Positions 1 through 57,608 of a stretch of 57,608 nucleotides of DNA are shown piece by piece; position 1 is the first letter of the stretch, and every line of letters starts with the position of its first letter. The notes beneath the pieces were generated by a model. The model had not been told where the DNA came from and made no database searches. It saw only the letters and a list, made by a program, of their open reading frames with translations. Source of the stretch: Myxococcales bacterium (GTDB lineage: Bacteria > Desulfobacterota > Binatia > HRBIN30); NCBI GenBank assembly GCA_037445065.1, contig JBBILD010000024.1, forward strand, positions 1 to 57,608. Direction: 5' to 3'. The position numbers and the translations under genes are program-made.

Positions 1-642
<642 letters not shown>

Positions 643-943
643 TCCCTACCTTCCTTTCTTTCGATGATCCCTTAGCCAGTACCTGGGCAAACAAACGCGG
701 CCTTCCCTAACGCAGGAACCGCAGCGTTGCCACGGCGTTTGGCTGCGAGCGCAGGAACAATAGGCGTGTCGCGCAGGTTTCCGCATACAAAATCGCTTGA
801 CCTAGTGTTGCCAGCGGGCTTAGAAGTTGGGCGCACTTTTGTGGTACAAGGCGGCGCGGGACGGATCTCTTGCGGTGCAGGGCGCTGGTGCCGTCTCGGC
901 GGAGCAACACACTTCTCGACGGGTCAAGACAAATAAGGAAGGG

Positions 944-1834
944 ATGGGGATGAAGGCACGGTCGGCAATCGCGGGGACCCTCGCCGTGGGAATGGTCCTC
1001 CAAGGTTGTGCAAGCCAACAGCGCACTTTTTCCAAGCCCTGGGGGAAAGGCGCCTGGATTCCAGCGGCCATTTGCTCGGTTGCCGGTGCAGGAGCGGGGA
1101 TCGGCATCCAGGAGGCTCGCCGCGGCGAGTCGGTGGTGACGGTCTTCGACAGTTCGGGCAATGTGGTCTCGCGCAAGCGCGAAAAAGACGATCCTGAATA
1201 CTACAAAGGGGCCTTGGTTGGCGCTGCTGTCGGCGCAGTCGTCTGCGGTTTGCTCGGCCATTACTTCTTGGATGAAGAGGTGGTTCCTCCACCTCCTCCT
1301 CCGCCGCCACCGCCCACGCCCTCGCCAGAAGCGTTACCACCTCCCTGGGCAACCCGGTTGGTGCTGCGCGGAGTCAACTTCGACTTCAACAAGAGCGACA
1401 TCCGGCCTGATTCTCGTCCGGTTCTCGACGAGGCAGCGGAGATTTTGCGCGCGAACCCGAACGTGCGCATCTCCATCGAGGGTCACACCGACGCAATCGG
1501 CTCGGATGCGTACAACGAGAAGCTGTCGGTGCGCCGTGCCGAAGCCGTCTTCCGCTACTTGGTCAACCTTGGAGTGGCACCGGAACGGCTGGAGGTGGTG
1601 GGCTACGGCGAAACGCGCCCGCTTGCGGACAATGAGACCGAGGAAGGACGCGCCCAGAACCGGCGCGTGGAGCTTCATATCATCGCCCCGATTCCACCGC
1701 CCGAAGAACCGCCGGTGGCGCCTCCGGCCGCCGCACCAGCGCCCGAGCCGGAAGCGAGTCCGGGAGGGACGGGAAGCGAAGGTGAAGCACCCGGAGATGG
1801 CGCGGCTTCACCGGAAGCGGACACGTCTCCTTGA
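944..1834 (+). CDS. OmpA-family peptidoglycan-binding lipoprotein
   Basis: SD-like AAGGAAGG before ATG 944/950; lipobox LQGC; glycine-zipper segments; poly-Pro linker; OmpA-C motifs VNFDFNKS, IEGHTD, YNEKLSVRRA, NRRVE. Confidence 0.92.
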   Translation: MGMKARSAIAGTLAVGMVLQGCASQQRTFSKPWGKGAWIPAAICSVAGAGAGIGIQEARRGESVVTVFDSSGNVVSRKREKDDPEYYKGALVGAAVGAVVCGLLGHYFLDEEVVPPPPPPPPPPTPSPEALPPPWATRLVLRGVNFDFNKSDIRPDSRPVLDEAAEILRANPNVRISIEGHTDAIGSDAYNEKLSVRRAEAVFRYLVNLGVAPERLEVVGYGETRPLADNETEEGRAQNRRVELHIIAPIPPPEEPPVAPPAAAPAPEPEASPGGTGSEGEAPGDGAASPEADTSP

Positions 1835-1871
1835 AGCGGCTTGCGTGGCAGCATGGTACCGCGCAAGCTGT

Positions 1872-3008
1872 TCAGACCAACGCTTGAAGGCGGCGCTCGA
1901 TCTCCGCGGCGATGCGGCGAGCTGCTTGCCCGTCGCCGTATGGATTCCCGGCACTTGCCATCGCTCGATAGGAAGCCGGGTCGTGCAGCAACGTGGACAC
2001 GGCTCCAACGATTGCTTCGACGTTGGTTCCAACCAGCTTAGCAGCGCCCGCTCGAACTCCCTCCGGGCGTTCTGTCTTCTCGCGCATTACGAGCACCGGT
2101 TTCTGAAGCGAGGGTGCTTCTTCCTGAATGCCGCCAGAATCGGTGAGAATCAGCTCGGCCCGTTGCATCAATGCCACAAAGGCGACGTACTCGAGCGGGT
2201 CAATCAGCAACAGGCGGGGATGACCGCCGAGCAGGCGAAACACCGGCTCGCGCACGTTGGGATTCAAGTGCACCGGGTACACGATCGCCACTTCGGGTTC
2301 CTGTTCGACGATCCGGCGCAGGGCTTGGCAAATCCGCTCGAAGCCCGCGCCGAAGCTCTCGCGCCGATGGCCGGTCACGAGCACCAGGCGATAGCGGTCA
2401 GCCAGCCGCAACACGGGCTCCGGTAAGGCAGCTTCGAGGCGGCCACCGTCCAACTCCCCTGCGACCCAAAGCAGCGCATCAATCGCCGTGTTGCCAGTGA
2501 CAACGATCCGCTCGGCGGGCACGCCCTCGCGCAGCAAGTTCTCCCTCGCCCAGGGAGTCGGCGCAAAGTGCACGTCGGCCAATACCGAGGTGAGCCGCCG
2601 GTTGACCTCCTCCGGAAAAGGGCGCTGCTTATCGTGTGTGCGCAGCCCGGCTTCCACGTGAGCAACGGGCACGTGCGCGTAAAACGCGGCCAAGGCTGCG
2701 GCAAAGGTTGTTGTCGTATCGCCCTGCACGACCACAAAACGGGGACGAACTTCCGCCAAAACCGGCCCCAGCGCGCGCACCACGTTGGCGGTCAGGTCGA
2801 ACAGGTTTTGGTTCGGCTGCATCACAGCCAAGTCCCGATCCGGCTGGATGTGGAAGACGCGTAGCACCTGATCCAGCATGGTGCGGTGTTGGCCAGTCAC
2901 GCACACGAACACCGAACTGCGATCGCGCAAGGCCCGCACGACCGGCGCAAGCTTGATCGCCTCCGGCCGAGTGCCGAACACCACCATGACGCCGTGCCGG
3001 AAGTCCAT
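1872..3008 (-). CDS. wecB: UDP-N-acetylglucosamine 2-epimerase (non-hydrolysing)
   Basis: GTRPEAIK, TGQH, QGDTTT, HVEAGLR, PFPEE.NR, TDSGGIQEEAP, NPYGDG motifs. Confidence 0.96.
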   Translation of the reverse strand: MDFRHGVMVVFGTRPEAIKLAPVVRALRDRSSVFVCVTGQHRTMLDQVLRVFHIQPDRDLAVMQPNQNLFDLTANVVRALGPVLAEVRPRFVVVQGDTTTTFAAALAAFYAHVPVAHVEAGLRTHDKQRPFPEEVNRRLTSVLADVHFAPTPWARENLLREGVPAERIVVTGNTAIDALLWVAGELDGGRLEAALPEPVLRLADRYRLVLVTGHRRESFGAGFERICQALRRIVEQEPEVAIVYPVHLNPNVREPVFRLLGGHPRLLLIDPLEYVAFVALMQRAELILTDSGGIQEEAPSLQKPVLVMREKTERPEGVRAGAAKLVGTNVEAIVGAVSTLLHDPASYRAMASAGNPYGDGQAARRIAAEIERRLQALV

Positions 3009-4406
3009 CTATCTGGTCGTCTTCTCCCCGGAAGCTTCGAATTCCGCCAAGCAACGTTCGAGTTCCTGTAGCACGGCCGGCGCTGCGGGCACTAGGTCAC
3101 GCTGTTCGCCAGGGTCAGCAAGCAAATCGAATAGACGCTTTTCCTCCACATCAGAGCCAACACTGCGAGTCGTAGCCGCCGCGGGCATGTCCACCAGGGC
3201 GTGAGGCCGGCGAACGATCAGCTTGTACCGCCCGAGGCGAACGCCGCGAAGCACCGAGCCGATCCGGCGCTTTTCCCCGCCAGTGAGTCGCACTTCCCTG
3301 CTCGCTGCGGCGGTAGCCGGCAAAAACGTCTCCAACCACACGGGACGCTCCGGGAGCTCTGAGGGTTTGTCCGCAAAAAAGGGGCGCAAGCTACGCCCCC
3401 TCGCCTCCGCCAAAGGTCCCCAATCCAGTAAATCTGCCACCGTCGGTGCGACGTCGAGAAGCGAAACCGGAACGTCGAAGCGCTGTTCGGGGGAGATTCG
3501 TTTCGGCCACACAAAGGAAAGAGGGATGCGGATCGCCGGCTCGTACAAGGAGAGCCCAACACCGTAATCGCCGTGCTCTAGGAGAGCGAAGCCAGAATCC
3601 GCGTACAACACTACGAGCGTGCGCTCTGCCAAGCCGAGCGCCTGAACGCCATCGAGCAAGCGTTGCACTTCACGGTCCAACTGCTGAATGCGCTCCTCGT
3701 AGTCCTGCTTGGACCAAAACGACAAAGCGTCTTCTCTCCACGTTTGGCTTGCGCCGAAGTAACTCACCCACAAGAAGAGCCGCCGGCCGCGGTGCTTCGC
3801 CAGCGCACCTAGAGCCGCTTCGGTGGTCTCGGCATCGCTGCGCCGCGCGTTGGCCCGCAAGCGAGCCGCACGGACACTGCGGTCGTGGGCTCGGTCACCG
3901 AAGTACAGACTGGGCACCGGCAGGGCTTCCGGACCATGCTCCACGATGGGCAGGGACAAGCGAGCGTCGAAGCGCGCAAAGCCTCGATCGAACCCGAAGG
4001 CGGGATCCAAGTCGGCGTGGCTGACGACGGCGACCGTATCGTAGCCGCGTGCTGCGGCGATACGGGCGAGCGATGTCGCAGCAGGCGACAGCGCATCCAA
4101 TGGCCCCTGGATGCCGTGATACGCGCTCAGAGAACCAGTCAGCAACGTCGCCGCTGCCGCCCGCGGCCACGGAGTGTTGGAGTATGCATGCGTGAAAGTG
4201 GCGCCGCGGGATGCCAGCCAGTGCAACGTAGGCGCGACCTCGGCCTTCTGCACGATGTCCGCGCGCGCCGCCCCTAGCCCGAGCAGTAGAAGCACGGTCC
4301 GCTCTGCTGCCGCGTGAGTAGGGAATGCCGAGCACACCCAGAGTGCCGCCAGGAGGCAGCGCAAATACAGGGAGGGCCTACGAGGTTTTCTTGAGCAACG
4401 CAACAC
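3009..4406 (-). CDS. Sulfatase/alkaline-phosphatase-superfamily protein with degenerate active site (start uncertain)
   Basis: Signal-like N-terminus; PTLxxLAxRGxxFxxAYS, LLTG, GFDRGF, LYEPAIRIPL, VSLLDVAPT, LFDLLADPGE motifs. Confidence 0.8.
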   Translation of the reverse strand: MLRCSRKPRRPSLYLRCLLAALWVCSAFPTHAAAERTVLLLLGLGAARADIVQKAEVAPTLHWLASRGATFTHAYSNTPWPRAAAATLLTGSLSAYHGIQGPLDALSPAATSLARIAAARGYDTVAVVSHADLDPAFGFDRGFARFDARLSLPIVEHGPEALPVPSLYFGDRAHDRSVRAARLRANARRSDAETTEAALGALAKHRGRRLFLWVSYFGASQTWREDALSFWSKQDYEERIQQLDREVQRLLDGVQALGLAERTLVVLYADSGFALLEHGDYGVGLSLYEPAIRIPLSFVWPKRISPEQRFDVPVSLLDVAPTVADLLDWGPLAEARGRSLRPFFADKPSELPERPVWLETFLPATAAASREVRLTGGEKRRIGSVLRGVRLGRYKLIVRRPHALVDMPAAATTRSVGSDVEEKRLFDLLADPGEQRDLVPAAPAVLQELERCLAEFEASGEKTTR

Positions 4407-4422
4407 AGACCCGCTGGTTCGC

Positions 4423-5418
4423 TCAAGACGCTGCAGCCGCTTTCGGACCGCTGCGCAGAGGAAGCCCGCGATAAAGGCGCACCTTGTCACAATCCGTGCA
4501 AAAGTGGTCGGCAGGCAGCGGACTGGTCGGGGCGGTCCAGATCCGTCGCGCAGCTACGAATTTCTCATTGTTCCACATCTCGCGGAAGCGGCCCGGGCGG
4601 TAGTGGTCGAAATCATCCTGCTTGCGGTAACCTGCACAGCAAGAAGCAAAGCCACCGTCCCAATGAAACACCGCCTTCTGCCACAGCCACGTGCAGCGGT
4701 TACCATGCACTTGCAAGTAATCGAACGAATACTTCCCGCGCGGTGCCCACGAAGGGTCGTCGTACAGGCCGCCGTTGGCGGTAAAGGCATCCACTCCGAT
4801 TTCCTCGGCGAGCCGGCGCGCTTGCTCCACCTGTCCCTCGTTGTGGGCAAACACCAGATACTGCCAGGTGATGTGAGGCCGGGCGACTCCGAGTTCGCGC
4901 TTCAAGCGCACAAACATGCGCAAGTTGGCCAGTGCCTGGTCTAACCGACCGCCGCGCCGGTAACGCTCGTACGTCGCTTGGTCAGCCCCGTCAATCGCAG
5001 CGGTGAGATACGACAGGCCGGCGGAGACAATCGCTGCGGCGCGTTCCTCGGATAAGGGGAAACTCAAGTTCGAGGAAATAATCGTGCGCACGTCGCGTTC
5101 TTCCGCATAGCGAATCATTTCCGGGAGTTGTTTTGCGAAGAACGGCTCTCCCCAATTGAACAACTCGAGGCGGTACGCGTATGGCGCCAGTTCGTCCACG
5201 ATGCGGCAGAACACCCCCCAGTCCATCTGCCCACGGCCTCGACCACTGGGGTCACCGCGGCCGGTGGGGCAGTACGGGCAGTGCAAGTTGCACTTGTTGG
5301 TAACGTCAATACACAGCTCGTAGGGGTAGGACCACACCCGCTCGCGCCCGAGTTTCATCTCGGCTTTGACCAAGTAAAAGTTCGCGCGCCGGCGGATTTT
5401 CCTCCAGAGCCTGAGCAC
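4423..5418 (-). CDS. Radical SAM protein with SPASM/twitch-type C-terminal domain
   Basis: CNLHCPYC (CX3CX2C), NWGEP, C-terminal C...GGFASCC...CTDC. Confidence 0.9.
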   Translation of the reverse strand: MLRLWRKIRRRANFYLVKAEMKLGRERVWSYPYELCIDVTNKCNLHCPYCPTGRGDPSGRGRGQMDWGVFCRIVDELAPYAYRLELFNWGEPFFAKQLPEMIRYAEERDVRTIISSNLSFPLSEERAAAIVSAGLSYLTAAIDGADQATYERYRRGGRLDQALANLRMFVRLKRELGVARPHITWQYLVFAHNEGQVEQARRLAEEIGVDAFTANGGLYDDPSWAPRGKYSFDYLQVHGNRCTWLWQKAVFHWDGGFASCCAGYRKQDDFDHYRPGRFREMWNNEKFVAARRIWTAPTSPLPADHFCTDCDKVRLYRGLPLRSGPKAAAAS

Positions 5419-5424
5419 GGCGCC

Positions 5425-5454
5425 ATCCTAACCGAGCACGCAAGCCCGGAACAA
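5425..5454 (-). promoter_or_regulatory. Putative sigma70 promoter of a leaderless transcript
   Basis: Minus strand TTGTTC-18 nt-TAGGAT, with the -10 ending 6 nt before GTG 5418; no SD. Confidence 0.45.
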
Positions 5455-5759
5455 GCGGCCATCTTTCCGCTGCGCGTTCTCTGCCACCGTCTGCTCTGCC
5501 AGCCGCCGGCAAACCGCCGAAGGTGGCCGAAAGCGAGCCGCGTGTGCTCGTCTGAGATCGGCACCAGACAGCGGACCTCGATCCTACGGCAAGAGCTACC
5601 CTCTGCGGCGTGCCACTCGCAGCTTCCGGCGAACACCACCGTCGAGCAACGCCCGACGGTACAAGGCCCAGAAACGGTGAAAAACGGGGCGTGCGCCCCT
5701 GAGGATCTGCACGGCAGGCGTTCGTGGGATTTCGCACGCCGCAGGGCAACGCGAGCACG

Positions 5760-5800
5760 AGGGCGGCGCCGGCAGCCGGGGGGGCGACCGGCACCGCCCT
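5760..5800 (-). terminator. GC-rich hairpin downstream of dps (no U tract)
   Basis: 13-bp stem AGGGCGGTGCCGG / CCGGCGCCGCCCT on minus strand with one G-U pair. Confidence 0.4.
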
Positions 5801-5829
5801 GATCGGTCACTAGCTCTTGCCGAGGCCGC

Positions 5830-6309
5830 TCACTCGCCTGCGGCGGTGGCGCGCAGCATCCAGGCGTGTTTCTCGTGCTCCTCGAGCAGCCCGGTCAGAA
5901 AGTCCGCCGTACCAACGTCGCCGTCCTTCGACTGTACGGTTTCGATGTCGGCACGAAGCTGGCGACACAGGGCTTCGTGGTCCATTGCCAGGTTGCGCAC
6001 CATCTCCCGCCAGTGCGGCACCGTGCCAGGGTGCTCCACGAGGCGCTTGGACTGAGAAAACTCCTGCAGCGTCCCCGGTGCCACCCCGCCCAGTGTCCGG
6101 ATCCGTTCCGCAACCTGGTCCACGATCTCGTCGAGAGCTTCGTATTGCTCCTCGAAGAGTTTATGGAGATCGTGAAAGTGTGGACCGACCACGTTCCAGT
6201 GATAGTTGCGGGCCTTGGTGTACAGAGTGAACTCATCCGCCAACAACGCCTTGAGGATCTGGCAGACTCCCTCTCGTTGTGCATCGCTGAGACCAATTTC
6301 CACTTTCAT
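5830..6309 (-). CDS. dps: Dps DNA-binding ferritin-like protein
   Basis: LYTKARNYHWNVVGPHFHDLHKLFEEQY, DQVAERIRTLG, HEKHAWML; SD AAAGGAGG. Confidence 0.96.
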   Translation of the reverse strand: MKVEIGLSDAQREGVCQILKALLADEFTLYTKARNYHWNVVGPHFHDLHKLFEEQYEALDEIVDQVAERIRTLGGVAPGTLQEFSQSKRLVEHPGTVPHWREMVRNLAMDHEALCRQLRADIETVQSKDGDVGTADFLTGLLEEHEKHAWMLRATAAGE

Positions 6310-6336
6310 GGCATCATCCTCCTTTCACTGGCTGGG

Positions 6337-6364
6337 ACTATAAGTCTGGCGCGCTTCACCGCAA
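6337..6364 (-). promoter_or_regulatory. dps sigma70-type promoter
   Basis: Minus strand TTGCGG (6364-6359), 16 nt spacer, TATAGT (6342-6337). Confidence 0.6.
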
Positions 6365-6401
6365 TTGTTTTCTTCCAATGGCCTCCTTAGAAAACGGCTA
6401 T
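6365..6401. promoter_or_regulatory. OxyR-type operator
   Basis: Tetramers at 11-bp spacing TTGT-N7-CAAT-N7-TTAG-N7-CTAT versus consensus ATAG-N7-CTAT-N7-ATAG-N7-CTAT; abuts the dps -35 and overlaps the oxyR start codon. Confidence 0.6.
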
Positions 6402-7341
6402 GGACCTGAATGCGGTCACCCTGACGGAGCTTCGCTACCTGCTGGCGCTGGCAGAAACCGGGCATTTCGGGCGCGCGGCAGCGCGCTGCTTTGTCACCCA
6501 ACCGACTCTGAGCGTGCAACTGAAGAAGCTCGAAGACAACCTCGGGCACCAGCTCGTAGAACGAGGACCCAAAGGCGCACAACTCACTCCGCTCGGGGAG
6601 CAAGTGGCTGAGCACGCACGCGCCATGTTCGAGCACTTGCAAGCAATCGGCGACCTGGCTCGCGGAATTCGTGACCCGCTGGGAGGGGAGTTTCGTGTGG
6701 GGCTGATCCCTACCCTGGGACCGTACTTGCTGCCGCGGTTGTTGGCTCCACTGCGCCGCCGTTTTGCCGAGCTGAGACTCACCGTCGTGGAGCAGCTCAC
6801 CGCCACCCTGCTGGAACTCCTCGCGCACCACGACCTGGACGCCGCTCTGCTCGCCCTGCCGGTCGAAGCCAGCGGTATCCAAGTCGCCCCCCTATTCCGC
6901 GAGCCCTTTTGGCTACTCGTCTCGGAAAAGGATCCGCTGGCGCGCACCAAGGCGGTCAGCGAGGGAGACCTCCGAGGCAAGCCGGTCCTCCTTTTGGCAG
7001 AGGGGCACTGCATGCGCGAGCAAGCGCTGTCGGTGTGTAGCGAGGCTGGAAGCAACCCGCTCGCCGACTTTCGCGCCAGCAGCCTGGAGACCCTTCGCCA
7101 TCTCGTGTCCGCCGGCTTTGGCTGCACGCTGGTGCCCGCTCTCTCCGTGCCACGCATGCGGGAGGCGGGCGCGTGCTTGCGCCCGTTCCGGGAGCCTGTG
7201 CCCACGCGAGACATCGGCATTGCCTGGCGCCGAACCTATCCGCGCCCCATGGCAATTCAGGCGTTTGCCGATTTTGTGCGCGAGCACCTACCGCGCAACC
7301 TGGTCGAACCGCTCCCTTCAGGAGGAGCCGCTAAAGTTTAA
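6400..7341 (+). CDS. oxyR: Hydrogen peroxide-inducible LysR regulator OxyR
   Basis: LysR HTH (HFGRAAARCFVTQPTLS), IPTLGPYLLP, GHCMREQALSVC with redox Cys-X8-Cys, ASSLETLRHLV; divergent from dps. Confidence 0.93.
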   Translation: MDLNAVTLTELRYLLALAETGHFGRAAARCFVTQPTLSVQLKKLEDNLGHQLVERGPKGAQLTPLGEQVAEHARAMFEHLQAIGDLARGIRDPLGGEFRVGLIPTLGPYLLPRLLAPLRRRFAELRLTVVEQLTATLLELLAHHDLDAALLALPVEASGIQVAPLFREPFWLLVSEKDPLARTKAVSEGDLRGKPVLLLAEGHCMREQALSVCSEAGSNPLADFRASSLETLRHLVSAGFGCTLVPALSVPRMREAGACLRPFREPVPTRDIGIAWRRTYPRPMAIQAFADFVREHLPRNLVEPLPSGGAAKV

Positions 7342-8231
7342 GATGGCGATTCTTCCCCGCCTTCACGACTGCGCGCGGAACCTTCCGCTGACCGAGTCGG
7401 CGCCGACAGGGCCAGTTCCTGGTATCGTTCCATGACGCGGCGGACGTACGCCAAGGTTCGCCGGCCCTGCGCGTACCCGGCGGCAAGCTTGGTGTAAACA
7501 GCGGGCTCCTCCAGCAAGTGCAACACACGCTCGACATGCCCGTGCCACAACCGGGGCGAGAAGCCGAGGAACTCGGCTAGCGCTTGCGCATCGCGCACGT
7601 GAGCGATGCCCATGTGATAGGCGGCCAGCACAAAAGGCAGGCGTTCCCCCGGGTGTACGTCGGCAAGCTGCCGAGCGAGGTAGCGCAAATATTTGGTCCC
7701 AGTGCGGATGTTGTCTTCCGGAGCGTGGAACTCTTCTTCTCCGACATCTGCAGCAGCCGCCGGCCGCACCTGCATGAGCCCGACCGCACCCCGCTCGCTC
7801 ATCGCCGTGGGATCGAAGTTCGACTCTGCCTCGATGACCGCAGCCACCAACTGCCAGTCGAGACCTTGTGACACAGCATGGGAGACGATCAAATCCGCGT
7901 AGGAACGGGCCGCATCGTCCGCACTGCGTTCCACGGCACGATCCGGAGTAGATGTGCGCGTGCCGACGAACGCCGCAAGACCCTCGACGCGGATCTGCCA
8001 GCCGTCAACCGCGATGGTCCACCCTCCGCCGGTGGAGATCGCTGTGCGCGCCCCCGGGGCTGCTGGGCCATGCGGCAAGGTCACCGGCTGTGCGGAGCGC
8101 AACAGGCGTGGCGGCGGGCCTGGTCGGACACCGACGGCCACCGCGCAGGCCACTGCCGCGGCGCATCCCGCGCCGGCCAAAAACGCGGCGCTCCGGTTCC
8201 GCAGCCTCGGCACACGCCGCTTGTGGCGCAT
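7338..8231 (-). CDS. Lytic transglycosylase (SLT domain, MltF-like C-terminus), start uncertain
   Basis: N-terminal TM; DWQLVAAVIEAESNFDP, GAVGLMQV, DNIRTGTKYL, LAAYHMG.AHVRDA. Confidence 0.85.
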   Translation of the reverse strand: MRHKRRVPRLRNRSAAFLAGAGCAAAVACAVAVGVRPGPPPRLLRSAQPVTLPHGPAAPGARTAISTGGGWTIAVDGWQIRVEGLAAFVGTRTSTPDRAVERSADDAARSYADLIVSHAVSQGLDWQLVAAVIEAESNFDPTAMSERGAVGLMQVRPAAAADVGEEEFHAPEDNIRTGTKYLRYLARQLADVHPGERLPFVLAAYHMGIAHVRDAQALAEFLGFSPRLWHGHVERVLHLLEEPAVYTKLAAGYAQGRRTLAYVRRVMERYQELALSAPTRSAEGSARSREGGEESPS

Positions 8232-8308
8232 CGCGCCCGGGTGCGCAAGATGGGCACAAGGTTCGTTCGGCTCGCCTCGCGAGGCGGATTTCGCTAGCAC
8301 GGCTGCCC

Positions 8309-9952
8309 GTGCAGCCGTTTCCACCCTGGCACTGGGACATTCCCGAGTTTTTCAACATCGGTGAAGCGTGTACCGACGTGCACGCCAAAGGGCCGCGCGC
8401 GCAACAAGACGCGGTCATCGTGGAAGACGAGTTCGGCGGGACGAAAAAGCTCACGTTCGCTGAGCTTGCCGACCTCACCGACCGTTTTACCGAGCTTTTA
8501 CGCCAGCTCGGTGTCGAGCGCGGCGAACGGATCTTGATCCGCCTACCCAATTGCATCGAATACTCGGTGGTCTTCCTGGGGGCGCTCAAGCGAGCGGCGA
8601 TTCCGGTCCCGACCTCGATTTTGCTCACCTTCGATGAACTGGCCTACCTGGCAAAGGACTCAGGTGCGGTGGTTTGGGTGGTCGATGCCGCGAGCTGGGC
8701 CGCACTACATTCGCGCCTCGGGGAACTGCCTTCTGTGCGCCTCATCCTCGTGGTCAGTGACAGGGAGGCCAGTGTGGAGTGTTGGACGGAGGAGGGCAAG
8801 TCCGTTCTCGCGCTGTGGCCAGCGTTGCGCTCGGTTTCCGGGGTAAGAGGACCCGAGCGAACGCGCGCGGAGGACCCTGCCTACCTGGTCTACACCTCGG
8901 GGACCACAGGCTACCCCAAAGGGGTGTTGCACGCGCACCGGGTTTTGCTGGGCAAGCAACCATCCTCGGAGTACTGGTTTCACTTTTTGCCCGAGGGGGA
9001 ACGGGTGCTGCACTCGGGAAAGTACAACTGGACCTACGTCCTGGGCACCGGGCTCATGGACCCTCTGTATCGCGGCCACACCACGATCGTCTACGAAGGC
9101 AAGCCAGAGGCACATGTGTGGCCGGCGCTGATCGCCAAGCAACGGGCAACCACCTTCATTGGCGTTCCGACCCTGTACCGGCACATCCTGCAGTACACCC
9201 AGGCGAGCCGCGCCGACGTTCCAACGTTACGCCACTGCATGTCGGCTGGAGAACATCTCTCCGAAGAACTCTTGCAGCGCTGGCTCGATCGTTTCGGCCT
9301 GTACATTTACGAGGGCCTGGGGATGACCGAATGTTCCTACTACATCTGCCACACCGTATCGCGGCCGATCCGCCCTGGGTCTGCAGGTTTCATCCAGCCG
9401 GGGCACCGCGTCGCCATTTTGGATCCGACCACCTGGCGCGAGTGCGGGTGCGTGCACTCCGGGATGCTCTGCATCCACAAGAGCGATCCTGCGCTCATGC
9501 TGGGCTACTGGAACCAACCGGAGGAAACCGCGCGTTGCTTCCATGGCGAGTGGTTCCTGACAGGAGATTATGCGCGGCGCGACGCGGACGGATACATCTG
9601 GTTCCTGGGGCGCAAGGACGATTTGATCAAGAGTTTTGGTTACCGCGTTTCCCCCTTCGAGGTGGACCGGGTGCTCAAGGACCACCCGGATGTGTTGGAT
9701 GCTGCGACGACGGGTGAGGACGTGGATGCGGAAAAAAGACTCGTCGTGTCCTACGTGGTCCTCCGCCCCGACTCCCCCACCACTGCTGACGACATCCTCG
9801 CCTACGCGCGCCAGCACCTCGCCGCATACAAAGCGCCCAAAATCGTGTATGTGGTGGATGACTTACCGCGCACTCGCAACGGCAAGACTTTGCGCCGCGC
9901 CCTTCATCCCGGCCTGGCCCGGGCCCGCTCGCAACAGGGCGCGCCACGCTGA
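8309..9952 (+). CDS. AMP-forming acyl-CoA synthetase (medium-chain/aromatic type)
   Basis: YTSGTTGYPKG, EGLGMTE, TGD, GRKDD, PRTRNGK. Likely start GTG 8309; the ORF-track extension overlaps the divergent gene. Confidence 0.9.
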   Translation: MQPFPPWHWDIPEFFNIGEACTDVHAKGPRAQQDAVIVEDEFGGTKKLTFAELADLTDRFTELLRQLGVERGERILIRLPNCIEYSVVFLGALKRAAIPVPTSILLTFDELAYLAKDSGAVVWVVDAASWAALHSRLGELPSVRLILVVSDREASVECWTEEGKSVLALWPALRSVSGVRGPERTRAEDPAYLVYTSGTTGYPKGVLHAHRVLLGKQPSSEYWFHFLPEGERVLHSGKYNWTYVLGTGLMDPLYRGHTTIVYEGKPEAHVWPALIAKQRATTFIGVPTLYRHILQYTQASRADVPTLRHCMSAGEHLSEELLQRWLDRFGLYIYEGLGMTECSYYICHTVSRPIRPGSAGFIQPGHRVAILDPTTWRECGCVHSGMLCIHKSDPALMLGYWNQPEETARCFHGEWFLTGDYARRDADGYIWFLGRKDDLIKSFGYRVSPFEVDRVLKDHPDVLDAATTGEDVDAEKRLVVSYVVLRPDSPTTADDILAYARQHLAAYKAPKIVYVVDDLPRTRNGKTLRRALHPGLARARSQQGAPR

Positions 9953-10061
9953 ACTCACGTGAAACGATCGGCGCCGAGCCAAGCCGATCGAGGGCCCAGC
10001 GCGGTCTGCTCGAGGTCGCGCCGTCGTGGTGCCTGGCTCAATCAAAGACGCCGGTAGGCAG

Positions 10062-11828
10062 TCAGGCAGAAGCTGGATGGCTCACCATGCTCTGCAGGCG
10101 CTGGATGAGTCGCTCGTTCTCTTCCCACAATTCGCGCGGCAGCCGATCTCCAAACTGGCGTAGAAACTCCGCCTGCGCACCCGCGTTTTCGAGCCATCCT
10201 AAGCGATCCACAGCGAGCAGTTTCCGCAGCGTGTCGCGGCTCACATTGGTCCCTTCCAAATCAATGTCTCGCGGGCGAGGAAGCAGCCCGATGGGGCTTT
10301 CTTCCGCCTCCACCTCCCCGTGCACGCGGCGAATGATCCACTGCAGCACCCGCAAGTTTTCGCCGAATCCGGGCCACATGAAGTTGCCGTGTTCATCGCG
10401 GCGGAACCAATTGACGCGGAAAATCCGCGGGACTTTGGAGAGACGCTGCTCCAAGGAGAGCCAGTGCGCAAAGTAATCCCCCATGTGGTACCCGCAGAAG
10501 GGCAGCATGGCCATCGGGTCGCGCCGCACCACACCGACCGCACCGGTTGCGGCGGCGGTCGTTTCTGAGGACAGCACCGCACCCAAGAACACCCCGTGCT
10601 TCCAATCGAACGATTCGAACACGAGCGGCACCAAGCTCGCCCGGCGGCCGCCGAACAAAATGGCAGAAATCGGTACCCCGTCCGGATCTTCCCAGTGAGG
10701 GGACATCGAAGGGCACTGGCGAGCCGGGGCGGTAAAGCGCGAGTTCGGGTGGGCAGCTTTCGTCTCGCTCTGCGGAGTCCATGGCCGGCCTTGCCAATCC
10801 AGGCACTCCGCGGGGACGTCCTCCAACCCTTCCCAGTACGGGGTGCCATCCGGGCGCAAGGCCACGTTCGTGTAAATGGTGTTGCGCTGGATGGTCTTCG
10901 TGACCGTGGGATTGGTCTTCCAGTTGGTCCCAGGAGCAACCCCGAAGAAGCCCGCCTCCGGATTGATGGCGCGGAGCTGCTTGGTGGTGTCAATGTGCAT
11001 CCAGGCAATATCCTCTCCTACGGTCCACACCCGATACCCTTTAAAGTGCTGGGGTGGCACCAACATGGCCAGGTTGGTTTTCCCACAGGCACTGGGGAAG
11101 GCACCCGAGAGATACGTGATGCGCCCATTGGGCTCTTCGACGCCGACGATCAGCATGTGTTCCGCCAGCCAACCCTCGAAGCGGGCCATGTAGCTTGCGA
11201 TCCGCAAAGCAAAGCATTTCTTCCCCAGCAAAGCGTTGCCACCGTAGCCGGAGCCAATGGACCAGATGTCTCGTTCCTCCGGGAAGTGAAGGATGAATCG
11301 GCGCTCCGGGCTCAGGTCTCCGAGCGAATGTTGTCCTTTGACGAAATCCTCGGACGAACCTAATCGCTCGAGAGCAATCCGACCCATTCGCGTCATGATC
11401 CGCATACTGACCGCCACGTAGGGGCTATCGGTCACCTCGACCCCCACGCGCGCGTAAGGGGATGAAGGAGGCCCCATCAGGTACGGCAGCACGTACATCG
11501 TGCGGTTGCGCATCGCGCCCCGGAACAAAGCCCCGACACGTTTCTTCGCCTCGCGCGGATCCATCCAGTTGTTGTTGGGTCCAGCGTCCTCCTTGTTACG
11601 AGTGCAGACAAAGGTGAGGTGTTCGGTGCGAGCCACATCGTTGGGATGGCTGCGGTGCAGGTAGCAACCAGGGTAGAGCTGCTGGTTCAGCTCGATGAGG
11701 GTACCGTCGTCCAGCATTTCTCGGATGAGCTTTTCGTACTCGTCATCCGAGCCATCGCACCAGACGATGCGTTTCGGCTGGGTAGTGGCAGCGACTTGCT
11801 CCACCCATTGTTCCACCGGCTTTGGCAT
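10062..11828 (-). CDS. pckG: Phosphoenolpyruvate carboxykinase (GTP)
   Basis: SGYGGNALLGKKCFALRIAS, AFPSACGKTNLAM, HPNSRF, DPMAMLPFCGY, VNWFR; SD-like GGAGGGA before ATG 11828. Confidence 0.97.
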   Translation of the reverse strand: MPKPVEQWVEQVAATTQPKRIVWCDGSDDEYEKLIREMLDDGTLIELNQQLYPGCYLHRSHPNDVARTEHLTFVCTRNKEDAGPNNNWMDPREAKKRVGALFRGAMRNRTMYVLPYLMGPPSSPYARVGVEVTDSPYVAVSMRIMTRMGRIALERLGSSEDFVKGQHSLGDLSPERRFILHFPEERDIWSIGSGYGGNALLGKKCFALRIASYMARFEGWLAEHMLIVGVEEPNGRITYLSGAFPSACGKTNLAMLVPPQHFKGYRVWTVGEDIAWMHIDTTKQLRAINPEAGFFGVAPGTNWKTNPTVTKTIQRNTIYTNVALRPDGTPYWEGLEDVPAECLDWQGRPWTPQSETKAAHPNSRFTAPARQCPSMSPHWEDPDGVPISAILFGGRRASLVPLVFESFDWKHGVFLGAVLSSETTAAATGAVGVVRRDPMAMLPFCGYHMGDYFAHWLSLEQRLSKVPRIFRVNWFRRDEHGNFMWPGFGENLRVLQWIIRRVHGEVEAEESPIGLLPRPRDIDLEGTNVSRDTLRKLLAVDRLGWLENAGAQAEFLRQFGDRLPRELWEENERLIQRLQSMVSHPASA

Positions 11829-11878
11829 AAACCATCCCTCCCTTGTTCGAGACTGCCGACTCGCGTTCCTCCAGTGGT

Positions 11879-12733
11879 TCACCCTTGTCCTTCTCGGCAG
11901 TGGTTTCTGAGGATTCCGATCCCTTCGATTTCGGACTCGATCGTATCTCCCGGCTGCAAATACCGACGCGGCTTGCGGGTAGACCCGACCCCTGCCGGAG
12001 TTCCCGTAAAGATCAAATCCCCGGGTTCCAGAGTACAGCGGCGCGAGAGAAAAGCGATCAGGCTTGGCACGGAAAAAATCATTTCGCTCGTGCGGCTGTT
12101 CTGCATCCGTTCGCCGTTTACGCGGCAACTGAGGGCAAGATCATCAGGGTTTGAAAAGGCCGATACGGGAACCACTGCCGGGCCGATGGGGCCAAAGGTA
12201 TCGTAGGACTTTCCCATCGAAAACTGGGGCGGATTGCCCGCGAACTGGGCTTTACGATCGGAAATGTCTTGCCCGACGCAAAAGCCCGCCACGAACTCGT
12301 AGGCCTCCGACTCCGAAATGGCCCGCCCGCGCTTACCGATGACCACTACCAGTTCGACTTCCCAGTCCACATAGGTCGAAGACAGTTCCACATCCGCGCG
12401 CGGCCCCACCAAACAGTTCGGGAACTTCGTGAAGACCAGCGGCTGGTCCGGGATCGGCAACCCGGCTTCTTCGGCGTGGGAGCGGTAGTTTAAGCCGATG
12501 CCAAAGACTTTAGACGGCCGCGGCACAGGCGGACCGAGTTCTTCTTCCACCACGGGGCCTTCTACGGCAGCGGGCTGCAGAGTTCTGGCCCACTCGCAAA
12601 ACTCTCGCCAGCGGGTCAGTACGGCCATCGGATCCGCACCAAAGCGGCCGCCCGAGCCATGTTCGACGTCGACAAAGCCGTCGGCAAGCCACACACAGGC
12701 ACGGCCCTGGCGATTGATCAAGCGTACCGTCAT
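11879..12733 (-). CDS. Fumarylacetoacetate hydrolase family protein
   Basis: [52 protein letters not shown]. Confidence 0.93.
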
Positions 12734-13803
12734 GCGGCTTCTAGCTCCTCAGCGGAGAAACCATACAAACGAGCGAGTTCCGGGTCCTTCCTCGCCAGCA
12801 TCTTGGCCAGCGTCACCATGACCCGGCACTGTTTCCAAGTGGCATCGTCTTGCATTTTCCCGTCAATCATCTGTACCCCGCGACCGTCGGGCATGGCTGC
12901 CATGACCTTGCGGGCAAACGCCACTTCTTCGGCGGGTGGGCTGAAGACCTTTTTGGCAATCGCAATCTGGCTTGGATGCAAGGACCAAGCTCCGACGCAT
13001 CCCAGCAGAAACGCGGCGCGAAATTGGTCCTCGCAGCCCAGTGGATCCGAGATATCACCAAAAGGCCCGTAAAACGGCAGGCATCCAGTGGCTGCGCAAG
13101 CATCCACCATGCGGGCGATGGAATAGTGCCAGGGGTCCTGCTGCGCCACTGGGCGGGGGGCCTGAGGGTTCTTCGGATCAGGGTCGGAGCGCACCAAGTA
13201 GGCGGGGTGGCCGCCACCCACTCGGGTCGTTTTCATGCGGCGCGAGGCAGCAAGGTCGGCAGGGCCAAAACTGATACCCTGCATGCGCGGGCTGGCAGCA
13301 CAGATTTCTTCCACGTTGGTCATGCCCAGGGCCGTCTCCAAGATGGCGTGGATCAGAATCGGCCGTTTGAGCCCAAAGCGAGCTTCGAGTTGGGCGAACA
13401 AACGATCTACGTAATGGATGTCCCAAGGGCCTTCGACTTTTGGCACCATGACGACCTCGATGCGGTCACCGGCTTCGCCGAGAACCTCCATCACGTCATC
13501 GAGAAACCACGGGCTATCCAAGCTGTTCACCCGCGTCCAGAGGGGCGTGTCGCCCAGGTCAGCCTCGCGTGCAACGCGGATCAAACCACGTCGGGCTTCT
13601 TCCTTCTTGTCAATGGGGATCGCGTCTTCGAGGTTGCCCAGCAAAATATCCGCTTGGCGGGCCAACTCTGGAACCTTGCTCGCCATCTTCGGATTGCTCG
13701 GATCGAAGAAGTGAATGACGCGCGACGGTTTGACCGGTACTTCCTTGATCGGCTCGGGAGCACCGATCGCAAGCGGCTTGAAAAACTCTCGTGGATTGCG
13801 CAT
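12730..13803 (-). CDS. mcl: Malyl-CoA/beta-methylmalyl-CoA/citramalyl-CoA lyase (CitE family, Chloroflexus-type)
   Basis: [59 protein letters not shown], recognised as closely matching the Chloroflexus aurantiacus MMC lyase. Confidence 0.82.
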
Positions 13804-13995
13804 CGCCCCTCCTGGGTTTCGGAGTGAGCCCGAAGCCTACTTTTCCACAGCTTTTGGGGCAACCCACAAACGTTGAGGATTTTTGCCAGCTACCATTAGG
13901 TACCCATTACGCGGGCGTGTACCTGCGGCGTCGGGACCGCCAATGCGCGATCCCTCGCTTGTCTCGGAACCGCACGCACTGTAGGAGCCAGCCGC

Positions 13996-14988
13996 ATGAA
14001 CCTCGGAAAACTCGCCATTAGTTTGCCCGTGCCCCCGGACGTAAATGCCTGTATCGAGTGGGCCAAGCGGGCGGAAGACCTCGGCTACGAAAGCGTTTGG
14101 ATCGCGGATACGAACGGGCCGGATCCCTTCGTCCTTGCTGCGGCCGTCTTGCGGGCCACTGAGCGGGTTCGCGCAGGGATTGCTGTCTCGCCGGTATACA
14201 CGCGAACTCCGGGAGTGTTGGCTGCAGCCGCAGCAACGCTGGGACAATTGGCACCCGGACGATTCATCCTGGGACTTGGCTCGTCCAGCCACGCAATCGT
14301 CGAGCAATGGCACGGACTGAAGTTTCACCGCCCATTGACCCGCGTGCGCGAGACGGTGGCGCTAGTGCGGGCGTTACTGGCCGGGGAAAAATCCCGCTTT
14401 GATGGGCAGACAGTCCGCAGTCATGGACTCAAGCTCTTCGTGCAACCCCCGTCGCCGGTACCGATTTACATCGGCGCCTTGCGTCCACCGATGTTAGAAC
14501 TGGCCGGTGAAATCGCGGACGGCGTTGCGGTAAACCTGTTTCCGGTCGAGGCGCTGCCCCGGATGCTGTCCCACGTTGCGGCCGGCGCGCAGAAAGCAGG
14601 CAAGGATGCCTCGCAACTTGAGGTTGTCTGCCGCCACCAAGTGCTGGTCACGAACGATCGCGCCGCCGCGCGGGAACTGTTTCGAGCAGCGCTCACCGGC
14701 TACTTCGCGACCCCGGTCTACAACCGGTTCGCTGCCTGGTACGGCTTCGAGGAAGAGGCGCGGCTCGTTGCCGAGGGTTTCCGTACGGGCGACCGGGCAC
14801 GGACGCGGCAGGGAATGACCGATCGTTTCGTGGACGCGCTCGCCATCTTCGGTACGGTGGAGGAATGCCGCGAGCGAATCGCGGCATATGTGGCAGCGGG
14901 AGTCACGACGACGGCCATCAGCGTGCTGAGCTTCGATCCAGACGCGATTCGTCTCACCCTAGAGGGTCTCGCCCCGGCGAAGGCCTAG
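13996..14988 (+). CDS. LLM-class (luciferase-like) flavin/F420-dependent oxidoreductase
   Basis: AEDLGYESVW, GRFILGLG, PIYIGALRPPMLELAGEIADG; SD AGGAG. Confidence 0.9.
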   Translation: MNLGKLAISLPVPPDVNACIEWAKRAEDLGYESVWIADTNGPDPFVLAAAVLRATERVRAGIAVSPVYTRTPGVLAAAAATLGQLAPGRFILGLGSSSHAIVEQWHGLKFHRPLTRVRETVALVRALLAGEKSRFDGQTVRSHGLKLFVQPPSPVPIYIGALRPPMLELAGEIADGVAVNLFPVEALPRMLSHVAAGAQKAGKDASQLEVVCRHQVLVTNDRAAARELFRAALTGYFATPVYNRFAAWYGFEEEARLVAEGFRTGDRARTRQGMTDRFVDALAIFGTVEECRERIAAYVAAGVTTTAISVLSFDPDAIRLTLEGLAPAKA

Positions 14989-15226
14989 CCGGCAGCGCTC
15001 GGTTTCGAGGTCCAGCCGTCGCCGTTGGCAGGTGCGCTGCGCGGTGGCACTGACCTTCGCCCGCCCGCTTCCCTGCCCGGAGCCAAGCAACCAATGGCGG
15101 CACTCGAAGCCAGGCCCGCGTAAGTCCCTCGGTTCCGAAGGCACGCCCAGACTCGCTAGACGCAGCGAGGCAGAGCCCCGTCTCCGGCCCTCGCAAAACT
15201 CCCACGCTTCCACGGAGAGCGCGCGG

Positions 15227-16321
15227 TCACTGGTACGTGATCACGCTGCGTGCCACCTCGCCCTTCTCGATGAGTTCCATCGCGGTGTTGATCTCTTCGA
15301 GGCGCAGGCGCTTGCTGACCAGTTCGTCGAGTTTGATGCGCTTTGCCATGTACAGATCGAGGATCCGAGGCATGTCGTATCGGAAGCGAGGGGAGCCATA
15401 ATAGGAACCGATCACCCCTTTTTCCTCCAGGGGGAAATTCAACGCTGGGAAGGTCACCTGCTGACCAATGGGCGGTACGCCCACCAGGACGAGTTTGCCT
15501 CCACGGCGCACAGCGGCAAATGCCTCCTGGGCGAGTTCGGCGCGTCCCACGACTTCAAAGACGAAGTCGGCGCCCTTGCCACCAGTAAGGCTGCGCACCT
15601 GATCGGTCCAGCTCCCAGCGGATGGATTCACGACGTCGGTGGCGCCGAACTGGCGGGCCAGTTCGAGTTTGCGATCGAGCAAATCCACCGCGATGATCCG
15701 CTCCGCCCCGCACACTGCCGCGCCTTGGATCACGTTCAGTCCCACACCGCCGCATCCCACCACGGCAACCGTATCTCCCGGCTCCACCTTGGCGGTGTTC
15801 ATGGCTGCGCCAATCCCAGTCATCACCCCGCAGCCCACCAGACACGCACTTGTGAGGGGTACGTCTTTGCGAATGGGGATGACCGCTTGTTCTGGCACCA
15901 CCGTGTACTCCGCGAACGTTCCGCACCAATGCCGCAGCCCTTGCCCTTGCCATTGGAAACGGGTGGTTCCGTCGTACATGGCGCCAGACATGGTTGCCAT
16001 CGCTGCTTTTTCGCAAAGGTGGGGCCGCCCACGCCCGCAGTCGCGGCAGTAGCCACAGGAATAGAGCCAGGTCAAAATAACGTGGTCTCCCTTTTGAACG
16101 GAACTCACACCCGGCCCCACCTCCTCGATGATTCCTGCTCCTTCGTGCCCTATGATGATCGGCGGCATCATCGGCAACAGTCCGCGCTGGATGCTCAGGT
16201 CACTGTGGCAGACACCACTGGCTACGAGTCGGACCAAGACTTCGCCCTGATGGGGTCGCTCCAATTCCACGGTTTCGACGGAAAACGGTTCGTTCCAAGC
16301 TTTCAACACTGCTGCGCGCAT
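15227..16321 (-). CDS. Zn-dependent alcohol dehydrogenase (class III-like MDR)
   Basis: GVCHSD, GHEGAG, CGYCRDC...C structural Zn site, GCGVMTG, GCGGVG. Confidence 0.93.
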   Translation of the reverse strand: MRAAVLKAWNEPFSVETVELERPHQGEVLVRLVASGVCHSDLSIQRGLLPMMPPIIIGHEGAGIIEEVGPGVSSVQKGDHVILTWLYSCGYCRDCGRGRPHLCEKAAMATMSGAMYDGTTRFQWQGQGLRHWCGTFAEYTVVPEQAVIPIRKDVPLTSACLVGCGVMTGIGAAMNTAKVEPGDTVAVVGCGGVGLNVIQGAAVCGAERIIAVDLLDRKLELARQFGATDVVNPSAGSWTDQVRSLTGGKGADFVFEVVGRAELAQEAFAAVRRGGKLVLVGVPPIGQQVTFPALNFPLEEKGVIGSYYGSPRFRYDMPRILDLYMAKRIKLDELVSKRLRLEEINTAMELIEKGEVARSVITYQ

Positions 16322-16396
16322 TGCTTCCTCAGTTCCTCCTTGGCGAATCTCATTGCAGTTGCCTAGCTACCGCGGCTACACGCACAACGCAACGCG

Positions 16397-17137
16397 ATGG
16401 AAGAGCAAAGCGCACGTCCGGTAGCCGCGATCACTGGCGGAGCGCGCCGCTTGGGCGGGACGATTAGCCGTGCCCTGGCAAGAGCTGGGTATGACGTGGC
16501 AATCAACTACTTCGAAAGCGCTGCACTGGCCGAGCAACTCCGCCGGGAGCTGCAAGCGCTGGGGGTACGGGTGTTGTGCGAGCAAGGCGACATGTCGCGG
16601 CGCGCGGACGTGGAGCGGTTCTTCCACCGCACCGTTACCGAGTTCGGACGGGTAGATCTACTGGTTACGAATGCCGGCTGGTTCGAGCGCACTCCGCTCG
16701 AGCATCTTACCGACGAGCAATGGGAGCGCATCCAGCAGCGAAACCTCGCCACCACTTGGCTTCCGGTGCAGCAGTTCGGCTTGCGCATGCGCGCACAAGG
16801 GTACGGGTGTATCGTGGCGATCGCAGACGTGGCGGCGCTGCGGCCGTGGCGAGGCTACCTTGCCTATAACGTCGCCAAGGCCGGAGTGGTGGCGCTTGTC
16901 CAAACGCTCGCCAAAGAACTGGCCCCGGCGGTGCGCGTCAATGCTGTGGCGCCCGGGCCCGTTTGGTTTCCCGAAGACTTTGCTGCCGAGCAGCGCCAGC
17001 GGGAGATCGAGCGCACGTTGCTTCGCCGAGAGGGGCGGCCTGAGAATGTCGCAGACGCGGTGCTGTTTCTTGCTCGCAACGACTACGTCACCGGCGTGAT
17101 CTTGCCTGTGGACGGAGGTCGTTTGCATGGAGGCTGA
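16397..17137 (+). CDS. SDR oxidoreductase, pteridine reductase-like
   Basis: TGGARRLG, YNVAK, ELAPAVRVNAVAPG, VDGGR. Confidence 0.85.
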   Translation: MEEQSARPVAAITGGARRLGGTISRALARAGYDVAINYFESAALAEQLRRELQALGVRVLCEQGDMSRRADVERFFHRTVTEFGRVDLLVTNAGWFERTPLEHLTDEQWERIQQRNLATTWLPVQQFGLRMRAQGYGCIVAIADVAALRPWRGYLAYNVAKAGVVALVQTLAKELAPAVRVNAVAPGPVWFPEDFAAEQRQREIERTLLRREGRPENVADAVLFLARNDYVTGVILPVDGGRLHGG

Positions 17138-17804
17138 GCGGGGGCGTGAATTCTGGCGACAAGTGTTCGGTCGCGAGGGACACGTGGAGGTGGAAATCGG
17201 GCCAGGCACGGGCTCCTTTTTGCTCTCCGTGGCGCAAGCCCACCCGGAGGTCAACTTTCTCGGGATCGAGGCGTCGCGGCGGCGCGCTACGAGGCTCGAG
17301 CAGCAGGTGGTGTCGCGTGGTTTGGGCAATGTGGTCGTCTTGTACGCGCCGGCGCAATGCGTCCTTGCCCAACTGATCCCGGCATTGAGTGTCGCTGCCT
17401 TCCATATCTACTTTCCGGACCCTTGGTGGAAGCGGCGTCACCAACGGCGCCGGCTACTCACCCCGGAACTGGTCGCCAGTGTCGAACGGGTTCTGGTGCC
17501 CGAGGGCAAGGTGTTTTTTGCTACCGATGTCGACCTGGTCTGGCAGCTCGCACTGTCCGTGTTTGCAACCTGCGCTTCCCTGCGCCCCGACCCTTCCTTA
17601 CAACCGGTCCGACCCGTGCCGACTCATTTCGAAACCAAAGCAATGCGCCGCGGTGCGATGGTGCGCGATCTGGTGTTGGTGAAGCGACCCGGGGCGCTGC
17701 TCCTGCCTGGCCCGCCTAGCCACCCGACTTCCGTGGATTCGGGAACCACGGCGGACGTACTCCCTTCAGGGCTGCCATCCACCGCTTCCCATCCTCGGCC
17801 GTAA
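17127..17804 (+). CDS. trmB: tRNA (guanine-N7)-methyltransferase
   Basis: VEIGPGTG, NFLGIE, YFPDPWWKRRHQRRRL, ATD, THFETK. Confidence 0.9.
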   Translation: MEAERGREFWRQVFGREGHVEVEIGPGTGSFLLSVAQAHPEVNFLGIEASRRRATRLEQQVVSRGLGNVVVLYAPAQCVLAQLIPALSVAAFHIYFPDPWWKRRHQRRRLLTPELVASVERVLVPEGKVFFATDVDLVWQLALSVFATCASLRPDPSLQPVRPVPTHFETKAMRRGAMVRDLVLVKRPGALLLPGPPSHPTSVDSGTTADVLPSGLPSTASHPRP

Positions 17805-19176
17805 CAGCGCCAAACGCTGCCAGCAAACCCACGTAGGCGCCGGCTGCAACCAGCGCTGCACTCGTGCCCGCCCCGAGGACGTTGGGGATGGGCCAGGTCG
17901 CAATGCCCGCCAGCACAGGGCGCCAGGCTTGCCTTACAGCATCGAGTACGGTGGCTCGGGTATTGGGCAGGAAGAACCAGCAACAGAAACCCAACACCGA
18001 ACTCGCCAAAGTGGCCGCGCCAGCGCCTGCGGCCCCGTATGCAGGAATCCAGAACAGGTTGAGGCCGATGTTCGCGGCCACCGCTAAGGCGCTCACCAGC
18101 AGCATCGAGCGCAACCAGCGGGCAATCAGAAATTCGTTCAAAAACACGGAACCGAGGAAGGCAAAGAACATATTCGAGCCCAGAAAAGCGAGTGCCGGTG
18201 CCCCGGCCCGAAACGGCTCGCCGAAAATCAGGCCGAGCATCGTTTCCCCCCACCACACGCATGAGGACACCACCGGCACGGCGATCACGGCTAAGTACCG
18301 AAAGGCGAGCTGGCGGGCGCGTCGGTAGCGCTCGGGCCGCGAATGGAACGAAGCGGCCATCACAGGAAGAAGCGAAAGCATGGCCGCCTCAGGCATCAAC
18401 GCGAAGGCCTCCGCCAGGCGCACAGCGGCTGCGTACAAGGCCAGCTCGTGGGCGTCGCGCCAGCGGAATAGGAGAACCTGATCCACCCGCATGGCCGCGA
18501 GGAACAGAAAGGAAAGCGTGCCAAGCTGCAGCCCATCTCCCACCAGCAGCCTCAGTACGTCCCGGTGCAGGCTCCAGCGGATTGCACCCTCGCGCAAAAG
18601 CAGCGCGAGGATGATTCCGCTCAAAATTATGGAGTTGATGAGTCCGGCGGCAAAAACGGACACCAGAGGCCACTGCATCCACAGACACATGCCAACCAAG
18701 GCCAAAAAGAGCAGCGAGGAAGCAAGGGTCAGCGGGTACAGGCGGTCCATTTGCAGGCGGGCCTGAAAGTAGGCGCGGCCGATCGGATCGAACGACAGCG
18801 GGAAGACCCCCAATCCCAGCAAGTAGCAAGCGAGTACAGCGCTGGAGAGAGCAAGCAACCGCGCCACGACGAGACCAACCAGGACCGTGACCACACCCAG
18901 CGTGAAACGCAGAGCGAGCGCGTTGGCGATGAGCACCGGTACACGCTCTGGCTGGCGAGCCAGTTCCCGTACAAGCACCCTTTCCACGCCGAGATCGCTG
19001 ACAAAGCCGACCAGCAGCAAGAGCACCCCAACGTACGAGTATGTGCCGAACTCTTCTGGGCCGAGCCCGCGTGCCAGCACAAACACCAGCAGGAAGTTGA
19101 GGCTCTTGTGCGACACCATGCCGGCCAAGCTGACCAACGACTGGCTGAGCACTCGGGCGGAACCGTACCGGATCAT
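17716..19176 (-). CDS. wzx: Wzx/MATE-type oligosaccharide flippase
   Basis: About 12-14 hydrophobic segments; ARGLGPEEFG, DLG, RVDQVLL, YAAAVRL, NIGLNLFWIPAYGAAGAG. Confidence 0.88.
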   Translation of the reverse strand: MIRYGSARVLSQSLVSLAGMVSHKSLNFLLVFVLARGLGPEEFGTYSYVGVLLLLVGFVSDLGVERVLVRELARQPERVPVLIANALALRFTLGVVTVLVGLVVARLLALSSAVLACYLLGLGVFPLSFDPIGRAYFQARLQMDRLYPLTLASSLLFLALVGMCLWMQWPLVSVFAAGLINSIILSGIILALLLREGAIRWSLHRDVLRLLVGDGLQLGTLSFLFLAAMRVDQVLLFRWRDAHELALYAAAVRLAEAFALMPEAAMLSLLPVMAASFHSRPERYRRARQLAFRYLAVIAVPVVSSCVWWGETMLGLIFGEPFRAGAPALAFLGSNMFFAFLGSVFLNEFLIARWLRSMLLVSALAVAANIGLNLFWIPAYGAAGAGAATLASSVLGFCCWFFLPNTRATVLDAVRQAWRPVLAGIATWPIPNVLGAGTSAALVAAGAYVGLLAAFGAVTAEDGKRWMAALKGVRPPWFPNPRKSGG

Positions 19177-19242
19177 GCATTCGCCCGAGCCGCCTGCACT
19201 GCCTGCGGCCACGTTGCTTCGCCACAGCCCAGCGCCGGCTGC

Positions 19243-20169
19243 TTATTGCAAGCCCAAGTCACGCAACGGAAGCTGACCCCGCACGCCATCGAAAAAGCCC
19301 CGCAGTAGCCAGAGATACGACTTGATCCGCTCCCGCCGCAACAGTGCGAGCACGATCCACCAACCGACACCAGCAAAGAACAAGGTCACGAATTTGGTCA
19401 GTTGCAAGAGCGTGCCGTGTTTCTTGGCGAACAAAATGCTGTTCCGCCCGAGGAAATACAAAACTGGAAACTGCTTTTCTCGGTTTGGGTTCGCGGCACC
19501 GAAGCCCTGGTGATAAATGATGGCGTGGCCGTTGTAGACGATCCGGAAGCCCGCTTTGCGAGCGCGCTCGCACCAGTCCACGTCTTCGTGGTAGCCGAAG
19601 AAACTCTCATCAAAGCCGCCGACTCGTTCGATGGCTGCGCGCTTCATCATGACCCCGTTGCCGATCACCCAATCTACGTCCTTGACGCAGGTGAACTCCG
19701 GACCGTCCGGCTGGCGGGAGCCGACCAGTTCCACCAAGTCACGGTGGTAACGAATCTCCCCGTAAGCACCCCAGACGATGCGGTGGTCTTCGAGCAAGAT
19801 GTTCTTCGAGCCCACCGCTCCGATGCGTGGGTCGGATTCCGCCACGCGGACCAGTTCGTCTAGCAAGTCGGGGTGCAACTCGGTGTCATTGTTGAGCAGC
19901 AACACATAGTCCGCGCCGCGCTCGAGTGCGTCACGGATCCCCCGGTTGTTGCCTCCACAAAAACCGAGGTTCTTTTCCATGACCAACACCCGCTGCTCGG
20001 GGAAGTGCAGGCGGATGGCTTCCACGCTGCCGTCCGTGGAGGCGTTGTCCACTACGGTCGCGCTCCAATTTGGGTAGCGGATGCGGGGCAAGGTAGCGAG
20101 GCAGCGCAAAACATCCTCCTTGCCGTTCCAGTTCAAAATCACAATAGCCACGTGCGCGGGTGACCTCAT
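19243..20169 (-). CDS. GT2 glycosyltransferase (WbbL/rhamnosyltransferase-like)
   Basis: ILNWNG, VDNASTD, NLGFCGGNN, LLNND, FDESFFGYHEDVDW. Confidence 0.92.
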   Translation of the reverse strand: MRSPAHVAIVILNWNGKEDVLRCLATLPRIRYPNWSATVVDNASTDGSVEAIRLHFPEQRVLVMEKNLGFCGGNNRGIRDALERGADYVLLLNNDTELHPDLLDELVRVAESDPRIGAVGSKNILLEDHRIVWGAYGEIRYHRDLVELVGSRQPDGPEFTCVKDVDWVIGNGVMMKRAAIERVGGFDESFFGYHEDVDWCERARKAGFRIVYNGHAIIYHQGFGAANPNREKQFPVLYFLGRNSILFAKKHGTLLQLTKFVTLFFAGVGWWIVLALLRRERIKSYLWLLRGFFDGVRGQLPLRDLGLQ

Positions 20170-20173
20170 TGCC

Positions 20174-21112
20174 TCACTGCGCAGCGCCTCGCTGGTGAGA
20201 GGAGCGGTCCAAGCCCAAGGCTTCCACCGGCACGGGGCGGCGCAGCAAGCCATCCCGGATGCCCAGCAAGCGTAAGCGGAACCCCGGCAGCTCGTGCCGG
20301 CGATAGCGAAGCCATGCGTCCTTGCACAGGTTCACGGTCAAGTGGAGGGCGTACTTCAGTTGCTCTCCGGTAGAGGCATTCTTGCGCACGAACAGAATTG
20401 CGTTTCTCGCGGAGAGGTACGTAATCGGGCTCAGGTATCCGCCTCCTGTGGACGCGTGCATGCGGTGGTACACGACTGCGCTCGGCACGTAGCGCACGCG
20501 GTAGCCTGCACGCCGCGCACGAACACACCAGTCGAGGTCCTCGTGGTAAGCAAAGAACTCTTCATCGAACCAACCCACCTCTCGTAGAGCACGCGCGCGA
20601 AGCAACATGGCGCAGCCGGATACGTAATCCACGTCCTCCTGCTCCGAGAACAGAGACACGTCGTCTTCCATCCATCCACGCTGCTGCACGAGGGGACCGT
20701 GGTACGTGAGCACCCCATACGCTGTGTGAATGCGGGGCGGCGTTTCCTGGGTAAGGGTCTTCGCTCCCGCCACGCCGATGCGATCGTCCGCTTCCACCGC
20801 GCGAACCAGCTCTGCCAGGCAATTCGGCGCCGCCACCGCATCGTTATTGATCAAAAACACGCCGTCCGCTTGTTGGGCGAGTGCGGATCGAATCCCAGCG
20901 TTTGCGCCGGCAGCAAAGCCGAGGTTCCGTTCCAACTGCACGACACGCACCCGCTCTGGTTCTCGAGGCAGCAGGGGGCGTGGATCTTCCTCCGAGCCGT
21001 TGTCCACCACGACCACCTGCCGCGGGGTCAGGGAGCCGGCGAGCAGGCTCTGCACGCATGCTCGCGTTAGCTCTGCCTGATTCCAATTCACCACAACCGC
21101 GTCAATCCGCAT
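20174..21112 (-). CDS. GT2 glycosyltransferase (WbbL-like)
   Basis: VVNWN, VDNGS, NLGFAAGAN, INND, FDEEFFAYHEDLDW. Confidence 0.92.
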   Translation of the reverse strand: MRIDAVVVNWNQAELTRACVQSLLAGSLTPRQVVVVDNGSEEDPRPLLPREPERVRVVQLERNLGFAAGANAGIRSALAQQADGVFLINNDAVAAPNCLAELVRAVEADDRIGVAGAKTLTQETPPRIHTAYGVLTYHGPLVQQRGWMEDDVSLFSEQEDVDYVSGCAMLLRARALREVGWFDEEFFAYHEDLDWCVRARRAGYRVRYVPSAVVYHRMHASTGGGYLSPITYLSARNAILFVRKNASTGEQLKYALHLTVNLCKDAWLRYRRHELPGFRLRLLGIRDGLLRRPVPVEALGLDRSSHQRGAAQ

Positions 21113-21127
21113 ACTGGTTCGGTTTGC

Positions 21128-21949
21128 TCAAGCAGGTCGGCGGGCCACGGCTAGTACGCCTCCGGCGATGATCCAGGGGGAAAGCGTATTGGCCACTCGC
21201 TGCAGGAGGCGCCCCTTGCGGTTGAGTTCCCAGCGCTTGCGGCCCGGTGCCATGTCGAACATCCCAACCCGGTACCCGAAGAATGATGAGGAGTCGACCC
21301 ACAGCCCCTTCCCCAACGGGGGATGGAACTCGTCCGCATGCACGGACAGGACCTCGAAGCCTGCTTGGCGGAGAAACCCAGATAACTCACGCGCGGAAAA
21401 GCGGTACTCGGCAAATTCCAGACGAAGTCCCTGACGCCGCTTTTGCCAGTCGCGCAGCCGCCTCAGGTGGTTGATCAGCAGCCGGCGCCACAAGTTGTTG
21501 TAGGGCACGGCAACCAGCGCCACGCCACCCGGGCGCAACACCCGCCACAACTCGCGCAGAGCCGGCACCGGTCCTGCCTCCTCGTGTTCGACCACACCCA
21601 AGGAGATCACTCCGCCCAGAGCGCCGTCTGCGATCGGCAACCGGTTGGTGTCCCCCACAAACACCCATCCTCGGGCTCCATTTGCCGCCGCTGCAGAGAT
21701 GGCGGCCCGCGCGCGGTCGACCCCGAAGACTCGATAACCGTGCTGGCGCAAAAAGATCACCCAGCGGGCAAGGCCGCATCCCGCGTCGAGCACGGCTGTG
21801 TCAGGCGGCAGCTCGCGCAAAAACACAGGTAATGTCGTTTCGTGCGCGCAAAGTTCTACGTGGTCGGCGACCGAATCAAAGCTCCAGAAGATCTGGCTCG
21901 CTTCGATACCGGTGTTCACGGTGAAATATTTGAAGCTCACCTGCTTCAC
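21128..21949 (-). CDS. Class I SAM-dependent methyltransferase
   Basis: VLDAGCG, GVD, GVVEH, RVLRPGG; SD GGAGG; GTG 21949 overlaps the upstream stop (GTGA). Confidence 0.88.
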   Translation of the reverse strand: MKQVSFKYFTVNTGIEASQIFWSFDSVADHVELCAHETTLPVFLRELPPDTAVLDAGCGLARWVIFLRQHGYRVFGVDRARAAISAAAANGARGWVFVGDTNRLPIADGALGGVISLGVVEHEEAGPVPALRELWRVLRPGGVALVAVPYNNLWRRLLINHLRRLRDWQKRRQGLRLEFAEYRFSARELSGFLRQAGFEVLSVHADEFHPPLGKGLWVDSSSFFGYRVGMFDMAPGRKRWELNRKGRLLQRVANTLSPWIIAGGVLAVARRPA

Positions 21950-22890
21950 CTCCGCCTCAGGCCGAGTTCTGCAAACGGGATCGGCCGCCCGCGCAGGGCA
22001 TCCCACATACCTCGTACTTTGTAGGTCACGCCGGCCTGTTCTCCAGTGAGCAAGCGGCGCACGTATTGAAGCGGTAAGGTGGCAATCTGGAAGGCGACGA
22101 ATTTGCACTTCTGTAGCGGACTCGCGTGCTTGCGAACGAACAGGACCATATTGCGGCCAGCTAAGTATTGGCGCGGGCTCACGTACCGCTTACCGCCCGA
22201 ACTCCCGTGGCCTTTGTGTAAAATTCGTCCCTGCGGAGCAAAAACCACCCGATACCCCTTTTTGCGGGCGGCGGTACACCAGTCCACATCTTCGTGGTAC
22301 GCGAAAAACTCCTCGTCGAAGAGGCCCACTTCTTCCAACGCTTGGCGGCTGAGCAGCACTGCGGTGCCCGGCACCCATTCGACATCGCGTTGGGCGGCGA
22401 AACGCTCATCATCTTTCCAGTAGTAACCAATTAACCGGACCAGCCCTTGCCGGTACGTCACCTCCCCGTACGCAACCCAAACCCGAGTCGGGTCATCCCA
22501 AGCTAACACTTTCACCCCCACTGCAGCGATGCGCCGATCTTGCCGGGCCACTTGCACGGCTTGGCGAATGGCATCTGGCTCCACAACTGTGTCGTTGTTC
22601 AGCACAAAGACATACTCGTGCCCGCGTGCAAGAGCGTAGCGAATGCCAGCGTTGTTTCCGCCGGCATAGCCGATGTTTTCTGGCAACCCCAAGTACTTCA
22701 CCTCGGGGAAGCGCTCGAGGATGATTTCCTTCGGGTCTGGCTGCGAGCCGTTGTCAACGACAATCCACTCGGCATTCGGGTAATCCGACCGGACCAAGCT
22801 CGCTAAGCACTCCAGCGTGTCGCTGGTGCCGTTCCAGTTCAGGACGACCACACCGACCTTTGGCCAGTCTGGCACAGCGCGGTCACGCAC
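21946..22890 (-). CDS. GT2 glycosyltransferase (WbbL-like)
   Basis: VLNWNG, VDNGS, NIGYAGGNN, LNND, FDEEFFAYHEDVDW. Confidence 0.92.
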   Translation of the reverse strand: MRDRAVPDWPKVGVVVLNWNGTSDTLECLASLVRSDYPNAEWIVVDNGSQPDPKEIILERFPEVKYLGLPENIGYAGGNNAGIRYALARGHEYVFVLNNDTVVEPDAIRQAVQVARQDRRIAAVGVKVLAWDDPTRVWVAYGEVTYRQGLVRLIGYYWKDDERFAAQRDVEWVPGTAVLLSRQALEEVGLFDEEFFAYHEDVDWCTAARKKGYRVVFAPQGRILHKGHGSSGGKRYVSPRQYLAGRNMVLFVRKHASPLQKCKFVAFQIATLPLQYVRRLLTGEQAGVTYKVRGMWDALRGRPIPFAELGLRRR

Positions 22891-23974
22891 GTGTCACCTC
22901 GCGATATACCTCGAGGGTAGCTTTCGCCGTCTTTCGCCAACTAAACTGCCGCGCTCGCTCCAGTCCGGCTTCCCGCAACTGCCTCCGCAAACCACTGTCT
23001 CCGGCCACGCGGGCGATCGCGTCGGCGAGGCTCGGCACGTCGAAATCAAAAAAATACGCCGCCTCACCAATCACTTCCGGAAGGGAGCCGGCGCGAGGCG
23101 CGAGCACAGGACACCCGCTTTGCATGGCTTCGAGAAAAGACAGACCAAACCCTTCGTAACGGCTCGGGCTGCAAAAGGCGACTGCGTGACGATATAACGC
23201 CGCTAGTTCTTCGTCCGTGACCTCCCCGAGGTAGTTCACTCCGGGGGGCGGCGACTGGACAAACGAGGGTCGGTAATCCGGGCGAAGCCGGCCGGCAATC
23301 ACAAGGTTCAGTTCCGGATTGCGATCCCGCAGCGAGGAAAACGCGCTCACTAAGTCCGCAACGCCTTTGCGCGGTTGTACAGTGCCAGCGTACAGCAAGT
23401 AGGGGAGTCGGACTCCTAGGCGCTCGAGAGTCGCCGGGTCGGAACCTTGTGGTTCTGAGCAAAACACGGAAGCCGCGGCCAAAGGAGCGACACGCAGGCG
23501 CGGGCTAATCGAGGGGAAAGCCTTACAAAGGTCGGCACGAGAATGCTCGCTGTCGGTCAGGACCGCGCGAGCCAAGCGCACGGTGCGCGGCAACAATGCG
23601 CGCAGGTGGAGGCGCTGCAGCACCGAGAAGGTACGCGGAAAGCGCAGCACGGCAAGGTCGTGGATCGTGACCACGTATGGGGCGCACTGAACGGGGGGCA
23701 AGATCCCCTTTGTACCGTGGTACAAGTCTAGCTTTCTGCCTCGCATGGCGAGCGCCACTTTGAGGTCCCACCACGCTTGCTCCCAGGTCCGCCGCAGCGG
23801 GACATGAACGAGGGAAATTCGCCCGCCAGCGAGCGGGGCGAGGGCGCTCGGCTGATCCGTGAAGATGATCAGCTCGAGGTCTGCATCCAAGCGTGACAAG
23901 GCTCGAACCAATTCCACCCCGTACCGAGCTGGCCCACCTCGGATGCTTGCCATCACCCCGATCCCGGCACGCAT
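22883..23974 (-). CDS. GT4 glycosyltransferase (MtfB/WbpY-like)
   Basis: VVTIHDL, GTVQPRKG, PSRYEGFGLSFLEAMQSG, FSWRKTA. Confidence 0.9.
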   Translation of the reverse strand: MRAGIGVMASIRGGPARYGVELVRALSRLDADLELIIFTDQPSALAPLAGGRISLVHVPLRRTWEQAWWDLKVALAMRGRKLDLYHGTKGILPPVQCAPYVVTIHDLAVLRFPRTFSVLQRLHLRALLPRTVRLARAVLTDSEHSRADLCKAFPSISPRLRVAPLAAASVFCSEPQGSDPATLERLGVRLPYLLYAGTVQPRKGVADLVSAFSSLRDRNPELNLVIAGRLRPDYRPSFVQSPPPGVNYLGEVTDEELAALYRHAVAFCSPSRYEGFGLSFLEAMQSGCPVLAPRAGSLPEVIGEAAYFFDFDVPSLADAIARVAGDSGLRRQLREAGLERARQFSWRKTAKATLEVYREVTRA

Positions 23975-24897
23975 GGTTGCACCACTGGAAGGCCTGACAA
24001 AGCGCCGCCTCTTCCGCGCAGGCCAGTCCAAGCTCCACGCAGTAGCGCCCGGACAACTGGCCAGTCCAAACGTACCGCAGCGAACAACACGCTCATGACG
24101 ATGAGACCCTCGACCAGCGGACCCAGGAGCAAGTAGTGGTACCAACGTGCGTGCCGGCGGAAGAGCAAGTGCACGTTGCGTGCCTTGAGCTCTGCGCTGA
24201 CCGCTGTCAGTCCGCGCCGGAACCCTCGCCAGCCCCCGTGGTACACACGCGCCGCCGGCACCACAACGGTTCGAATGCCGTGCCGGCGCGCCCGCATGGC
24301 CAAGTCGACTTCTTCGTAATAGGCAAACAAGTCTTCCCAAAACCCTCCCAGCCGCTGCCAGGCTGCAGCGCTAAAAAACAGCGTACAACCGAGCAATCCT
24401 GAAACCGCGTAGTAAGGCACAGCCGTGTCGGGTACCTGCGCGAAAGCCCAGCGTCTCGGCCAGGCCAAATACCAAAGGCTTGCGCGCTCGCCGGCGGAGA
24501 GGAGAGAGCCGCTGTCGCGGTCGTACACCACAGGTCCTGCCAGCACGGCCTCCCCGAGCTGCGGAGCCACCTGTTGAAAAGCCGCCAAAGTCGCAGGCTC
24601 CAAGACTGTATCTTGCGTAGTCAAGAGAACCCAGCGGGCGCCGCGTGCAAGAGCGCGCCCGACTCCCACGTTCGCACCACCAGCAAAACCGACGTTCTTT
24701 TCGTTCCACAAGATCTCGCTGCGCTCGCTCTCCGGCACCAGTGCTCGAAGTTGCGCCCTTTGCAACGGGTGGGACGCGTTATCCACTACCACCAGGAACC
24801 AATCTTGCGTGGTTTGTGCGTGCAAGGAGCGCATGAGTTCGCGCAGCGGCTCGGCGCCATTCCAGTGTACAACCACGACGGCGAGAGAGTGGTTCAT
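23953..24897 (-). CDS. GT2 glycosyltransferase (divergent WbbL-like)
   Basis: VVHWNG, VDNAS, NVGFAGGAN, FWEDLFAYYEEVD. Confidence 0.87.
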   Translation of the reverse strand: MNHSLAVVVVHWNGAEPLRELMRSLHAQTTQDWFLVVVDNASHPLQRAQLRALVPESERSEILWNEKNVGFAGGANVGVGRALARGARWVLLTTQDTVLEPATLAAFQQVAPQLGEAVLAGPVVYDRDSGSLLSAGERASLWYLAWPRRWAFAQVPDTAVPYYAVSGLLGCTLFFSAAAWQRLGGFWEDLFAYYEEVDLAMRARRHGIRTVVVPAARVYHGGWRGFRRGLTAVSAELKARNVHLLFRRHARWYHYLLLGPLVEGLIVMSVLFAAVRLDWPVVRALLRGAWTGLRGRGGALSGLPVVQPCVPGSG

Positions 24898-26033
24898 TGC
24901 TGGCCGGCCTCTAATACCAAGTCGCGGAATCTTGCGCCCTGGCAACGAACGGAGAAACGGTCCTCCATCAGACGAGCCGCCCGGCTGCCAAGCTGCAGCC
25001 GAACATCCCGATCCCGTGCCAGCATTTCCAGGGCATCCGCGAGTGCTTGAGCATCACGGGGCCGAACGAGCCAAATATCCTCCCCGTGGCTGAAGACCTC
25101 GCGCACCGCCGGAGTGTCAGCCGTCACAACCGGGCGGCCCACCGCCGCACTTTGGTAGATCTTGTTCGGGATGACCATGCGCGCCTTCGTTCCATTGTCG
25201 AAGATGCCCAAACACACGTCATGGCTAGCAATCAAGTGCTGCAGTTCCTGGTACGGGACCCACGGCACAAAGGCGACGTGGGCCAGTTGTCGCTCTTCGG
25301 CGTACCGCCTGCACCGCGCGTACTCCCAACCATCCCCACACAGCGTGAAGTGAATTCCACGATCCCTCGGTAGTCGTTCTGCCGCCTCCAGGATGGTACG
25401 TACCCCATGGAGCGGCAGGAACGAACCGAAGAACAAAACTTTGAGTTCGTCTCGCGCAGTCGGTGGTTCGCTGAGGTGAAATACGGACCAGTCCGGCCCC
25501 AAATAAAACACCGCCAGGCGTTCTTCGGAGATGCCAAAGGTGCGCTGCAAGTAACGGGCGTGTTCCTGAGTATCAACGATGACCAGGTCGGAAACCGAGA
25601 GACTTTTGCGGTCCAACCAGCGCAGCAAGCGCGCAAGCCAGGAGCGAGGCGCGAGCCAAGCCCGGTCCTCGACCATGGTTTCGGTGATGGTGGTCAGTGG
25701 CGCGAACAACAAGGGCCGCTGGGGTCGAAGCATGCGGAGCAGCAGCACATCGAGGGAGCCCTGGAAACCCACCAAGTAGGCCGTAAATCCAGAAGCATCT
25801 CGGTGGTACACCCGGGTCAGATGCCATGCAGCGCGGCAATAGCCTAAGGCCTTTCCGATCAGCGAAACGGGTCGGAAGTAGCGGGTGTCTTTGACTGGGT
25901 CTTTTTCCCACACTGGGTAGTGGTACTCAACGACCTGAAACCCGGCTTCCGTGGCAGCCGAGCGGAGAATTCGCGTCACCGTGTACGAGGCAGGATAGGT
26001 TCCAAAAAAACAAATCCGCGCTGCTTGCTGCAC
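24894..26033 (-). CDS. GT4 glycosyltransferase
   Basis: FFGSFLPLHGV, DVCLGIF, VIPNKIYQSAAVGRPVVTADTP. Confidence 0.87.
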   Translation of the reverse strand: MQQAARICFFGTYPASYTVTRILRSAATEAGFQVVEYHYPVWEKDPVKDTRYFRPVSLIGKALGYCRAAWHLTRVYHRDASGFTAYLVGFQGSLDVLLLRMLRPQRPLLFAPLTTITETMVEDRAWLAPRSWLARLLRWLDRKSLSVSDLVIVDTQEHARYLQRTFGISEERLAVFYLGPDWSVFHLSEPPTARDELKVLFFGSFLPLHGVRTILEAAERLPRDRGIHFTLCGDGWEYARCRRYAEERQLAHVAFVPWVPYQELQHLIASHDVCLGIFDNGTKARMVIPNKIYQSAAVGRPVVTADTPAVREVFSHGEDIWLVRPRDAQALADALEMLARDRDVRLQLGSRAARLMEDRFSVRCQGARFRDLVLEAGQQ

Positions 26034-26056
26034 TTCCCAGGTTGCGCAGAGCGTGG

Positions 26057-27064
26057 TCAGGCCTGCGCTCTCGCTTTCTCGTCTCTGCGCGCCTCGACCT
26101 TTTCGGGCTCGGGCACTTTCTCTCCGAGTTCGAGGCAGCGGATGCGGAAGAGTACGTCTTCGATGAGGGCTCGATTGCCCGCAATCAAGTCGGCAACCAA
26201 GCCGATCAAGACGGTTTGAAAGCCGATGATGATGAGAAGGACTGTGAGCAAGAGCGATTGGATGTGCCCGCCGCCTTCTCCGATCCAGTAGAAGTACAAG
26301 AAACGAATCCCTGGGATGAGTCCGAGAAAAATCAATGCACCGCCCACATACGAAAAGACCTTGAGCGGTTCGTACAACGCGTAGATGCGCACGATGGTGG
26401 CGGCGGAGCGTTTCACGTACTCCCAGACGCTGTGGAAGAGCTTCGAGCCCCGCGTTGGGTTCGTGCGTACGGGAACATGGGTGATGGGCAGGCGCTTCTT
26501 GCCCGCCTGGATGATGGTTTCGATCGTGTACGTAAAGTCCGACAGCACGTTCAGCCGCAGGGCAGCCTCACGGCTGAGGGCGCGAAAACCACTGGTCGTA
26601 TCGGGTACGCTGGTTCCCGACAAGGTACGAACCACCCAACTTCCGTAAACCTGGAGCAGGCGTTTTCCCCGGGAGAAATGTTTGACCGTGGCGGGATCGC
26701 GGTCCCCCACGACCATGTCTGCCTTGCCCTCTAAAATTGGCCGAATCAACGCGGGAATGTCCGCGCCATCGTATTGATTGTCCGCGTCCGTGTTGACGAT
26801 CACGTCGGCGCCGAGGCGCAGGCACGCATCGAGGCCGGCGCGAAATGCGCGCGCCAGACCGCGGTTATTTGGAAAGCGCAAGATGTAATCCGCGCCTTCC
26901 CGGCGGGCGACCTCGGAGGTTGCGTCGCGCGAGCCGTCATCAATCACCAGCACCTCTACCACGTCCACGCCCGGAATCCTGCGCGGCAAGTTGCGCAGGG
27001 TTTGAGCCAGATGCTCCTCTTCGTCGTAGCAGGGAATCTGGATAATGAGTTTCTTCGCTCGCAT
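26057..27064 (-). CDS. GT2 polyprenol-phosphate glycosyltransferase (DPM/GtrB-like) with two C-terminal TM helices
   Basis: IPCYDEE, IDDGSRD, NTDADNQY, DTTSGFRA, then two hydrophobic helices. Confidence 0.9.
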   Translation of the reverse strand: MRAKKLIIQIPCYDEEEHLAQTLRNLPRRIPGVDVVEVLVIDDGSRDATSEVARREGADYILRFPNNRGLARAFRAGLDACLRLGADVIVNTDADNQYDGADIPALIRPILEGKADMVVGDRDPATVKHFSRGKRLLQVYGSWVVRTLSGTSVPDTTSGFRALSREAALRLNVLSDFTYTIETIIQAGKKRLPITHVPVRTNPTRGSKLFHSVWEYVKRSAATIVRIYALYEPLKVFSYVGGALIFLGLIPGIRFLYFYWIGEGGGHIQSLLLTVLLIIIGFQTVLIGLVADLIAGNRALIEDVLFRIRCLELGEKVPEPEKVEARRDEKARAQA

Positions 27065-27158
27065 GGAAGCAGCGTCATGCTGTCACTGCGCCTCGCCGCA
27101 GTCAAATCCTGCTCTGATTTGACGCCGGCTCGGCGCCCAGATTAAGAAGCGTTTTCCC

Positions 27159-29135
27159 ATGACCTCGTTCCTCGAACTGCTGGTCGCCGCGCTCTGCTTG
27201 TACCTGCCCGGGCGCGCGTGGTTTCCGCTTTTTCTGGAGAGAACCACCGGACCGGCGTTGCCGATCTCGCGCTTGGTCGTGGAGGTCGCGACCAGTACCG
27301 CCGGAGCGACCTTCGTCTCGCTTCTCTTGTTGGACCTCGGTGCCTTCTCCCTAGCGACCCTAGGAGTTGTGCTTGCAGCCTGGGCACTGTTGGGTTGGAT
27401 CCTCGCGCGCAACGCGCCTCGCTTTCGCTACGGCAGGACGGATCTGGCCGTGGTCGGCGTGTTCGTCCTGGGGCTGCTGTGGCTCTCGCCGCCCATGTCG
27501 GCTCATTTTGCCGGAGCCGATGGAACCGCGTACTTGGCTGCGGGTGCGGCAGGGGCGCGGACCGGCACGTTCGTCAGGAAGGACCCTAGCGTGCTGGCCT
27601 TGGACCCGGACGCGCGCCGGGCGTTTTTTCCCAGCGTCGCCGCCGATCGGGGCTCCCCCCCCTACGTTCGTTTGGAAGGCGGGCTCATCTTGCGGGACCT
27701 GGACAGCGGCGACGTCCTCCCAGCATTCCAAGCCGGGCTGATCCCGTGGCTGGCACTCGGGGCATCGTGGCTCGGAAGCGAGCGGATGGTCTGGATCGTT
27801 CCGTTTTTTGCCGCCTCCGCTCTCGGCACGCTCTACGCGCTTTTACGCACCTTCACGCGCTCGTCCGCAGCGCTGCTCGGCACCTTGCTGCTGGCAGTGC
27901 AAGCGCCATTTGTGTTTTACGGTCGCTTCCCGCAACCAGAAGCGGGCGCAACTTTCTTCCTGCTGAGCGGCCTTTATGCGTTGGTGATGTTCGAAACGGG
28001 TTACCCGGCCGCGTCTGCTCTGGTCGGCCTCGCCTTTGGCGCGGCAGGGCTATTCCGCATGGAAATGCTTTTCCTCCTTCCCGCCGGCTTGTGGTGGGCT
28101 TGGCTGCACCTTGCCATCTCACGGGTCGCCCGGGTGGCAATCGCAGCGGCTCCGTTTTGCGGCGCAGCGCTCGCCCGCGCCGCCTGGTTTCGAACGCACT
28201 ACTGGGGAAACCTAGAGACGTTTGCCAGCGACCACGCTGTCCTCCTCGGCATTCTCTTCGGCGTCGCTGGTGCTGCCACCGCACTGCGCCTATGGAAAGG
28301 CGCGCTCCGAACAAGCCACGTACTCTCCGCTGTCGTCCTAGGAGGAGTCTTGGCTCTGGGTGCGTTCCAACTCTCGTCCTCAGCGCGATGGCTGATCGAA
28401 GCGAGTGGCGCCTTACTGTTTCTCGGTGTTAGCGGCTGGTTTTACATCTTTGCGCGCGGCAGGGGCTTGCCTGCGCCGTTCACCATGTGTGCACTTGCGA
28501 CTTTGGGCACTTTGGCTTTTTGCCTCTATGTTTTCGCGCCAAACGCCGCCCCGGTACCCTGGTGGGTTCTGCGACGATCCGTTCCTGTGATCCTCCCGTG
28601 CTTGGCAATCGGCGCGGCGATTCTCCTAGCCAGCGCCTCGCACGGACGGGTGGCCGCACCCCTGCTCGCCGCATCTGCCGTTGTCGCTTTGGCCGCCTTC
28701 TCCCCCGCGAGCCGATCCTTACACCGCTCGGGATTTTTTTCGTCCGCGGCCACACATGCCAAAGCCGTATCGCATCTATTCCCAGACCGATGCATCGCGG
28801 TCGTAGAACCAAAACTCGCCCCGCTCGGGCTGCCGTTGTGGCTGTGGTCTGAGCGAGACTGCGGCGGTTACTACATTCCGGCCGACGACTGCGAGCGCCT
28901 TCGGATGCTCACTTCGAGCACTACGCCGTCCCCACCGGTCTACCTCGTGACCGCGGGCGATCGAGCAGATCATTGCAGCGGAACTCAGTTTCGGATCGTG
29001 CCGGTGGCCCGCTACGAATTTGCACTTCGCAACCCATTGGAAGAGACTGCGGGCCTGCACGCCGCTTCAGGCGAACGACCCGGCTTTCGACTCTACGAGC
29101 TCTCCGTGTATCTCCTGCGAACGCGTGGGCAATAA
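27159..29135 (+). CDS. Polytopic membrane protein, GT-C (ArnT/PMT-like) glycosyltransferase candidate
   Basis: Many TM segments; loop motif GADGTAY; YGRFPQPE, LFRME, WWVLRRSVP; small soluble C-terminal domain; divergent from the GT operon. Confidence 0.62.
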   Translation: MTSFLELLVAALCLYLPGRAWFPLFLERTTGPALPISRLVVEVATSTAGATFVSLLLLDLGAFSLATLGVVLAAWALLGWILARNAPRFRYGRTDLAVVGVFVLGLLWLSPPMSAHFAGADGTAYLAAGAAGARTGTFVRKDPSVLALDPDARRAFFPSVAADRGSPPYVRLEGGLILRDLDSGDVLPAFQAGLIPWLALGASWLGSERMVWIVPFFAASALGTLYALLRTFTRSSAALLGTLLLAVQAPFVFYGRFPQPEAGATFFLLSGLYALVMFETGYPAASALVGLAFGAAGLFRMEMLFLLPAGLWWAWLHLAISRVARVAIAAAPFCGAALARAAWFRTHYWGNLETFASDHAVLLGILFGVAGAATALRLWKGALRTSHVLSAVVLGGVLALGAFQLSSSARWLIEASGALLFLGVSGWFYIFARGRGLPAPFTMCALATLGTLAFCLYVFAPNAAPVPWWVLRRSVPVILPCLAIGAAILLASASHGRVAAPLLAASAVVALAAFSPASRSLHRSGFFSSAATHAKAVSHLFPDRCIAVVEPKLAPLGLPLWLWSERDCGGYYIPADDCERLRMLTSSTTPSPPVYLVTAGDRADHCSGTQFRIVPVARYEFALRNPLEETAGLHAASGERPGFRLYELSVYLLRTRGQ

Positions 29136-29167
29136 AAAAGGCGGCGGGGCAAAGCCCCACCGCCTTT
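29134..29167 (-). terminator. Intrinsic terminator of the secreted-paralog operon (possibly bidirectional)
   Basis: Minus strand AAAGGCGGTGGGGC-TTT-GCCCCGCCGCC-TTTTTT (stem with one G-U pair plus U tract). Confidence 0.85.
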
Positions 29168-29188
29168 CGTTCACCAAGTGACGTGCCG

Positions 29189-29836
29189 TTAGTTCAGAAT
29201 ACCCGGCCGCGCTACGACGAATCCATCGTCGCAGTTGACCACCTCGGCAGACAAAATCTCGAGATTGTGGCTGGCGAGCCCCTTGGGCTGGGAACTCTGA
29301 GTCAAGCAGCTCTGGATGTCCTGTGTCCCCAAGACCACCCCACGGCCATTGGCAACGAAGCAGCCGCTGATCTGATTTCCACACTCGAACGTAGTGTCGG
29401 CAAAAGTAACCAACGCGTTGGTTTTCGGAGGGTGCTTCGTCGTCACACCGGCACGGGTGGTTCTGACCGTCAACCGCACCTTTACCTTCTGCCCATTCTG
29501 CAGCCCAGTCATGAAGAGCTTGACGCGCCCCTGTCCGCCGGCAAGCCCAGGGAACCGGCGCACGTCAAGTCGCCCGATTTTCATCGGTGCTCCCACTGGG
29601 TTCGTACCCAGTGGTGGAGGAAAAGGGTCGGATGGGTTTGCCAAACATCCCCCGCTCGGCAAGTTTGCCGGAGCCGTCACCGTCAACCCCGATGGAGTAC
29701 ATGCGTCAAATGCTCGTGCCAGCCACGACGAAAAGCGAGCCGCCCTCGACGGGAACAGTGGACTTTGCCCCTCACTCATTTGTGGCACCATGCCTGCCAG
29801 CAGGATTGCCCCAGCTGCCAAAACCGCCTTTTTCAT
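29189..29836 (-). CDS. Secreted hypothetical protein, paralog C (6 Cys)
   Basis: SD GGAGGGAG; signal peptide MKKAVLAAG...SEG/Q; shares WLARAFDACTP, GCL, TKHPP, VTFAD, ARPGI motifs with neighbours. Confidence 0.88.
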   Translation of the reverse strand: MKKAVLAAGAILLAGMVPQMSEGQSPLFPSRAARFSSWLARAFDACTPSGLTVTAPANLPSGGCLANPSDPFPPPLGTNPVGAPMKIGRLDVRRFPGLAGGQGRVKLFMTGLQNGQKVKVRLTVRTTRAGVTTKHPPKTNALVTFADTTFECGNQISGCFVANGRGVVLGTQDIQSCLTQSSQPKGLASHNLEILSAEVVNCDDGFVVARPGILN

Positions 29837-29906
29837 ACTCCCTCCTTTGAACTTGTTGCCTCGTTCTCCCTTATTCGGTGCTTCCATCCTAAGTCAAGAG
29901 ACAATT

Positions 29907-30524
29907 TCACCGCAGGATACCGCTGCGCGCGAGTTCCTTACCACTCGAAACATTCACTAGGCTCGCGCCCAAGACCTCGATATTCGCCAAGTTCGGCGTT
30001 GCGCCGCCCGCAAGACCGGTGTTCGGGGAGAGGCAAGCGGCCAGATCCGTTCTACCGAGGATCGCTCCACTCGGCCGAACCACGAAAGCATTTGGCGCGG
30101 CGGGACAATCCACAGAAAAGTCTGCAAACGTAACGGTGGCTCCGGTCTTCGGTGGGTGCTTGGTGGAAACTCCCTTTCGGGTGACGCGTAAATTGAGCCG
30201 AACGCGGACAGACTCACCGAACGTGAAGCCGCGGCCAAAAATACCGATCTTTCCCGACTTGCTCACGCGCAGACGCGCGAAGTTCATCGGCAGCGTGGGC
30301 TCGGTCACTGAATTCGCAGCCAAGCACCCACCACCCGACGGAAGCCCGGTCGTCAGCACCGTCAACGTGGATGGAGTGCAGGGATCAAAGGCCCGTGCCA
30401 TCCAAGTGTCGTACAAAGGAGCTTTCGTCACAAACAATGGCAACGTCTGCGCCAGCGCTGGCTTCCCCGCGACGAAGCCGAACCACCCGAGCACGGCCAA
30501 CCCAAAAATCCTTGTTCCCTTCAT
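29907..30524 (-). CDS. Secreted hypothetical protein, paralog B (4 Cys)
   Basis: SD GGGAGG; signal peptide ...ALA/Q; WMARAFDPCTP, GCL, TKHPP, VTFAD, ARSGILR. Confidence 0.88.
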   Translation of the reverse strand: MKGTRIFGLAVLGWFGFVAGKPALAQTLPLFVTKAPLYDTWMARAFDPCTPSTLTVLTTGLPSGGGCLAANSVTEPTLPMNFARLRVSKSGKIGIFGRGFTFGESVRVRLNLRVTRKGVSTKHPPKTGATVTFADFSVDCPAAPNAFVVRPSGAILGRTDLAACLSPNTGLAGGATPNLANIEVLGASLVNVSSGKELARSGILR

Positions 30525-30550
30525 TGTCGCGCCTCCCTTCGCTCCGGCAC

Positions 30551-31156
30551 TCAGCGCATGATTCCTGGCCGCGCAAAGACCTTGTTTGCGTTATCCGCGT
30601 TTACCAAGGCCACGTCCACAATCTCGATGTTTCCAAGCGCAAGACCCGGATAAGGCTGCAAACAGTCCGACAAATCAATTTTGCCACCCAAGTTTCCGCT
30701 CGGCCACACAGCAATGAACCCGAACGGTGGGGGTCCGCAAACGACCGTTGTATCTTGGAAAGTGACGCGCTTCGTCCCGGGGGGATGCTTGGTCGAGATC
30801 CCGTTACGGGTCGTGCGCACCGTAAGCTGCACTTTTACGCGCCCACCGGGCGTGAGCCCCCGACCGAAGACTTTGATCTTCCCGTTTCCCTTCGAGATCG
30901 TGATTTTCCCAAACTGCATCGGCATCTGGTTGTCCACGACCGTCGCGCTCGACAGGCAACCCTGAGCCGGTAAGCCAGTGGTTGTCACCGTGAGGCTTCC
31001 TGGGGTGCAAGCATCGAACGCTCGCACAAGCCAAGCCGAATAATTTCGGGCCACCTGTGGAAACGCCGGCGTCTGAGCTTGCGCCCAAGCCGCGAGCCAC
31101 GTCACCGCGACCGCTGCCAGACCGCCGGCTGCCCAACCGTACAGCCTAGTTTTCAT
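30551..31156 (-). CDS. Secreted hypothetical protein, paralog A (4 Cys)
   Basis: SD AAGGAGG; signal peptide ...AQA/Q; WLVRAFDACTP, GCL, TKHPP, VTFQD, ARPGIMR. Confidence 0.88.
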   Translation of the reverse strand: MKTRLYGWAAGGLAAVAVTWLAAWAQAQTPAFPQVARNYSAWLVRAFDACTPGSLTVTTTGLPAQGCLSSATVVDNQMPMQFGKITISKGNGKIKVFGRGLTPGGRVKVQLTVRTTRNGISTKHPPGTKRVTFQDTTVVCGPPPFGFIAVWPSGNLGGKIDLSDCLQPYPGLALGNIEIVDVALVNADNANKVFARPGIMR

Positions 31157-31240
31157 ACCCGCCTCCTTGTCTTGCTCTCGACCAAGCCCGGAACCGTTTG
31201 CTGCTCCTCGGATCAACGCACCGATCATATATGCACTAAG

Positions 31241-31257
31241 TGACAATCAGTTGTCAA
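31241..31257. promoter_or_regulatory. Palindromic operator overlapping a perfect -35 hexamer
   Basis: TGACAA-tcag-TTGTCA (31241-31256); minus-strand TTGACA at 31257-31252; AT-rich tract CATATATGAT downstream. Confidence 0.6.
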
Positions 31258-31281
31258 GAACAAACCCCTCCGGCCCAACGG

Positions 31282-31992
31282 TTATTTTTCGACCAACTGG
31301 GCCAAAGCCCGCCGCGCGGCTTCCTGTTCCGCGGCGCGTTTGCTTTTCCCCTCGCCACGCGCAACTACTTGTCCGCCAACCACCGCCTCGACCACAAACC
31401 ATCGGGCGTGGTCGGGGCCGCTCTGGGCGACCGTCACGTAGCGGGGCGTTTGGCGCAGTCGCCCCTGACAGAGTTCCTGCAGCGCAGTTTTCGCATCAAT
31501 ACGCCTGCGCGCCGGGAGGGTCGCAATGTCCTCTTCAAAATGGCGAGCGAGGACGGCACGCGCCGCCTCAAACCCACCGTCCAGGTACAACGCCCCCAGC
31601 AGCGCCTCGAAGGCGGCGGCCAAGATGGACGCCTTCTCCCGGCCTCCCGTCTTTTCCTCGCCGCGTCCCAACTGCAGCGCCTTCCCCAATCCCAGCTCGC
31701 GGGCTTTCACCGCAAGGCTTTGCGTGTTCACCAGTGCCGCTCGGTATTGGGAGAGGCGGCCCTCTGCCGCATCAGGGTAGCGCTGCAAGAGAAGGTCACT
31801 GAGCACGAGTCCGAGCACGGCGTCGCCCAAAAATTCGAGCTGCTCCATGCGCTGTGTGCTCGCGGTCGGAGTTGCAGAGGGGTGAGTCAGCGCCCACTGG
31901 AGTAGCTGCACATCGCGGAACTCATAGCCGAGCCGCTGCTGAAGCTCGTTGATCGAGAGCGTACGGGGCTCTTCGGTCGCTACGCGAGACAC
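31282..31992 (-). CDS. rnc: Ribonuclease III
   Basis: ALTHPS, EQLEFLGDAVL, FEALLGALYLDGG, dsRBD DAKTALQE...GKSKRAAEQEAA. Confidence 0.96.
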   Translation of the reverse strand: MSRVATEEPRTLSINELQQRLGYEFRDVQLLQWALTHPSATPTASTQRMEQLEFLGDAVLGLVLSDLLLQRYPDAAEGRLSQYRAALVNTQSLAVKARELGLGKALQLGRGEEKTGGREKASILAAAFEALLGALYLDGGFEAARAVLARHFEEDIATLPARRRIDAKTALQELCQGRLRQTPRYVTVAQSGPDHARWFVVEAVVGGQVVARGEGKSKRAAEQEAARRALAQLVEK

Positions 31993-33266
31993 CGCCCCCG
32001 TACCCCCCGGTCGGCCACTTCTTCTACGTGCACGTACACTTCTCGGTTACGGGTGGTCTCGCCCTCAACGTACACCCGCACGTAATTGCGGGAGTAGCCT
32101 ACGCCACCTTTGCCGTTCTCCGTCGGGCGTTCGATGAGCACGGGTACAATTTGGCCCACCATACGTTGGGCGAAAGCGCGGCGGTGCAAAGCATCGATTC
32201 TGCGCAATCGCCGCGCGCGTTCCCGCACCAGAGAAGGATGAATCCGCCCGGCCATTTTTGCCGCCGTCGTACCACTGCGCGGCGAATAGGGGAACACGTG
32301 GAAGTAATGCAGCGGCAGAGAATCGAACCAGGCCAAGCCGGCGTCGAATTGTTCCTCGGTCTCCCCCGGGAATCCCGCAATCACGTCCGTCCCCAAGGAG
32401 GCGTGGGGAAAGCGTTCGTGGATGGAAGACAATAGCTCGCTCACAAAGCCGGTAGAATAACGGCGCCGCATCCGCCGCAGCACATCATCGTGCCCGGCTT
32501 GGATCGGGATGTGGAAGTGCGGGCAAAGTCGCTCCGAAGCTGCGAATAGTTCGAGGAGCCGCGGTGTCACCTCCGGCGGATCGATCGAACTCAAGCGAAC
32601 ACGCTGGATTGTGCTCTGCGCGAGCACGGCTTCGACCAGGTCAGCAAGTTCTCGCTGAGGGCGGAGGTCTGCTCCCCAACCTCCCAGATGGACTCCCGTG
32701 AGAACGACTTCCACAACGCCCCGGTCCTCCAGCCGCCGCAGATGCTCGACGACCTCTCCTTCTGGAAGGCTGCGGCTAGCCCCACGCGAGAATGGCACAA
32801 TGCAAAACGAGCAAAACAGGTTACAGCCTTCCTGAACCTTGAGAAACGCTCGTGTGTGCCCCTCCACAACTCCACCGCCGATCGTTCGGATCCGCCGTGC
32901 CTGCCGCACATCGTCGACCGCAATTCGCTGGAGCAACTCGCCCGAGGCTGCTCGCAAGACATCTTCCAGCCGATTCAAACCGACCACGTAATCAACCTCT
33001 GGAATCGCCGCTCGCTGGGGCGAGACCTGTGCGAAGCAACCGGTCAACACCACTCGTGCGCAGGGATTCCGGCGGCGGGCGCGCCGTGCGAGCTGGCGGC
33101 TCTCGGCATCGGCTCGGTCGGTGACCGAGCAAGTGTTGACAACGTACACGTCCGCCTCCTGATCGAACGGAACGACCTGCCAACCGCGAGCCCGCGCGGC
33201 GGTTTCCACCACAGAGGAATCGTATTGATTCACCTTGCAACCAAGGGTGGCAACTGCGATCCGCAT
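31980..33266 (-). CDS. mtaB: tRNA t6A37 methylthiotransferase
   Basis: TLGCKVNQY, VNTCSVT, LKVQEGCNLFCSFCIVP, HVFPYSPRSGT. Confidence 0.93.
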   Translation of the reverse strand: MRIAVATLGCKVNQYDSSVVETAARARGWQVVPFDQEADVYVVNTCSVTDRADAESRQLARRARRRNPCARVVLTGCFAQVSPQRAAIPEVDYVVGLNRLEDVLRAASGELLQRIAVDDVRQARRIRTIGGGVVEGHTRAFLKVQEGCNLFCSFCIVPFSRGASRSLPEGEVVEHLRRLEDRGVVEVVLTGVHLGGWGADLRPQRELADLVEAVLAQSTIQRVRLSSIDPPEVTPRLLELFAASERLCPHFHIPIQAGHDDVLRRMRRRYSTGFVSELLSSIHERFPHASLGTDVIAGFPGETEEQFDAGLAWFDSLPLHYFHVFPYSPRSGTTAAKMAGRIHPSLVRERARRLRRIDALHRRAFAQRMVGQIVPVLIERPTENGKGGVGYSRNYVRVYVEGETTRNREVYVHVEEVADRGVRGRCLA

Positions 33267-33285
33267 GAGAGTCCCGTCCCGCACT

Positions 33286-34368
33286 TCAGCCCCAGCTTTC
33301 TTCGATCCAGCCACCGCCGAGCACGCGCGGACCTTCATACAGTACCGCCGCTTGTCCCGGAGTGACGGCACTCAACGGGCTGTCGGCCCGGACCGCGAAC
33401 CCCTCTGCACTCGCTTCTTCGATCAGCACCGGCACAGGCGCAGAGCGAGCGCGAATTTTCACAAGCGCACGCGTGCCCGCTTCGGGTGGCTGCGCAACAA
33501 GCCAGTTTGCCCCCGAGGCACGCAATCCATGAGCAAGCGTGCGCGGCTTGGTACCCACACGCACGGTACCGGACTCCGGGTCAATCGCCACCACGTACCT
33601 GGGCTCCCCGCGACTCACCCCGAGGCCGCGTCTCTGCCCAACGGTAAACCGGTGCACCCCCGGGTGGGCGCCGACCACGGTTCCCGATTCCTCGTCCAGA
33701 ATGACCCCGGGGCGGACGCGATCCGGCGCCAGTTGCTCCACCAGCGCCGCGTAACCAGCGCGAGGAGCAAAGCACACTTCCTGACTTTCCGGCTTGTGGG
33801 CGACCGGCAATCCGAGCTGTTCCGCGATGGCTCTGACTTCTCGCTTGCTCAACTCTCCCACCGGGAAAAGGAGTTGAGGCAACCGCTCGGGCGCAATTCC
33901 GAACAGGTAATACGACTGATCCTTAGCGGCGTCGCTCGCTGCCCACAGTTGTGGCTCCCCCGTGGCTGACTGGCGGACTCGCGCGTAGTGACCGGTGGCC
34001 ACAAAGGACGCCCCCAACGCTTGCGCTCTCTGGAACAGGGCATCGAACTTCACAAACTGGTTACATCGCGCGCAGGGATTCGGAGTGCGGCCGCGCAAGT
34101 ACTCCGCAACGAAAGGCTCCAAAACGCTCGTTTCGAACTCCCGCGCAAAGTCGAGCACGTAGAAGGGGAAACCCATCAGCGCTGCCACTCTGCGCGCATC
34201 GGCGAAATCGTCCAGCGAGCAACAACCACTCTGGCTGCCGGGCGCGCTCCACAAGCGCATCGCGACACCGACCACGTCGTATCCAGCCAGCTTGAGCAGC
34301 GCTGCGGCCACCGAACTGTCGACACCGCCGCTCATCGCCACCAACACCCGGCCTAACGCACGCGCCAT
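33286..34368 (-). CDS. mnmA: tRNA 2-thiouridine(34) synthase
   Basis: AMSGGVDSS, TPNPCARCN, ATGHY, KDQSY, ESQEVCF, TPGQ. Confidence 0.96.
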   Translation of the reverse strand: MARALGRVLVAMSGGVDSSVAAALLKLAGYDVVGVAMRLWSAPGSQSGCCSLDDFADARRVAALMGFPFYVLDFAREFETSVLEPFVAEYLRGRTPNPCARCNQFVKFDALFQRAQALGASFVATGHYARVRQSATGEPQLWAASDAAKDQSYYLFGIAPERLPQLLFPVGELSKREVRAIAEQLGLPVAHKPESQEVCFAPRAGYAALVEQLAPDRVRPGVILDEESGTVVGAHPGVHRFTVGQRRGLGVSRGEPRYVVAIDPESGTVRVGTKPRTLAHGLRASGANWLVAQPPEAGTRALVKIRARSAPVPVLIEEASAEGFAVRADSPLSAVTPGQAAVLYEGPRVLGGGWIEESWG

Positions 34369-35513
34369 TGCTCCCTCCGCGCTCCGCCCAAGGCCATCTC
34401 CAGCACCACGGAGCGAACAATGCGCACCGCTTCGTCAATCTCGGCGGCAGTGTTTTCGACTCCCAAACTGAAACGGACTACTTGCGACGCCCGCTCGCGA
34501 TCCACGCCCAAAGCGAGCAGAACGTGGGACGGTTGCGCCGCCCCCGCACTGCACGCCGATCCCACCGAAGCGCAAACTCCCTCCAAATCCAGGCGGGCAA
34601 CCAATGCGTCACCAGGAATCCCACCAAATCCCACACTCAGAGTGTTCGGGAGAAACTCCGCACTGTTCCCGCTGTACCGCACCACCCCTGGCAAGTCGGC
34701 AAGACCTTCCCACAACCGTTCGCGCAGTTTCATGCAGTGAGGCATCGCCTGCGAAAGCTCGCCCAAGCAGGCACGAAGGGCCGCGGCACAACCCATTGCC
34801 GCCGGTACATTTTCCGTCCCTGCCCGCAAACCACGTTCCTGATCGCCACCGCGCAACAGCGGCTCCAACGCAGTTCCTTGGCGAACAAACAGAATCCCGC
34901 TTCCCGCCGGCCCTCCGAACTTGTGGGAAGACGCGGTCAACAAGTCTACCAGCGCCACCTTTACTGGAATGCGACCCAAGGCCTGCACCGCGTCGGAATG
35001 CAGCGGTACCCCCTGTTCGCGGCACACGGCGGAAAGTTCCGCCATGGGCTGGCATACACCCGTCTCGTTGTTTGCCCATCCGATGCTCACCAGCGCGACG
35101 TTACCTGCTCGCAGGGTCTCGCGCAGTTCTTGCGGATCGACTCTGCCATCGCGACCGACGCGCAGAAGATGCGTTGCAAATCCGAAATCCGCTAACAAGC
35201 GAAGCGGGCGCAGAACTGAAGAGTGCTCGATCGGCGTGGTGCAAATCACCCGCTTCTTGCTCGCCAGTGCTGCACCCAAAATGGCAGTCGTGTTGCCTTC
35301 GGTGCCGCCGCTGGTGAAGACGATTTCACCTGGGCTCACGGACAGGGCATGGGCGACCTGGGCGCGAGCGTCTTCCAACATGGCACGGGCCGACTGTCCG
35401 AGGGCGTGCGTACTGGACGGATTTCCCCTCTCCTCTGCCAGCGCGCCAAGCATGGCGCGGCGCGCCTCAGGGCGAAGCGGCGCGGTCGCATTGTGGTCGA
35501 GGTAAATCCGCAT
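34353..35513 (-). CDS. iscS: Cysteine desulfurase (IscS/NifS class I)
   Basis: YLDHNAT, FTSGGTE, NNETG, HSDAVQ, SHKFGGP, RAGTEN, GSACSAG. Confidence 0.9.
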   Translation of the reverse strand: MRIYLDHNATAPLRPEARRAMLGALAEERGNPSSTHALGQSARAMLEDARAQVAHALSVSPGEIVFTSGGTEGNTTAILGAALASKKRVICTTPIEHSSVLRPLRLLADFGFATHLLRVGRDGRVDPQELRETLRAGNVALVSIGWANNETGVCQPMAELSAVCREQGVPLHSDAVQALGRIPVKVALVDLLTASSHKFGGPAGSGILFVRQGTALEPLLRGGDQERGLRAGTENVPAAMGCAAALRACLGELSQAMPHCMKLRERLWEGLADLPGVVRYSGNSAEFLPNTLSVGFGGIPGDALVARLDLEGVCASVGSACSAGAAQPSHVLLALGVDRERASQVVRFSLGVENTAAEIDEAVRIVRSVVLEMALGGARREQWRVR

Positions 35514-35582
35514 AGGTTGTTCTCCGAAGCCGAGTCGCTCAACGGTGGAAATTCTGTGGGGCGGGCGACTTGTGGCTAGGGT

Positions 35583-37205
35583 CTAACTCACCCCTCCTTC
35601 CCGCGCGGCGCCGGAGTGCCGGCGCTTGCGGTCGAGGTACAACTTATAATCAATACTGTCGACCAGCGCCTGCCAACTCGCTTCGATCACGTTCTGGGAG
35701 ACCCCAACCGTTCCCCAACGGTGTTTTCCGTCGCCGGACTCGATCAGCACGCGCACCGTGGCAGCGGTACCGTCGCCCCCTCCGAGCACGCGTACCTTGT
35801 AATCGAGCAGTTTGACCTCGTCGATCTCAGGGTAAAACTTGCGCAAGGCCTTGCGCAGCGCATTGTCCAAGGCATTCACCGGGCCGTTTCCTTGCGCTGC
35901 CGTATGTTCCACCTCGCCGTCTGGTCCCTGGATCATGATCGTGGCTTCGGAAAGAGGAGGTTCCTCCTCGGACCGCTTCTCGTCAATCACGCGAAACCCA
36001 ATCAGCCGGAAAAAGCGGGAGCGGCGCCCGCTCGCTGTCTTCTGAAGAAGGAGTTCGAACGAGGCTTCTGCCCCCTCGAATTGAAAGCCGCGGTTTTCGA
36101 GTTCCTTGACCTCGGCCAGCACCTTGCGCACGGCCGGGCTGAGCTCTTCTGTGTCTAAACCGAACTCCTTTGCCTTGTACAGAATGTTTCCGCGGCCGGA
36201 CAAATCGGACACCAGAACGCGCTGCCGGTTGCCCACCAAGGCAGGATCAATGTGCTCGTAGGTTTGCGGATTCTTTTGCACCGCCGCCACGTGGACTCCG
36301 CCCTTGTGCGCAAAGGCGCTGAGACCAACGTACGGCTGGCGTTTATTCGGCTCCAGGTTCGCAAGTTCCCATACGAAGTGCGATAATTCGCGCAATCGCC
36401 GGAGCTGGGCCGGGCTGACAACGCGGTAGCCCATTTTGAGCTGAAGATTGGCTACGATCGAGCAGAGGTTCGCATTACCACAGCGTTCCCCAATTCCGTT
36501 GATCGTGCCCTGCACCTGGACAACACCGTGTTGGACCGCAACCAAGCTATTCGCCACCGCTAGCTCTGAGTCGTTGTGGCAATGAATGCCCAATGGCGTC
36601 GAGATCGCCGCCCGCACTGCATCCACCCCCTGCGCGACCTCGTCGGGCAACCTGCCGCCATTTGTTTCGCATAGGCAAATGACGTCAGCGCCGGCCTGCG
36701 CCGCAACCCGGCAACATTCGACCGCGTACTCCGGGTTGGCGCGGAACCCATCGAAGAAGTGTTCTGCGTCGAACACCACGACATCTGTGTGGCGCTTGAG
36801 AAACGCCACGCTGTCGTAAATGACCTCCAAATTTTCCTTGAGTGGGATCCGCAGGTCCTCACGCACGTGCAAGTCCCAAGTCTTCCCGAACACGGTGATC
36901 ACAGGAGTTTCCGCCTGAATGAGCTTGCGCAGGTTCAAATCGTCGCTGGCGCGGACGTTCACTCTGCGGGTGGCCCCAAACGCGGCGAGTTTTGCCTGTT
37001 TGAGGCGGAGCTTCTTTGCCTCGCGGAAGAACGCCTCGTCACGCGGGTTCGATCCTGGCCAGCCGCCCTCGATGTAGCGAATCCCGAAGTCATCGAGCCT
37101 CTCTGCAATGCGCAACTTGTCCTCGACGGTGAAGGCAATATCCTCCGCCTGGCATCCGTCGCGCAGTGTTGTGTCGTAAAGCTCGATGACCTTGGCTCCC
37201 TTCAT
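35583..37205 (-). CDS. cimA: Citramalate synthase
   Basis: [45 protein letters not shown]; follows lysC as in deltaproteobacterial genomes. Confidence 0.92.
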
Positions 37206-38437
37206 GATTGCTCGACCTCCTCAAAACCTTTCTCGATCAACGCCTCGTGCAACACGCGTACGGCCAGTTCCGTGTACTTGGCGTCGATCACAATCGAAAT
37301 CTTGATCTCCGAGGTCGAGATCATCTGAATATTGATTCCCTCCCGGGCGAGCACTTCGAACATCCTCGCAGCCACCCCAGCGTGACTGCGCATGCCCAAT
37401 CCCACTACGGACACTTTGGTGATGTGCGTGTCGGAGGTCACTCCTGCGGCGCCGATCCGCTCGGCCACCTCCCGCACAAGTGCGAGAGCTTTGTCGAAAT
37501 CCGCTTTCGGCACGGTGAAGGTGACATCGGTGAACCCCGCCTCGCTGGCGTTTTGAATGATCATGTCCACCACGATGTGCGCTTGCGCAATGGGACCAAA
37601 AATCTTGGCCGCAAGCCCTGGGCGGTCCGGCACCCGCAGAATCGTAATCTTTGCTTCGTTTTGATCCGCAGCGACTCCTGACACAAGAACGTTTTCCATG
37701 CTTGGCTCCTCTTGCACGACCCAGGTCCCGGGCTCGTCATTGAAACTCGAGCGCACGCACAAAGGCACATTGTAGCGTTTCGCGAATTCTACGGAGCGGA
37801 TTTGCAGCACCTTTGCCCCTAAGCTGGCAAGTTCGAGCATCTCGTCGAACGAGATCCGCTCCAACTTGCGCGCGTTGGGGCAGATCCGCGGGTCGGTGGT
37901 AAACACCCCGTCCACGTCCGTGTAAATTTCGCACACGTCGGCTTTGACTGCGGCCGCGATCGCTACCGCACTCGTGTCGCTCCCACCTCGGCCCAACGTG
38001 GTCAGGTTTCCCGCGCGGTCTACCCCCTGAAAGCCTGCGACCACTGCCACCTCCCCATTTTCCAGGACCTCGCGCAATTTGTTCGCATCAATGTGGCGAA
38101 TACGGGCTTTTTGGAAGACGCCGTCTGTGATCACTGGGACCTGGAACCCAAGGAGAGAACGGGCCGGAACACCCCAGTCCTGCAGCGCGATGGCGACCAG
38201 GCCCACAGCTACTTGCTCGCCAGCGGCCGCCACAACATCGGCTTCTCGCGGCACCGGCTTCGGAGAAAGGTCGTGCGCGAGCTTGAGAAGGCGATTGGTT
38301 TCCCCCGCCATCGCAGACACCACCACAATGACCTGGTTGCCAGCGCGCCAAGTCTTGGCCACCCGTTCAGCCACCGCGCGAATGCGCTCCAGATTGCCGA
38401 CCGAGGTGCCTCCAAACTTTTGTACCACCAAAGCCAC
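37202..38437 (-). CDS. lysC: Aspartate kinase
   Basis: [24 protein letters not shown], two ACT domains, STSEIKIS. Confidence 0.97.
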
Positions 38438-38440
38438 GGC

Positions 38441-38923
38441 TCAAATCACCTCCCGCAGTTGTTGGGAGGCCCCGGCGGCTGCGTCCATCCAATCGAGAAG
38501 CCGGCCCTCTTCGCTGCAAAAAGATAGCCGGCGCCTGTCGTCGGGCAGCAACTCCAGATGGACCACCAGGGACGCGCGCTCCCCTACCAGGTGCTCCCAC
38601 CATTCGACCACGGCCACTCCATCCCCATCGAGAACCTCGCGCAGCGCCAGCACATCTTCGCTAGCGAGGGAAAGACGATAGAGGTCAATGTGGAAGAGCG
38701 GAAAGCGGCCACTTCGGTACTCGTGCATCAAAGCAAAGGAAGGGCTGCGCACCTCCTCCTCGCGCACGCCGAGCCCGCCTGCAATCCCGCGCACCAGGGT
38801 GGTCTTGCCAGCGCCGAGCGGCCCGCACAGGCCGATCACGTCGCCTGGCTCGAGAGCCCCAGCGAGCAACCCCCCGAGTCGACGCGTCTCATCCTCGCTC
38901 GAGGAAACACAAATCCGCCGCAT
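38441..38923 (-). CDS. tsaE: t6A biosynthesis ATPase
   Basis: GPLGAGKTT, VRSPSF, HIDLYRL, VVEW. Confidence 0.94.
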   Translation of the reverse strand: MRRICVSSSEDETRRLGGLLAGALEPGDVIGLCGPLGAGKTTLVRGIAGGLGVREEEVRSPSFALMHEYRSGRFPLFHIDLYRLSLASEDVLALREVLDGDGVAVVEWWEHLVGERASLVVHLELLPDDRRRLSFCSEEGRLLDWMDAAAGASQQLREVI

Positions 38924-38991
38924 GGCCAAGGAACATACCTGCTTTTCTGCGCGCTTGCACGGGGCAACACACAGCGCAGAGTGGTAGCCGC

Positions 38992-40536
38992 CTACCGCAC
39001 CAAGTCCTTCAGCACCACTGGAACCAGCCGCGCCACCTCGGAGGCCAGGAAGCCGAACGGGGCATAGTCCGCAGCCAAACGGTCCGCCGCGCGGCCATGT
39101 ACGAAAGCCCCGAGGCGCGCGGCGTCCAACGGCGAGAGGCCTTGGGCCCGCAAGGCTCCAATGACCCCGGATAGAACGTCGCCCATGCCGCCTGTGGCCA
39201 TTCCAGGATTGCCAGTGGGGTTGATCCACAGTTCATCGTCAGGGGCAGCAATCAAGGTACGTGCCCCTTTGAGCAGCAGGATGCAACCGTAAGTCTTCGC
39301 AAAGCGGCGAGCAACGCCGGGGCGGTCCTGCTGTACATCCTTGGTAGAAGCGGCAACCAGGCGGGCCATTTCCCCAGGGTGCGGGGTCAGGACCGGTTGC
39401 ACCGCGCAGTTCCGCAGGATTTCTGGCTGGCGCGCAAGGCAGGTGAGCGCGTCAGCATCTAATACGACGGGAAGTCTCGCTTGAGTCAGGACAAAGCGAA
39501 CGATTTCGAACGCTTGCTCGTCGGTGCCCATTCCGGGGCCCAGGACCACAACGGACTTGCCCTCTAGAACGGACCGCAGCGCTTGCTCATCGAACAACAA
39601 GTGGCCGTCTCGATCCGGCAAAGTGGCGGTCATGATTTCCGGAACGTGGCTCGCAAGCACCGCGTTCAACGAAGCCGGGCCTGCCAGGGTGGTCAGACCC
39701 GCACCAGCACGCGCAGAGGCTGCAGCAGCCAATACAGCGGCTCCGGTGCGGCCGCGGGCACCGCCGATCACCAGCACATGGCCAAAATGGCCTTTGTGTG
39801 CATCCCGCGCCCGAGCGGGCAAAGTTCCTACAAAGTCGTTTGGCTCGGCAAGAAAGGTGCGCGGGTTCACGGCAAGGACTGCGCCCGCAGCCAACCCGAT
39901 ATCCACGACCCGCAACGTGCCGACGTAGTCGGCGCCCGGGTAGATCACTTGGCCAATCTTCGCCAAGCCGAAGGTCGGGGTCAGGTGCGCGCGAATGGAA
40001 GTTCCAAGAGGCACGCCGCGGTCGGCGTCGAGCCCCGAGGGGATATCGAGGGAGACGATTTTCTTCCCACTCTCATTGACAGTCGCGATGATCTTCGCCA
40101 CTTCTCCGGTCACCGGGGCGTTGAGTCCCGTGCCAAAGAGGGCGTCTACGATCCAGTCCGCGTCTCGCCCACTCGTGCGCACGAACTCCGCATCTGCGCC
40201 CGCCGTGACCGCCACGGCCTTGTTTTTCTGCAGTTCGTCCCAAGCGCGGCGAGCATCGCCGCGCAGGTCTTGCGGATGGGCGATCAGAGCTACCCGAACC
40301 TGTGCCGCACGTTCAGCTAAGAGGCAAGCGAGCACCATCCCGTCACCCCCGTTGTTACCTCGTCCGGCGATCACCAGTACCCGCTTGCCAGCCGCCGGCC
40401 CCCACGTCTCCTCGATTGTCTTTAGGGCGCCCTCGGCTGCGCGCCGCATCAAGCTGAATCCTGGAATGCCGTACTGCTCGATCGACAGGCGATCAATTTC
40501 GCGCATTTGCGATGCAGTGACGACTCGCAGCGACAC
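38992..40536 (-). CDS. nnr: Bifunctional NAD(P)H-hydrate epimerase/dehydratase
   Basis: GRGNNGGDG, DALFGTG, DIPSG, HKGHFG, GPGMG, DADAL, TPHPGE, GGMGDVL. Confidence 0.95.
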   Translation of the reverse strand: MSLRVVTASQMREIDRLSIEQYGIPGFSLMRRAAEGALKTIEETWGPAAGKRVLVIAGRGNNGGDGMVLACLLAERAAQVRVALIAHPQDLRGDARRAWDELQKNKAVAVTAGADAEFVRTSGRDADWIVDALFGTGLNAPVTGEVAKIIATVNESGKKIVSLDIPSGLDADRGVPLGTSIRAHLTPTFGLAKIGQVIYPGADYVGTLRVVDIGLAAGAVLAVNPRTFLAEPNDFVGTLPARARDAHKGHFGHVLVIGGARGRTGAAVLAAAASARAGAGLTTLAGPASLNAVLASHVPEIMTATLPDRDGHLLFDEQALRSVLEGKSVVVLGPGMGTDEQAFEIVRFVLTQARLPVVLDADALTCLARQPEILRNCAVQPVLTPHPGEMARLVAASTKDVQQDRPGVARRFAKTYGCILLLKGARTLIAAPDDELWINPTGNPGMATGGMGDVLSGVIGALRAQGLSPLDAARLGAFVHGRAADRLAADYAPFGFLASEVARLVPVVLKDLVR

Positions 40537-40557
40537 GCAAGACTCCCTTCGCGGGAC

Positions 40558-41916
40558 TCACGCCCCCAAGCTTTTCTGCAAAGAAGCCACTAACTCATTG
40601 AGCCAACGTTCCGCCTGTTCCAGGTCTTCAGCCTCCACCATCACGCGCAACACGGGCTCGGTGCCTGAGTAGCGAACAAGGACGCGGCCCCGTTCGCCCA
40701 AGGAGGCGGTGGCCGCCTGCAGGCACTGCTGAAAGGCATCGATTGTTTCCAGGGGGGCGTACCGGGCAACCGGCACGCTTCGCATTCGCTGTGGAAGCCG
40801 ATCGAAGCCCCGTCGAAGTTCACTGAGCGGCGACCCCACTCGCCGTGCCAGCTCCAGTGCGGTGAGTGCGGCGAGGAGTCCGTCTCCGGTTGTCGCCCTA
40901 CGCCGCAGAACAACGTGCCCGGACGGTTCTCCGCCAAGGTCGCTCCCTTCTCGCGCCATGGCCTCGCTCACCTGGCGGTCACCAACGCCGGTTCGCACGA
41001 AACGCATCCCGACCGCTTGCAGTGCGCGCTCGAGGCCGAGGTTCGACATGACCGTTCCAACGACCACGGGAGAATGGATCAGCTCCATGGCCTTGCCGTA
41101 ACGTGCGAAAATAAACAGCAAGTCGTCTCCGTCGAGCAGATGCCCCTGCTCATCGACCAGCACCACGCGATCAGCATCGCCATCCAGGGCAATGCCGACG
41201 TCGCTGCGAGTCCGCAGCGTTTCGCTCCGTACAAGTTCCGGATGGGTCGCGCCACATCTTTCGTTGATATTCGTGCCGTCCGGCGTGGACCCCACCGGAT
41301 GCACGGACGCACCGGCAGCAGAAAACGCCTGAGGGGCGACTTCAAAGGCGGCACCGTTGGCGGCGTCGATCACCACTCGCGTTCCCTTCAACCAGGTGCC
41401 ACTCGGTAGAAAACGTGCCAAACCACGCAGGTAACGTTCACTCGCGTCGACGAGGAAGGTGACCGATCCCACGTCCCTCCCTATGGGGCGAGACAAGGGA
41501 AGGGCCCTACCGGCTTCTTCCAGTTCTTGTTCGATGCGGCGCTCGAGGGCCTCCGGTGCCTTCGTTCCATCCCGAGTGAACAGTTTGATTCCATTGTCCG
41601 CAAAGGGATTATGCGAGGCGGAAAGAACCACTCCCAATTCCGCGCCGAGAACACGCGTGAGGTACGCGACCGCTGGGGTCGGCAAAATGCCGACCAACCA
41701 CGGGTTGGCTCCAGCCGCACAAACACCGGCGACGAGCGCGCTTTGCAGCATCTCTCCCGATCGGCGGGTATCTCGGCCGACAACCACGCGTGCCGCTCCC
41801 GCCTCCAGGCTCAGGCGCCCCAGCACTTCACCCAAAGCAGCAACGGTCGGCGGGACCAACGGCGGGCGGTTTGCGACTCCGCGAATACCGTCCGTTCCAA
41901 ACAGTCTCCTATGCAT
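40558..41916 (-). CDS. glmM: Phosphoglucosamine mutase
   Basis: FGTDGIRG, SASHNP, DGDADR, GTVMSN, GGEPSGH, RYSGTEP. Confidence 0.96.
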   Translation of the reverse strand: MHRRLFGTDGIRGVANRPPLVPPTVAALGEVLGRLSLEAGAARVVVGRDTRRSGEMLQSALVAGVCAAGANPWLVGILPTPAVAYLTRVLGAELGVVLSASHNPFADNGIKLFTRDGTKAPEALERRIEQELEEAGRALPLSRPIGRDVGSVTFLVDASERYLRGLARFLPSGTWLKGTRVVIDAANGAAFEVAPQAFSAAGASVHPVGSTPDGTNINERCGATHPELVRSETLRTRSDVGIALDGDADRVVLVDEQGHLLDGDDLLFIFARYGKAMELIHSPVVVGTVMSNLGLERALQAVGMRFVRTGVGDRQVSEAMAREGSDLGGEPSGHVVLRRRATTGDGLLAALTALELARRVGSPLSELRRGFDRLPQRMRSVPVARYAPLETIDAFQQCLQAATASLGERGRVLVRYSGTEPVLRVMVEAEDLEQAERWLNELVASLQKSLGA

Positions 41917-42011
41917 GGGGCGACCCGACCGACTCCAGCAGTCCGATTCCTCCCTAATATCACGTCTGGAGCGAATCAACGAACGCTTCTTGCGGGAAGC
42001 GGAGAGTGCGC

Positions 42012-43034
42012 CTAGTGAGGCGATCGCCCGGCGCTGCCACGGCGCGCAGCCAGTAATTTGACCGAAACCTGCGCGGGGTCCACCTGCACGATTTCCACAC
42101 CCTCCGGCACGGTGACACTCACATCCACTACGTGCTGTCCAGGGGCTTTGCCATTCACGTCCACAAACGCAGCCGGTTCCGCCGCCCCCTCCTCGGCGCC
42201 TAGGAGACGTTTTGGTCCGCGCACGGTTACGGCTACGGTTCGGGGAGAGAGCACAGACGCAAAACGAGCGTTGCGCACTTCAACTGGCACACGGCGAAAC
42301 TCTCGAGTCACCAAGATCTCTTCCGCCCGTAGCTGCACTGCAACTCGACTGGCACTGAACGAGACGTAGTCGCCACTCGCCTCCAGTGGCAGTTCCTTTT
42401 CGAAGGTGCCCGGAGTCAAAGCGGTCACGTCAATGGGCTGCGTGTAGGCGGTGGTAATATCCTCGATGGTTGAAGCCGGTCCGCTGACTTCCACCATTTC
42501 AGGTGAGACTTTGGTTTCGGTCACCTGCAGATGCCCAGGTAAGCGGCCAGCAAAGCGAACCCGAACGGGAACGGTCTTGTGCCCGACCCGTTCGAGCTCC
42601 AGTGTCACTTGGGCGGGTGTGATTCGCGCCACGCGCACCCCTCTCGGCAGCGCCAACGAATCGGAACTCAGCCGAAACACGGCCGGACCTGGCTTGACCC
42701 CGCTCAAGTCCACAGGAATGGACAAACGGTTCCGATCGATCCTTCCCAAGAGGGTGCGGGGACCGACGACCCGCACCTCGACAAAGTCGTCGCGCGGGCT
42801 CGTAATCATCAAGTTCGATGGGACGTTGCGTAGCTCCAGAGGAACGCGCAGGGTATCCTCCGCATCCCGTTCCCCGAAGTTGACGAAGCTCCAAAGAGCG
42901 AAGGCGATGGCCAGCGAGAGCAGTTTCAACGGCAAGTTGTACGTGAACACCTCGACCCACTGGCGCGGGCTCCACAAGATGGGCCCGAAGCGTCGAGCCA
43001 GCTCGAGCGGTCCATAACGCTTCCACCAACTCAT
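42012..43034 (-). CDS. cdaR: CdaR/YbbR-domain regulator of diadenylate cyclase
   Basis: NLPLKLLSLAIAFALW TM followed by three YbbR-like repeats (VRVVGP, VEVSGP, VTVRGP); lies between dacA and glmM. Confidence 0.88.
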   Translation of the reverse strand: MSWWKRYGPLELARRFGPILWSPRQWVEVFTYNLPLKLLSLAIAFALWSFVNFGERDAEDTLRVPLELRNVPSNLMITSPRDDFVEVRVVGPRTLLGRIDRNRLSIPVDLSGVKPGPAVFRLSSDSLALPRGVRVARITPAQVTLELERVGHKTVPVRVRFAGRLPGHLQVTETKVSPEMVEVSGPASTIEDITTAYTQPIDVTALTPGTFEKELPLEASGDYVSFSASRVAVQLRAEEILVTREFRRVPVEVRNARFASVLSPRTVAVTVRGPKRLLGAEEGAAEPAAFVDVNGKAPGQHVVDVSVTVPEGVEIVQVDPAQVSVKLLAARRGSAGRSPH

Positions 43035-43780
43035 GCACCCAAAAGTTTCTGCAGAGTGGCACGGAGGGTGCCAGCGTCCACGTCACGGGTGATCCGCCCC
43101 TCCCGGACCAACGAAATCGCCCCTTCTTCCTCGGAAATCACCACCACTACGGCATCCGTCTCTTCGGTCAGCCCGATGGCAGCGCGATGGCGAGTGCCGA
43201 GCGACTTGCTGACGTGGGGGTTGCCCGTGAGGGGCAAAAAGCAGCCAGCGGCAATGATCCGGCCGTGATGGATGATTACCGCACCGTCATGAATTGGAGA
43301 GGTAGGTAGGAAGATGCTCATGATGAGTTCCTTACTGACACGAGCGTCCAAGCGAGTACCAACCTCCACGTACTGATCCAGACCGACTTCTCTTTGCAAC
43401 ACGATCAATGCCCCCACGCGCTTACTCGCTAGAGCCACCGCTGCGCGGACGATTTCTTCGAGATCTTCTTGCTCGATCCATTTGCGACGTCCCCAAAACG
43501 GCTGCGTCCCAACTTGGGTAAGTGCGCGGCGAATGTCATCTTGGAAAATGACGACAATGACTAAGAAGATCGAACCGAGAAAATTGTCTAACAACCAGTT
43601 GAGCGTGTAGAGTTCGAAGTACTGTGAAGACAGGAAGGCAACAAACACGACCGCGAGCCCAATGAGCATCTGCATCGCCCGGGTGCCACGGATCAGGTCG
43701 ATCGTACGGTAGATCACGTACGCGATGACCAGGATGTCGATCGCATCCTGAACACGCAGCGTACCGATCCAGTCCAGCAT
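43031..43780 (-). CDS. dacA: Diadenylate cyclase CdaA
   Basis: Three N-terminal TMs; HDGA and GTRHRAA catalytic motifs; VISEE. Confidence 0.95.
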   Translation of the reverse strand: MLDWIGTLRVQDAIDILVIAYVIYRTIDLIRGTRAMQMLIGLAVVFVAFLSSQYFELYTLNWLLDNFLGSIFLVIVVIFQDDIRRALTQVGTQPFWGRRKWIEQEDLEEIVRAAVALASKRVGALIVLQREVGLDQYVEVGTRLDARVSKELIMSIFLPTSPIHDGAVIIHHGRIIAAGCFLPLTGNPHVSKSLGTRHRAAIGLTEETDAVVVVISEEEGAISLVREGRITRDVDAGTLRATLQKLLGA

Positions 43781-43926
43781 GGCTCACCGTTCCCGCCCGA
43801 TTTCCATCGCTCCGAATCGACCCGCCGCTCCGCCCCCTCTTGTCACCGATGGCCCGAAATTCTGCAAGGCAATGCCCCCAACCCCCTGGGCCCCGCGCAA
43901 ATCAGCGGGCCCCCTCAGGCGCGTCC

Positions 43927-45765
43927 TTAGGGATTGGCTTGCCACATTTGCTCCGCACCAGGGTTCAACCCGGCGCGACCCTGCCGCACGATTGCATCAA
44001 TCTCGGCACCGTCGAGCACTTCTCTTTCGAGCAGGGCCTCAGCCAAGCGGTGAAGTGTATCCAGGTTGACGGTGAGCAAGTGTTTCGCCTTTTCGTAACA
44101 CTCGGTTACGATTCGGCGCACTTCGTTGTCAATTTCCACCGCCGTTTGCTCGGAATAATCCTGAAGTTGGGTAAAGTCGCGGCCCAGGAAAATCTGTTCT
44201 TCTTTCTTGCCAAAGGTCATGGGCCCCAACCGTTCGCTCATGCCCCACTGGCAGACCATCTTTCTGGCCCACTCCGTCGCGCGTTCGATGTCATTGGCGG
44301 CGCCCGTGGTCAGATGACCCATGACAATTTCTTCCGCTGCACGCCCACCGAACAAGATCGTGATCTGGTTCACGATGTAGTCCTTGGAATACGAATGGCG
44401 GTCGTCCACCGGCACTTGCTGGGTAATCCCTAAAGCCATCCCGCGCGGAATAATGGACACTTTGTGGACGGGGTCCGTGCCGGGAAGGAGTTTGGCGACC
44501 AGGGCGTGGCCTGCCTCGTGATAGGCCGTACTACGCCGCTCCTCTGCACTCATGATCATGCTGCGGCGCTCCACCCCCATGAGCACCTTATCTTTCGCGA
44601 GCTCGAAATCGGCCATCGTGACTTTGTCTTTGTTCGCGCGGGCGGCAAGGAGCGCTGCCTCGTTGACCAGGTTTTCGAGGTCCGCCCCAGCGAACCCTGG
44701 GGTACCGCGTGCAAGTAAGCTCAAATCAACGTCGTCAGCGATCGGCACCCGGCGGGTGTGAACGCGAAGAATTCCCTCGCGGCCCTTCACATCCGGCCTT
44801 GGCACCACCACCCGGCGATCAAAGCGGCCGGGGCGAAGCAAGGCCGGGTCCAAAACGTCGGGGCGATTGGTGGCAGCGATGAGGATCACCCCCTCGTTGG
44901 TCTCAAAGCCGTCCATCTCGACCAGAAGCTGATTGAGGGTCTGCTCCCGCTCGTCGTGCCCACCGCCCAAACCCGCTCCGCGGTGACGGCCCACGGCATC
45001 GATCTCGTCAATGAAGATGATGCACGGGGCGTTTTTCTTCCCCTGCACGAACAAGTCCCGCACCCGCGACGCTCCCACCCCAACAAACATTTCCACGAAG
45101 TCCGAGCCGCTGATCGAGAAGAAGGGCACGCCAGCCTCCCCGGCAATCGCACGCGCAAGCAGCGTTTTGCCAGTGCCGGGCGGGCCAACGAGCAACACGC
45201 CTTTCGGGATTCGTCCACCGAGTTTGGTGAACTTCTTCGGATCTTTGAGGAACGCAATGATCTCTTCGAGTTCCTCTTTCGCCTCGTCGATCCCAGCTAC
45301 GTCACTGAACGTCACCCGATTCGTGTTTTCAGTCAACAGCTTGGCTCGGCTTTTTCCGAACGCCATCGCCTTGCCGCCGCCGATTTGCATCTGACGCATG
45401 AAGAAGATCCAGACCCCGATCAGGAGCAGCATTGGGAACCATTGAACGAACAGAATGACGTACCAGGGCTCTCCATCCTCGGGCCGAGCCTCGATCTTCA
45501 CCGCCTTCTCACGCAAGAGGCGAATTAGGTCCGGGTCGCGCGGCGCGTAGGTTTTAAACCGCTCACCGTTCCCGTAACGTCCACGAATCGTCTGGCCTTG
45601 GATCGTTACCTGAGAGACCTCGCCCTTTTCCAGGGCTGCGAGGAAGTCGCTGAAAATTACCTCGGGCTCCCGCACCTGCTGGCGGTTGAACAAGTTAAAC
45701 AAAAGTAGAAACAGGAGCCCCATCACCAACCACAGGGCCACGTTTCGTGAAAACTGGTTCACCAT
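43927..45765 (-). CDS. ftsH: ATP-dependent zinc metalloprotease FtsH
   Basis: Two TMs, [27 protein letters not shown]. Confidence 0.98.
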
Positions 45766-45826
45766 AGAAACTTCGCCAGCCTAGCGCAGCCTGCTTCCGT
45801 AACACAGGTATTCCAACGCGGCAACG

Positions 45827-47236
45827 TTAAACCCCCGACTCCGCGGCGAAACGCCGAGGAGAAACCTCGATCCACAGGCACTGGGTCCCCCGCTCCGGCA
45901 AGAGAAAATGCCGGGAGCGGACCACCCCAGGAACCCAAAGCAACGTGTCGCCACACACCAACACGGGCCGGCCCCAGCGGAGAGACCGCGGTACTTTGCG
46001 GTCCACAAAAATATCCTGAAGCTTCTTACTCTGCGCCATCCCAATGGGCTCGATCCGGTCGCCGGGGCGCGCCGGGCGAAACCTCCACGCTGTTGCGGCC
46101 GCTGGATTTTCGGCATCAAAAGCTGCGATCCATTCCCGCGCGCACGCCAGTCGGTGCCGGAGCTGCGATCTCTGGAACGCACCAACGACTTCGACCTCAG
46201 CGGTAAGCCCGCCCGGAAGGGCCAGCCTGCCCGGGCCAGCGAACGGCACCGAGGTCCACTCGTAAGGGAAATGCCCCGCCCGTTCCTTAGGCGCCTGTCC
46301 GCGCAGAAGTGCCCACGCTTCTTCCCGAGAAAGGAAGCGATCGTCTCCGCGCCCTGCGTGGGCAACCAGCGCGTCCCAGTGGCACAGTGTGCGTGCCTTC
46401 TGTTTGCCCGACTCGTGCACCTCGCCCAACCACGCCCGCAAGAGTGCGCCCCGCAAGGGTGTTGGGGTGGCGCGAAGGGCACGGATGCAGATGCGGCCTT
46501 CAGCATCGAGCAGGGTACGCATTTTTTCCTCTAGGAGGGCATGAAGGGCACTGTCATGTCGCCGAGCCAACGAAGCAAGACGCGCAAGGCTGGCGACCAC
46601 CTGCGGGTTCAATCGTTCCAGGAGCGGGAGAACCTCCGACCGAATCCGATTGCGGGCAAAGCGGCGATCGCGATTCATTTCGTCATCGTCAAAGCCGATT
46701 TGGTGCTGCCGCAAAAATCCGAGCACTTCTTGGCGGGTCCGCTCGATGAGCGGGCGCACGACGCCGTCCCGCCGCACCGGGAGGATTCCCTTCAAACCGC
46801 TGACGCCGGTTCCACGTACTAACCGCAGGAGTACCGTTTCGGCCTGATCCGTCATCGTGTGGGCGGTGGCGATCTTCGCACACGCTGCTTGCTGAGCGGC
46901 GAGTTGCAGGAAACGGTACCTCTCGGATCGCGCCCGTGCTTCCAAATTGCTGCCGCCTAGTTGCAAAGTACTGCTACGGCCGGCGATGAAAGGCAGGCCG
47001 AAGTCATCCACGACCCGGCGGCACAAAGCTTCGACACGGTCTGCATCCGCACGCAGCCCATGATTGAAGTGAGCCACCACCAACTGCCCTTCCCACTCAG
47101 GCGCCAGCGCGTAGAGTGCATGCAAGAGCGCAGTGGAATCAGGCCCGCCGGAGAACGCGACGAGGACACGCTCACCGCCCTTGAACATCTGATATTTCTG
47201 AATCGTCGCGAACACGCTCTGAAAAAACACGTTCAT
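45827..47236 (-). CDS. tilS: tRNA(Ile)-lysidine synthetase
   Basis: AFSGGPDS, HFNHGLR, EARARSERY, AHTMTDQAET, RNRIR, KKLQDIF. Confidence 0.94.
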   Translation of the reverse strand: MNVFFQSVFATIQKYQMFKGGERVLVAFSGGPDSTALLHALYALAPEWEGQLVVAHFNHGLRADADRVEALCRRVVDDFGLPFIAGRSSTLQLGGSNLEARARSERYRFLQLAAQQAACAKIATAHTMTDQAETVLLRLVRGTGVSGLKGILPVRRDGVVRPLIERTRQEVLGFLRQHQIGFDDDEMNRDRRFARNRIRSEVLPLLERLNPQVVASLARLASLARRHDSALHALLEEKMRTLLDAEGRICIRALRATPTPLRGALLRAWLGEVHESGKQKARTLCHWDALVAHAGRGDDRFLSREEAWALLRGQAPKERAGHFPYEWTSVPFAGPGRLALPGGLTAEVEVVGAFQRSQLRHRLACAREWIAAFDAENPAAATAWRFRPARPGDRIEPIGMAQSKKLQDIFVDRKVPRSLRWGRPVLVCGDTLLWVPGVVRSRHFLLPERGTQCLWIEVSPRRFAAESGV

Positions 47237-47345
47237 GGCGTTGGGCGGAAGCACTTTAAACGAACTCGCGGTCACCGCAATTCAAGCGCGAGCTCTGCTT
47301 GCCAACCCCACAGAATTCCCCGACAAAGCGTGCTAAGCGCGCTCC

Positions 47346-57608: not shown

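Follow-up and report, generated by a model that had tools for sequence, protein, structure and literature searches.

Which function could three similar small genes in tandem have, if none of the proteins resembles anything catalogued? The question was raised by an initial annotation of a window of 57,608 nt (the whole stretch of DNA that was analysed), in which three co-oriented ORFs of about 200 codons were interpreted as an operon for secreted subunits of an undescribed extracellular polymer. The arrangement itself could be confirmed. All three genes, here termed A, B, and C, are located on the minus strand, and their coordinates are listed in Table 1 along with those of the neighbouring features.

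Table 1. Features of the A/B/C locus and its surroundings (positions in the window)
Feature	Position	Strand	Length	Remarks
-35 box, sigma70 type	31252..31259	-		follows a T-rich tract; conserved
Paralog A	30551..31156	-	201 aa	Sec leader and one predicted disulfide-stapled SOD-like barrel domain; mature part about 174 aa, pI about 10.0
Paralog B	29907..30524	-	205 aa	mature pI about 10.2
Paralog C	29189..29836	-	215 aa	mature pI about 9.8
Intrinsic terminator	29133..29167	-		14-bp GC stem (29137-29167), then U run
GT-C-like membrane protein	27159..29135	+	658 aa	polytopic, single-copy; convergent with the triplet
GT2 glycosyltransferase (PF00535)	26057..27064	-		83-85% identity with orthologs from five genomes
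Glycosylation cluster, conserved	21128..26033	-		two GT4, two GT2, methyltransferase
Two further GT2-like ORFs	19243-21112			basis: clustering only

The three proteins and their family

A, B, and C are clearly related to each other. Pairwise E-values range from about 1e-34 to 1e-42, and identity to A amounts to 49% for B and 45% for C. Every one of the collinear motifs listed in the initial annotation was found in the three proteins, and the cysteines were counted correctly there, with four in mature A and B and six in C, which carries an extra pair as well as a proline-rich loop insertion. Purine-rich Shine-Dalgarno sites, read from the sequence, precede all three starts, as had been claimed. 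The postulated signal peptides are evident as Sec-type leaders without a lipobox, as judged by inspection only. The mature proteins comprise 174 to 192 residues (about 19 kDa) and lack a hydrophobic C-terminal tail. In the genome, which is 97.7% complete, these are the only copies of the family.

The description as an unrecognised family proved correct. For the three proteins no matches were obtained in Pfam and NCBIfam at E<=1, and searches of PDB sequences with three profiles yielded nothing at E<1. When 37 members were compared to Pfam, scattered weak matches were the only result, and none was to the superoxide dismutase (SOD) model. An HMM search of 1.84 billion representative sequences gave 98 matches. 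Three of them (P0093, P0103, P0111) were dropped as repeat-driven noise, having no domain E-value below 2e-4, and two chimeric-looking sequences (P0096, P0109) were omitted from later profiles. The named homologs belong to Candidatus Binatia.

A narrow family profile matched 20 of 41 related genomes, nine of which contain three adjacent copies (G000, G008, G009, G011, G014, G018, G020, G022, and G024). In G006 there are three copies, the first two separated by an insertion, and in G005 four matches, while relatives farther off harbor one or two copies. Several complete relatives have lost the family, which is therefore dispensable. As a unit, the tandem triplet is conserved and not scattered, but in other families the relatives are mostly encoded by single genes, and a division into major and minor subunits, as initially proposed, therefore cannot be a general rule.

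In a quick tree, the B copies and a core of the C copies cluster by position (support 99 in both cases), and resolution is low among the A-like copies. With their respective orthologs from five genomes of a sister genus, A, B, and C share about 70% identity each. The corresponding value for rnc is 63-67% and that for iscS 52-56%, with rnc, mnmA, and iscS together covering 52-67%; cimA and lysC are more conserved than A, B, and C (84-87%). The three genes are ancient, position-specific paralogs within Ca. Binatia. The B clade also includes the second domain of natural two-domain fusions (P0018, P0019, and P0020), in which the domains are joined by short linkers. Such fusions of an A-like domain to a B domain suggest that A and B may be in direct contact.

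In five proteins and one locus (P0071, P0080, P0085, P0095, P0105, and L090:4756-6578) cysteine-rich repeats are inserted in the loops of the predicted barrel described below, suggesting that it may display variable modules. In two near-complete genomes (L088:6464-7160 and L089:6639-7290) a family gene seems to be split across two frames, by an assembly error or as a pseudogene. In one genus, rnc and the triplet are separated by a gene of opposite orientation (L031:6230-7675, also in L032 and L039), which encodes a membrane protein of about 480 aa without a Pfam or NCBIfam match.

Expression signals and predicted fold

According to the initial annotation, the unit has its own operator and terminator. 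The terminator was borne out. The hairpin between C and the convergent membrane-protein gene has a z score of -4.9, and none of 200 shuffled sequences was equally good; a simple terminator scanner did not flag it (29137-29167). The operator had to be rejected. In 16 upstream regions, hand-picked from homologous loci, the 6-bp palindrome at 31241-31256 is kept in one, whereas the perfect -35 hexamer that constitutes its left arm is exact in 12 and present with one mismatch in another. The background of this hexamer in the genome is 0.014 per 170 nt, and a conserved perfect -35 box is the more plausible interpretation of the element. Upstream of A, no match to a -10 box was found at canonical spacing. 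Codon usage of A, B, and C lies in the 87-91st percentile towards that of ribosomal protein genes, in a genome with weak bias. The -35 box and, to a modest degree, codon usage point to high expression of the three genes.

An AlphaFold2 model of A (pLDDT 87) is all-beta with eight main strands, in agreement with the beta strands and disulfides suggested before. The arm preceding the first strand is conserved; in the monomer model of A its residues 1-10 have a pLDDT of 60, and in the model of a distant homolog (pLDDT 94) the same arm is confidently folded (pLDDT 91). VIA-align placed SOD and CCS entries in the top 14 positions for A. The best match was 6flh (Z 7.7, rmsd 3.4, 101 aligned residues, model residues 9-171), and another SOD-type match was 8aca (Z 6.7, rmsd 3.3, 87 aligned). 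For the distant homolog, 6flh again ranked first (Z 7.3), the top eight entries were SOD or CCS, and SOD dominated the top 14 (12 entries). Values of Z under 8, into which both models fall, may indicate merely a common arrangement. Foldseek searches against PDB and viral structures produced nothing at E<=0.001, and the ESM Atlas gave scores under 0.8 at most or no usable match. Pilin, TasA, Ena, or cannula entries did not head any of the fold-search lists, although such folds would still be conceivable, and lectin folds did not rank first either.

Among 37 sequences, histidine is conserved above 41% at none of the positions, and A and B contain a single histidine each; the proteins are therefore not SODs. 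They are predicted to form a disulfide-stapled, metal-free SOD-like barrel of eight strands without conserved histidines, the match to SOD being middling, in which two or three disulfides per protein may be paired. Cu/Zn SOD is the best structural match, but His ligands are not conserved, sequence similarity is lacking, and extra disulfide-tied loops are present. Strand exchange via a terminal strand, as envisaged in the initial annotation, is not favoured, since in the model the first and last strands belong to a complete barrel in which no strand is obviously lacking, although a swap would still be compatible with a monomer model.

A related terminal domain and a membrane partner

According to profile comparisons, the family is part of a larger, uncatalogued superfamily. 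A broader Binatia group (alignment A9), reached through weak matches, is connected to the A/B/C family with a probability of 97.9% over 164 columns, and its profile recovers the A/B/C genes at E 1e-6. The distant homolog modelled above is from this group. The same group is connected to a terminal domain of secreted proteins with a probability of 99.1% over 169 columns. The direct profile link between the A/B/C family and this domain is weak (3.9-85%), and their relation is therefore transitive, via A9 as a bridge. The terminal domain was detected in 1208 protein clusters with sizes of 291-928 aa, two of them with members named Solirubrobacterales. It is attached in one copy each to secreted propeller, FG-GAP, and other proteins, and is terminal in all 84 complete ORFs and in 118 of 120 listed proteins. 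In Pfam and NCBIfam, no model covers the A/B/C, A9, or terminal domains. Charge varies among the superfamily groups (median pI 9.7, 7.7, and 4.6). Binatia also contain longer secreted proteins with the domain once or twice at the C-terminus (L080:5252-6454, P0098; L073:3551-6469), and at two loci (L074:4756-6291 and L082:3600-5072) tandem superfamily domains are followed by a different conserved domain of about 150 aa, which looks unannotated.

The membrane protein encoded convergently to the triplet appears to belong to a GT-C-like family of its own that is not catalogued, the GT-C assignment being weak. Its match to PMT_2 is below the cut-off (20.7 versus 26.1 bits), four of 14 members of its family match PMT_2 at E<0.01, also below the cut-off, and a profile search of PDB sequences gave no match. 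It is only 31-37% identical to its orthologs, with invariant loop motifs kept, compared to 72-85% for the adjacent GT2. This GT2 may be a polyprenol-phosphate sugar synthase. At the far end of the glycosyltransferase cluster, an ORF judged by eye to specify a flippase-like membrane protein is found at 17716-19212.

In close relatives, the order is rnc, the single gene or triplet, a convergent gene for a membrane protein of about 660 aa, and GT2/GT4 genes. Of 151 genomes of the class, 72 contain the superfamily, as single genes, triplets, or tandem fusions, and 63 contain the partner; 56 genomes hold both, and another 72 hold neither. Joint presence in 30 genomes would be expected if the two were independent, which kin are not. 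In 40 of the 56 genomes holding both, they are within 1.5 kb of each other. For the best 30 partner loci this applies to 27, and to 21 of 24 if six loci used for the partner alignment are subtracted. Discordant genomes are also present, 16 with the superfamily and without the partner and seven with the reverse. Neither gene was detected in families f5 (1 genome), f6 (10), f10 (19), f11 (19), f15 (8), and f17 (2). Among the 41 close relatives, all 20 genomes with a strong partner match contain the family; of nine counted as lacking both genes, eight were searched with the narrow profile only. Two complete pairs of family and partner genes are present in G002.

Adjacency is kept in different orders, whether the two genes are convergent or co-oriented. 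For most of family f9, neighbouring positions of superfamily and partner genes are not evident, and partner homologs are absent from 79 loci carrying the terminal domain. Within the order, the housekeeping genes from rnc to lysC are equally syntenic. The coupling to the partner, which had not been mentioned in the initial annotation, is the strongest new evidence obtained here. Along with the strong promoter, the coupling to a glycosylation module makes a structural role at the surface more likely.

Possible roles of A, B, and C

The host is diderm, with two Omp85 proteins and two secretins, and LpxC is encoded in 147 of the 151 class genomes. Loss of LPS as the cause of the patchy distribution was rejected on the latter count. 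The absence of usher and sortase genes from the window was found to extend to the whole genome, in which PF00577 (with a positive E. coli control) and PF04203 had no matches. By the features compared, A, B, and C do not belong to the chaperone-usher pili, for want of an usher gene in the 97.7%-complete genome, nor to the sortase pili, for want of a sortase and a hydrophobic tail. A type IV pilin is at odds with the all-beta mature model and a leader that by inspection is of the Sec type, not a class III signal with an N-terminal helix. On another contig, a short exosortase/archaeosortase-like match exceeds the Pfam cut-off (G000:C20:26561-27010), but this route was set aside since A, B, and C have no membrane tail. 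Next to the triplet, conserved genes for a chaperone, an anchor, or a dedicated peptidase are lacking, and no route for passing the outer membrane was identified.

Small beta-rich paralogs with cysteines, encoded in tandem, are known from chaperone-usher pilins, TasA, and the endospore appendages Ena1A-C, and A, B, and C resemble them in this respect. A filament, as envisaged in the initial annotation, would consist of pilin-like major and minor units that are joined by beta-sheet augmentation or docking of the N-terminal arm and are glycosylated like many pilins. The conserved triplet, the head-to-tail fusions with short linkers, the conserved arm with its low pLDDT in A, and the two secretins are in agreement with such a structure, but it is unlikely given that usher, sortase, and linked accessory genes are missing, that the model of the distant homolog shows the arm folded with high confidence, and that most relatives are single genes. 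The complete barrel model and the fold searches, which none of these proteins led, also separate A, B, and C from the filament subunits mentioned. A somewhat unlikely alternative is a non-polymerising glycan-binding or accessory module, which would bind the glycan or the transferase of the adjacent cluster or act as a chaperone for either, and whose terminal copies would attach cargo to a glycopolymer of the surface, as SLH and CWB2 domains do. The same gene coupling, a predicted self-contained barrel, the basic charge of the A/B/C family, and the presence of a single terminal copy on many unrelated kinds of cargo would fit, but it is not obvious why such a module should need a perfect -35 box and three specialised, conserved copies, the charge changes sign across the superfamily, and the structure searches were not headed by lectin folds.

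It is quite improbable that the linkage reflects no more than a shared neighbourhood for envelope biogenesis, with A, B, and C serving an unrelated purpose in the periplasm. Synteny from rnc to lysC, the opposite strands of partner and triplet in this genome, and 23 of 151 genomes holding only one of the two are compatible with this idea, whereas adjacency across orders in both layouts and the joint duplication in G002 argue against it. Divergent Cu/Zn superoxide dismutases or copper chaperones are hardly credible despite the leading places of SOD and CCS in the structural comparisons, as the histidines are not conserved, the best Z value is in the range of merely common arrangements, and there is no match to SOD in Pfam.

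Tentatively, A, B, and C are best explained as abundant, glycosylated, self-associating subunits of a surface coat, whose domain serves elsewhere as a docking tag. Judging from their leaders, the proteins would be exported by Sec and fold in the periplasm into the metal-free barrel. The adjacent GT-C-like membrane transferase could then glycosylate them with a lipid-linked sugar supplied by the neighbouring GT2/GT4 cluster, as the gene coupling would suggest. Beyond the periplasm, the subunits may self-associate into a coat or S-layer-like lattice, as a homo-assembly in most Binatia, where a single gene is present, and here by co-assembly of three specialised copies, with A and B possibly touching as in the fusions. 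In other proteins, the domain would be appended to unrelated secreted partners as a terminal docking tag. The coupling to the partner, including the double pair in G002, the conservation of the triplet by position and to a degree above that of rnc and iscS, the promoter box and codon usage, the B-type second domain of the fusions, and the terminal position of the related domain are all consistent with a coat. In excerpts of PMC2943079, some S-layer genes are described as adjoining their glycosylation clusters and being transcribed independently. The A/B/C locus resembles the Geobacillus slg cluster of the SgsE/SgtA type outlined there, with an independently transcribed gene for an exported protein beside glycosyltransferases and a membrane transferase. 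A linked cluster of this kind, as in S-layer glycoproteins, is present here, the assignment of the transferase being weak. The locus, known here from its genes, differs from slg by its basic, disulfide-rich subunits of about 19 kDa, a diderm host, a GT-C/PMT_2-like partner, and the lack of SLH domains.

Several observations do not fit a coat easily. Canonical S-layer proteins have 40-170 kDa and are mostly weakly acidic, according to excerpts of PMC4232325, whereas A, B, and C are small, cysteine-containing, and basic (pI 9.8-10.2). The modelled barrel is complete, with no obvious strand to be donated. The 16 superfamily-only and seven partner-only genomes, the loci in f9, and the 79 terminal-domain loci without a partner depart from strict coupling. 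The GT-C assignment of the partner is weak and without a PDB match, no N-glycosylation sequon is conserved, and charge is not conserved in the superfamily. The connection to the terminal domain depends on the bridge group, and the family is dispensable and lacks an identified exit through the outer membrane.

SLH, CWB2, SLAP, and T9SS CTD are terminal domains for surface anchoring or sorting. Like them, the homologous domain is found once each at the end of many unrelated secreted proteins; unlike them, it has no Pfam or NCBIfam match, comprises about 200 aa with cysteines, and also occurs as a whole stand-alone exported protein. The uncatalogued superfamily is probably a new variant of glycosylated surface structural protein. 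It is possible, if less than probable, that it constitutes a new class of self-assembling surface glycoprotein, a metal-free SOD-like barrel with its own GT-C transferase in about half of the Binatia, which would have been recruited in Solirubrobacterales as a terminal tag to plug enzymes and propellers into a surface layer.

Literature searches revealed no papers pairing Binatia or Solirubrobacterales with "S-layer" and no description of proteins of the A/B/C type. In the main text of a Binatota survey, the terms LPS, lipopolysaccharide, pili, and peptidoglycan never occur; genomes of the lineage that carries A, B, and C were recovered from thermal springs, as stated in the same text (PMC8262859). 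Binatia and Solirubrobacterales are both widespread and mostly uncultured, and their envelopes are little described. The analysis names a candidate for a main surface protein, an enzyme that probably modifies it, and a related terminal domain in 1208 protein clusters. An unannotated superfamily thereby becomes a testable system, with three small proteins amenable to expression and imaging. If the new-class interpretation is true, it would represent an undescribed protein-display system spanning diderm and monoderm lineages.
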